Of a stretch of DNA of 64,000 nt, positions 1 through 64,000 are shown piece by piece (the stretch's first letter is position 1; every line of letters starts with the position of its first letter). Source of the DNA: Octopus bimaculoides (Eukaryota); contig NC_068987.1 of assembly GCF_001194135.2 (NCBI RefSeq), positions 48,737,124 through 48,801,123 of the forward strand, in the 5' to 3' direction. The position numbers were made by a program, and so were the translations under genes. The notes under the pieces are model-generated. The model saw only the letters and a program-made list of their open reading frames with translations, made no database searches and was not told the origin of the DNA.

Positions 1-2359
1 AAATTACATCCTATTGTCTCTATGAAAAAAAAAATGCCTAAGAAAAAGATGAGATGATCATGGCTAGAACACCTTTGTTTCTAGGTTTGCTTGATGTGGA
101 CTGACATAGGACTAAATAACAAAGGCTGCAAAACAGAACATTTACAAAATCTAATTGAAACGTTATCATTTTAACATTTTTCTATGCTTGCATGTGTCAG
201 TTTATTGAGGCAGATTTTCTATGACCAGATGTCCTTCTTGTCACCAACTCTCACCTGTTTTCAAGTAAGGTAACATTTCTCCATGTCCAGACACCTTTTC
301 ACAGAATACTGTCAACAAATGACTCTACATCCATCATGCACTATCAAGGCAAGGAGACAAATAAAGACACATGACAGGCTTCTTTCAGTTTCCATCTATC
401 TAATGCACTCACAAGTCTTAGGTTGATCAGGGCTGTAATAGAAGACACCCAAGGTTCCATGCAGTGGGACAGGATTGAACCTGAAATCATGTGGTTTGTG
501 CCTGTACCAATAGCCTTCTTGTTAGTTAATTTTGTTCTTATCTTCCTTGTCTGCTGCAGATCATTTCTGTTATTCCTGTTTGACTAACTACAACATTCTC
601 AACTGTGATTTACAAGCTCTATGCTTTATATTTCTAACTACAAGTGTTGCTGATTGAGCTATCAAGTTCTAATGACTCATGTAATCTGTTATGATCCAAA
701 AAGTACCAATTAGTCAGGGGTGATTGCCTCTTTAGTAATTTGTGATTAAAACCTGTTGTTTTCACTTCTGGGCCTCTCATTGCTTTGTTCATTCTCTTTC
801 AGTTTATTACACTTGCTGTTAATTGCCAACAATTTTGGAGCTAGTGGATCACTGCATTGTATTTAGCACAGAGTAATAGTCTAATATAAAGCTCTTCACT
901 TCACTTATTCTGCTTGCAACTTCTCTGTGGTAGAATGGTGGTGGGAGACAGGACTTGCAAGCAAGAATAAAAGATAAGGATCTACGTATATAAAATGCAT
1001 TAAGTCTTTTTTAGTAGCAGTTCTTATGAGTTTGTAATTAGATACGACGGCTACCAATAACTTTGATAAATATTTATAGTTGTTTGTTTCTGTTGCTCTC
1101 TGCTTTTACTACTATGGCAATTTGAGAATTTCTAACCTCGGGCTGCATTTTAAATTGTCTCTCAATTATTACATCTTGATATATAACTCTATCTTATTAA
1201 AATGGAATAGAACAAGGAAGAAAAATATAGAAAAAGAAAACTTTTTCTTCTTTTAAGCCAAAAGAGTTTTGTATATTGGTGTGACATGAGATGCCAAAAA
1301 AATGTAATTTTTGGTCAGGTTTCTTTAATGGATATTCTGATTCTCCTGAAAGGTTCTGCCTGAAACATTATTTCTTCTCACAACGCATAAACATTCCTTA
1401 CATTTTTTCCTTTTTTATGTTGAATTGATTTGTGCCTTTGCTGAGAACCACTAGTTGCTTCATGCTCTTGTAATTATAATTTAGTCATTATTAACCCTTT
1501 AAATACCAAACCATCTGAGACTGCCTCTGGTTCTGCTATAAAACTGTTCAAAAGTATTCATATCTAATGCCAAAGCTTCTATTTAGTGTTATGTAAGAGC
1601 TTTAAACATGCTACGTTTCAAACACNNNNNNNNNNNNNNNNNNNNNNNNNNNNNNNCCTGAAAGGTTCTGCCTGAAACATTATTTCTTCTCACAACGCAT
1701 AAACATTCCTTACATTTTTTCCTTTTTTATGTTGAATTGATTTGTGCCTTTGCTGAGAACCACTAGTTGCTTCATGCTCTTGTAATTATAATTTAGTCAT
1801 TATTAACCCTTTAAATACCAAACCATCTGAGACTGCCTCTGGTTCTGCTATAAAACTGTTCAAAAGTATTCATATCTAATGCCAAAGCTTCTATTTAGTG
1901 TTATGTAAGAGCTTTAAACATGCTACGTTTCAAACACCAGCTTAACACTGAAAACTGGAGCTATTTTTACTAAATCTTTTCAATACTTTTATTATTTTGT
2001 AAATCATTTGAAACACAATGGTAGGGTATTTCATTGGAAATAAGGTCACAAAATGGTAAAGGAAAGGAAAAACTAAAGAATGAAGCTGTTCTTTATTTTG
2101 CTGGTACTTTTTTAGTTCATGCATTTGATTGAAAAAATTAACCTTGTGTCTTTGGTGAATAACCGTTCTCTATAATCTTTATTTCTGTTCATGACATATG
2201 GATGCAGATGTGGCTATGTAGTCAAGAAACTTGCTTTCCAATTGTCTGATTTTGGTTTCAGTCCCTCTGCATGGCACCTTGGGCAAGTGTCTTGTTTTCT
2301 ATTCCTGTGCTGACCAAAGCCTTGTGAGTGGATTCAGGATACAGAAACTGAATGAAGCT

Positions 2360-2396
<37 letters not shown>

Positions 2397-2397
<1 letters not shown>

Positions 2398-4271
2398 ATA
2401 TATAGAAAAGAACAGAAATGGGGCAATAAATAACAATGAAAAGTTGATCATTGGTATTAAAAGGTCATAGTTTAATTGTAGTTCAGAACCATTTACAGCT
2501 GTTTCTGTTTATCAAATCAAAGTAAATTTGCATTTATCTCGTTCCATTTAACAAACATTGTCAGAATGATTTAGAGGAATATAAATAGGAGAAAAAGGGA
2601 AATGAAAGGAAAAGGAAAAGGCAAAAGAAAAAGGAAGAAGTTTAGGCTTACATTTTAGTGACTTTTTGGGTACCACGTGTGTGTACGTTTCTTCAGACTT
2701 GTTGACTGGCGGTGTTAGTCAAAGGATTTATACCTGGTGGAGATATCCAGTGTTGTTAATTATAATATATAGTGCTGTCAGTGACTGATAGGTTTAGTCC
2801 CTATGGTTACAATTAATGCCCTTGTTAAAAACTAAGGATGCTTTTTAAAGTTAGTATGATATAATGTATATATATGGGCTTCGTAAAGGAATAATAAAAA
2901 GGGTAAATAAATAAAAATCAATAAAAATATAACATTTTCTGAGTCGGCAATTTAGCTTTAAAGTGAATATATTATAGTGGATTATATGCCCTGGTATACG
3001 ACATCTAATTTTAAATAGATAGTTTGGTTAATTGGGAGAAATGAGAAATTTTTCATTTTAATGGCCAAATCAGAATTACTTAATAAACAAATCATGTTTG
3101 CATTAAGATAAATTCTTATTCTCTAAATACCATTAATACCCACATTATAGGTTACTGGCTGACCTGCCTAACATCTTATTACCTCCCCTAACCATCCCAC
3201 TTACCACAGAGCATAATTTAACATCACATCACAATTTTAAATTAATTTACCCCAATTAACCGAACTATCTATTTAAAATTCTACATTGTACAGCAGGGCA
3301 TATAAACCTCTATAATATATCCACTTTAAAGCTTGATTGCCGACTCTCATAACATGTTATATTTTTATTTATTTTTATTTATTTACTCTTTACCTTTTTT
3401 ATTATTCCTTTACAAAGCCCATATATATACATTATGTCGTACTCACTTCGAAAAGCATCCTTAGTTTTTAACAAGGGCATTAATTGTAATCATAGGGACT
3501 AACCTAGCGGCCACTAACAGTGTTGTCGTCTTCTTCATCATCATCATCGTCGTTTAATGTCTGCTTTCCATGCTAGCATGGGTTGGACGATTTGACTGAG
3601 GACTGGTGGACCAGGAGGCGACACCAGGCTCCAATCTGATTTGGCAGAGTTTCTACAGCTGGATGCCCTTCCTAACGCCAACCACTCCAAGAGTGTAGTG
3701 GGTGCTTTTGTGTGCCACCGGCATGAGGGCCAGTCAGGCGGGTACTGGCGACGGCCACGCTCGAAATGGTGTATTTTACGTGTTACCTGCACAGGAGCCA
3801 GTTCATCGGCACTGGCAACGATCTCGCTCAAATGTCTTTCCACGTGCCACTGGCACAAGTGTCCATGCTGGTGCTGTTTACGTGCCACTGGCATGGAAGC
3901 CAGACAGTTGCTCTGGCAATGATCGCGCTTGGACGGTGCTCTTAGTGCTCCACTGTTACAAGTGCCATCACGATTTCACACACATATGGAACCCAAAAGT
4001 TCACTAAAATTTAAGCCTAAAGATTTAATGAACTTTTTCCTTTTTCTTTTGCCTTTTCCTTTTCATTTGCCTTTTTCTCTTATTTATATTCCTCTAAATC
4101 ATTTTGACGATGTTTGTTAAATGGAAAAAGATAAATGCAAATTTACTTTGATTTGATAAGCAGAAACAGCTGTAAATGGTTCTGAACTACAATTAAACTA
4201 TGACCTTTTAATACCAATGATCAACTTTTCATTGTTATCTATTGCTTCATTTCTGTTCTTTTCTATATATA
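2397..4271. mobile_element. Large foldback (palindromic) element, interrupted in the right arm by an RTE 3' fragment
   Basis: 2397-2685 is the reverse complement of about 3978-4271, and about 2768-3037 of about 3250-3525. Both outer ends abut TA runs. Confidence 0.8.
3533..3970 (-). mobile_element. RTE-LINE 3' UTR fragment (truncated copy with (GAT)n tail)
   Basis: Reverse complement of the sequence following the RTE ORF at 41490-41922 (gctagcatggaaagcggacgttaaacgatgatg); (cat)n tract at 3533-3550. Confidence 0.8.
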
Positions 4272-4410
4272 TTAAACCACGGTTTTACCTTTAAATTGCC
4301 AACTACTGTATACCTTTTAGCTAGGACTATACATAGTTAGGTAATACACCAGTAGTGCCTACGGATTTATTTATCCCTTAGATGGTTACATAACCTCTAA
4401 CTCATAATTT

Positions 4411-4452
<42 letters not shown>

Positions 4453-4952
4453 CATTGGTTATCATCATACATGTGGTGTCCTTTATTTTCAATATTCCAT
4501 TATTTCCAATATTAAGTATATATTCAATCCACTCAGTATTTGGAGCCAACTTCGCTTTTCATCCTTCCTAGGCATATAAAATGAGTACGTAATTGTTTAT
4601 AGTTCTCTATGACAGTTAGCCATTTGCCAATGTAAATTATTGGGACAAATGCTGTACCTATGGTCCAACTTAGATCTTTGATGTGTTTCATTACAATTAT
4701 TCTACAAGGATAGGAAGGATTATGAAACTTGCTAACTTTGCTTCATACAAATATAATGTCTAGGGCTGAAGAAATATCACAACCTGTAGTTCAAATTCTA
4801 CTGAGGTTGACTGTCTTTCATGATATAAATATTTGAAAAAAATCTTTGACTAAGTAGGTGAAGAAATTAAACAAATATCTAAGGTGATGTCAGTAAATGA
4901 AAACAGAGAGAAACGATATTGTATTTTATATTATCTTACCCAGGTTGTTTAA

Positions 4953-5666
4953 CCTTCTCCACACTGTTGTCTCAATTTGTCACCCACAAGTTTTCTCCCC
5001 TGTAGCTGCAGGTGCATTTTGTTACCTTGAGAAGGGAACGTAAAACAAACACATTGCTAAATTTATTTCTGGTACTTTAAGCTGTCAGTAGGCTACTTTT
5101 GATTTAGAGTGAGGTTAAACTTCCATTTTCTGATGCCATTTTTATTGTTTATATACTAACCATGAGGTAATCAAGCTTTGAAATTGAACATAGTTTTTTT
5201 TTACTTTTTACCAAGCAAAAATGGCTGCTCCTGCTTTTGAAGCTTTTCTAGAAGAAATCTTGTTTGATTCTGACTCAGATGATGATTTTGATGGATTTAC
5301 TCAGGCAGATGTCAATGGTGAAATTGTTTGAGGTGATGCTGAGGACATAGACTGTGCTTACAGTTATATTGGGGATGATGTATCAAGTGGATACTATCAT
5401 TCATGGCTGGCTGATTTAAGGAAAGTACTGGCCCCAAGGAGGTAGATTTCTGAGGGGCAACTCTTTCATTTGTTTCTTAATGCATTACATAAAAATATTA
5501 TTCATCTATTCCTTTATTAGTATATAAAAAAAAAATCAAGTCTGTATACACAATTCAAAGAAAGTTATAACAATTTTAAAACAGTAGATGCTCATGTCTT
5601 TTGTTCCCTCAAAAATAATGCAGTTACAGGGAAAACTATTCTGGGGACAAATCAGTGTGCTAAAGG
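4953..5666 (+). mobile_element. Internally deleted piggyBac-like element with a transposase N-terminal remnant
   Basis: TTAA at 4949-4952 and 5667-5670. Ends CCTTCTCCACACTG and CAGTGTGCTAAAGG are imperfect TIRs. 5221-5450 encodes MAAPAFEAFLEEILFDSDSDDDFDGFT..., an acidic N-terminus typical of piggyBac transposases, broken by stops. Confidence 0.65.
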
Positions 5667-6926
5667 TTAATAATCTTATAATATTTTGAGAAAGATTGCC
5701 CCTTTTCAAATACAAGAAAGAAGAAAAAGAGTTCATAGAAGTACTGACAGGCCAGTAATACAATATCTTTGCCCTTTGTTTCCATCTATTGCATCATGTA
5801 ACATATTTTGCTTTAACCTACTTTTAACCTAAAGGTTCCTCAAACATTTATGTCATTTACACACATTGCAATGCTTCAAGTAAATTATAATACCTTTTTG
5901 TCTTGCATCTTTTCAGGGTTGATAAGGTAAAAGCTAGTCAATTGCTTGGGCTGATTTAAGTGACTTTATCCTTCCAAAATTTGTTGTTGAACTTCCAATA
6001 GAAACCATCATCATCATTATTATTCTTTATTATGCTAAATTATTTGGGACAACTTAACCTTTCATTCATTTAGGTGTGGGGTCAAAGATATAATCAACAT
6101 TCATTTACTGAGATTAAGTTGACTGCTAGTCTACAACAAATTTGCTTCATGTACCACTGTGATAAATTGTCTCATTGACTATCATTAACTAATTATCTTT
6201 ACAACCTAAAAATTAATATGTACTGGTAACAATCTGGTAGAATTGTTTGTGTTGGAGAGACTGCCTTGCATATTTCTGTTGCCTCTTTTTGAATTCAAAT
6301 CCGTGAATGTCAATTTTACTTTTGTGAACAAGGTGAGCAAGGCTTGAATAAAAGAGCATTAGACTATGCCTGCAAGCTGGACAATTCTACTGGGAAAGGA
6401 CCCTTTGTTAGTCAGAGTAATCCTGTACCTGAATACACTATCTTCTGTCAATTTCACTGGTTCCTTGATGGTAGGTTCTAGGTGGTAGTTCTACTTTTAG
6501 GACATTAATATATCTTGTACATTACTCTTTTACTTGTTTCAGTCATTTGACTGCGGCCATGCTGGAGCAAATTGACCCCAATACTTATTCTTTGTAAGCC
6601 TAGTACTTATTCTATCAATTTCTTTTGCCGAACCGCTAAGTTACGGGGACGTAAACACACCAGCATTGGTTGTCAAGCGATGTTGGGGGGACAAACACAC
6701 ACACACACACACACGCACACACACATATATATATACACATATACATATATACAACGGGCTTCTTTCAGTTTCTGTCTATCAAATCCACTCACAAGGCTTT
6801 CGTCGGCCCGAGGCTATAGTAGAAGACACTTGCCCAAGGTGCCACACAGTGGGACTGAACCTGGAACTATGTAGTTGGTAAGCAAACTACTTACCACACA
6901 GCCACTCCTGTGCTTATGTATATGCT

Positions 6927-6969
<43 letters not shown>

Positions 6970-7054
6970 AAATTTCAGTGTAAGCTTCCATTCTGAACCA
7001 CTTCTTGCATTCGTCAAACTTGCAGCAAGAAAAGAATTATTATTAATGAAAGTG

Positions 7055-7705
7055 GTGAAAGGCAGCAACCTGGCAGAAATGTTAGCATGCTGGGCAAAAT
7101 GCTTAGTGGTATTTTGTCTGTCTACACATTCTGAGTTCAAACTCCGCTGAGGTTGATTTTGCCTTTTATCCTTTCGGGGTCGATAAATTAAGTACCAGTT
7201 GTGTACTGAGGTTGACCTAATCGACTGCCCCCCCACACACACACATACATGTAATTTCAAGCGTGATGCCTAGAGTAGAAAAGATTATTATTTTTGAAAG
7301 TGGTGAGCTAGCAGAATCATTAGCGCATCATACAAAATGCTTAGAGGCATTTTCTTCTGACTCTTTACATTCTGAGTCCTGCTGAGTCAACTTTACTTTT
7401 CATCCTTTTAGGGTTGATAAAATAAAGTACCAGTTCAGCATTGGAGTTGCTGTAATTGATTATATCCCTCCTTTCAAATTGCTAGCCTTAACCCAAAATT
7501 TGAAACAATTACTATTAGCTGGACAGTGAGCTAGCAAAATTGTTAGCATGCGAGACAAAATACTTAGCAGCATTTCATCTGCCTAGTTCTTAGTTTAAAT
7601 TTCATCCTTTTGGAGTAGATGAAATAAATACCAGTTGAGCACTGATGTTGACATAATTGACTAAACCCCTGCCTTCAAAATTTCAGGTCTTGTGCCTATA
7701 ATAGA
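7055..7705 (+). repeat. Head-to-tail cluster of 3 family-B SINEs
   Basis: Three consecutive copies (about 7055, 7300 and 7520) separated by short attattatt tails. Confidence 0.75.
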
Positions 7706-8867
7706 TTATTATTGTTGTTTTTATTGTAAATGTCATTAGCTTGTTAGCTGCATTTAGAACACAGTGCCTTACCTCACATCAACTACCATTATGTAATAAA
7801 TAACTGGAAAATTTGTATTGTAAGCAAATCCATTGTTTTGATGAAACTAAATAGCAGAGTATTGACTTTCATTAGAAGCAAATATAGAAATTAAAGCAGA
7901 AAGTAAACATTTATTTGTTATTAGTTGCTAGTATAGTGGTGGCAGAGCTGTATATCAACAGCTGTAGTGGCTGGAGGGTGTTACATTGAAGTATTTTATC
8001 AAACAATATTGATTGTAACTTATAAGTCTCTGTTTGTCTGTCTGTCTCTCCCCCACCCCTCTCTCATTTTTGTTTTTTTGCTTTTGTATTAATTCTGTCC
8101 CATGAGCTGTTGAAGCACTGGACAAATTGTTCTGGCAGAAATGGCTTAGGTTAATAAGTTTTCATTACCAGATAAACAGATTTATGTCATCTGTTTTCAA
8201 ATCTCACTAGTAAATTAAATATATTCAATAGTTACCAGGTAGTGGTATATTAGGGAAAGGTGTATAATTTTTAACTATATGACAATTACAGGCATGACCA
8301 TGTGGTTGAGTTTGCTTCCCAAGCACATGGTTTCAGGTTCAATCCCATTGTATGTTATTTTGGGCAAGTGTCTGCTTCTATAACTCTGGACTGACAAAAA
8401 CCTTGCGAGTGGATTTGGTAGATGGAAACTGAAGGAAACCTATCAAGTGTGTGTGGGTGTATGTCTGTCATTATTCAGTTTTATTTCAAGATTTCTTGCC
8501 AATAGGGAAAGAGCCGGTTTCTAACCTAGATTCAAGTCTCCTTCATTGGAATTTCAAAAACAAGCTATTTTTGTTTGTATGTATGCGTATGTGCAGATTT
8601 GTTTTTTTTGTTTTGTTTTATTTATGTATTTTCATGCATATAGTTCCATATCTAAATATACTCATATATACTTAAATGGTAAACTTCTGGAAAATTTTAC
8701 AGATTTCCACAGTATTCACACAAAAATCAAAAATAAATTTTGTGTATGTGGAAAAAATTTCATATTAATCTTTTGCATAATGCTCATAGTTTGTTAAAAT
8801 GGGGAAAATGATATGCAGCCTGCTGTTGGTTATGCATAAATTATAAGTTTCATAATTTCTAACTTTG

Positions 8868-10163
8868 GCCGTTGCGGAGGGGAAAATTTTTTTTTTTCTT
8901 GCTAGAAAGAAATAGAAAAACTTTAACTGGTGAAATGTATTGGGACATGGATTCCTTAAGGGAACAAATATTCAGTAATGTTGAAAACCTAAATTTGCTT
9001 CCAAGAAACCGCAGCGTTACTTGTCCAAAAAATGATTTTCCCCTCTGCAACATTTTAAGGCCTTTCAGTTTTTTTAGTTCTTGCACAAAAGGCTTATTCA
9101 GAACTTGCATTTGAAAACTTTTATTTTTAGGCCAGATCTACTCAATAATATTTTCAAAATGGCCATTTTTCTGTTCTGTCCAAGGTACATAAGTATTTTT
9201 TTGTTGCGGAGGGGAAGTCTGTTGCAGAAAAAGTGTGAAGTCCAGATCTTATCTAAAGTGGTGATAATAGCTATTGTAGTTTCAATGATATATTTCATTT
9301 TGATGTGAATTTAAACTTTCAAGAGAGACTAGCAGACCATAAATGCTCAAAAGTGTGTTAATGGCCAATGAAAATAAGCTTGATGTGACTTTCTGCCTGC
9401 AGAATGATCCTCTGAAACTACAATATTTGTATAAATATGCATATATTATGTCTATATTATAGATTGAAACAAGTGGATTGATCAAACAAAAGCCAAATTT
9501 AATATATATCTGGCTGTTGGAAAACTACATTTTTAATAGTGACTATAATTCCAAACTTTTAACCAATAAACAAAAGCCAAAATCCAAAGTATGACCATTC
9601 AAATGAATGCTCATGATGAGTTTAATTAAACAGAGTAATTGTAAATCTGAAGATAAGTGAAAAAAAGAAAGTCTTGGCAGTGAAATCATGACAGCGCAGT
9701 TTACTGCATTTTTTCTCTTGAATACCAACATTTTGCAAGTCTGATAAGTACTTGAACATTGTTTATGGACTTGACTTTTGATACATCTTTTTATTCATTC
9801 TAGCTCTAGATTAGGCACCAGTTTTCTTTCCTTGTTTTGTGAGCACGGGCACTAGTTCACCATATTTGTTGCATTATGGGATAGTGCCAGACCATGTGCT
9901 TTCTTCAAAATAGCTGACTTGTTGTACTTGTGAGTACTCTGGTTTAAACAATGGCTTCTAGTACAGAAAGAAGTAAGAAGTGATCCTATCAAACTTGAAG
10001 AGCACAAGAAAAAAAAAAAAAAGACNNNNNNNNNNNNNNNNNNNNNNNNNNNNNNNNNNNNNNNNNNNNNNNNNNNNNNNNNNNNNNNNNNNNNNNNNNN
10101 NNNNNNNNNNNNNNNNNNNNNNNNNNNNNNNNNNNNNNNNNNNNNNNNNNNNNNNNNNNNNNN

Positions 10164-10207
<44 letters not shown>

Positions 10208-11490
10208 AGCACTGAGAGAAAAAGAATGAAAAGAGAAAAGAGTCCAATCTGAAAAGAAAAAAAACAAGCAGCAAGAAACAAAGGAGATGCACAATGAGGT
10301 GTTCAAGAGCCCCCCAAGCTTTGGAAAAGCAATCAGAAGGGCCGAAAAAGGTTTTTCAGAGGGAAATGTAGAGCCTGGTTCTTCCAATGGTATCACAGTC
10401 CATGTGGAGCAGTATATGCTGTCAACTATCTTCACCAGTTCTACGTTGGTAGGGCCCTGGAACATGTCTCTGATTGTATGATTAAATTTGTTTCTTTATA
10501 GATCTGTTGTTGCTGGTATCAGCACCTTTAGCTGGCCCAGAAGGGATGATATTGACACTTGTCATACAAATGTGTTCTATGGTCCTACCCAGTTGGTTGG
10601 CACTGGACCCTTTACAGTTATTGAGCTGGAAAACATCAAGAAAGCATTTGCTCTTCTCACAAAAAGCCACTGTAAAAGTATTTGTTGAGCTGGAGAACAC
10701 AGGTGCCTCTTCCTTTTCAAACAGACCTTTGTCCTGAGTGTGTTTCTTAAGGATATTTTGGAATATTCTGGTTTAAAAGACAAAACTTATACCCCTTTGA
10801 TTTGTAATTTGATGAGTGATTTTTGTAAACAGTCAGACTTTGTATACAATTATATATTTATTATATATAATTATTCATAATTTTTATATTTAATAACTAT
10901 GCATTTTTTAGAGCAAGTTTGACAAAATTGAAAAGGAGCTAGAGTATGTGATACATATTTTTGGTCAGTATAGCTCCTTCATGTGCACAAAAAGTTTAGA
11001 TTGAGTGTTCTTAATAATATTTTCATTTTGATGCTCATCTGTGTATATTTATTTTCTAGATTACCATTTTAAAGCTAAATGTAGATTTGCTCCAAACTTT
11101 GTGGAAATTTATGAAAACTTTGCTCAGTTGAAACAAATTTGGAAATTAAACTATGTTGTTGATACACTTGCAGTATAAATGTTTACTTTATAACAAGTTA
11201 TTGAAGTGGACACCTGCAACAGTATACTGTCCTACAAGGTGCTGTCCTATTCAGAAAACCTGAAAGATTGGGATTTCTTTCTGTTATCTTTTTTGACAAA
11301 TGTAAAATATTGTAATTCAGCATTCAATTAGTTTTTGTATATTATTACAAGATTCAGAAAAGTCACACACTGACACAGGTGACTTTGTAAAAACTAGAAG
11401 CTTCACTGCTCAAACAGACTCAAATGTCAAAATGTAAAAAAATTATTATGAGAAAAGCACTTCTGATTTTTCCCCTATGCAACATACGGA
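8868..11490 (+). mobile_element. Probable decayed DNA transposon (pogo/TIGD-like?) with a Tudor/SH3-like C-terminal remnant
   Basis: Frameshifted remnant at about 10400-10690: GAVYAVNYLHQFYVGRALEHVSDCMIKF/YRSVVAGISTFSWPRRDDIDTCHTNVFYGPTQLVGTGPFTV. Motif GTTGC(G/A)(G/T)AGGGGAAAAT occurs at 8871 (+), 9033 (-), 9203 (+) and 11464 (-). Family and boundaries are inferred. Confidence 0.4.
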
Positions 11491-11493
11491 ACA

Positions 11494-11536
11494 GTGTGTG
11501 TGTGTATGTGTGTATATATATGTATGTATATATGCG

Positions 11537-11584
<48 letters not shown>

Positions 11585-12156
11585 NNNNNNNNNNNNNNNN
11601 NNNNNNNNNNNNNNNNNNNNNNNNNNNNNNNNNNNNNNNNNNNNNNNNNNNNNNNNNNNNNNNNNNNNNNNNNNNNNNNNNNNNNNNNNNNNNNNNNNNN
11701 NNNNNNNNNNNNNNNNNNNNNNNNNNNNNNNNNNNNNNNNNNNNNNNNNNNNNNNNNNNNNNNNNNNNNNNNNNNNNNNNNNNNNNNNNNNNNNNNNNNN
11801 NNNNNNNNNNNNNNNNNNNNNNNNNNNNNNNNNNNNNNNNNNNNNNNNNNNNNNNNNNNNNNNNNNNNNNNNNNNNNNNNNNNNNNNNNNNNNNNNNNNN
11901 NNNNNNNNNNNNNNNNNNNNNNNNNNNNNNNNNNNNNNNNNNNNNNNNNNNNNNNNNNNNNNNNNNNNNNNNNNNNNNNNNNNNNNNNNNNNNNNNNNNN
12001 NNNNNNNNNNNNNNNNNNNNNNNNNNNNNNNNNNNNNNNNNNNNNNNNNNNNNNNNNNNNNNNNNNNNNNNNNNNNNNNNNNNNNNNNNNNNNNNNNNNN
12101 NNNNNNNNNNNNNNNNNNNNNNNNNNNNNNNNNNNNNNNNNNNNNNNNNNNNNNNN

Positions 12157-12192
<36 letters not shown>

Positions 12193-12200
12193 CATACACA
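11494..12200. repeat. (TG)n/(TA)n microsatellites around an N gap (representative)
   Basis: Visible directly. Similar TA/CA/GA/TAA tracts flank most gaps, for example 10164, 15560-15640, 25610, 26082-26120, 33060, 37140-37203, 47680-47735, 48480 and 58500-59440. Confidence 0.95.
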
Positions 12201-13679
12201 CGTATACATCAAAGTTTAGCTATTTATAAATAATACGTCGAAGCAATTAAATATGTAATGTTTTTCTTAATCATCACAGAAATATTGTTTTGTAATTAAG
12301 TAGCATTTGTGAGAATAAAAAATGATGCTTTTGCAACTGAAATTTGAGGACATTGCAAGTGAGACTTAGCAACTGTCCTAATCAACTGCAAGATTTCTTT
12401 GCAGTGTGAGTAGCACAGCTTTTGTAGTAATCTTAGAATTTGTGTGAGACATCGCTCTTGAGATACTCTCAGAATAACTTACATTGTAAACCTAGAAAAG
12501 CTTGAGCTGGATTTTCCCCATCATCAGCTGAAAAATGATGATGATAAATGGCCACGTAACTAATTATATTTTTATTGCCATTTTGATTTAACTCTTTTTT
12601 AATGATATTTCTGTTGAAATACATTGCCTTTTGTTTCCAGTAACTTGGAAGAATAACTGAGAATTTAGTTGAATAACTTGTTATTTTTAAAACTTGTGTT
12701 TGAAAAATAAATTAACAGAATTTTGATGGAAAGTTTTAATTTAGATTATTTTAAAACAGGAAGTTTGTATCATAGAACCAAGAGTATTGTAAGGTAGGTT
12801 GATATCAAAAGTGTTAGCATGATATAGTTTCAATAGCTCTGTTATATTATAAGCTTTCTCCAAACAACACCGCTCTAGTTTTATGGCATCAACATCTGAT
12901 GAGAAATGAATTTTACTTGGATGGAGTGTTAGTCTATTCAAATTAATAATTCCAGTGACAGGGTACTCATTACTGACAGTAAGATAAACTGAGCTAAATA
13001 CTGAAATGCCTACAATAGATTTTAAATGAATATGAATGAACTGATTGTCCTACAGTATAAGTTCAGTTGTTTTATCCATGCATATGTATTCATATAGAGA
13101 ATTATTGTATAAACATAAAAAGGTAAATCCATGATAATTAAGAGCTGGTTGTTAAACTTTGGCATTTTATTAAAGTAAATTCAAGTGGGACTGACTTGCA
13201 TGCATATGCATAATTGGCTAAAATAATCTTTAAGAGCAACATATTTAAAATAAAAGTAGTAAAGCATAACTTTCAATTATTGTTCAAATATTGTGATCAA
13301 CAGTTATTTCATTAAGATAAACATCATTAACTGTATAATTACATAATTTTAACACAAAATTATTTTGAATTAGCTTAAGCACTGTATTTACTCAAATCAT
13401 CAACAATATATTAGCCTTTTAAACTTAGTTTAACTTAAATTTGATTTAAATTAACTATGTATTGCAATTATGTAATTATACATTTAATGATGTTCATCAT
13501 AATGAAACAACTGATGTCTGCTCCCAACATGGCATCACAAGGCAAATAAAAGTTGCTATGTACTGTGTATATCTTTTACTTGTTTCAGTCATTAGACTGG
13601 GGCCATGCTGGATCACCGCCTTGACATTGACATTATTCATTTAATTATGTGAGACATAAATCCTTTACAGGCATCATGT

Positions 13680-14150
13680 AGGGGTCCTTGAACACTTCCA
13701 TCAGAGATGTCTGAGAGACAGAGGTCTTGAGAAGAGCCCACATCCTAAGCATTGAGGGGATGGTGCACAAGCACTGTTTACATTGTTTGGATGCATGATT
13801 AGGGGATCCCTTAACAGATACTATATGACAAATTTGTCTGTGGAAAGCACTACCAGCAGAAACCAAGGCTATAATTTAAGGATTGTTTAAAGTCCTTTTT
13901 GAAAGCATGTGAAATTTGGGAGATGAATTGGAAAAGCAATGTTTGTTATTGCTATCAATGGAACAAGCAAGTAAAGGAAGGAATGGGTATTAAAAAGAAA
14001 TATGCATTTTTCATGCAGAATGTAAGCAAGCTGCTAGAAAATGCACTACCGATGTAGTGAATGGGGGAAGCTTTACCTACAATATCTGTGGACATACACA
14101 TTTATCAAGGGCTGGGCTCATTAGTCACCAGTGGAGCCACAAGTATGAAT
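13680..14150 (+). mobile_element. Old RTE-like LINE 3' remnant with a C-terminal C2H2-like finger
   Basis: Degenerate EVLRRAHILSIEGMVHK... and FTYNICGHTHLSRAGLISHQWSH, matching the F.C..C...SRxGL.SH.R.H C-terminus of RTE ORFs; many stops. Confidence 0.5.
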
Positions 14151-15295
14151 TTGTCTTGAGTGCACAATGTTATTAATAGTCAGTAATAATCTTCCTTGTG
14201 TGTGTGCATGCATGTGGTGTGGTGTGTGTGTATGTTAGTTCAGGTCATGCATACAATTTTTTTAGGCTTATCTCTGATTACTGTAGGATCAGAAGTGGGA
14301 TCAGAAAAATCTTTCCTTGGATAGATCAGTTTATCTTAGTAACCTTTCCCCACAACAAGAATTGTTTTACAGGAATATACTGAATCATTTGAGAGTTAGG
14401 CAAGTGTTTTGGCCGTGGACACACTACAGTATTAGTGACAGAATATAATCTTCTGACACCTTGTTTGTTTTTTCAAAGTTCTTTCAGCTCAGCTATTCAC
14501 ACTTTCCTTTTATAGATATAGATATCTTAGTAATTAATCACCTAATAAGACATTATGACAATTAGGCAAGTATCATGCAAAAATAAATCAGAATTTTTAA
14601 AAAAATAGAATTTTTAATCTTTGGTATCATTCTGCCCAAGGCAGCTTTTGGTTCTGTGGTACAAGCTTTCTGTTTTAAAGTGATCTAAGTCAAAATTTCA
14701 TGTTAATTTTTGATCTAAATAAGAGCTTAATAACAACAAAGTTATTTTACTACATTCTTCATTATTTCTGGAATGAATCGAAATAAAAAGTGTATTTCAA
14801 TAATGTGGTTACAAAAGGGTTAAAGGAATAGATACCCAAAATGTCATCTCAATAAGAATTGTAATTTAAGTTCAATATACACGTACAGAAGCAGTGCTTG
14901 GGCACATTGTCAGTGTTGTATCCTAGAGTCACTGGGTGCTTTGGGTCTTTCAACACACATCCTCATCCAGGTGATCCTGACCCATGTTGATCAATACTAA
15001 ATAGTATTTTACTGACCCCACCAATTACCCCTTTTCAGCCAGATCTATCTGGCTCCAATCGTCCGCTTAATAACAGTAAAGTTATTTTACTATAGTCTTC
15101 ATTATTTCTTAAATCAATTGAAACATACAGGGTATATTTCAATAGAAATATGGTAACAAAATGGTTAAAAGAATCCTCATCTTTCCCAGCATGGTCTTGA
15201 TAATGGTTGTAACTTACAATGTATTAAAAGAAGTCTTGTCTATTACAAGCATTTATTTATGCCTTTATAAATTTGTATTTCATTTCCTTTTTCAG

Positions 15296-15471
15296 TGGAT
15301 TCATTATGGTGTTTCTGCAATCCTTGTGCAGGAACAGTCGTCAACAATTCTTGCCTTGCAAAAGAAGGAAGCAAATGTTTCACTGCAATAGAAGAAAAAA
15401 TGGAAAACAATATAGCAGTTGATGTTTGGAGTTTTGGATGTTTGCCTCCACATGAAAGCACTGTCCTTCAG
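15296..15471 (+). CDS. BMPR1: BMP type I receptor, extracellular exon 1 (activin-receptor/three-finger fold, first 6 Cys)
   Basis: Acceptor catttcctttttcAG (ends 15295), donor GTgagt at 15472; 176 nt, phase 1 to 0. Encodes DSLWCFCNPCAGTVVNNSCLAKEGSKCFTAIEEKMENNIAVDVWSFGCLPPHESTVLQ. Confidence 0.92.
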
Positions 15472-15562
15472 GTGAGTTTATTTCCATTTTGTAATTTTTC
15501 AAAATATTCAAAGTTTTCAATAAAGATGTGTGCATGCCTTTGTTCATGTACACATGCACACG

Positions 15563-15608
<46 letters not shown>

Positions 15609-18269
15609 CACACTCACACACACACACACACACACACACACTGGCTGATTTCTTATTTTTTTTCCTCATGCTAACACCTAATGAATTGGCAAAGATCATC
15701 CTGATTAAAATTTTTATATAAGTCTTGATGCCTGACTGCTCAAGATGGGGTGAATTGGAGTTGTTTACCTGCTGTATCTTGGTGATACTAATGCATAAAT
15801 AAATACCCAGATGCCAGCCTCCTTTATGTTCTGTACTAACCATGTATCAGTCTCTCTCTTCTTGAATACCAATATCTAGCAGGAAAGAGAATATCTTCAA
15901 ATGTTATTTTTGCAACTTGGTTGCTCCTGTTATCTCCTGAGTGGAAGTTTACTTGATCCTAGAAACAACTCCCTTTGTACCTTGAAGGTCTACCCTGACA
16001 CTTCACTAATTTTATTTCATGTAGCTACAGTTACATGAGATGTAAAGATTATACGTGTAGCTACAGCTACAAGAAACTTGTTTTACTCTGGTCCCTGCTC
16101 ATACTTTTACTCCTCATCTCCTAGCATAAAGCCCACTCCCTCCTTGGGGTTCATGGTATTGCAAGCTGCATAGTGACCTCATTAGTGCTAGTAGCACAAA
16201 AAGGGCACCCAGTTCACACTGTAAAGTGTTTGGCATGACAGACAGGGTTTCTGAGTTTCTAGGTTATCCTTAATTTTTCTGTTAGTGTTTCAGTGAAGTT
16301 CTTTCGTATCTTCCTGGTGCCTGATAGCCTTTTCTCCACTGAAATACCAACCTTACAACCTTGAAATGGGCTGGCTGCTCATCTCTTGGCTCTACAAGTA
16401 GAAGTAAAGCTCTGTCAAAAGAATGATGCCATTGATGTTTGGTTTAACTGAAAATGTAGCAGACTTAATGATGTTCACAGATAGCTGAACTTGTCTGACA
16501 GAACTTTTAGATATTTATTATCATTATATTCATCGTTGTTGTTGTCATCATTATCATCATCTTTTTCCATGCATATCCTTACTGGTATGTGTTGGAAGGT
16601 TTGACAGGCTCTAATGGGTTTGAGGACTGCTTTGTGTTCCAGTGTTTACTTTGGCATGGTTTCAGTGGCTAGATCTCTTTCCTAATGGCAACCATTTTAC
16701 AGAGTGCACTGGGTGCTCTTTTCATACCACCAGCACTAGTGAGGCTGGCTTGTAACTTGCAAGCATAAGATTACCCCTGATTGAGTGGGACTGTAGTTGA
16801 GAGGGAGGTGGCTTTATGCTAAATGATAAGTGGTTAGAAGGGAACAGGTTTCTTACTGTGGAAGAGTTACATGACTACTCACATTAGTACTTAGATATGT
16901 TTCAACCAAAGATTGGCCTAGATCTGTTCAGCGCTGTACCCATATCAGTCTTATTCCCCTGATTTCATGATTTTCAGTTTCTGCGTTTTTTTGGTCCCAT
17001 CAGTTTTTTTGAATTGGCTGAAATACAGAGGATGGCCAAAAGCCTTCCCAGATTCATCATTCTTTATAAATGTTTCAAATGTCAATTACTCTGAAGAAAA
17101 TTGTTAAATAATGTTGTTCCAAGGGCCACAACACAGTGTTTTTTTCGAAAAGTTTTGTATTCATAAACTTCAAGGCAATAACTGGCATTTAAGCTTGCTT
17201 TTCTGCTGAATGAATTCTGCCATTTGACTGAAAACCACCAGCTGCTTGAAGTTTACTCCATTAAGCTTTGTTATTCTCTTCTCATATTTATATAAAGAAA
17301 TAATGTGAAAAAGCTTTTAATGATACATTGTACTGGAGTTGTTGGTATTTTCTGTTATTACATTTATAAAGTTATGAATAATACCTTTTATTGGCATTTA
17401 ATTTTGACAATGTTATTATTATATGTTTCTTTTTTTCTTTTTATTTGCTGTTACATTTGTCTTTGTCTATTACTTTCAATTCAAATGTGGTTGAGTACAA
17501 ATTGTTAGTAGAAATGTAGTTAAATGTTAATAATAATGATGACAATTAAGTGCTGTCGTCGTGTAGTGGTTAGATGTCTTTTGTTGTTGTTGTTGTTGCT
17601 CTTGGATGACTGTTAGCACTTGTTACTTAGGGACATTCATTGTTCTAGCTGCAGCTGTTATTTATTTTTTTTGTTTGTTTGTCGCACAGATTTGCAGGTA
17701 TTTGTCTCAAAGCAAGACTTAAAGTTTACAACAAGCATCTTAATGTAGATATTAATATCTTAAGTGATTCTACATAATAAGTCATGCAAGAAACTGCTAT
17801 GTACCTTTCCTGATTTGAACTGATGCTTGCAACTGAGCAAGTAAAAAAAATCAATTTGAAAATTACATTTCTGCTACAGGAAATAGAACAAAACTGAACG
17901 ATTTAAAAAAAAAAAATTTCTTCCTTAGTTAATTTTTATTTCTTTAAATGTAAATTTATTTAAATGGTTTCAAATAAAAAGATTATGCTAGTTATTGTTA
18001 TTCAAAATGGCTGCTGTCATTGTAAAATGTTTTATCATATTTCTTGGTGTGTACTGTATAAAGTAGGTGCAGTGTGGCTAAACGGTTAAGAAGTTCACTT
18101 TGCAACTCTGAGATCCTAGGCTCGATGCCACTGTATGATATCCTGGGCAAACGTAATTTTCTGTAACCTCAGGTCAATTGTCAATCCATGTCTTATGGAT
18201 GAAATTGTATGGAAGCCTGTAGGCAGGATAGTACCTGTAATTCAAAAAATTGCAGCCTTATTACACATA

Positions 18270-19496
18270 CAGGGGTTGGACAAAATAATGGAAACACCTT
18301 AAAATTTGAAACAAATTTATTTTAATATAGAGTAGGACCGCCTTTGGCAGTAATTACAGCTTGAATTCTACGAAGTATGGAGTCATACAAAGTTTGAATT
18401 GTTTCCAAAAGAATTTTTGTCCATTCTTCAGCTAAAACAGTCTTCAGTTCTTGTAGTAGTGATGGAGGATATCAACTCCTTACTTGTTTTTCTAAAATGC
18501 ACCATAAATGTTCAATAATATTGAGATCTGGGGACTGTGGTGGCCAGATAAGATGTTCAACTTCACTAGAATGTTCCTCGTGCCATTCAGTAACAACTTT
18601 AGCTGTGTGAATTGGTGCATTATCATCCTGAAAGATTGCGTTTCCATCCAGAAACAGTTCTGCAACCATAGGATGAATTTGATCAGGCTATTAATTCTGC
18701 CATGAAGGNNNNNNNNNNNNNNNNNNNNNNNNNNNNNNNNNNNNNNNNNNNNNNNNNNNNNNNNNNNNNNNNNNNNNNNNNNNNNNNNNNNNNNNNNNNN
18801 NNNNNNNNNNNNNNNNNNNNNNNNNNNNNNNNNNNNNNNNNNNNNNNNNNNNNNNNNNNNNNNNNNNNNNNNNNNNNNNNNNNNNNNNNNNNNNNNNNNN
18901 NNNNNNNNNNNNNNNNNNNNNNNNNNNNNNNNNNNNNNNNNNNNNNNNNNNNNNNNNNNNNNNNNNNNNNNNNNNNNNNNNNNNNNNNNNNNNNNNNNNN
19001 NNNNNNNNNNNNNNNNNNNNNNNNNNNNNNNNNNNNNNNNNNNNNNNNNNNNNNNNNNNAGAAATGAGGTAAAGGATGACTCGTCCAAGAAAATAACATT
19101 CTTCCACTGCTCTAGGAACCAATTCTGTAGGTTTTTACTCCACTCTAAACGCTTTGCAATGTTTGTTTTTGAAAGTAGTGGTTTTCTGATTGCAGCCCTC
19201 CCATGAAATCCAGCTTTGTGCAGCTCCTGGCGAACAGTTTTTATGGAAACTGTTTTCTTGAGGTGGTCATTAAGCTCTGCAGTAATTTTGGGAGCTGTAC
19301 TTTTGTGATCTTTTCTAACAATTCACGTAAGAGTCTGACGGTCCGGATTTAAAAGTTTTGGTTTTCTTCTGGAGTTTTGTTTCGATGAGGTTTTTCCCTC
19401 TTTCTCAAAGGCTGTCATTACTTTCAAGACAGTACTTTTTGATACACCAAACATTTCAGCTGTTTTCATTATGCTAGTGCCTGCCATACGAGCACC
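18270..19496 (-). mobile_element. Tc1-like (DD34E) transposon, 5'-truncated, N gap 18709-19059
   Basis: TA followed by TIR CAGGGGTTGGACAAAATAATGGAAACACC. Minus strand encodes FQDDNAPIHTAK...WPPQSPDLNIIEHLW and, upstream, GARMAG...TVRQELHKAGFHGRAAIRKPLL...VIFLDES. Confidence 0.92.
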
Positions 19497-20673
19497 TCTT
19501 GTCTGCTATACCTCCAAAATGTCACTACCCAGCACATCCAAAAGGTTAAAAATAGATTAGCTAGATTCTTCCGGAGAATGGGTTTTGGCATCGTATTTGA
19601 GGATGAGGTCTCCGTAGCCAACTTCCTAGATGTAACTTTAGACTTACATAGCAACACACATTTTCCATTCCATAAACTATCAACGAATCTTAGGTACATA
19701 AGCCCTTTTAGTAACCATCCAAGGTCTATCATCAGTAATTTAGTTAAGAGTATTTCACTCTGACTTTCTAAACTTTCCTCTAACTCCCACATTTTCTATA
19801 AAGAGGCTGACTTTTATAATTCAGCCTTATTGAAGCCAGGTTACAAAGACAAGGTAAGATACATCAATTCATTTAGTGATCTTTCATCTTTTGTACAGCA
19901 GGATATTACCACTAATAGCAGGGATAAACTCAATTCTATTTCTTCCTTCTTCTCACTTAACTGAGAAAGAGGCACTTACTTATAATCATTGACATGAAAG
20001 AGGAGGCTTAACTGGTTCTAAACACCTTAATAAAAACAAAAAACTTAATTTATTTAGCAATACTAACACTGCACCTAGATCTGATGACAACATGTGGTTC
20101 ATCTTCCCATTTGGGAAACAAGTTAAATCCGATTTGGTTTTGCAGTTCCACGAAGCGGTGAATAGGAACTTTCCTAGGAGTTCTCACTATTACCCAATCA
20201 TCAACACACATAAGGTTAGATTTGAGTTTTCTAATACAAAAAATATGTTACAAATAATTTCTTCCCATAATTTTAGACTTTTAGATTCACCTCTAGTCAG
20301 CCATACCCATTATGATGATAATAATAGTAATAATAATAATAACAATTACTCCAGTAATACAACACACTCCTATGGTAGCAATGGTTATTTAGATAAAAAT
20401 ATAGGTAATAAGTACAACATTAGTAAATATAACAATAACTATCACAACGATAAGATTAGTATCTCGGAATCTAATTGTAATAGAATCAAGTTTTTGAGTG
20501 TGAACTCTAGGACCAGAAATGTGGTTTATCAATGTAAGGTAACGACTAACACAGAGGTCTCGCATTACATTGGTTGCTCTTCATCGCAGGTCTCTAAGAG
20601 AATCTCTAATCATTTCTCATCCGGTCTTAGTAAGTTAATCTGGAAACTTAAGGACTGCAACACACACATATGA
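19497..20673 (+). mobile_element. Penelope-like element fragment (RT thumb, linker, GIY-YIG endonuclease)
   Basis: ANFLDVTLDL...SNHPRSIISNLVKSISL*LSKLSS; WFIFPFGKQVK...SNTKNMLQIISSHN; NVVYQCKVTT...HYIGCSS...LSKLIWKLKD. Contains stops and a decayed linker. Confidence 0.88.
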
Positions 20674-21239
20674 CAGGTTTCATTAACTTTCTGTCAACAA
20701 AATGTACTCAGAAAGCTTTGCTTGGCCAAGGACTATGGTAGAAGATAATTGCCCAATGTGCCACGCAGTATGACTGATCTAAAAGCGTGTTGTTCGAAAG
20801 TAGACTTCTTAACCACATAGCCATGCCTGTGCTTACGTAATTATGTGCTCTGAGTATCTATATACACATATGCACAACAAGATGTATAAATTAAAGATAA
20901 ATTGTAGAAGAAAATGGAAAAATAATAATAATAAATGACATTGTTTTTCTGTGTAATAGGTTGTGAACTATTGGCAAGAAATTGCTAGACCTGTAGAAAT
21001 TAATTCCTTATAGAATTATGATCAGTTCTTTGTGTGTAATTAGAAAGTGTAGCCCTCAAGCTATATTGGGAATTAGATGAAAACTTACAAATGTTCACTG
21101 CAATTAAAACAGTTTGTAGGTGTTGTAGTTTACAGAGACTTCTGTTAACATGTAATGTTAATAAATACTGTGATTGGTTTTCAATTGGACAAAATGCCTT
21201 GCAGTCTTTAATCAACTCCAGTTATGAACAGGGTTGATT

Positions 21240-22870
21240 AAATTGGTTATGCCCTCTTCTAAAATTTGTGGTCACATACCTATGATAGAAGTTATTATTA
21301 TTATAGAAGGATGTGAGCTAGTAGAACTGTTAGCATGTCGAACAAAATGCTTAGCAGCATTTTGTCTGTCTCTCTGTTCTGAGTTCAAATTCCACTGAGG
21401 TCAACTTTGCCTTTCATCTCTCCATGGTTGATAAAATAAAGTACCAGTCAAGCATTCAACTTGCTTCCACCCTTCAAAACTGCTGGCCTTGTGCCTAGGT
21501 TAGAAAACATTACCATTATTAAGAAAACAATTGAGAAAAATGGTATATGCCAGACTAGATGCTGTATAGTATTGAGTATGCTCTGGGTCAAATTCTGATT
21601 TTTCACTTCATTCAGGTCAACTTCGCCTTCCATCCCTTCTAAGTTGGGTGAAACAGTTACTCATTATTTATTAGGCTTAATTTAATTTATTATACCCCTT
21701 TCCTGAAATTTGTGGACCTGTGCTGTACTTAGAAATAATTTTTCTTGTTAGTATGGTAGACTAGCAGAAGTGGTATAGTGTAATAAGAGTGCTTAGGCTT
21801 GCCATTCTACATTTTGTGTTGAAATGAGATTGAGGTTGGCTTTGGTTCCATCCCTCTCAGATTAATAAAATATCAACCAATAACTGATGGAGTTGATTCA
21901 ATTTAATACACTTCTTCCTTGAGCTGGCAGAATTGTTAGCATGTCAGACAAAATTCTTAGTAACATTTCTTCTGGCTTTCTTCTGTTTTGAGTTCAACTT
22001 TACCATTCATCCTTCCAGGGGTCAATAAGATATAATACCAGCAAAGTCTTGTGATCAATGGTATTGACTAACTCTTTCCTCCTAAAATTTCTGGCCATGT
22101 GCCAAAATTTGGAACTGAGGTCAGAATCATAAGCACATTGGAGAAAAAGGCTTAGCTGCATTTCTTCTGCTTCTTTACATTCTGAGATCAAATGCTGGCA
22201 AGGTTGACACACCTGTCATTATTTCAGAGTCAATAAAATAAATACCAGTTGAGCACTGGAGTTGATATAATTTTTTTGGATATAGGATTTGGTGCAGGAT
22301 TCTGGTCAACAACCTGCATAGCAGCAATTGTGCTTCTACTGAAGGCTAGAGCCTTGCTTAGTTTAAAATAAATGTTGTTTCAGATTTAGTGTTTGAGTGG
22401 GGGAGGGATGCATGTAGGCATGAAAGAAAGCAAAGCAATTATTAGTGGCTTCATAGATTCATGTGTGTATAACATGACATGATTAACTTAAAAAACAGGG
22501 ATATAAAAAAATTAGAAGTAATTTTTTAATCTAATTTCTTGGACAATCACTATAAAGCTCTAAAGAAACCATTAGCACTAATCAAGAGTTTTTTTTTTTT
22601 TTGTCATAGAGTTTGTAAATATATTTGTTGAATTAATATTATTTGTCAAGGCAGTGAGTAGGCAGAATCGTTAGCATGTTGAGCAAAATGCTTAGTGACA
22701 TTTCATCCATCATTATATTCTGAGCTCAATTTCTGCCGAGGTTGACTTTGCCTTTCATCCTTTTGGAGTTGATAAAATAAGTACAAGTTGAGTACTGACA
22801 ATGCTGTAACTGACAATCTCCTTCCCCTGAAGTTGCTGACCATGTGCCAAAATTTGAAAGCAATATTATT
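21240..22870 (+). repeat. Cluster of about 6 family-B SINE copies
   Basis: Recurrent gcagaa...ttagcatg...aaaatgcttag...ctgagttcaa...ctttcatcc...gataaaataagtaccag units. Confidence 0.75.
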
Positions 22871-23637
22871 ATTTACACAGTCTGAAAGTATTTGTAGAAA
22901 ATTTCATAAATAAAGTACCTGTTTTTCTGAAAGTTACAGGGGAACAAAGTCAGCTCGTATGATGTTTCCAAACCTCCTCTCCTCAACCGCAGAAAAGTTT
23001 TTTTTTTATTACAGCAAATTCGGAATCTATACCATCTGAAGCGTATTTGTGGAAAATTTCATTAAAAAATAACCATTTTTTTCTGGAAGTTATGAGGAAA
23101 GAATGTCATCCTATCTACATTTATGTGCAGAGAAAAACTGAGCACATCTCGTGCACATTATTGACACCCATTTGATGCATACTGAACGAAAGAAGTGTAT
23201 TGTTTGCTTATATAAAACATGGAGTTATATAATGAAATATCTTTACATACAAAATGAGAGAGAAGTGAAGCAAGGCGATATGAAGATAAATGATAGCAAT
23301 ATAATCTTAGCATTATTTAAGCTAAAGCAATGGGTGTCTATACACAAATGTGCCACATCGATTTTGTTTCCTCATAACTTCTAGAAAAATGGGTATTTTA
23401 AAATGAAATTTTCTACAAATACACTTCAAATGGTGAAGATTCCGATTATATCGGAATGAAAGAACTTTCTGGTTACGGGAGAGGAGTTCCAGAAAATTTA
23501 CGCGCATCGGCTTTGGTTCCTGATAACTTTTGGAGTTGATAAAATAAGTACAAGTTGAGTACTGACAATGCTGTAACTGACAATCTCCTTCCCCTGAAGT
23601 TGCTGACCATGTGCCAAAATTTGAAAGCAATATTATT
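22760..23637. repeat. Identical 111-bp direct repeats (22760-22870 and 23527-23637) flanking a foldback element
   Basis: CTTTTGGAGTTGATAAAATAAG...TTTGAAAGCAATATTATT is identical in both copies, with no N gap between them. Confidence 0.92.
22871..23526. mobile_element. MITE/foldback element with long inverted arms and a truncated right end
   Basis: About 22965-23105 is the reverse complement of about 23355-23495; 23508-23527 matches the left subterminal repeat in reverse. Confidence 0.7.
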
Positions 23638-24009
23638 TATCAACAGTAATGAGCTAAAAATGTTGAAACCTGACATATTGCTTGACTACGTTAATCTGAA
23701 GTAAACCATCCATCCTCTCACACACACACACATCTCGGGTTCATTCCCACTGCATCACACCTTGAATAAGTGTTTTTTACTATAGCACCTGGAATATCAA
23801 TGCTTTGTGAGTGGATTTTGTAACTGAAAGAAACCCATTGTGTGTGTAAATGAGCATCAATGACATACAGATGATGTTGTTTTTTCTCAGTCTGCCATGG
23901 AAAACATGTCTGGCCATGGAGGAAATATTACTCTACTTGGAAATGTGGAAATGTATTTGTGTTATTTGGAAGTTGAGCCTCATAGAAGATGAAAAATGAT
24001 CAAGATGAT

Positions 24010-24850
24010 TGGTGATTTGCTGTGCTTGAGAAGACCCAGCCCTCTGTGCCAGTAAAAGCATATTGCTTATGTCTATGCCCTTGCACCAAATCTGCCCCTG
24101 ACAAATCTCTCTACCACTCTCCCACTCAGGAACTGCTTCCTTTTCCCCATACATTCTCAGTATAATCCCTTTCCCCCTTATTTTCCACTGAACATCCCCT
24201 TCCACCTCTTCTTTTTCCCCTGATATTGCCTTTCGTTTTGCCAATGTGTAAGCTTTCCTCTATTACTTTGGTTCATCTATTATTTCCATCCTCCACGCAC
24301 TTCACATCATCTGTGCTGCCACCTGTTGCCTCCCTGACCCACTCTTTATTCCTCCACCTAACCCTCCAGTTGATATTCATGATTGACCACACCTCCACCT
24401 GTGTTCACTTCTCCATTTCTTTCTATCCATCTGCCACTTTCCTCTCACACTCATACAAACTTACCCACCCACTCCACTTATATTCACCTTCCTGTAACTT
24501 GAGGATGCTCCCTGACACATCTTTATCACCATCTTACTTTTCCAAGTGAAGTAAGCATAGATCCCCCGACAGCAAGGTACCTGTTCCTGTCTGTCTTTTA
24601 TATTTTAGCCTCTCATCACCTGAGACTCATATTGAAGACTCTTGTCAGCTGAGTTACTTGGTGACCTCACTAGTGCTGGTGCCATGTAAAGAGCACTCAG
24701 TACACTCTGTGAAGTGGTTGGCATTAAGGACATTCAGCTGTAGAAACCATGCCAAAGCAAACATTAGAGTTTGGTGCAGTCCAATGGCTTGCCAGCTCCT
24801 CTGTTGAACCATCCATGCCAGTATGGGAAATGGACGTTAAATAATAATGA
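24010..24850 (+). mobile_element. RTE-related 3' fragment with a long pyrimidine-rich UTR
   Basis: Starts at the ORF end (gctgtgcttgagaagacc) and ends with the family 3' terminus (ccatccatgccagtatgggaaatggacgttaaataataatgat). Related partial copies lie near 16080-16260, 16560-16880, 27945-28330, 52230-52520 and 53440-53720. Confidence 0.6.
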
Positions 24851-24909
24851 TTTCTCTTTCTCCCCCCCCCCCCNNNNNNNNNNNNNNNNNNNNNNNNNNN
24901 NNNNNNNNN

Positions 24910-24945
<36 letters not shown>

Positions 24946-25615
24946 TCATTGTTTTACTGTCTACTTCTCCATACAGAGTACATTGGGGCAGAGTTTTCTA
25001 CAGCCTGAAGCCTTTCCTGTTCCCAGCCCCACTTAATTTCCAAGTGAGGTAATAATCTGCCTGTCTAGCAAACAACAAACAATTCAGACATGTTTACATG
25101 GAGATCTAAAAACAAACTACACCATATGAAAAAGTCTTTATTTTATAAAGATCAAACAATGTTGAGACATGTCAACAAGCATGGACATGATTTTATGATA
25201 GATTGCAAGCAAACAATACTGTTCACAAAGCCACAGTGAGCAAAACACATGTAGATGAGGAAATATTCTCTCTCTATATATATATATCACACAGAGAGAG
25301 AGAGAGACAAACAGACAGATGCTCCTTTCAGTTTCTAAATACCAGATTCACTCACATGGCTTTGGTCAGTCAGGAGCTATAGTTGAAGGCACTTGCTGTC
25401 TTTAATTAATTGTGTACAGACCATACTGAGCTGACAAGAACAGTCATTTTATGTTATCATTGACAATATTACGGGCTTCTGTTTCTTAATCAACAATTAG
25501 AATTAATCAAGATTTTCCTCTGCTTTTTTCATTTCATTTAATTTTTCATCCTGTTATTTATTAATTTCCTTTCCTTTGCAATACATACATATGCATGCAT
25601 GCACGGGCACACACA

Positions 25616-25657
<42 letters not shown>

Positions 25658-26080
25658 NNNNNNNNNNNNNNNNNNNNNNNNNNNNNNNNNNNNNNNNNNN
25701 NNNNNNNNNNNNNNNNNNNNNNNNNNNNNNNNNNNNNNNNNNNNNNNNNNNNNNNNNNNNNNNNNNNNNNNNNNNNNNNNNNNNNNNNNNNNNNNNNNNN
25801 NNNGATATTGTGTGCGTGCGCGTGCGTGTGTGCGTGCATGAGAGAGAGAGAGAGAGGGGGAGAATACTCTTTCTACTATTGGCACAAGGCCTGAAATTTT
25901 AGGGGAGGGGACTAGTCAATTACATCAACCCCAGTGATCAACTGGTACTTATTTCATTGACCCTGAAAGGATGAAAGGCAAAGTCCACCTCAGCAAAATT
26001 TCCATTCAGAATGTAAGGACAGATGAAATGCCACTAAGCATTTTGTCCAGAGTGCTTATGAATCTGCCAGCTTGCTACCT

Positions 26081-26124
<44 letters not shown>

Positions 26125-26539
26125 ATAATTGGCAGTATGTCTACCTCTCTGTTGGCTTGTCCCCTCAAGGGAAATAACTCTAATATTGTTGGATTCATTT
26201 CCTTGCATGCCACACACACGTGTGTGTGTATATATAAATATAATGGTGTTACTTACATGGAAGTTATGTTTGAGATGAATTTCTGATTGCCAGTTGAATC
26301 TTTTTAACTCTTTTTTGCACTCTACTATGTGGTTAGGATGGTTAACATCTCTCATCAGACATGTATTCTAAACACTTAAAATAATGACACAAGCCTAACT
26401 CAGTGTTTGACAATAATGGTGTGTTTCATATAATTATGTATATGTATCTTTGACTCTGTGTTTACATGTATGCATGTTTGACTGTGTATGTAGGTGTTTA
26501 TGTATTTATATATGTATTTTATGTTATTTATATATTCAG

Positions 26540-26660
26540 TGTAAAGGGGATTTGGTTCCTCATGTTACCCCTCAGACTGTAGCATGTTGTGATGGGGAAG
26601 ATTACTGCAATAGAGATTTGAAGCCCACATTCATAGAACGGAGTACAACTCCAATTCCTG
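26540..26660 (+). CDS. BMPR1: BMP type I receptor, extracellular exon 2 (Cys knot CCx5CN)
   Basis: ttcAG acceptor, GTaagt donor; 121 nt, phase 0 to 1. Encodes CKGDLVPHVTPQTVACCDGEDYCNRDLKPTFIERSTTPIP and completes the 10-Cys ectodomain in frame with the previous exon. Confidence 0.95.
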
Positions 26661-26869
26661 GTAAGTATACACTTTTTCATTTCTTGACTGATTTTTGCTG
26701 ATCAATATTTTTCTCTGTGGTTGATGTACACATGAATATTGTAATACATCCATGATGGTGCAAATCTATTCAAAACCTCATAGCTAATTAGCCAATGAGT
26801 GAGCTTCTAAGTGGTTGGCCAACCTGTTAAAAATAATAGCACCGTAATGCACAATTTAATGAACTTACC

Positions 26870-27150
26870 TTGTTTTGCTTACTCCCATCCTCATTGCTGT
26901 GAGTCAGAAACCATGGATGCATACACCATTTCTCTCCATTGATTCTTACTACTGGTCCTGGTTGTGCACTTAACCACAGGTCTTCCAGTCCATTCATTGA
27001 TGTCACCTCTTCCTCAATTCTCATTGGCTCTTCCCTTTAACATGTGGGTGCTGAGGACATGCCCAAAATTCTACAGGTTTCTCTTCCTGTCAATTACCAT
27101 AAATGAACTAATCAGTCAGTGTTTATTGTTGTTACACAGCTCTGTTCTTG
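26870..27150 (-). mobile_element. Degenerate RTE/BovB-like LINE C-terminal remnant
   Basis: Minus strand resembles the FGHV...INEWTG...WREMV ending of RTE ORFs. Confidence 0.45.
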
Positions 27151-28417
27151 TTGGCATATTGCCTCATATTTTAGGACTTGAATGAAACACCTAAGTTTTA
27201 AAAGATGGAAAACACCTTGTTTAATGAACTGTTGAACTTTCTGATTGAGTCTAAAGATTAATTTTATTTCTGGAAACAACTATACACAGTGATGATAATA
27301 ATAACATATGAAAAGTAATTTTTTAAAAAAATTGTTGCTGCCAAATGATTTTCTCAATTTTTAAAATTTCACATAGTTATAAAAATTCTGTAAGATGGTA
27401 CTAGTTCTTTTGGAGGTATTTTTCAGTTTTTATTTGCTTATTTTTAATGTTTATATGACATAGGTTTTAATGCTTATTAGTAAATTTGAAATACTGAAGT
27501 GTAAAGGCCATAGTAGTAACAGTAATAGAAAAGACAGAAGCCAGCAAGTCTGTAGGCCAGAGACAGGGTTTTTTGGTGTGCAGTCTCTTGCCAATCAGTT
27601 GAGTGGTCATTTCTCAGATATGACCTAGGATGCCTGTGTGTGTAATATCATCAGCAGCAGCAGCAGTAACAACAGCTGTACTATCTAAGACATGGGAGTA
27701 ATACTTCATTGTGGATCTAATTTTTGTAGAGTATCAGCAGTTGTTCTGGGCTGAAGTATTTTCTGGCTTTGCTGTTCTGTTACAACATACCAAACATAAA
27801 TGAATAACTGATAAATGTATAATTCACTTAGCTCTATCTTTTCTTATTTATTATATGATTAAATAAAAACAAATAATTGCTTCAGTTTAATTGAAGTTTA
27901 ATTATTACCCTAATATATATTTGTGTTATTCGTTATCATCATTTAATGCCCATCTTCCATGAGGGCATGAGTTGCATGGTTTGACAGGAGCCGACAAGCC
28001 CAAGGGTTGCATCAGGTTTCAATGCCTGCTTTGGTATCGTTTCTGCAGCTGGATGCCCTTACTGATGCCAATCATTTTACATGTTTCGGATGCTTTTCTC
28101 ATGGCACAAGGACTAGTGAGATTGCCATGCAGCTTGGAAGACTAAGCTCTCCACCAACTGACTGGGTGTATAGTAGAGAGGGAGGCAGTTTGAAGGATTA
28201 CAGTGTTAGAGATGGGACCAGTACAGAATATGAGTGGCCAGGGTAGAGTTAGAAAGAGATAAAAAATAGTAGGAATGAGTAGACTCTCAAGATAGGTGAG
28301 TAAAGGTGGGTGGGGACAGGAGAAAAGATGTGTGGGTGGGTAGAGGTTGTAAAAGCGCATGGCTATATTTGCGAGAATATATTTGTGCTATTATTTTTTT
28401 TTTATTAATCTTTTTAG

Positions 28418-28526
28418 GTCCTCAAACTGATACCAACTTTAACAATACCTGCAAAATTGTTGTTGCAGTTTCACTATTATTTTGTGTAATATTGTTAATT
28501 ATAGCAATGCACTGGGGTCATCAAAG
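28418..28526 (+). CDS. BMPR1: BMP type I receptor, transmembrane exon
   Basis: tttttAG acceptor, GTaagt donor; 109 nt, phase 1 to 2. Encodes (G)PQTDTNFNNTCKIVVAVSLLFCVILLIIAMHWGHQ(R) with a hydrophobic span; phase matches the upstream exon. Confidence 0.85.
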
Positions 28527-28879
28527 GTAAGTCATCTGTTGGTTTTGCTTTCCTCCATTTTTTACACCAACCTGCCAGCAACCATCGCTTATTCTATGAT
28601 ACAAACTTCTTCTTTTAAAGTAATCCAGATTAAAACCTTCCATTAAAATTTCCATTTAATTTGTTCCAAACATCAGGTTGATAATAACAAAGTTGTATTA
28701 TTTTTTCATTTTTTTCAAAATTAATTTCATTATTTTCAAAATTAATTAAATTCAGTGTATTTCAACCAAAGTATGGCAACAAAAGCCTTATTTAATAATA
28801 AAAAGATTGTTTTGTTTTTTTTATCCAAGATTTATCTTCAAATTCTTATATTTTCTGGTGGGAGGATGAATTAGGCTGT

Positions 28880-28961
28880 TGTGGCATACAACAGCTTGAT
28901 AGTTATGGTAAAGGTGCTGGTGTGGCATACAACAGCTTGATAGTTATGGTAAAGGTGCTGG
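28880..28961. repeat. Perfect 41-bp tandem duplication
   Basis: TGTGGCATACAACAGCTTGATAGTTATGGTAAAGGTGCTGG twice. Confidence 0.95.
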
Positions 28962-29032
28962 TGTTAAGTTTGAAATTCACTGCTGCACTTGTTTGGTCTC
29001 AAAGCAAACCTGTGCAGTTGATACAAGTTGGA

Positions 29033-30234
29033 GACTAGTTATTGCACTACCACCCTACTATAAATGTATATTTAACATATCACTGCTTGACCAATCTTTA
29101 GTTCATGGCTACAACCAAACTCAGTCACACATTCTTTGTGTCCATATGCACCCCTATTGATACAAGTTGGAGATATGAAAATAGTTTGTTGGAAGATATA
29201 TACAAAAAAATATGTATTTGCATATAGAGATACTTGATGAATGCATGGTCATAATCACTTGATAATGTTAGCTCCTCTTCTTTTGCCTCAGATTGTTATT
29301 ATAGTACAAGTATTTGCTGTGTCATTTAGGTTAGGCATTTAATTTATTTAACTTAGGCTATATGGGAAAAGGATGCTTTTAGTGTTGGGAGGTGGAATGA
29401 TCTTGCTGTCGCCTGAAATGCCACAAGGCACAGTGAGAACTGAATGAATGAATATATGGGAAAATAGCTTTGGTGGAACCCATGTCATATGTTTCAAAAC
29501 AATTTAGAAATGCCTTTTTATGGGGTTTTGCAAAGAACTAGAAGTATTTTTTGTATGAAGGTGTTTCACTTCTGGATGAAATTATTGCAGATTATTACAT
29601 CATATAGTATTGTAAGCTTGTTATTCTATGTATACTTTATGTCCAGCTAAGTGACTATAACTCACCAGAAGTTAGGAACAATTGTGTGAAGTCTGCTTTA
29701 CTGATGAGGTCAAGTGCTTGTATAATGGTTCAAGCACCTGGGGGAAAAGACAAACCTCATAAACTGAGGTTTGTAAACTGAGTTTGTAAGCAGCTTTTGA
29801 GTCTCAGCTTGAGCTTACTAATAATATCCTTAGTATTCTTTGAGTTCAACTTTACAATATTTTTTATTCATGTTTAGCAGTGTTTTCAAAGGGGGTGGTG
29901 GAAAATTTTATATGAGTCCTGGGGACCAAGAGGACAGTAATGAAGAGCAAGTGGTGCCCCCACTATATATAGTTTAAGTCTTTGTCTCCTATTTAAATAT
30001 CAACCTTTAAAATATTTAAATGTAATATCATGATGAACTGTTTGCCAGGCAGAATCACAACTATAACAAATATAAATTGGAATATGAAGATAGATTTCAC
30101 TCGATAACTACAGGGGTGCATATGGACACAAAGAATGTGTGACTGAGTTTGGTTGTAGCCATGAACTAAAGATTGGTCAAGCAGTGATATGTTAAATATA
30201 CATTTATAGTAGGGTGGTAGTGCAATAACTAGTC
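29033..30234. repeat. Perfect 123-bp inverted repeat pair (29033-29155 and 30112-30234)
   Basis: Reverse-complement identity by manual comparison; the left copy is flanked by a 17-bp direct repeat TTGATACAAGTTGGAGA (29018-29034 and 29157-29173). Confidence 0.92.
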
Positions 30235-30394
30235 ACCAGCATTAAACTAGTATCCAGAACCAAATTACTATGGCCTGATATTATGTGCATGCACATCACA
30301 ATGGGGGGCATGCATTGACTTGTAGCAAGGGGACATTGAAAAGTTGTTACTAAAAAAAAAGGGGGCAATAGGTGAAAACATTTGGGAAAATGGG
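29878..30394. mobile_element. Possible hAT/Charlie-like MITE
   Basis: Starts CAGTGTTTTCAAA and ends ...TTTGGGAAAATGG, a degenerate CAGTGTTTCCCAAA-type TIR pair; no clear TSD. Confidence 0.35.
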
Positions 30395-30521
30395 CTTCCT
30401 GGATATGAAATAATTACATGATAAATTCGGTAGCCTCTCAAGTATAAACTTGATGTTTTGTAAAGATTTATGTAATCCTCTTAATACCAATCTGTTATAA
30501 ATCAGTCATACTAAATGTTCA

Positions 30522-31524
30522 TCTATACTATATATAAAACAGAGATGTGTGTGTAATCGCTTTTCACGTGAAATCGACTTCACCAAATGCTTCCATACTT
30601 GTGATGCGTGAATAATTTGACCTCGGATAAATCTTAGGCTCTTCATTTGATTTTTTTAATTAAAAATAAATAATATTGCTTTATATTTAAGATTCACTTC
30701 TTTAAAAAGGTTCCTCAATGTCAACTTCCGGTATTGACGTAACAACGGCAAAAAGCTTTCNNNNNNNNNNNNNNNNNNNNNNNNNNNNNNNNNNNNNNNN
30801 NNNNNNNNNNNNNNNNNNNNNNNNNNNNNNNNNNNNNNNNNNNNNNNNNNNNNNNNNNNNNNNNNNNNNNNNNNNNNNNNNNNNNNNNNNNNNNNNNNNN
30901 NNNNNNNNNNNNNNNNNNNNNNNNNNNNNNNNNNNNNNNNNNNNNNNNNNNNNNNNNNNNNNNNNNNNNNNNNNNNNNNNNNNNNNNNNNNNNNNNNNNN
31001 NNNNNNNNNNNNNNNNNNNNNNNNNNNNNNNNNNNNNNNNNNNNNNNNNNNNNNNNNNNNNNNNNNNNNNNNNNNNNNNNNNNNNNNNNNNNNNNNNNNN
31101 NNNNNNNNNNNNNNNNNNNNNNNNNNNNNNNNNNNNNNNNNNNNNNNNNNNNNNNNNNNNNNNNNNNNNNNNNNNNNNNNNNNNNNNNNNNNNNNNNNNN
31201 NNNNNNNNNNNNNNNNNNNNNNNNNNNNNNNNNNNNNNNNNNNNNNNNNNNNNNNNNNNNNAATTACTCTTGTGAGGATATTCACGTAAATCATTTTTTT
31301 CATTTAATCCCCATTTTAATTTTCGTAAAAGTTTCCAAGTACCAATGAGGCTTTTTGGCACATCTTCAATTTTCCCCATTCATGAGAGGCGCCCAGCCAT
31401 CATTCATCTGAGAGTCCATCTACAGAATGTCCTCTCAAATTTCTATACAGCATATTTTGCCTTTTTTTCTTCAAGTATATAAGCAACAATTTCATTCCCG
31501 AGCAACGCCGGGTGCCTCTGCTAG
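30522..31524 (+). mobile_element. Non-autonomous Helitron (N gap 30761-31260)
   Basis: A|TCTATACTATATATAAAAC 5' end; 3' hairpin CCCG-agcaacgc-CGGG (31497-31512) followed by CTAG|T; inserted at an A|T site with no TSD. Confidence 0.85.
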
Positions 31525-32352
31525 TATTTAAATAAAAATCTCAGTCAAAACATTACATTAATGATAGTGCAAGACTCCAATGCTAAACAGCAGTTCTCTG
31601 TATCCTAATTTATAAAATAAGATATTTTGTTACTTAAACCCCACCTAAACCTTGATGTTTAATATTATTTGAAACCCTTTTTACTCAGACTACTCATAAT
31701 TGAGTAGAAATTGAGTCATAAATGGTTCAAGCCATTCAGATATTCTTTATGTAAATATGATTTTATTAGGAAACAGTTAAAACAAGTGTGAACTATTTGA
31801 TAAAGACATTTATAATGTAAAGAAAAAAGAAAAAAAAAAAACTCTGGTAATTTCAACACTTGGTTTAACTATCTTCATGTTATAAAATTTGACTATCATT
31901 TTTTCACAAGCACACGTATTGCACTGTTGTAAACACTATTTAGGGAACTGTTATCAACAGGATGTCAATGAGATTATTCTGGAAAGAATACATTAACATC
32001 TTTTGAAATGGTAATAGAGCTAGTTCTTAGGTTCACGACAGGATATTTTAAGGCTGCCTCTGATGTTGACAGCTGCACTTCTTTTGTTTAAAGGTTGCAC
32101 AATAGCAGCAGCTGTTCACTCCAATTTTACCTTTTTGTTGTAAACTGCTAGAATTTCATGTTGAGCAGTGAAAATGCTGCTTCGTTACTGTGATACTTCA
32201 ATTTCTTTACCATTGCAGTTGGAAGACACTATTCAGTGTGTATATATTTTAGTTCAACATACCCATGTCTTTTATCTGACGCTTAATAGAGTATAAGCCT
32301 GAAAAATGTATCTTGTTCTTTTATTTGTTCAGCCACTTGCTTGTCTAATTTA

Positions 32353-32512
32353 CCGTATCTTAACATGTATAAGGAACCCCCTAATCTTTTGGGCTTAAAA
32401 TTTGGAAAAAAGGTTTTGTAAGGGATTATAATACTATCCATGTATAAGAAACTCCCATTTTTTTAACCTAATTTTTGACAAAAATGGGTTCCTTATATAC
32501 GTTAAAATATGG
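32353..32512. mobile_element. Tc1/mariner-pogo-type MITE (160 bp)
   Basis: TA TSDs; imperfect TIRs of about 27 bp, CCGTATCTTAACATGTATAAGGAACCC and GGGTTCCTTATATACGTTAAAATATGG. Confidence 0.85.
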
Positions 32513-33057
32513 TAATTATCATTGATAACAAAAGTTATAAATAATGCAACAGATTTTCAATTTTAAATATTTTTTTATTGATGGATTGAAGGTATTTATG
32601 CATAGCTTTGGGACACTATGTATGAAATAATTTTCATTGGGAAGTGAATGTCATGTGGTGTGTGTGTAGCAAGAAGCTTGCTTGCCAACCACATGTTTCG
32701 GGGTTCATTCCCACTGTATGGCACTTTGGGCAAGTGTCTTTTACTGTAGCCTTGCGCCAACCAAAGCCTTGTGAGTGGGTTTAGTAGGCGGAAACTGAAA
32801 GAAATTCGTCTGTGCGTGTCCCACTAGTGCTGGTGTGTTTACATTGCCGTAACTTATCAGTTTGGCAAAAGAAACCAGTAGAATAAGTACTCTGGCTAAT
32901 ACGTTTGACTAAAAATTCTTCAAGGTGGTGCCCTAACATAACTGCAGTCATAAAATTACTCTGGAAGATGGGAATTAATAAGTGGTGTCTAGAAAAAATA
33001 GCATAGGAGCTTTTTGTGAGCACACACAAAAACGTTTCCCATAAACGAACTTAAAGG

Positions 33058-33088
<31 letters not shown>

Positions 33089-34201
33089 NNNNNNNNNNNN
33101 NNNNNNNNNNNNNNNNNNNNNNNNNNNNNNNNNNNNNNNNNNNNNNNNNNNNNNNNNNNNNNNNNNNNNNNNNNNNNNNNNNNNNNNNNNNNNNNNNNNN
33201 NNNNNNNNNNNNNNNNNNNNNNNNNNNNNNNNNNNNNNNNNNNNNNNNNNNNNNNNNNNNNNNNNNNNNNNNNNNNNNNNNNNNNNNNNNNNNNNNNNNN
33301 NNNNNNNNNNNNNNNNNNNNNNNNNNNNNNNNNNNNNNNNNNNNNNNNNNNNNNNNNNNNNNNNNNNNNNNNNNNNNNNNNNNNNNNNNACACACACACA
33401 CACACACACATGCACATACATACCTTCTTAGATATATAGGTGGGTGTCTCACTAGACAGTAGTGTTCGTCTCCACTGTACATGTGTCATTGTTGGCATCA
33501 TTGTCATTTTAACATCCACTTTTCCATGCTTGCGGGTATCAGATTGAATTTATTGAGGCAAATTTTCTGCTGCCTGTTTTCAAGTAAGGTAATATTTCCC
33601 CATGGCCAGACATATTTTCATGAAAGTTTGAAAATGAAGGACACTGTTTGTACAATGGTGATGTTTGTTTTCAACTGTGGCATAGTGACAAGATGACGAT
33701 ACAAGGAGACATTACATATGTGCACACATAGATGGGTGTCTTTGAGTTTCTGTCTACCAAATCCACAAACAAAGCTTTGGTTGGCGCTGTACTACAATAG
33801 AAGACACTCAACCAAGCTACCAGCAGTGGGTTTAAACCCAAAATTATGTGATTGGAAAGCAAACTCCTAAACCTCTCAACCAGGCATTACATAATATATG
33901 TACATATTTATGTTATGTTAAGATTTTTTTTGTGTCTGAGGAGGATTTTTATGCCAATATGAAACATGCACTGGTTTTATTTCACATCTTTTATTATTAT
34001 TAAGAAATTGATTAATCAAACTACTTAATTGGTTAAATGGTTAACTAATAATAATAAAAGAAGTGAAATAGAACCAGTTCCTTATTAGCATTGTGACCCT
34101 CCCAAGATGTAACAAAATCTATTTCAACACAATTACTCATCATGAATTTTGCTAACCAAATGCAAAAACATAATGATACTTTTATCATGATTTTAATTTA
34201 A

Positions 34202-34406
34202 CCCTTTAGTGTTCATGCTATTCTGTCAAATGCAATGCTTATTTTTTTCACATTGTTTAGAATTAATCAGCCATTATCTTGTAACTGAGATTTTAATGAT
34301 GTGACTATTTTTAAAATGATATTGTTAAGTAGGCATTAGAGGCTAGATCTGATGAATTTAAGCCTAAAATGGGTAGAATATTTTGGCTGGTTTAAATGTT
34401 AAAGGC
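34202..34406. mobile_element. piggyBac-type MITE
   Basis: TTAA-CCCTTTAG...TAAAGGC-TTAA; an opposite-orientation relative lies at 43545-43764. Confidence 0.7.
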
Positions 34407-35504
34407 TTAAATACAAACACTTTGGTTTCAGGTGTGTTAGTATTAAGTGTTAAGCAGAAATCAGTTGTCCTATCTAGGGTACTGTAAAGCAACCAATCCT
34501 ACATATTACTGCCTCAACAATCTTCTCTGCAAGATATTTTTTGTTTTCTTTTTCTTTTAAATTTCTATTATTAATTTTGTTATTATAGCCTGTTTTATCT
34601 GTCCTCCTCCTACTTAAAAAAAACTTGAGTGCATTTTCCTTGTCATCTTGAACTTCAATGACTCTACTTCAGAGTCATTATCTTATTTGTGGTTATTAAG
34701 TGTGAAAACTGAGATAGTCCAACTTATCACCAACAAACACATTAACTTAAAAGAAGAAAAAAAAAATGCTGGGGCTAAACAACTCTATTTACTAAAATAG
34801 TAGCTGCTGTATGTAGCTACTCCAGCCACTTAGGCCTTGCAAACTGCACACCAAACTATCCACAAAGTCCTCCTCACTCTCTTCCTCCATCTCACATGCC
34901 AGCAACACTTCAGATCACTACAATTACTACGAGTAAATTTTCCATCTCATCCACATGAAATAGATTAATTATAATAATAACAGCAACAACAACCCTGCTT
35001 ATTACATCAAATTAACTGCAATTGTTGATTGTTTACATTAGGCCCAAATACTGAGCTAGGCTGTCAACTATTAACTACTAATACATCCCTCAGGAATTGA
35101 GACTGTTGTGTACTGACTGGGTTAGTCCTGCCTGACTCCTCTGAGCCATTATAGAAGCTTTTGATCATATGTAAACATAAGATATAGGCACAGTCGTGGT
35201 TGTTTAGTTCAGGAATTTGTTTCCCAACCACTTGGTTACAGGTTCAGTCTCACTATGTGGTACCATAAGCAAGTGTTTTCCCTATAATTCTGGGCCAACC
35301 AAAGCCTTGTGACTAGATTTGCTAGATGGAAAACCAAAGAAGATTGTCGTGTGTGTGCGCGTGTTAGTGTCTCCCCGTCTTGACATGGTGTGACATCATA
35401 TAAGCAGTGTCTTTCTGTGAAAACATGTCTGGCCATGGAGAAATATTACCTTACTTGTAAACATGTGAGGGCTGGTGATGGGAAGGGCATTAAGCCATAG
35501 AAAA

Positions 35505-36050
35505 TCATCATCATCGTTTACCGTCCGCTTTCCATGCTAGCATGGGTTGGACGATTTGACTGAGGTCTGGTGAAACTGGATGGCTACACCAGGCTCCAAT
35601 CTGATTTGGCAGAGTTTCTACAGCTGGATACCCTTCCTAATGCCAACCACTCAGGGAGTGTAGTGGGTGCTTTTATGTGTCACCCACACGAAGGCCAGTC
35701 AGGCGGTACTGGCAACGGCCACGCTCAAATTGGTGCATTTTATGTGCCACCTGCACAAGAGCCAGTCCAGGGGCACTGGCAACGATCTCTCTCGAAAATC
35801 CCACGAAGGCCACCAGGCGGCACTGGCAACGGTCACGCTTAAACTGGTGCATTTCATGTGTCACCCGTACAAGAGCCAGTCCAGGGGCACTGGCAATGAT
35901 CTCGCTCGAAAATCCTACNNNNNNNNNNGGGCACTGGCAATGATCTCGCTCGAAAATCCTACGACGGCCCCGCACAAGAGCCAGTCCATGGGCACTGGCA
36001 ACGGCCTCAATATATTCCATTCAGACCATGCAAGCAAGGAAAAAAAAAGC
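35505..36050 (-). mobile_element. RTE 3' UTR copy with an expanded internal minisatellite
   Basis: Same family as 3533-3970. Two units of about 115 bp (about 35687-35801 and 35802-35917) plus partial units, built on the core GGCACTGGCAA(C/T)G. Confidence 0.8.
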
Positions 36051-36289
36051 AGACATTAAAACAATGATAACAAATGGCTATTGATTGGTTTGAGTAAATA
36101 TCTTATAACACTTATTTAGCAACAATTAGATTATTAGGAGACTAATGGATTGTGATCCTCCAAAATCTGCACTTTATAACAATTGATAATAGTTGCTAAA
36201 TTATTTCATAATTTCAAGTTCTGTTATTAGTTCCTCTACATAAAATTCTTACTAGAAATATTAATTTGTAAAGTTAGCGAGATCAATTT

Positions 36290-36572
36290 TCGAGCGAGAT
36301 CGTTGCCAGTGCCCCTGGGCTGGCTCTTATGCAGGTGGCACATAAAATACACCATTTTGAGCATGGCCGTTGCCAGTACCGCCTGACTGCCCTTCGTGCG
36401 GGTGACACGTAAAAGCACCCATTACACTCTCTGAGTGGTTGGCATTAGGAAGGGCATCCAGCTGTAGAAACTGCCAAATCAGATTGGAGTCTGGTGTTGC
36501 CATCCGGTTTCACCAGTCCTCAATCAAATCGTCCAACCCATGCTAGCATGGAAAGCGGATGTTAAACAATGA
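36290..36572 (+). mobile_element. RTE 3' UTR copy, inverted relative to 35505-36050
   Basis: Close reverse-complement match to about 35515-35795; ends gctagcatggaaagcggatgttaaacaatgat. Confidence 0.8.
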
Positions 36573-37159
36573 TTTAGCTCTTTTGATACCAACCCATCTG
36601 GAACTCCTGATTCTGTGATACAAACTTGCTATTTTAAAAGAATCTAAATGAAAACTTTCNNNNNNNNNNNNNNNNNNNNNNNNNNNNNNNNNNNNNNNNN
36701 NNNNNNNNNNNNNNNNNNNNNNNNNNNNNNNNNNNNNNNNNNNNNNNNNNNNNNNNNNNNNNNNNNNNNNNNNNNNNNNNNNNNNNNNNNNNNNNNNNNN
36801 NNNNNNNNNNNNNNNNNNNNNNNNNNNNNNNNNNNNNNNNNNNNNNNNNNNNNNNNNNNNNNNNNNNNNNNNNNNNNNNNNNNNNNNNNNNNNNNNNNNN
36901 NNNNNNNNNNNNNNNNNNNNNNNNNNNNNNNNNNNNNNNNNNNNNNNNNNNNNNNNNNNNNNNNNNNNNNNNNNNNNNNNNNNNNNNNNNNNNNNNNNNN
37001 NNNNNNNNNNNNNNNNNNNNNNNNNNNNNNNNNNNNNNNNNNNNNNNNNNNNNNNNNTTCATTTACAACATACTTTTGAGAAATATAAATGTCAATATCT
37101 ACCATTTCTTCTTCCTAGAACATCAAAGGAAATATGGTAATAGTAATAATAATAACAAC

Positions 37160-37204
<45 letters not shown>

Positions 37205-38290
37205 CCTTTCTATTCTAGGCACAAGACCTGAGATTTTGGGGGAGGGGGTTAGTTGATTGCATTGAACCCAGTGTTTGATTGGTACTTATTTCATCAACCC
37301 TAAAAAGATGAAAGGCAAAGTTGACCTTGATGGAATTTGAACTTAATGTAAAACTAGAAAAAATGCCGCTAAATATTTTGTCTGGCACAGTAACAATTCT
37401 GCTAGCTCACTGCCTTCAGTGATAATAATGATTTCAAATTTTGACATAAAGCCAGCAATTTGGGGGAAGTGGGTAAGTTGATTACATTGACCTCAGTTCT
37501 TAACTGGTACTCAAAAGGAAGAAAGATCAGCCTTGGCAGAATATGAACTCAGAACAAAGATGAGTGGAATGCTATTAAGCATTATGTCAGGCATGCTAAA
37601 GACTTTGTCAGTTTGCTACCTTAATAATAATAATATTAATAATAATAATTCTTTCTACTATAGGGACAAATTTTGAGGGGGAGGTCTAGTTGATTATATC
37701 AACACTAGTGCTTTACTGGTATTTATTTCACTGAGCCTGAAAGGAAGAAAGGCAAAGTTGATCTTGGCAGAATTTGAACTCAGAACGTAAAGATGAACAA
37801 AATGCCATTAAGCATTATTATTAATAGTAATAATAATAATAATAAAATAATAATAATTCTCTCAGATTATGACACAAGGTGAGCAATTTTAGGGAAGGGG
37901 TTTATTTGATTCTATCAGCCCCAGTAGTTGACTGGTACTTTGTTATCTATCCCAAAAAGACAGAAGGCAAAGTTGATGTTAGCATAATTTGAACTCAAAA
38001 CATAAAGATCCAGAAGTAATACTGTTTAACATTTTGTCCAATGTGCCAATGATTCTGCCAGCTTGCCACCTTAATAAAAATGATAATTGTTCCTAACTGA
38101 GGCAAAAGACTAGCAGTTTTGAGGGGTTGGGGGTTAACTGATACCATCTACCTTCATTATCTTAGGGTGGTACTTCATTTTTAACGATATCCAGGGGAAT
38201 GAAAAAACAAAGTCGACTTTGGTGGAATTTGAACTCACAGCATAAACTGCTGGAAAAAATACTGCCTGGTATTTTCTCTGATACTTCAAT
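37205..38290 (-). repeat. Head-to-tail cluster of 5 family-B SINEs separated by (TAA)n
   Basis: Five reverse-orientation copies at about 37205, 37430, 37650, 37860 and 38090. Confidence 0.75.
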
Positions 38291-39389
38291 GCAATTGTAT
38301 CTAATTTACAAGACCAACTATTTTGACGGGAAGCAGTTAGTTGATATCATCCTGAATATTCTGGTAAAATCGACATATGCTGATCTCCTTCACAAAAACA
38401 TAGACCCGCATATGACTACACATTTTACTGATCAATAGTTATTTATTGAATTATTTTATTTACAGATTTTGAGCCCTTTTATGTACAACACTTAAAACTA
38501 AACTTTGTTGAAGTTGACCCACCCCCAAAAAAAAAAACAGATGGTGTGCTTCAATATTTACACTACCTGAATATTCATAGAACCTAACATAAATTAATAA
38601 AAACATGCATATTTTAGCTCCTATACTTACTTATGGGTACTAGTGTGTGGCTGTGTGATTAAGAAGCTTACTTCCCAACCACATGGTTTTTGGGTTTAGT
38701 TGCACTATGCAGTACCTTGGGCAAGTTCTTGTACAATAGCACTGGGGTGACCAAAGCCTATTAAGTGAACTTAGTAAACAGAAAACTGAAAGAAGCTTCC
38801 GTGTGTGTGTGTTTGTGCACACCCTTGTGTTGACATTATATGGTAATTGTAAACAAGCCTCATCATCATACAAGTGATGTTGTTTGTTGCTAGTCTTCAA
38901 TGAAAAAGATATCTGGCCATGGGGAAATATTTCCTCATTTAGAAAGGAGTGTTGGTGACAGGAAAGGCATCAACAAATTCCATCCAGCCCATGCAAGTAT
39001 GGAAAAGGAGATATTAAACAATGGTAATGACTTTCCACAGGAATAGAAACATTCAAACATATAGAAATTAAATGCACATAACTCATGGATATATATATAT
39101 ATATATATCATCATAAATATATCATCATTATATTTATGATGATAAATGGTCTTACCGATAAAGGTTTATTTCATACTGAACTACTTGGCAAAATTGTTAA
39201 TTGTTAATTCTATTATTAATTGACGATTCCCTGCCCTCATTTCTTGTATATANNNNNNNNNNNNNNNNNNNNNNNNNNNNNNNNNNNNNNNNNNNNNNNN
39301 NNNNNNNNNNNNNNNNNNNNNNNNNNNNNNNNNNNAAACATATAGAAATTAAATGCACATAACTCATGGATATATATATATATATATAT

Positions 39390-40460
39390 CAGGCTGAGTA
39401 AAAAGTAAGCAACGTTTTGAAACATGAAATTCATCACAATATATTTCAACAATGTGGAAATTTTATTCATCAAAGTAAGTACCATTACAATCAACACATT
39501 TTTGCCAACATGTAACAAGTTTGTTTTATTCCAGTAACATAAAAATCTGGAGTTCTGGAGCTGATGAACTCTTTGAATGCACTTTCAGCATCGGTTGATT
39601 TTTGAACTCCTTCTCTCACTGGAAACCATCAAGGTGCTTGAAAAAGTGGTGCTCGGTAGTAAAAAGATCTTGGGAATAAGCTGGGTGGGGAAGAACTTTG
39701 TAGCCAAGTTCCCTCAACTTCTGCATGTCGTCAAGCATTCAATGGCCCTCTTCTGTTGACCAGTCTGGAACGGAGGAGTAGCAGTTTTTCGTTCATTTTA
39801 GCAATTTCATGGCAATATGTTTGTGCAGTAATGGTTTTTCCGAGTTTTAAGAAGTTATAGTGGATGAGTCCAGCAGTACACCACCAAACAGTCACCATAA
39901 CCGTCTTTCTGAAGAGCTCAGATTTGGGGATTTCGGTGCTACATTTTGGTCCAACCACTGCGAAGAATGTTTTTTATTATTGTACAGAATCCACTTTTCA
40001 TCACAAGTTACAATACGGTTGAGAAAGGGATTGGTCTGGTTACAGAGAAGAAGCGACGAGCAAATTTCATATCTGCACATTTTCTGATTTTCATTCAAAT
40101 CGTGTGGTACTCATTTGTTGAGCTTTTTTGATTTTATGATTGCATGCAAATAGTTGCAGGCAGTTTTCTGGCTAACTTGAAGTTCTTTTTCCCAGTTCTC
40201 AAGTGGTTTTACGTGGATCTTTCTCAACGATGATCTTTAATTGACCGTCATCTATGACAGATGGTTGTCCACTACGCTCACGATCTTCAAGGTTCAGGTC
40301 TCCACTGCAAAATCATTTAAACCATTTTTGATCTGACCACTCACTGGTCCTTTCCTCACCAAATGTTTTCTTGATATCGCAAGCAGTTTCAGCTACTTTA
40401 TCTCCTTTTTGAAGTTGAATAGCAAAATTTCTCAAATGTAACTTTGGCAGCTCCATTTCA
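39390..40460 (-). mobile_element. Mariner (DD34D) transposon, near full-length transposase pseudogene, 5' TIR lost
   Basis: ATG at 40456 and TAA at 39463-39465. Encodes MELPKLHLR...FCSGDLNLEDRERSGQPS, IVTCDEKWILYNN, VMVTVWWCTAGLIHYNFL, HHFFKHLD and CVDCNGTYFDE, with frameshifts. TA-CAGGCTGAGTAAAAAGTAAG terminus at 39390. Confidence 0.92.
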
Positions 40461-40464
40461 GAAC

Positions 40465-41922
40465 TAGAGAAGTTTCAGGTGTGGAAGCAAGGATTAGAAT
40501 CAAAGGGCCTTAGAGTCAACCTAACTAAAACCAAAGTCCTAACAAGTAGGAAGATAGACAAACTACAGGTAGATGGCCCTGCTCGATCTGTAGAAAAGGC
40601 GTAGGTAGAAACTCTATAAGATGTACCCAGTGTAAGCTATGGACACATAAGTGGTGCAGCAATATCAAAGGAAGGATAACTAGCAAAACAGTTTTTGTAT
40701 GTGGTAGATGCTCAGGTGCAATAAACACTGAAAATGTGCAGAGAACAACTTCCGCCACATTCCAGGGAGAAAAGCTAGAAGTAGTTGATAGCTTCTGTTA
40801 CCTAGGTGACCAAGTTAGTAGTGGGGGTGGGTGCTCTGAAAGTGTAGCTGCTAGAATAAGAATAGCCTGGGCAAAGTTCAGAGAGCTCTTACCTCTGCTG
40901 GTGACAAAGGGCCTCTTGCTCAGAGTAAAAGGCAGACTGTATGATGCATGTGTACAAACAGCCATGCTACATGGCAGTAAAACATGGGCTGTGACTGCTG
41001 AGGACATGCTTAAGCTTGCAAGGAATGAAGCCAGTATGCTCCGATGGATGTGTAATGTCAGTGTGCATACCCGACAGAGTGTAAGTACCTTGAGAGAAAA
41101 GTTAGACCTAAGAAGCATCAGTTGTGATGTGCAAGAGAGACGATTGCGCTTGTATGGTCATGTGGTGAGAATGGATAGCTGTGTGAAAAAGTGCTACACC
41201 ATAATGGTTGAGGGAACCTGTGGAAGACGCAGACCCAGGAAGACCTGGGATGAGGTGGTGAAGCATGACCTTCGAACATTAGGCCTCACCGAGGCAATGA
41301 CTAGTGACCGAGACCTTTGGAAATATGCTGTGCATGAGAAGACCCTGCAAGACAAATGAGACAATAACCCGTGGCCTTTACCAGGTGTGTAACCAGCTCA
41401 CTTACGCATACCTTTCCTTTCCTTCTTTGAACACTAAACTCTGCTTGTGAAGACCTGTTGAGACAAGTGAAATCAAAATCAAACCAAATTCGATGACTGG
41501 CACCCGTGCCAGTGGAGCGCTAGCAGCACCATCCAAGCGGGATCATTGCCAGAGCAGCTGTCTGGCTTTTGTGTCGGTGGCATGTAACAAGCACCATTTG
41601 AGCATGATCGTTACCAGCGTCACCTTACTGGCACTTGTGCCGATGGAATGTGAACAAAACATTCGAGCGAGGTCATTGCCAGTTCTGCTGGACTGACTCC
41701 TGTGCAGGTGGCACGTAAAAAACACCATTTGAGCGTGGCTGTTGCCAGTACCGCCTGACTGGCCCTCGTGCTGGTGGCACGTAAAGGCAACCACTACACT
41801 CTCGGAGTGGTTGGCATTAAGAAGGGCAGCTTGGTGCAGCCATCTCATTCGCCAGTCCTCAGTCAAATTGTCCAAACCATGCTAGCATGGAAAGCGGACG
41901 TTAAACGATGATGATGATGATG
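40465..41922 (+). mobile_element. RTE-clade LINE, 5'-truncated: RT C-terminus with a Cys-rich PHD-like insert, 3' UTR and (GAT)n tail
   Basis: WPCSICRKGVGRNSIRCTQCKLWTHKWCS...FVCGRC, then LEVVDSFCYLGD...AWAKFRELLPLL...ERRLRLYGHVVRM...RPRKTWDEVVKHDL (ORF 40736-41359); tail gatgatgatgatgatg at about 41907-41922. Confidence 0.93.
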
Positions 41923-42295
41923 TTTGTAGCAACGGTGAAAAAAATACCAATGTTAATTGATGCATTTAGGCAAGTCTGTGTCTGTATTATCAGACAATTG
42001 CAATAAAATGTTGAAAAAAATTCAAANNNNNNNNNNNNNNNNNNNNNNNNNNNNNNNNNNNNNNNNNNNNNNNNNNNNNNNNNNNNNNNNNNNNNNNNNN
42101 NNNNNNNNNNNNNNNNNNNNNNNNNNNNNNNNNNNNNNNNNNNNNNNNNNNNNNNNNNNNNNNNNNNNNNNNNNNNNNNNNNNNNNNNNNNNNNNNNNNN
42201 NNNNNNNNNNNNNNNNNNNNNNNNNNNNNNNNNNNNNNNNNNNNNNNNNNNNNNNNNNNNNNNNNNNNNNNNNNNNNNNNNNNNNNNNNNNNNNN

Positions 42296-42336
<41 letters not shown>

Positions 42337-43544
42337 GAAACACAGATTTGTATAATTACATACCTTACACCAAATGCATACATATCTGCACATAAGCATA
42401 TGCAACCTTGCTCCCTTCCACGTAGTCATCAGATGCCTCAAGTTTTATGTGCGCACACACAAAAGTGCCTCACAATTTACACATGGCGAACACACATTAC
42501 TCATCTCATGCTTCATACCATATGCGTGCATACATACACATCACTAACACCATGGACCCGCATACCAAGTAACAAACATCGCATATCTTTTCACTGAATA
42601 CACACCTTATGTATCACATACCATTTTTAGGCATACTTCACACGGAACCATTTAACATGTTCCTCGTATATCATTAACTATTAATCTGGGAAATAATTGA
42701 AAGGCCCTTAACCATGAACAATGTTCATCCTCCCTCAATCAAATATATAAAAACCAGAAACCCCTGCTTGATGAAGGTCAACTTGTGGCTGCAATAACTA
42801 AATAAAAATCTTTGTATAGGTGCAGGTATGGCTGTGTGGTAAGAAGTTTGCTTCCCAACTGCATTGTTCCAGGTTGTCCCATTGCATGACACATTGGGCA
42901 AGTGTCTTCTGCTGTAGACCAGGGTTGACCAAATTCTTGTGAGTGGATTTAGTGGATGGAAACTGAAAGAAGCTTGTCGTGTTTGTCCCTTTGCCACTGC
43001 CTGACAACTGTTGTTTGTTTCTTTGTCTCTGTAACTTAGTGCTTCAGCATAAGAGACTGATAGAGTAAGTACTAGGCTTGAAAAGGAAAATACTGGGGTC
43101 AATTTGTTTGATTAAAAACCCTTCAAAGCAACACATCATAACTGAAAGAAGTAAAAGATAAAAAATACTGCACCTCCATATATTGTACTCACACACACAC
43201 TCACGTATGCTCTCTCACATACATGCACACACATTCACTCTTACCTACTTCCTCTTGGCTGCAGCAGTTGAGTATCATCTCTGCAGTTCTATTCTGAAAG
43301 GTCACCCAGGATTTAATTGGCTGTCAATATAAGTGAGTGCATAATAATGACTGACCAAGACAAAGCAAATTTTTGCCTGTCAAATTGACTATAGCCGTTT
43401 CTACTACATCCATAAACAATTACATCTCTGACATCTATGAACAATTACATCTCTGACTAGTGAAATTAATTAATTACATCATATTAACTGACTATACACG
43501 CACGCACTTTATACTGATATGTACAAACATGATCATATGTTTAA

Positions 43545-43764
43545 CTCTTTAGCATTTAAACCGGCAATATCTGGCCAAAATATACTACTTGTTTAATGTT
43601 CAAACTGGCCAAATTTGGTCTCTTACACCTATCCTACAATGTCATACTAAAAGTAAACAATCACATCATTGAAATCTCAAAACTACAAGACAGTGCATGA
43701 TTAATTCAAGAGAATGTTAATAAATTAGCATTACATTTGACAGAATAATCTGAATGCTAAAGGG
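43545..43764. mobile_element. piggyBac-type MITE
   Basis: TTAA-CTCTTTAGCATT...AATGCTAAAGGG-TTAC. A second TTAA-flanked MITE family appears near 1495-1625/1803-2140, 14620-14823, 15030-15170 and 28560-28790. Confidence 0.7.
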
Positions 43765-44684
43765 TTACATAGTTTGCTTCCCGACTATGTGGTTTTGGGT
43801 TCAGTACCACTGCATCTTGGGCAAGTGTTTTCTGGCACTAGCTTGACCAAAACCTTGTGAAGTTTCTGCGGAGTGAAACTGAAAGAAGTCTACCCTGTGT
43901 GGTGTTTGTGTCACTTTGTCTTGACTGTGTGATAGTTGTAAAGGAGCATCACCATCATACAAGCAGTGGCCTTCAGGTCTAATCTTCGTGGTTGTGTCAG
44001 GCCATGGGGGAGTATTACTTTGCTCAGAAACATGCTTTTGTTGTAAGGAAATCGCACAAAATTTTAAACTTGAAATCATTCAAACCCTAAAAATTGAAAT
44101 AATGATCTATTTTCAATTTCTTTTTTAATATTTTTATTGTTTTTGAGTATAAATTTAAATTCTCATTTAAGAAAAAATATTATAAATGTGAATTGGTAAA
44201 ATATTTAGAATCTCAGGTAAAATGCCCTACAGTATCCCACTATGTTCTTTTACATTTTATGTTCAAAACCCACTGATGCAGGCTTTGACTTTTGCCCTTT
44301 TCTAGGGTTGACAATATACAATAAATACCAGTCATGTACCAGGGTCAGTTTGGAATTTCTTTAAAGCATCCTAGATGTGAATAGAACTATAATAGAACTC
44401 TCTGCCCAACAATTTTAATTTATAGAAAAAATATATTAAAAAAATCCACATGGAACTGAGAAAAGGAAAGATGAAAACAAAGGAAGTTTTCTAATGTCCA
44501 TTAAAATTCTTTTTCTTTTGAAGTTTATAATTAAAAATCTTTGCTTTCCAATTTTAATTTATAAAAGAAAATATTAAATTAGAATTTTACATTGAAAAAA
44601 ATAAAATTGAGAAAAATAAAAATAATAGAATTGAAATTTCTCATCATTGATAATTATCATAAAAGCTTTTCTTTTTCATTGTAG

Positions 44685-44877
44685 GTTCAGCGCACAATAG
44701 CTAAGCAAATATATTTGATTAAGAGTATAGGAAAAGGTCGGTATGGTGAGGTGTGGAAAGGCAAGTGGAGAGGGGAAAATGTTGCAGTGAAGATATTTTT
44801 TACCACAGAAGAAGATAGTTGGTTCAGAGAAACTGAACTTTACCAAACAGTGCTGCTTAGACATGATAATATATTAG
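44685..44877 (+). CDS. BMPR1: BMP type I receptor, kinase exon 1 (P-loop, VAVK, alphaC)
   Basis: gtAG acceptor, GTaagg donor; 193 nt, phase 0 to 1. Encodes [64 protein letters not shown]; GKGRYGEV and FFTTEExSWFRETE are ALK3/6/Tkv signatures. Confidence 0.97.
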
Positions 44878-44971
44878 GTAAGGAAAACAAACAGCTTTCT
44901 GTTTTAGCATACATGCATGCACATACACACTTATGTGCATAAATGCATAGTGTGTGTATGGATGTGTATGT

Positions 44972-46250
44972 ATCACTGTATCAACCAGACTAGCAGACTT
45001 GCTGGTTGCAATGTGTTTCCAATTCTTCCTTGATTACACCATTCTTTTCCATCTTGTCTCAAATTGTTTAACTAAATCATCTTCCCATCATTGTGGGAGC
45101 CTTTCAAGTAGCCCCTTTTCTGCTCTCTTGGATACCATTTGGCAATTGCACAGGCCTACCTGTTGTTTGAACCTTGCGACATGTCCAGCCCAACAGAACT
45201 TGTGCTTTTGGTATTCTGTGATTACATTGTTCATTCCATTCCATTCTTGAATTATCTCATTTCAAACATGCTCTTGAAAAGATATTCCTAGCATGGATCA
45301 TTCCATGTTCTTTTGTGTCATAGCCAATTGATGTTCTTCCATTTTCATAGTTGACCATGTCTCACATATAAGAGCACAGGTAGGATGATGCTATTGAAGA
45401 GTCTCACATATATGGTCTGCTTTGTTTTGAGCACATTCTTTATTGAGGTAAATGTTTTCCATCTTGCCCTTATTCTTTTTGAGATTTCAGCATTCATGTG
45501 TTGGCACATATTTACTGTGTCCTAAGTAAATGTTCTCCTTTACTTCCTTGATTTCGTCATTTCCTACATGTATTTGGCCTTGCACTACATCTTTCGACTG
45601 CATGTATTTTGTTTTTATGTGGTTCATTTTAAGGTCTACTGCTGAACCAAGGGTGTTGATCTCTGTCTCTATAGTCTGCAGCTGATCTGTGGTTATAACC
45701 ATTAGTGTAATGTCATCTGTGAATCAGAGGTGTTTTAGTAGCTACCATTGATGTCTACATCACCTGTCCAATCAAAGTCTCTGATGACATGCATTGAAGA
45801 GTTGTAGAGAGATGATATCTCCTTATTTGACACCCTTCCTAATTGGAACTCTTACTTGTGGCAATAACAGAGCTATATCTTGGTGCATCCAGAGTTCACA
45901 TCTCTGAGCAATTTGATGTATTGCATCTCGACACCTTGCATTTCCATAGATTACAAGACTGCGTTTGTCTTGACACTATCAAAGGCCTTTTCATAGTCAA
46001 TGAAAGTGAAGCACTGAGGCAGTGTGTATTCATTCACTCATTCTACAAGTTGTGCTGATGTGAATATGTGATCTATTGTATTGTAGTTCTTACAGAAACC
46101 TACTTGCTCCCTTAATTTCTGATCATCGAGGAGTTTTGATAGTCTGGTGAGGATGACCTTTGTAAACAGCTTATAGAAGTGTGATGCGGTATATGGGGCG
46201 ATAGTTTCTTAAATCTTCTTTACCAGCCTTATTATGAAGCAACATGGTGT
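44972..46250 (-). mobile_element. Decayed RTE/BovB-like LINE reverse transcriptase
   Basis: Minus strand reads EDLRNYRPI...EQVGFCKNYNTIDHIF...FIDYEKAFDSV...FTDDITL...LKMNHIKTKYM...YLGH; many stops. Confidence 0.85.
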
Positions 46251-46479
46251 ATGACTCTTGTATGATGTGTGTGTGTGTGCATGTACTTATGCACATATCT
46301 TCTTTTTCTATTTTACTTATTCCAACCACTGGGCTCTTGCTAAGCTGGAGCCTACTACCTGTACTGTCACAATTCATTTTTTTGTGCTTGATATTTGTTC
46401 AATTAGTTTCATGATGAACCCTTCCACAGCATCTCCTGTTGTGTTATGTATTTTATGTTCTGTTAATTGGATCTCATGC

Positions 46480-46978
46480 TCTAGATGTAGTGTACTAGAG
46501 AGAAGACTGTACTGTTATGGTCATGTGATGTGTATTGATCAGGACAGCTGCATAAAGAAGTGCCAATCTCTAATTGTGATGGGAGCATGTGGAAGGGGTA
46601 GACCCAGAAAGATGTGGGACAAAGTGGTGAGAAAGGATCTTCAAACATTTGGCCTCACAGAGATAAGGGACTAAAAATTCTGGCGGTTTGCTGTGCTTGA
46701 GAAGATCTGTCAAGTTAAGTAAAATTGTGGTTGTCTTGCATACAGGTATATCACCTACATCTCTCTTTAGCTGAATGATTCTAATTTTCCAGGCTTGTGG
46801 GTGCTGGTACTGCGTAAAAGCACCCAGTATACTCTGTAAAGTGGTTGGTGTTAGGAAGAACATCCAGACACAGAAACCATGCCAAAACAGACGTGGAGCC
46901 TGAGCAGCTGGTCAGCTCCTGTCAAACCATCCAACCCATGTCAGCATGGAAATGGACATTAAATGATGATGATGATCA
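46480..46978 (+). mobile_element. RTE LINE 3' end
   Basis: ERRLYCYGHVMCIDQDSCIKKCQSL...GRGRPRKMWDKVVRKDL, followed by the family UTR and a gatgatgat tail. Confidence 0.85.
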
Positions 46979-47511
46979 TATATAGAGAGATGGTATCTCC
47001 TTGTTTGACACCCTTTCCAAACCTTAATTCATAATTTTTACCATATTAACAAGGTTATTTCTTATCACAAATATCAAATCGAAGTGTGATACTTCAGTGT
47101 ATTAGATGCTAGTAGAAAAGCGATTGAACAAATTATTTGTGAAGCAAATGAGACACGTTTAGAGATTGAACAATACAGTTAAAGGGTGTATAATTATTTA
47201 TATTATTAAATGTGTGATGAGGAAAAGGCAGACACTCAGCAATGTAATTGGTAAAAGGGTTGCTTGGCAAGCAATAGGTGCGAAACTAGAGATATAGAGC
47301 ACTAGGCCTAATTTTTTTTTCTGTCTCAAATTGTATTTAATAATGTGTATTTATGTGTGTGTGTCTGTCTATACATACATATACAGCTGGTCGTCTCCCT
47401 CATATTACTGTAGTTTGTAGTTGACAATTATTTTATTTATCTATGCATATGTTTATGCATGCACACACAATATACACATGCAATCTCATGCATAGACATT
47501 TTCTCTGTCAG

Positions 47512-47554
<43 letters not shown>

Positions 47555-47697
47555 CTCTCTCTCACTCTCTCATACACACTAATGTGAGCGCACACACATA
47601 CACATTGTCTCTCACTTACACCCACACATTTTCACTCGCGCATAATCTTCAAACACAAACATTCATTGATACATGTTCATTTTCACACACACACACA

Positions 47698-47735
<38 letters not shown>

Positions 47736-48476
47736 NNNNNNNNNNNNNNNNNNNNNNNNNNNNNNNNNNNNNNNNNNNNNNNNNNNNNNNNNNNNNNNNN
47801 NNNNNNNNNNNNNNNNNNNNNNNNNNNNNNNNNNNNNNNNNNNNNNNNNNNNNNCACATATTGTTATCCTCTGGGAGTGTCATGTTGGTGATAAAGCAGA
47901 CACACTGGTTGCTGGTTGTGTTTCATTGCAATTTTACTACCAGTTAATTAGACATTTGGTTAATTAATATATTAATTGATTAATCAAGTTCTTTCATCAC
48001 AGCCTCTGACTTCACATATTTCTTTCATGCTATAACACTCCTTGCTGCTAGTTTCTATTATGGAATCTAATGGTTGGTCACAGGGTGTGAAGAAAAATCT
48101 TTGACATACCAATTAATTCATTTATTATATAATTAACTGATAATATAACTACTGTAATGAAATTTGACCAATGTGTTTTATGGGCAGCATGTCCCTTCCA
48201 AAGTACAAAAGTGTATGTGTGTGTATGTATATATATATATATATATATATATGCGCACACGCACACACACAAACACAAACACACAAGTGAAATGGCTAGA
48301 GGATCTCATGACGAACCTATTTAAATATTCACCTGAGGAAGTGCACTCCACATCTTGGATGTTAAATAATGATTGCACAACACCTCACCTATTTACTACA
48401 GGTGTGAGAATGTATCCAAACAATTGTAGTGATTTTTAAATAAATGATGTTAATTCCATTTTCTTTCATATACATG

Positions 48477-48522
<46 letters not shown>

Positions 48523-48942
48523 NNNNNNNNNNNNNNNNNNNNNNNNNNNNNNNNNNNNNNNNNNNNNNNNNNNNNNNNNNNNNNNNNNNNNNNNNNNNNN
48601 NNNNNNNNNNNNNNNNNNNNNATATATATGTATACAGCTGTTTGTAAAGACATATTATGGATAAATTATAGTTTGTTGTGGTAAATACCAAGATTACTCT
48701 ATAACTGATGTTTTGGTAGCATACAAGATGGAGTTAGAAACATTTTTCAGAAGCCTGAAAAAGAGCAATAGATCTTCTATCACCTTATAAGAAGTAGGTT
48801 TTTGTTATTGACACATTGTGATACATTACTTACTTCATTGTGTGTATTATATGTTCAAGTCTTGCTGCAAACATTTCACTATATATATATTTTTTTTTAT
48901 TTTAATTTTTTTTTTTTTGGCCTTTGTTGAATCTGCAGTAGG

Positions 48943-49400
48943 ATAACCTTTGTTGACCATTCAAGACTGGAGACCTTGATGCAGCTAACGATTTGTTTTA
49001 ACTATTGCAGGTCAACAACTGCCGGGGAAAAAAGTATGAACAGAGAGAAAATTCCAGATACTGTTGGGGAAGAACTGGGGATAATGGTTTATGTGGGGAT
49101 GAAAGGGTTGAATGCACCAAGACTGAGAAGAAATATAAAGACAAGTGGGTTGCAAGTGTTTGAGTGGTGGATATATGAGACTGACCAGTTCTATAGTATA
49201 GAGTGAGGCAGACCGACAGCATTCCTGTGGGTCACAGGCCGAAGTATATCCGTTAATGATTGGATACTGATCAGTTAAGTGATTCTTCAAGATGTGGTTT
49301 TGGATATCTGAGTGTAACAGTAGTACCATTCCAGATACAGGAGCAATACTTCATTGTGGTTTTCACTTGAGCTTCATATTGTGTCAGCAGCTATTGAAAG
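48943..49400 (-). mobile_element. CR1/L2/Jockey-group LINE 3' fragment
   Basis: Minus strand reads YEAQVKTTMKYCSCIWNG...IQNHILK...ELVSLIYPPLKHLQPT...HINHYPQFFPNSIWNFL, a degenerate RPxxEYC...WN.LP LINE C-terminus. A related piece lies at about 27540-27740. Confidence 0.6.
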
Positions 49401-50689
49401 CCACAATATTATCTTTCATCAAAAATACAATTCAAATTACGTGTTTTGCTTACTAAATCTGTATCCCAAACTAAAATTTTGATGTGGCTTTTTTCCTCTC
49501 ACTATAATCATATGAAAGTTATTTTCTCTTTTAACTTCCAATAGTTCAAACTAAACACCAGTCACACTGACCACCATTTAAGTTGTCTCTCAGTCTAGGA
49601 GGGACTGAAGCAAAACAATTATTGCAGTGGATTTTTCTCCTTTTATACAAAAAAACAAAAACAAAAAAGAACCAGCTTCTTTGAAAAATCAACTACATTT
49701 TCAGTATTCAAACCAAAGACAATATCACCATTCACTATTTCTTAAACCGTGGAGTTTTAGGTTACAGCCTTTAAACTAGATTGTAAATTGTACCCACTAA
49801 AGGAAATTAAATCCTCTCTTATATTTGAACTCATTGGATAAGATGGTGAATTGTCAAAGTTGTTAGTGTTAGATAGAATACTTTATGATGTTTGTTCCAG
49901 CTCTCTATGATCTGAGTTCAAATCCTGTCAAGGCCAACTTTGCCTTTCATTTTGTAGGGGGTGGGGGAATCAGTTAAAAGAAAGCACCAATCCAAGGTGG
50001 TGGATTGGCAAAACTGTAAGGATGTTGGACTGGATGCCTTACAATATTTGTTTTGGCTGTTTGTATTCTTGAGTTCAAATCCCGCTGTGGCCTACTTGGG
50101 TGGTAGATTTAATCTGTGGTCTAACTCAACACCACTACTTAGCACCTTGGGTGCCTTTTGTGGGTTTAAATCGGTTCCAAGTATCCAGGCTGGATTTCTG
50201 GTTTGAAGTTTTCTCTCTTCCTTCCAATAGTTTCAGAGACCCTGAATGGACATTTGGCTTTGCTTTCCCTCCTGACTAAAAGTTAAAAAAATACAAAGAT
50301 GATATTTTTAAAATACACAAATAGAAAAATAGTGCAAGCAGAATGAATTATTATAATATAGCTATAATTGTTCATTAGAGGGATCAAAATAAGTTGATAG
50401 AGGTATGGTCTGAACTAAGAACTATGTTATGCTGGACTAAAGTAGTACCTTGTATTTTAATTTTGTTTTTCCTATTGTATTTATTATAAAAAAAGAGCAG
50501 CAGCTGTTGGAGGCTTCACTGACACTTCATTATATTCATGGCCCAGTACACCATAGTTGTAAAACAGGTCCTATGGATGATATAGATTGTATGGGCTGAT
50601 TGGATATGGATGATTTGGCACTGAAGGCATACACACTCTCACTTACACACACCCACATGCATGCACTTTGTGTGTGTATGTATATGTGT

Positions 50690-50983
50690 ATTACATTGTA
50701 TCTATAATAGCCTCTGTTCCACAGAACTGGCTGGTCTCATACATCCACCACTCAAATACTTGCAATCCACTTGTCTTTCCATCTCTTTTCAGTCCTGGTG
50801 CATTCAACCCCCTCATCCCCACATAAACCATTTTTATTACCCCAGTCCTCTCTCCCTGCACCATCATCCCTCTAGAATCTCCCTGTTCATGTTTTTTTTT
50901 GCTAGCAGGTGTTGACCTGCAATAGTTAAATGAAGCATTAGCAGCATCAAGCTCTCTGGTCTTGGATGGTCAACAAAGGTTAT
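50690..50983 (+). mobile_element. CR1/L2/Jockey-group LINE 3' fragment, inverted relative to 48943-49400
   Basis: Encodes CIYNSLCSTELAGLIHPPLKYLQST...QPPHPHINHF; reverse complement of 48943-49195. Confidence 0.6.
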
Positions 50984-51609
50984 GGGCACTGTACCTTTCT
51001 GCAAACTCAACAAGGATAAAAAAGTACAATGCAATGCTCAAAGCAAAACCTGAACATATAACACACAATTTGAGTGAGAGAAATAGTAAATGGAAGTGAA
51101 GAAATTGAGTTTTCCCCCTTTTTATGACATAAAGCAGAAATGATATTTTCTGTATCTATAGTTTCATTTAGTTTTTAATTTGGTAATTACGAGCATTTCT
51201 ATACTTTTTTGTTTTAGTTTCTGCAGTGTTCCATGCCCAACTAGCAAAAATCAGTTGTTACATAAAAAATTTGTTTATGTTAAACGAATTCTGCACCAAA
51301 TCAACAACACCAAAATTGCCAACATTAGAACATCCTCAACCCTAATCACAGCACATCACTGTTGACACCAGGAGCACAGTATAAATTATATTTGTCTGAT
51401 GCATAGAGCAGTGGGCATTAAAACAACAATGATGAGGATAATCCAGTTTGCTGATAAAAATAAGTGCTGGTCATATATTGGAATTCTGCTGATTATACAC
51501 TTTTCTTTTTACCAGATGCTTGTCTTTCAGTAGAAAGAGCTCATTATAACGAGTAGTCTTATGTTACATAATGAAAGTAAACTTTCCTCTTTCTCTTCTT
51601 GTCTTTTAG

Positions 51610-51789
51610 GATTTCTAGCTGCTGATATCAAAGGTACACAGCTATATCTCATAACAGACTACCATGATCATGGGTCACTATATGATTTCCTTAGGGCAAA
51701 CACATTGAATGCTGTTGATATGATGCGCTTAGCTCACTCAACAGTAGCAGGTCTTGCATTCCTTCATGCAGAAATATATGGAGCAAAAG
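51610..51789 (+). CDS. BMPR1: BMP type I receptor, kinase exon 2 (shortened L45 loop, hinge)
   Basis: ttttAG acceptor, GTcagt donor; 180 nt, phase 1 to 1. Encodes (G)[59 protein letters not shown]. Confidence 0.96.
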
Positions 51790-53150
51790 GTCAGTCCTTG
51801 TTCATTAATTTTCCTTTTTTTCTTTGATGATTCTTATTTTTTTTGCATGTACATGAGCTGTAAAGTTAAAATGTTTTAATTACAAATATGCTCTGGTTAT
51901 TAATATACACCCATAAGCAAAACACATTATTCTACTAACCTCAGTCTGTGTCTCTCTCACACACACACAGATGGACATCTATTTTCATTTAAATATCTAA
52001 TATTGATGTGATTAGACTATGTAAAAGTAGAATAACATGTGCAAATGCACTTCTGTTTAAAATGGCATTTTATAATCTATCAAAAAGTAAACTCCTTATG
52101 AAAATTCATAAAGCAGTGTATATTATTTATTAGTTAAAACATTTTGCTATTTCAGTCAATGTAAGAAAAACTAACTCTATGGACAGTCTTAGAATTCATG
52201 AAATTTAATGTTTTTATCTAACCTACCTGTCATTGCATAATGTTACCTCCTTCTCTGCTTATACCCCCCACTCACTTGAAGGGGTCTTGTCTTATGCGTT
52301 ATCTGATGACCTCACTAGTACTGGTATTATGAAAGAAGCACCCAGTACACTTTGTAAAGTGGTTGACATTAGGAAAGGAATCTTGCTGTTAAAAAAAAAA
52401 AACTAAGAAGAAATTGGAGCTTGAAACTGTCCTCTGCCTTGTCAGATTCTGTCAAACCTTCCAACCCATGCCAACATGGAAGACAGATGGCATTAATTGA
52501 TGATAATGATGATGATGCCAGGAAAGGCACAACAGCTATAAAATAAGCTGATGCAGTATTTTTGTTAAAATATGTGCATTAAAAGATCCATATGGTCCAT
52601 ATAACAAGTGAATGTAATTTATACATCTACCAAGTTAAAGAAAGGAAAAAGTAAATTGCTGTACTTTGAAATGCATATAGCAGTGAGCTCCTGCTGTTTA
52701 TACTCAGATTACTCCTGACTGAGCAGGCCTAAACTCAAACATGTTACTGTTGTGACCATCTTATATTTTGCATATCTGAAACTACTTTGTCCAGTGTATA
52801 ATTTTTTAAAGATGCCTGTGGACAGAGAGGTTTGGCTATTATTTCTAACAGCTTGGTTAGTGAAATTTTGTTTCCAATTGAGCATATCTATTGTTAAGAG
52901 GGCAGAATTTTTGTTTTAAAATGTACGTTCACAATCCAAGGGAACGTCTAATGGAGTTAAAAATTTTGTTTTAGTTCAAATGTGAGTGCATGTCTGTCTG
53001 GCTCAGATGGAAGAGACAGTAATCTTTTGATGATAGTATAGTTAGATTGTTATGATACTAATTTATTAATTATTTTTCTTTATTACTCTTCTTCTGTTCC
53101 TTGCATTGCTGTTGATATTGATAAAAACATTTACCTCTATTCTCTTCAAG

Positions 53151-53256
53151 GTAAACCTGCATTAGCTCATCGAGACATAAAAAGTAAGAATATTTTGGTG
53201 AAGAAAAACCTAACATGTTGTATAGCAGATCTTGGACTTTGTGTCAAATATATTAG
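53151..53256 (+). CDS. BMPR1: BMP type I receptor, kinase exon 3 (HRD catalytic loop, DLG)
   Basis: ttcaAG acceptor, GTacag donor; 106 nt, phase 1 to 2. Encodes (G)[34 protein letters not shown]. Below the 60-aa threshold, so absent from the ORF track. Confidence 0.96.
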
Positions 53257-53989
53257 GTACAGTAATTATTTCATTCCTTACACATATGCGCGTGCACACA
53301 TACATGCACACACACACAAACACACACACCTGTATTTCTTTTCCCCTGTTACTTGCATTTCCTAAGTTTTAGTGTGTCATGTTATTTTTGAACTTTCATG
53401 TTGCATCCTCATCATTGCCATGGTCACTGTATTATGTTCACTACCCATGCTGGCATGGACTGGATGGATTATTTTTTTCCTCTCTTAGATGAGTCAGAGG
53501 ACTAGGTCTCATTCCTAAGTTTAATTTTTGGCTCAGTTTCTATGGCTGGACATCAAGGCATCATCATTAGAAAGGTTGATGTATTTTCAACAAGATCAAA
53601 GGTTCCTTGCAGCCTTACATGTAACTGCACTGGGTGCCTTTTATTGTGGCACCAGTACTAAAGAAGAACAAAGTTGAGAGAGTTCTGAGTGATTACTGTT
53701 GAGCTGAGAGTGAAGAAATGTTTGAGATAAAACATAACATCTGCAATAAAATAGATGCTAACATCGTTGATGTAGTAGGAAAGTTTCAAAGTTATACCTG
53801 TGGTGATGAAAATAATCATTTTGCCAGTTTCACATGACTTCTGAAATATTTTATCTGAATTGTGAAATATCTAAGCTGCAAATCTTGAATATTCACAGGA
53901 ATTGTAGTAATTCATATTCTTTACATTAAAGTTTGACTAGCCAGATATTAAACAAATTTTTTTTTACCTGGAATGTATGTTGAATTTTT

Positions 53990-54490
53990 TAGAGAAGAAC
54001 CCCCAAACTTCTAATTTCTCTGAATTTCTCCAGAGCAGCATAAAAAGGTTCATGGTGTTTGTTTACACTAACCTTGAAATTTCAAAAAATGCTAATGCAT
54101 TCACTGAACAATGTGGCCAGAATTCCCATTTACCTTGTGTGAAATTTTCCAGACAAATATTTTCTTCCAAATAGCTTAGATCTGAAAAGAACCGTCCCAG
54201 CATCGTTATCTGATCGAAAACGAACCATTTCAACATACCACGACCGGTATATAATGATTTTTTCTGGGCATTCTAAAACTAATTTGAAAACCTGTTGGTT
54301 TAACTTTAAAGAGAATGGCCTTGTTAATGGACAGAATGTAGTTAAGGGAGGGGAGGCAACTGCGGTTTATCTGATCACATTCTTATACAATTTCTTTTAC
54401 TATTTTGACCTTCCGAAGATAATACATTACTAGTAATTGATTCAGTTTATTGTCATTGCAAAAAGGAACTTTGAGTCCTGTATCTAGTTT
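53990..54490 (-). mobile_element. Possible MULE transposase remnant
   Basis: Short minus-strand peptides GLKVPFCNDNKLNQLL, YLEENICLENF..KWEFW and FKVSVNKHHEPFYAALEKF loosely follow the MULE C-terminal pattern; highly degenerate. Confidence 0.3.
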
Positions 54491-54772
54491 ACAAAGAACA
54501 AACAAAAGAAAACATTGACTTTTTTTTTACTTACGAAATTAACTGTGTACATATATTACAAAAGTTAAATTCTTTCTTGTGAAATGTTTATTGAGGTGAA
54601 AGGGTGAAGCAGTTAGAATATTGGTCCACCAGAATATTGTCATTATGTTTGTACCATTGTTCAGTGGCTAACGATAATACTAATCCAACTTGATGTATTT
54701 TTGACACAATCGTTTTGTGCTATGATGGTGACAGTTATAATTGATTATTTTTATATTGAATTAGAGTGTCAG

Positions 54773-54900
54773 TCTATAATAATAAAAGTGAAATTCTGTC
54801 TGTCCATCTGGGACCCCCGTATCTCAGTCTACAGTTGCTCTACATACACATATTATACCTTTCTGGAATCAAGATGATCCCAGGATTGAAAATCTGCACT
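54773..54900 (+). mobile_element. Helitron-like 5' end
   Basis: TCTATAATAATAAAAGTGAAATTCTGTCTGTC, a start typical of non-autonomous Helitrons; no 3' hairpin/CTAG end identified. Confidence 0.45.
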
Positions 54901-55343
54901 TCATTTGGTTATTGAACAGCCAACATTGGGATTGCTATTTCTAGCAGGTAAAGCTTGACTGATTCACACCATCTTAGTTGGCATTCGTCAGATGATGTCA
55001 GAGATAAATGACAATTGCTTCTTTAATTTTACATCAAGATAAGAACTTTGGGATAAATTGGCCAACAGTTAGAATTCAAATTGGGACTAGAACAATAGAA
55101 TGATTGCATTACAGAATTAGTTCTCATTCGTCCTTAACCTCTGATCAAACACCACTGGGGCATATAATCATTATAGATGTATTATAGTCATGCTATTTAG
55201 CTCTGGGCTGAGGCCCAGTTAGCCCTCTGCAGGACCTAGCCTAAAAGTCCTCATGGATAAAGATAACATCATGTGTGGAACAAAATATATGAATGTATAT
55301 CCCATATAACATCATTTAACCTCTGATTTTTATTGTCTGGGTA

Positions 55344-55881
55344 CTTCTGAGAGTTGAGGAAGAGTCTATGTCTATCTACCGACTCCTTCCTAAAATAATA
55401 AAAAACAAACAAAACAAGACAAAAACCAAACAAACACTTTAACCATACATTTATGTTCTTTTATACATTTCACCCCAGGGCTGTGGCTATGCTGGGACAC
55501 TGCTTATACTTATTGATTTTTTTAGGCACAGTCTACCCATCTAAAACGATTCCATGGTTTAATAGACACTACCTTACTGTGGTGGTAACAAGCCAAGATA
55601 ATTAAAATTATAGCTTTAGTAAATAATTATTAGTGATAGAAGCGGTATTAATACCAAAAGTTAATATTTGTCCCTACTTAAAAAAAGTGGATGTGTTAGA
55701 ACACAAAATACTGGGATAGTTACCATAAGAGAATTTCTCACATGGAATTTTGGTGCATATAAGCACTCTTGTTTACATTGCTAGCAGAAGATAAATCACT
55801 TGCCATCACCACCACCAAGACTACTAGATCACGTGATTTTGGCCTTCTGAGAGTTGAGGAAGAGTCTATGTCTATCTACCG
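55344..55881. repeat. Identical 38-bp direct repeats 500 bp apart
   Basis: CTTCTGAGAGTTGAGGAAGAGTCTATGTCTATCTACCG at 55344-55381 and 55844-55881. Confidence 0.92.
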
Positions 55882-56339
55882 CTGGAGATAGTAGTGAGAA
55901 GTACATTAATTATGTAACTGAGAGGTCGGCAAAGTGGTTAATATTGATCCCTGTGGGCCTATGAGGCTATTTTAGAGGTTCATAAACACCTGAAAAATCT
56001 CTTTAAATATCTATTAAAAAGCAGTAGTGACACAAAACAACAAAAGAAATTATCATTTATAAATCAAGAAATATTTTATTTATATTTTTAAATTTCATTT
56101 TAGAAATTCACATGATGGCTGTTAAACTATTAACGATTCCATGAAGGGGTCAATGGTATAAGTAATTTGCCACTCCTGATCTAAATGAACAGATTTGGAA
56201 TTAAAATAAAAAATGGGAGATAACTCCGTGATTATTTCTTAGATATAGTTTGAGTTTTGGCATTCTGACAACTCTGGACAACATGCTTCAGCTCATATTA
56301 GGCCTCAATGAAACATAGTTTGGTTGATTGCTGAAACCG

Positions 56340-57400
56340 TCATCATCATCATCATCATTATTTAACGCGCGCTTTCCATGCTGGCATGGGTTGGACGGTT
56401 TGACAGGAGCTGGCTAGGCAGAAGACTGCACCAAGTTCACTGTCTGTTTTGGCATGGTTTTTACAGTTGGATGCCCTTCCAAATGCTAACCACTCTACAG
56501 TGTGGTTTGGATGCTTTTTGCATGGCACCAGCACTGGCAGGGTCACCAAGTAACTTGCAAGACAAAGATCCTTTGAGAGGGGAGGGGGTCATTGGAGGAG
56601 GGGATTTTGTGCCAGATGATGAAAGGTTAGAGTGTGACAAAGAAACAGAAACAGGCGTCTTGCTGTACATGGTTACTTGGTCAGAGAGAGAGATAGAAAG
56701 AAATAGAGAGAGAGTAGAAGAGTGCAAGAGATAGATGGCAGCAAAGTACCAGGGCATAGTCATAAAGAACAGGGATCAGAATATAAATGAGATAGTGGAG
56801 CAAGAGAGACATAGCTGATGGCAAATGCCCAGGCATACCCTCAAGGTACGGGGATCATAATATAAATGGAGTGTGAGTAGGGAGTAGAGATTTCACCTGG
56901 ATGCACTGAGTGTGAGGGTGGGGAAACCTGGGTATATACAAGGGGTAGGGGACTACAAAATAGCAATGATACAGTGACAAGGGCAGTAAGCAGGATTGGG
57001 GAGCAAGAGATAAGCATAGTGTATGAAAAGAGGAAATGTGAGGAAGGGAAGAGATTTAGTTTAGTTTGTTGGGGTAGGGTGTCTGAAAAGTTTTCTTGTC
57101 ACGTGTGGGTGGAACACACAGCACTTCTAGGACTCAGTTTCACTGAAGTGGGTGGGTCTTCTCAAGAACCTCATATCACCAGACATGTCAGTTCGTTGTT
57201 ATCTCCTTCATGAGGCCCAGCATCCAGAGATCAGTCCTCACCACTTCATTCCATATCTTCCTGGGTCTCCCTCTTTCACAGGTACCATCCACTTTCAGTG
57301 ATCAGCACTTCTTTATACAGCTATTTTCATTCATATGCATCACATGTCCAAACCATCATGGTCTTCTCTCTTGCATGCTGCATTGTGCATCTTCTAGACA
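56340..57400 (-). mobile_element. RTE LINE 3' end with long UTR
   Basis: Minus strand reads MQERRP*WFGHVMHMNENSCIKKC...GRPRKIWNEVVRTDL (about 57170-57400); (cat)n tail and family terminus at 56340-56560. Confidence 0.8.
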
Positions 57401-57793
57401 TTGCTTTTTGCTTATGTGAGGGTGTACCTTTGATGCAAGTCTGATGAAGTGCCACTCTAACATCTAAAACTACAAACATTATGTAAATTTTCACTTCGAA
57501 ATTTTGTATAAATTGGCATTGCAGGCACAGTTGGTACAGAAACAATTGTAACAAATCATTAAAGATGTGTTAAAGGATTTCTTTGTCTTATTATTTGTAT
57601 TATAATTTACTCTTCACCACACCCATACAACAGTTTTACCATCATGAAATAGGGATTTTCTGCACTTGAACTTCAATATTAGTCTTGAATCTAATAGTGT
57701 TGATAGCAGCCCAGAACTCAGGTTGAGTGCTTCTCTGGAAACACCCTATCTTTATATCCTACAAGGACCCATGATAGCTATTTAAGTAAATGT

Positions 57794-58227
57794 AGGGATA
57801 AGCAAGTTAGACAGATCAATATATAAAGTATATTAAATTATAATAAAGGGTAAAAATCATTAATGATTTTACCAAGGGGTCAGCACGGAAATAAAAACTT
57901 TATAGGTAAATTTTACAAATATTTTAATAATTATACCAAGGCATTGGCTATAAACTTCACGCGATAGAAAAATAGATACCTAAAGCGCATGGAGAGGCTT
58001 ATAGCCAATCCCTTGTTATAATTATGTATATACTTATTAAAATATTTGTAAAGTATATTAAATACATGAAATACAAAGAATGTATATGTGTATGCATATA
58101 ATAAGGTCTGACGTACACAGAATACAAATGATATAGAGAATTAAAGGGGTTGAGGAACAGTATTACAAATCTTTTATATAGTGTTACAAATCCTTTATAT
58201 ATTGATCTGCCTAAGTTGCTTATCCCT
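57794..58227. mobile_element. Foldback/MITE-like hairpin element
   Basis: AGGGATAAGCAAGTTAGACAGATCAATATATAAAG (57794) pairs with CTTTATATATTGATCTGCCTAAGTTGCTTATCCCT (to 58227); an inner inverted pair lies at about 57912-57960 and 57990-58050. Confidence 0.7.
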
Positions 58228-58337
58228 TTGTTAACTTCTATACCTGTTCAAGTTTAAATCTCTTGAGCACTATTAAGTGTATTCTATACAGAGAACATTT
58301 GGATCTATGAACTATATATATATATATATATATATAA

Positions 58338-58500
58338 GGTGTAGGAGTGGCTGTGTGGTAAGTAGCTTTCTTACCAACCACATGGTTCCGGGTTCAATCC
58401 CACTGCATGGCACCTTGGGCAAGTGTCTTCTACTATAGCCTCAGGCCAACCAAAGCCTTGTGAGTGGATTTAGTAGACGGAAACTGAAAGAAGCCCGTCG
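58338..58500 (+). mobile_element. tRNA-derived SINE, family A (best-preserved copy)
   Basis: A-box GTGGCTGTGTGGT, B-box GGTTCAATCCC, 3' gaaactgaaagaagcccgtcg plus (TA)n. Other copies lie near 2205-2362, 6753-6912(-), 8295-8445, 20690-20830(-), 32655-32810, 33730-33880(-), 35190-35350, 38640-38800, 42825-42980 and 43770-43900. Confidence 0.85.
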
Positions 58501-58534
<34 letters not shown>

Positions 58535-59397
58535 NNNNNNNNNNNNNNNNNNNNNNNNNNNNNNNNNNNNNNNNNNNNNNNNNNNNNNNNNNNNNNNNNN
58601 NNNNNNNNNNNNNNNNNNNNNNNNNNNNNNNNNNNNNNNNNNNNNNNNNNNNNNNNNNNNNNNNNNNNNNNNNNNNNNNNNNNNNNNNNNNNNNNNNNNN
58701 NNNNNNNNNNNNNNNNNNNNNNNNNNNNNNNNNNNNNNNNNNNNNNNNNNNNNNNNNNNNNNNNNNNNNNNNNNNNNNNNNNNNNNNNNNNNNNNNNNNN
58801 NNNNNNNNNNNNNNNNNNNNNNNNNNNNNNNNNNNNNNNNNNNNNNNNNNNNNNNNNNNNNNNNNNNNNNNNNNNNNNNNNNNNNNNNNNNNNNNNNNNN
58901 NNNNNNNNNNNNNNNNNNNNNNNNNNNNNNNNNNNNNNNNNNNNNNNNNNNNNNNNNNNNNNNNNNNNNNNNNNNNNNNNNNNNNNNNNNNNNNNNNNNN
59001 NNNNNNNNNNNNNNNNNNNNNNNNNNNNNNNNNNNNNNNNNNNNNNNNNNNNNNNNNNNNNNNNNNNNNNNNNNNNNNNNNNNNNNNNNNNNNNNNNNNN
59101 NNNNNNNNNNNNNNNNNNNNNNNNNNNNNNNNNNNNNNNNNNNNNNNNNNNNNNNNNNNNNNNNNNNNNNNNNNNNNNNNNNNNNNNNNNNNNNNNNNNN
59201 NNNNNNNNNNNNNNNNNNNNNNNNNNNNNNNNNNNNNNNNNNNNNNNNNNNNNNNNNNNNNNNNNNNNNNNNNNNNNNNNNNNNNNNNNNNNNNNNNNNN
59301 NNNNNNNNNNNNNNNNNNNNNNNNNNNNNNNNNNNNNNNNNNNNNNNNNNNNNNNNNNNNNNNNNNNNNNNNNNNNNNNNNNNNNNNNNNNNNNNNN

Positions 59398-59449
<52 letters not shown>

Positions 59450-59749
59450 CTCTTTCTCCAGCACAGACAAATATCTAAAATTCAGTGGTGGTGGGGTGGG
59501 GGCAAAAAAAAAACATCGCGTTTTTTTCCTGCTCATGTCACCATTTGTGTACTTTTGTACATTAAGTCAATTTGCATATATATTTTAGCAAATTTGTCAA
59601 CTTCACAGATTTAGTCAAGCAGAGTTATCTATCCTAGCAAAAAATCACAAAGCAGACAATCATGTTTACTCAAATATTTATTTCCCTGTGTATGTTATAG
59701 GGGTATATATATCTTTATGTATATATGTCTTCTCCCTTTTCTATTGCAG

Positions 59750-59925
59750 TGAAACTAATGAAGTGGATATTGCACCTAATTCTCGACAGGGCACCAAATT
59801 GTATATGAGCCCAGAAATATTGGATGATACTATAAATAGGAAACATTTTGAATCATTCAAACAGGCAGATGTGTATGCTCTTGGTTTAGTTCTATGGGAA
59901 ATTGCACGTCGGTGTGTTCATAAAG
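59750..59925 (+). CDS. BMPR1: BMP type I receptor, kinase exon 4 (activation segment, subdomain IX)
   Basis: tgcAG acceptor, GTactg donor; 176 nt, phase 2 to 1. Encodes (S)[58 protein letters not shown]. The remaining 3' exons are not seen before 64000. Confidence 0.96.
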
Positions 59926-60214
59926 GTACTGCTTATGCACCTGTTTTTTTTTTTTCTATATTTTCTTTTTTCAGTTATATTGTAAATATATTTATTTCTA
60001 TCGTTGGTAGATCACAGTTTCATTATGTATAGAAATTTTTTTTCCAATTGAAAGCAATATGTGAATATTTAACTGATATATATATACATCGATGACAGGC
60101 TTCTGCACAGTTTCCATCTAAGGCATTGGCAGAGAATATTCAGGGTGCCACACAGTGAGGTTGAACTTAGTACCACATGGTTGTGAAGTGTCAAAAAGGC
60201 CAAAGGTGTCACCT

Positions 60215-60550
60215 GTCTACTAGCTATTTATCTAAAGCTGTATATGTGTATGGTGCATCAACATTTAGAGCTTACAACTCCAGTCGGGAAGCCCCATATT
60301 ATCCACAATATTGATATGTTGGAAGCTGTCCAGAGACTTGCATCCAATGAATACTCTCCATCAGTCACCATATTTTGAATGTCTTACTTTTTTGGGTATT
60401 GACTCAAAAGTTTTGATGCATAGCAGCTAACTTGGTAGAATCCCACAAGATTATTCACCATTGTCCCACCAACAAATTTTGGCCCCTCCTTTTTCAGTTC
60501 AATATCTCTTCTACTTGTGGACACAGTTCAAAAGCAGCTTAGTACCCTTG
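60215..60550 (+). mobile_element. Degenerate CR1/L2 LINE remnant
   Basis: LYMCMVHQHLE...IDMLEAVQRLA resembles the consensus LYKSLVRPHLEY...DIDKLERVQRRA. Confidence 0.5.
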
Positions 60551-60687
60551 ACATTTATAACATAGAGTTTATAAAGGAACACTAATTTTTATGGCTCTGT
60601 ATAAACTTACAACCATCTAAAAAATTTCTTATTTATCATGGAATTTCCACTGGTACTACTACTATTTACCAATTTTTATTATTAAGC

Positions 60688-60900
60688 AAGGCGGTGAACT
60701 GGCAGAACCGTCAGCATGCTTGTCAAAATACTTAGCGGTATTTTGTCTATCACTATGTTCTGAGTCTAAATCTGCCAAGGTTGACTTTGCCTTTCATCCT
60801 TTCAGTGGATTAATAAATTAAGTACCAGTGAAACACCAGGGTCGATGTATTTGACTGCTCCCCTCCCCACAAATTTCAGGCCTTGTGCCCTTAGTAGAAA
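60688..60900 (+). mobile_element. SINE family B with a conserved central domain (Meta/Nin-type)
   Basis: Core GGTTGACTTTGCCTTTCATCCTTT...GATAAAATAAGTACCAG and a (TAT)n tail; many copies across the window. Domain name is from recall. Confidence 0.75.
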
Positions 60901-61821
60901 TTACTATTATTATCCTGATAACCATACATGATTCTTAAAAGAATATTTGAAATAATGTGTTAATAAGCATGGCATTGAATTTGCAACCTGTTTTCTTATT
61001 GAGCCACAGACAGCGTTTTCATTCATTTTGATTCCATCTGACTACAGAAATTTAATTTTAAAATGCTTGAACTTAACATCCATTTCATAAAGGACATAAC
61101 TCTGCTTTCTTAGTCTAGTATTTCCATTCATGGTGAAGTAGTTCTTAGTAGAAAGGGCATCCATATTGGAAAAGAGTTGCTCCAGCAGCGTGTTATCTCG
61201 ATTTGTAAAGAAAACCATTCCACTGGTACTGAAGTGGTTAATATAGGCAAATAAACAAACGAAAAGAGACGTTTTGTTTAGTATTTAACAGTTGAACTGG
61301 GGGTTTTTCTGTCTTTTTTTTTTTTTTTTTTTTTTTTTTTTGTGAAACCGGTCACATTTAACTCACTACTAATAAAGTAGCCCATCTTCTACTTTACTAG
61401 TAATTGGTATACAGCAGAAGATGAGTGATTCGATTTCCAATCTTGAATGAACAGTCTGGACAATTATTATTATTTATTTATTTATTTTTTTTTACCATTA
61501 AACATTTATTCATCCTGTTTGTTTAAAGAATTTTATGTCGTGTGTGTCTGCATGCATGCATGTGTGTGTGTAATGTTTAAGACCATTATACAAACAAAAG
61601 AAGAACTGGGTCATATCAAAACAAGCTTGTTGGCTGTCCATTGCAGTGAAACACTTATAGACAGAAGCTTCCTTTGTTTTCTGATCAGCTTTAAGAATAC
61701 TGTTTGTTACTAATCTTAAGCAATTGATTCATTGTTTGTGTATAAAACATTAGTGTAGTCTTACAGTGAAACAATACTACCAGTGTATTATTAGCAGTTA
61801 AGTGTAAACTTCTTAATAATG

Positions 61822-62045
61822 AAGGCCTGTGGATTAGTGGTTAGAGGTATTCAGCTCAGGATTGTAAGGTTGTGAGTTCGATTTCTGGTGGCACGTTGTG
61901 TCCTTCAGTAAGATACTTCATTTCATGTTGCTCCAGTCCACTCAGCTGGCAAAATTGAGTTGTACTTGTAATTCAAAGAGCCAGCCTTGTCACATTGTGA
62001 CCTGCTGAATCTCCCTGAAAACTACATTTAGGGTATGCATGTCTG
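61822..62045 (+). mobile_element. tRNA-derived SINE, family C
   Basis: A-box TAGTGGTTAG, B-box GAGTTCGATT, followed by a gtgtcctt...gctccagtccactcagctg core; related fragments at about 6330-6420 and 18065-18265. Confidence 0.6.
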
Positions 62046-62049
62046 TGGG

Positions 62050-62688
62050 GTGCTCAGCAATGCTACATAGTGAGACGTGGGCCCTGAATGCAGAGGACAT
62101 GAAAGCAAGAGAAGAATCAAGCTTGTATGCTCTGCTGGATGTGCAATGTAAGTGTACATGTTTGACAGAGTGCTAGTGTATTGAGAGAGAAGTTAGGCAT
62201 AAGAGGAATTAGATGCAGTATGTGTGAGAGAAGACCATGCTGGTTTGGTCATGTAATGCAGATGGATACTGATCTCTCAAAGTGGATGTAACCCATGGAA
62301 GAGGGAGACCCAGGAAGACATGAGGCAAGGCACTGAAGGATGACCTCTGGATGCTGAACCTTTCAGATGAAATAACAAAGGATTAAATGCCTGGTGCCTT
62401 GGTGTATTCAAAAAGACCTGTATTCCACAGCTGTAGTGTTAAGACCATTCCCCCTCCCTGGAGAAGAGGATTGGCTTGCAAGAGCCCTGTGCTACATAAA
62501 TAGCATTTATGTCAGTGCCACAAAAAGAAGCGTTTGTGCTGGTGCCATGTTAAAAGCATCTAGCACACACTGTAAAGTGGTTGGCGTTAAGAACGGCATC
62601 AAGCTGTAGAAACCAAGCCAAATCAGACTGGAACCTGGTGCAGCTCTCCACCTTGCCAGCTCCGGTTAAACTGTCCAACCCATGCTAT
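62050..62688 (+). mobile_element. RTE LINE 3' end
   Basis: MLHSETWALNAEDM...ERRPCWFGHVMQMD...GRPRKT, followed by the family UTR. Confidence 0.8.
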
Positions 62689-62712
62689 TTTATATATATA
62701 TATATATATATA

Positions 62713-63383
62713 TGATGGAGAGTGAAAAATTATATTGTTTTTTCAATGTATTTACACAAAAGCTGGGGATAAGCAAGTATTTAATTTTTCTGTATAGTCT
62801 CCTTCCTTTATGATGCACTTGGTCCAGCGGTCCACAAGCTTGCATATCTCCTTCAAGAAGAAAGTTTATGGTTGGTTGTGCAGCCATTTATGCACCACTT
62901 CCTTCATATCGTGACCTTGTAAACCATCTTTGAGTGGTCCAAAGGTATGATAGTCAGAAGGAGTAAGATCTGGGCTATAGGCAGAGTGTTCCAGCACCTC
63001 AAAACCCATTTGGTTAATAGTTTCAACAGTCTGGGTGGCTGTGTGTGGGTGTGCATTGTCATGCAACAGCAAAACTTTCTTCGACAATAGGCTTCAGTGT
63101 TTGGTGTAAATTGTTGGCTTCAGTTTGTCAGCCAGCAAAGCACTGTATCTTGCACTGTTGATTTGGTACTCCTTTTCCAGAGAAATTGGATCACTGCTCT
63201 TTGTTCTTCTTTGGTGCACATTGCTAGTGGAGCAGCCAGAAAGAAAAATGGCACGATCGGGATCAAACTTCTCTCAAGTGTCCACAATAGTACCAACTAT
63301 AAGCACAAATGCGCAGAGAGAAGTGTGATAATAATAAAGATATGTTATGGCAAAAGTGTGGATTAATTTCTGATTTCTCCTCG
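62713..63383 (-). mobile_element. Internally deleted mariner (DD34D, irritans/Hsmar2-like) with both ends
   Basis: Minus strand: N-terminal CTKEEQRAVIQFLW joined to VLLLHDNAHPHTA...HSAYSPDLTPSDYHTFGPLK...RWTKCIIKEGDYTEK. Degenerate TIRs with TA at both ends; about 670 bp. Confidence 0.85.
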
Positions 63384-63664
63384 TATATCTAGCGAGAGAG
63401 AGGAGGAAGAGTGGACATAGAAAATTTGTTTCAACAAATTCCACTTGAGTTATGCAAGCATGCAAAAGTAGACATTAGATGATGATAATGAACCTACAAC
63501 ACTTATAATGCAAATCATAACTTACTTGCATGCTTTGTCTTCAGAATGATCACTCAGAAGAGCTCTCTCATCCCAGTCATTTGCTGCTTCAATCCATATA
63601 TCTCTGTCATTAGTTTTCACTTACACCTTATACACGTTTACTTCCTCTACATAAAATATATTTC

Positions 63665-63695
<31 letters not shown>

Positions 63696-63713
63696 GGATA
63701 TATATATATATAT

Positions 63714-64000
63714 GACTGGTGTAGCAGCACCATAGTAAACTGCTACAAAGGTAAAGGTGACGCTTTAGACACTAATAATTACAGAGGCATCAAGCTGTTA
63801 GATCAGGTTATGAAAGTTACGGAGAGGGTCATAGCCCAACTAATTAGGGAGCAAATCAATTTAGATGAGATACAGTTTGGGTTTGTGCCAGGTAAAAGCA
63901 CCACTGATGCCATATTTCTAGTGAGACAGCTGCAGGAGAAATATCTAGCCAAGGATAAACCTCTGTACCTGGCCTTCGTTGACATGGAGAAAGCCTTTGA
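63714..64000 (+). mobile_element. RTE LINE reverse transcriptase N-terminal part (runs off the window)
   Basis: Uninterrupted 95 codons: DWCSSTIVNCYKGKGDALDTNNYRGIKLLDQVMKVTERV...QFGFVPGKSTTDAIFLVRQLQEKYL...AFVDMEKAF. Confidence 0.92.

Follow-up and report, generated by a model that had tools for sequence, protein, structure and literature searches.

The BMP type I receptor (BMPR1) of Octopus bimaculoides possesses a five-residue L45 loop, I-K-G-T-Q, in place of the nine-residue signature IKGTGSWTQ, and this is the sole feature of the family that it fails to display. In the textbook account, L45 is the part of a TGF-beta-family type I receptor that decides its R-Smad partner. Octopods and a cuttlefish share the short loop, which on present sequences appears to be cephalopod-wide as far as sampled, and the kinase that carries it is otherwise complete. 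The coleoid short-loop protein is probably a working canonical BMP2/4 type I receptor that still phosphorylates Smad1/5.

The window, a 64-kb stretch of O. bimaculoides DNA (~34% GC) with 15 N runs, long introns and retrotransposon debris, is traversed by the BMPR1 gene on the + strand. Seven exons were mapped (Table 1), with exon 1 and the last two exons falling outside the window. All seven have AG acceptors and GT donors, and their joined frame contains no stop; the encoded protein is identical to RefSeq XP_014776832.2 (P0121, 'bone morphogenetic protein receptor type-1B [Octopus bimaculoides]'), with the identity of the two ectodomain exons and the transmembrane exon established by tblastn. 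The four kinase exons keep VAVK, the alphaC Glu (FRETE), HRD and DLG in translation, and the orthologue P0122 has intact Activin_recp (PF01064), TGF_beta_GS and Pkinase domains. The introns also contain retrotransposon remnants, namely an 807-nt ORF at 40550-41356 (+) with a weak PHD-finger match just under the Pfam cut-off, and an ORF at 63492-63998 (+) with a reverse-transcriptase (RVT_1) match that continues past the window end. Microsatellites of (CA)n type at 51950-51970 and 53288-53330, in the introns flanking the kinase exons, are typical of the octopus genome and have no evident link to the deletion.

Table 1. Exons and motifs of the BMPR1 gene located in the window.
Feature	Position in window	Strand	Basis
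Ectodomain exon A, 176 nt (VDSLWCFCNPC...HESTVLQ)	15296..15471	+	tblastn with P0121/P0122; AG/GT; Activin_recp in orthologue
Ectodomain exon B, 121 nt (CKGDLVPH...TTPIPG)	26540..26660	+	tblastn; AG/GT splice sites
Transmembrane exon, 109 nt (PQTDTNFNNTCKIVVAVSLLFCVILLIIAMHWGHQ)	28418..28526	+	100% tblastn match to P0121/P0122; splice sites
Kinase exon, 193 nt (VQRTIAKQ...GKGRYGEVW...VAVK...FRETELYQ...HDNIL): glycine-rich loop, catalytic Lys, alphaC Glu	44685..44877	+	translation; phmmer
Kinase exon, 180 nt (...AEIYGAK): beta4, shortened L45 loop, beta5, hinge, alphaD-alphaE	51610..51789	+	AG/GT; scallop and Argonauta exons
Five-residue L45 loop, ATC AAA GGT ACA CAG = I-K-G-T-Q (canonical IKGTGSWTQ)	51627..51641	+	sequence; alignments
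Kinase exon, 106 nt: HRD catalytic loop and DLG motif	53151..53256	+	translation; AG/GT boundaries
Kinase exon, 176 nt: activation segment, with octopod R-to-L in GTKRYMAPE (TTG 59799-59801)	59750..59925	+	translation; alignment

GS-coding sequence (SGSGSGLPLL) was found nowhere in the 64-kb window. The interval between the transmembrane exon and the first kinase exon (28527-44684) holds six N runs (30761-31261, 33089-33389, 35919-35928, 36660-37057, 39253-39335 and 42027-42295). Other cephalopods do have a GS box: the proteins of O. vulgaris, O. sinensis, Argonauta and Sepia carry one, and so does an Argonauta genomic exon (L014:54986-55114). In O. bimaculoides an assembly gap between 28.5 and 44.7 kb most likely conceals the GS exon, which in O. 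vulgaris and Argonauta encodes RFCR...SSGSGSGLPLL. The 481-aa RefSeq model XP_014776832.2 has no TGF_beta_GS domain and an aberrant C-terminus, and spurious exons, with matches around 29100-29183 and 44187-44222, fill the GS hole. This GS-less model is an annotation artefact arising from assembly gaps, not biology.

The loop is read in the context ttttag/GA TTT CTA GCT GCT GAT ATC AAA GGT ACA CAG CTA TAT CTC (GAT at 51624-51626), and the N runs nearest to its exon lie at 48523-48621 and 58535-59397. In a phmmer comparison with PDB sequences, the top match, human BMPR1B (PDB 3MDY, E 1e-109), aligns over 216 residues with a 4-residue gap at GT[GSWT]Q as the sole indel, an alignment compatible with the loss of either GSWT or TGSW. 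The kinase exons of BMPR1 from the scallop Mizuhopecten yessoensis (L013) measure 193/192/106/176 nt against 193/180/106/176 nt in octopus, with matching boundaries and phases, and the 192-nt exon reads GGT ACA GGG TCC TGG ACT CAG where the octopus equivalent reads GGT ACA CAG. Given equal exon boundaries and lengths of 180 versus 192 nt, the difference is a 12-nt in-frame deletion within the exon, not a splice-site shift. The first-pass annotation, made from the letters alone, had described a four-residue L45 deletion in a BMP type I receptor with intact catalytic motifs and stop-free exons, and had reckoned the 180- and 106-nt exons together to be 12 nt short of a 298-nt human exon. This description is borne out throughout: the loop codons are real and lie in a clean exon, the motifs are present in the four-exon translation, the single gap against 3MDY spans four residues, and the shortfall is exactly that seen against scallop. 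Two splicing-based accounts of the short loop were rejected. Across all frames, the window contains neither a second copy of the loop exon nor a GSWTQ-like peptide, which rules out an alternative or mutually exclusive exon coding for GSWT there. Use of the internal AAAG/GTAC as a splice donor would need an impossible 8-nt intron, and Sepia mRNAs are contiguous at this point.

The same loop recurs in other cephalopods. O. vulgaris (CAI9726163.1) and O. sinensis (XP_029638660.1) encode an identical 510-aa protein with the five-residue loop; in both of these chromosome-scale assemblies the gene extends over ~107 kb. Argonauta hians (GAB1607274.1) has it too, in a genomic L45 exon of 180 nt with boundaries equal to those of octopus; the Argonauta locus (L014) covers 61.5 kb, is gap-free and contains the full exon set, including the GS exon. 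The cuttlefish Sepia esculenta is represented by a 512-aa ORF (P0123) with the five-residue loop and 88% identity to octopus over the aligned kinase region. Its transcript is uninterrupted and was assembled identically in 27 Logan RNA-seq runs, two of which belong to a Sepia esculenta larval project (PRJNA844162; PMC10141105). Across nine codons at the loop, Octopus (GCT GCT GAT ATC AAA GGT ACA CAG CTA) and Sepia (GCC GCA GAT ATA AAA GGA ACC CAG TTG) have six synonymous differences and an identical peptide. The cephalopods compared are Octopus, Argonauta and Sepia; the 61-aa peptide of the loop exon, used as a protein-database query, matched no exon-sized fragments from further cephalopods or Nautilus. 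Two other transcripts, P0097 (L011, SRR30522647) and P0173 (L012, SRR31116234), encode canonical-loop BMPR1 proteins 76-77% identical to the octopus kinase; they have DYHD-GSL and ANTL motifs in common with cephalopods and group with chiton in a neighbour-joining (NJ) tree without bootstrap. P0097, 77% identical, was considered as a candidate Nautilus sequence; that tree, without bootstrap, places it with chiton and P0173.

Outside cephalopods, loops of this length are rare. The 120 best full-length matches were aligned, taking in bivalves, gastropods, a chiton, annelids, nemerteans, brachiopods, arthropods, hemichordates and vertebrates, and the four residues are absent only from the three cephalopod entries. 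In 116 BMPR1 orthologues from outside the cephalopods the loop is canonical or, in a few beetle sequences, one residue short; the second G and the W of GTGSWTQ are invariant in these 116, and the T is 96% conserved. A short loop is therefore not widespread in molluscan BMPR1, with bivalves, gastropods and the chiton all canonical. Near-universality of the nine-residue loop, which the first-pass annotation had asserted for all type I classes, agrees with a family-wide survey covering every class, in which 132 of 150 sequences have nine residues (148 representatives of 50%-identity clusters, plus the chiton BMPR1 and the O. vulgaris protein). Truncated models aside, loops of five to six residues besides that of the cephalopods occur in this survey only in P0266, a Logan transcript cluster of 10 members with the loop IDGTGQ, and in P0290, a single automated gene model from UniRef for Glossina brevipalpis with the loop LIDIQ; both are just 44-48% identical to the cephalopod receptor. 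A further transcript cluster found apart from the survey, P0023, has the six-residue loop ISGATS. Unlike the cephalopod deletion, none of these three short loops is documented clade-wide. In P0072/P0076, INGTGSRT is followed directly by LITDYH, giving a shortened beta4-beta5 region. Five TGFBR1/Baboon-class models (P0062, P0077, P0086, P0087 and P0106) have junk insertions that start with G and lie exactly between ADNK and DNGTWTQ. These look like retained introns and suggest that an intron lies within the L45 loop in those lineages, unlike in the mollusc BMPR1 genes examined. Literature searches on cephalopod BMP receptors, Smads, pSmad or the L45 loop yielded no description of a shortened loop, and a Pinctada BMPR1B paper that cites an Octopus accession makes no mention of L45 or the loop.

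Named matches at the top of the search are all BMPR1A/B-like. The NJ tree, without bootstrap, unites Octopus, Argonauta and Sepia on a long stem amid the BMPR1 sequences of lophotrochozoans, with human ACVR1 and a TGFBR1 far away. By these comparisons the octopus gene is an orthologue of BMPR1 (ALK3/ALK6, Drosophila Thickveins) and does not belong to the ACVR1 or TGFBR1/ACVR1B class; similarity, tree position and exon structure all agree with the receptor type first proposed for the locus. Among the best 120 of 3767 matches, the only Octopus proteins are this receptor and its congeners. Vertebrate BMPR1B, at ~70% identity, is among these 120, so a canonical-loop octopus paralogue would have ranked as well; the single-copy inference comes from one ranked database search and assumes that a paralogue would be annotated and no longer than 1.75x the query.

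Substitution rates indicate that the cephalopod BMPR1 kinase is under very strong purifying selection. Over 218 kinase codons (Nei-Gojobori), O. bimaculoides and Argonauta differ by three conservative replacements, with dN 0.0069, dS 0.758 and dN/dS ~0.009. Against Sepia, pN is 0.081 and pS 0.848 over the same codons, such that synonymous sites are saturated. The locus does not have the marks of a pseudoreceptor or pseudogene: motifs are intact, dN/dS is 0.009 and spliced mRNA is present in the 27 Sepia RNA-seq assemblies.

The deletion is accompanied by changes elsewhere in the kinase. Octopus, Argonauta and Sepia all have I272L, H320F, T328A, G350L/C and A360C, in columns where the other 116 orthologues are at least 93% invariant (numbering as in P0122, with all five residues encoded by the 51610-51789 and 53151-53256 exons); I272L adjoins the shortened loop. 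These five substitutions may be compensatory for the L45 deletion or may be the trace of a period of altered selection. In octopods only (O. bimaculoides, O. vulgaris/sinensis and Argonauta), the invariant Arg of GTKRYMAPE is replaced by Leu (R382L, window 59790-59819). This Arg, in the activation segment and P+1 region, is kept in the 116 other BMPR1 orthologues and in Sepia, and the replacement is common to Octopus and Argonauta and hence not a sequence error. Three further changes at invariant sites are confined to Sepia: R224K and G226A, both within the glycine-rich loop, and G379S. The AlphaFold2 prediction for the O. vulgaris protein has a mean pLDDT of 79 and fits the ALK5, ALK2 and BMPR1B crystal structures with target-normalised TM scores of 0.85-0.91. 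It places beta4 at 270-274 and beta5 at 279-284 with D-I-K-G between them, in a region (residues 275-279) where pLDDT is below 50 and local geometry is unreliable.

Most likely, a 12-bp in-frame deletion in the conserved 192-nt exon converted IKGTGSWTQ to IKGTQ, leaving the beta4-beta5 hairpin (L45) without four residues, and was fixed before the divergence of octopods and cuttlefish. Since then, very strong purifying selection has probably kept the product a receptor kinase with GS-box regulation and catalytic competence. A type II receptor would phosphorylate the BMPR1 GS box, after which BMPR1 would phosphorylate Smad1/5; the Smad would dock on the phosphorylated GS region and on the part of the loop that remains at its base. 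The retained I, G and T would supply BMPR1-class residues, the K being common to the BMPR1 and TGFBR1 classes, and the deleted part would consist mostly of residues that the BMPR1 and TGFBR1/activin-receptor classes have in common (G, W and T). The I, G and T of I-K-G-T are three of the four positions separating BMPR1 from TGFBR1 loops. The substitutions common to Octopus, Argonauta and Sepia may accommodate the deletion.

A canonical BMP2/4 receptor role is favoured because this is the sole BMPR1 found. ALK1/2 activate Smad1/5/8 signalling through an L45 loop of very different sequence (PMC6953019), and the interface thus tolerates change. Where cuttlefish limb buds receive Noggin beads, their dorsoventral identity is respecified and Notum expression shifts (PMC6581508), which indicates that BMP ligand signalling has a transcriptional output in a coleoid, in a result that leaves the receptor and Smad unspecified. 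Together, the sole orthologue and BMP-dependent limb patterning count indirectly against Smad uncoupling. Set against an unchanged canonical role is the invariance of the W and second G in the 116 orthologues, which means that their loss should matter.

A second reading, possible but on balance unlikely, is that the receptor signals and the deletion and substitutions have changed its docking or control. Such remodelling could take the form of co-evolution in the L3 loop or helix 1 of Smad1/5, of altered packing of GS/FKBP12 on beta4/L45 with consequences for threshold or basal activity, or of altered sensitivity to inhibitory Smads. The changes at near-invariant sites common to the three cephalopods, together with R382L in octopods and R224K, G226A and G379S in Sepia, speak for it, and so does the long stem of the cephalopod group in the NJ tree without bootstrap. 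L45 is one of the insertions defining this kinase family, and its base packs on the inhibitory GS helix; in ALK2, the GS helix hydrogen-bonds beta4 residues at the L45 base, and disease mutations destabilize the GS/FKBP12/L45 packing (PMC3481300). However, the base residues D275 and I276, which match the GS-contacting positions, are kept in the cephalopod receptor.

The first-pass annotation had proposed a kinase-competent receptor that is Smad-uncoupled or re-specified, and an uncoupled receptor is doubtful. It would signal through non-canonical routes (p38/TAK1) or act as a ligand sink, leaving Smad1/5 to a receptor of the ACVR1/Saxophone type. Point mutants of the ALK5 L45 loop reportedly keep kinase activity and lose Smad activation, and the cephalopod kinase is intact and constrained, as the model requires. 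L45 together with the Smad L3 loop is held to set R-Smad choice, and is regarded as the main receptor-side determinant of this recognition (PMC6953019). Several lines of evidence oppose uncoupling: no other BMPR1-class gene was found in Octopus among the best 120 of 3767 matches, the class-specific base I-K-G-T is kept, and a pure decoy would not hold its kinase at a dN/dS of 0.009. The Drosophila BMPR1 orthologue is the indispensable Dpp receptor. BMP antagonism in cuttlefish also has patterning and transcriptional phenotypes (PMC6581508). The decoy role that had been floated when the short loop was first noticed is thus contradicted by a complete kinase at this level of constraint.

It is very improbable that the canonical BMPR1 lies at another locus and that this gene is a lineage-specific paralogue or a copy in decay. 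The absent GS box and aberrant C-terminus of P0121 would fit decay, but these defects are products of assembly gaps, and GS boxes and C-termini are complete in O. vulgaris, O. sinensis, Argonauta and Sepia. The suggestion of a lineage-specific paralogue, also made in the first-pass annotation, fares no better against the lack of any further Octopus BMPR1-class protein in the best 120 matches, the dN/dS of 0.009, the conserved exon structure and the presence of the loop in both octopods and a cuttlefish. An assembly error, collapsed read or rare allele, for which the gapped draft with its 15 N runs and absent GS exon might give grounds, is excluded for practical purposes by the five-residue loop in the independent O. 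vulgaris, O. sinensis and Argonauta hians assemblies and the 27 Sepia esculenta RNA-seq assemblies, with synonymous divergence around the loop.

In ancestry and domain architecture the receptor is of the BMPR1/ALK3/6/Tkv type. Human BMPR1B/ALK6 (3MDY), BMPR1A/ALK3 and Thickveins have the same order of Activin_recp ectodomain, transmembrane segment, GS box and Ser/Thr kinase and the same catalytic motifs; they differ in having IKGTGSWTQ, where octopus has IKGTQ and substitutions at near-invariant positions. In laboratory L45 mutants of ALK5 (TGFBR1), too, only the beta4-beta5 loop is altered and the kinase is otherwise intact; they are the functional precedent for the uncoupling proposal. Those mutants, however, are point substitutions in a receptor of the TGF-beta/activin class, whereas the cephalopod change is a natural four-residue deletion in the BMP class, fixed across coleoid lineages. 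ALK1/ALK2 (ACVR1, Saxophone) also depart from IKGTGSWTQ, for example with MTSRNSSTQ, but retain nine residues, and the cephalopod protein is BMPR1-class. BAMBI, the known decoy in TGF-beta/BMP receptor complexes, lacks the kinase domain entirely, in contrast to the complete and constrained kinase of the cephalopod receptor.

It can be proposed, tentatively, that coleoids rewired receptor-Smad recognition in the BMP pathway, with the loss of the L45 tip and the five common substitutions marking changed docking or regulation. Such rewiring could involve a co-evolved Smad1/5 surface, docking through the GS region only, a change in how FKBP12 or I-Smads control the receptor, or a handover of Smad1/5 activation to ACVR1, and would constitute a natural experiment in which the canonical L45 'specificity code' can be dispensed with or replaced. 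A clade including octopods and a cuttlefish has retained the only BMPR1 found in it without four loop residues, an invariant Trp among them. The cephalopod BMPR1, the functional meaning of whose short loop is putative, may offer a clean test, set up by nature, of whether Smad1/5 activation requires the L45 tip. If the short-loop receptor still activates Smad1/5, the loop tip would be dispensable and the docking model would need refining; if it does not, cephalopod BMP signalling would be wired unlike that of other bilaterians, with a bearing on the evolution of the body plan and nervous system.
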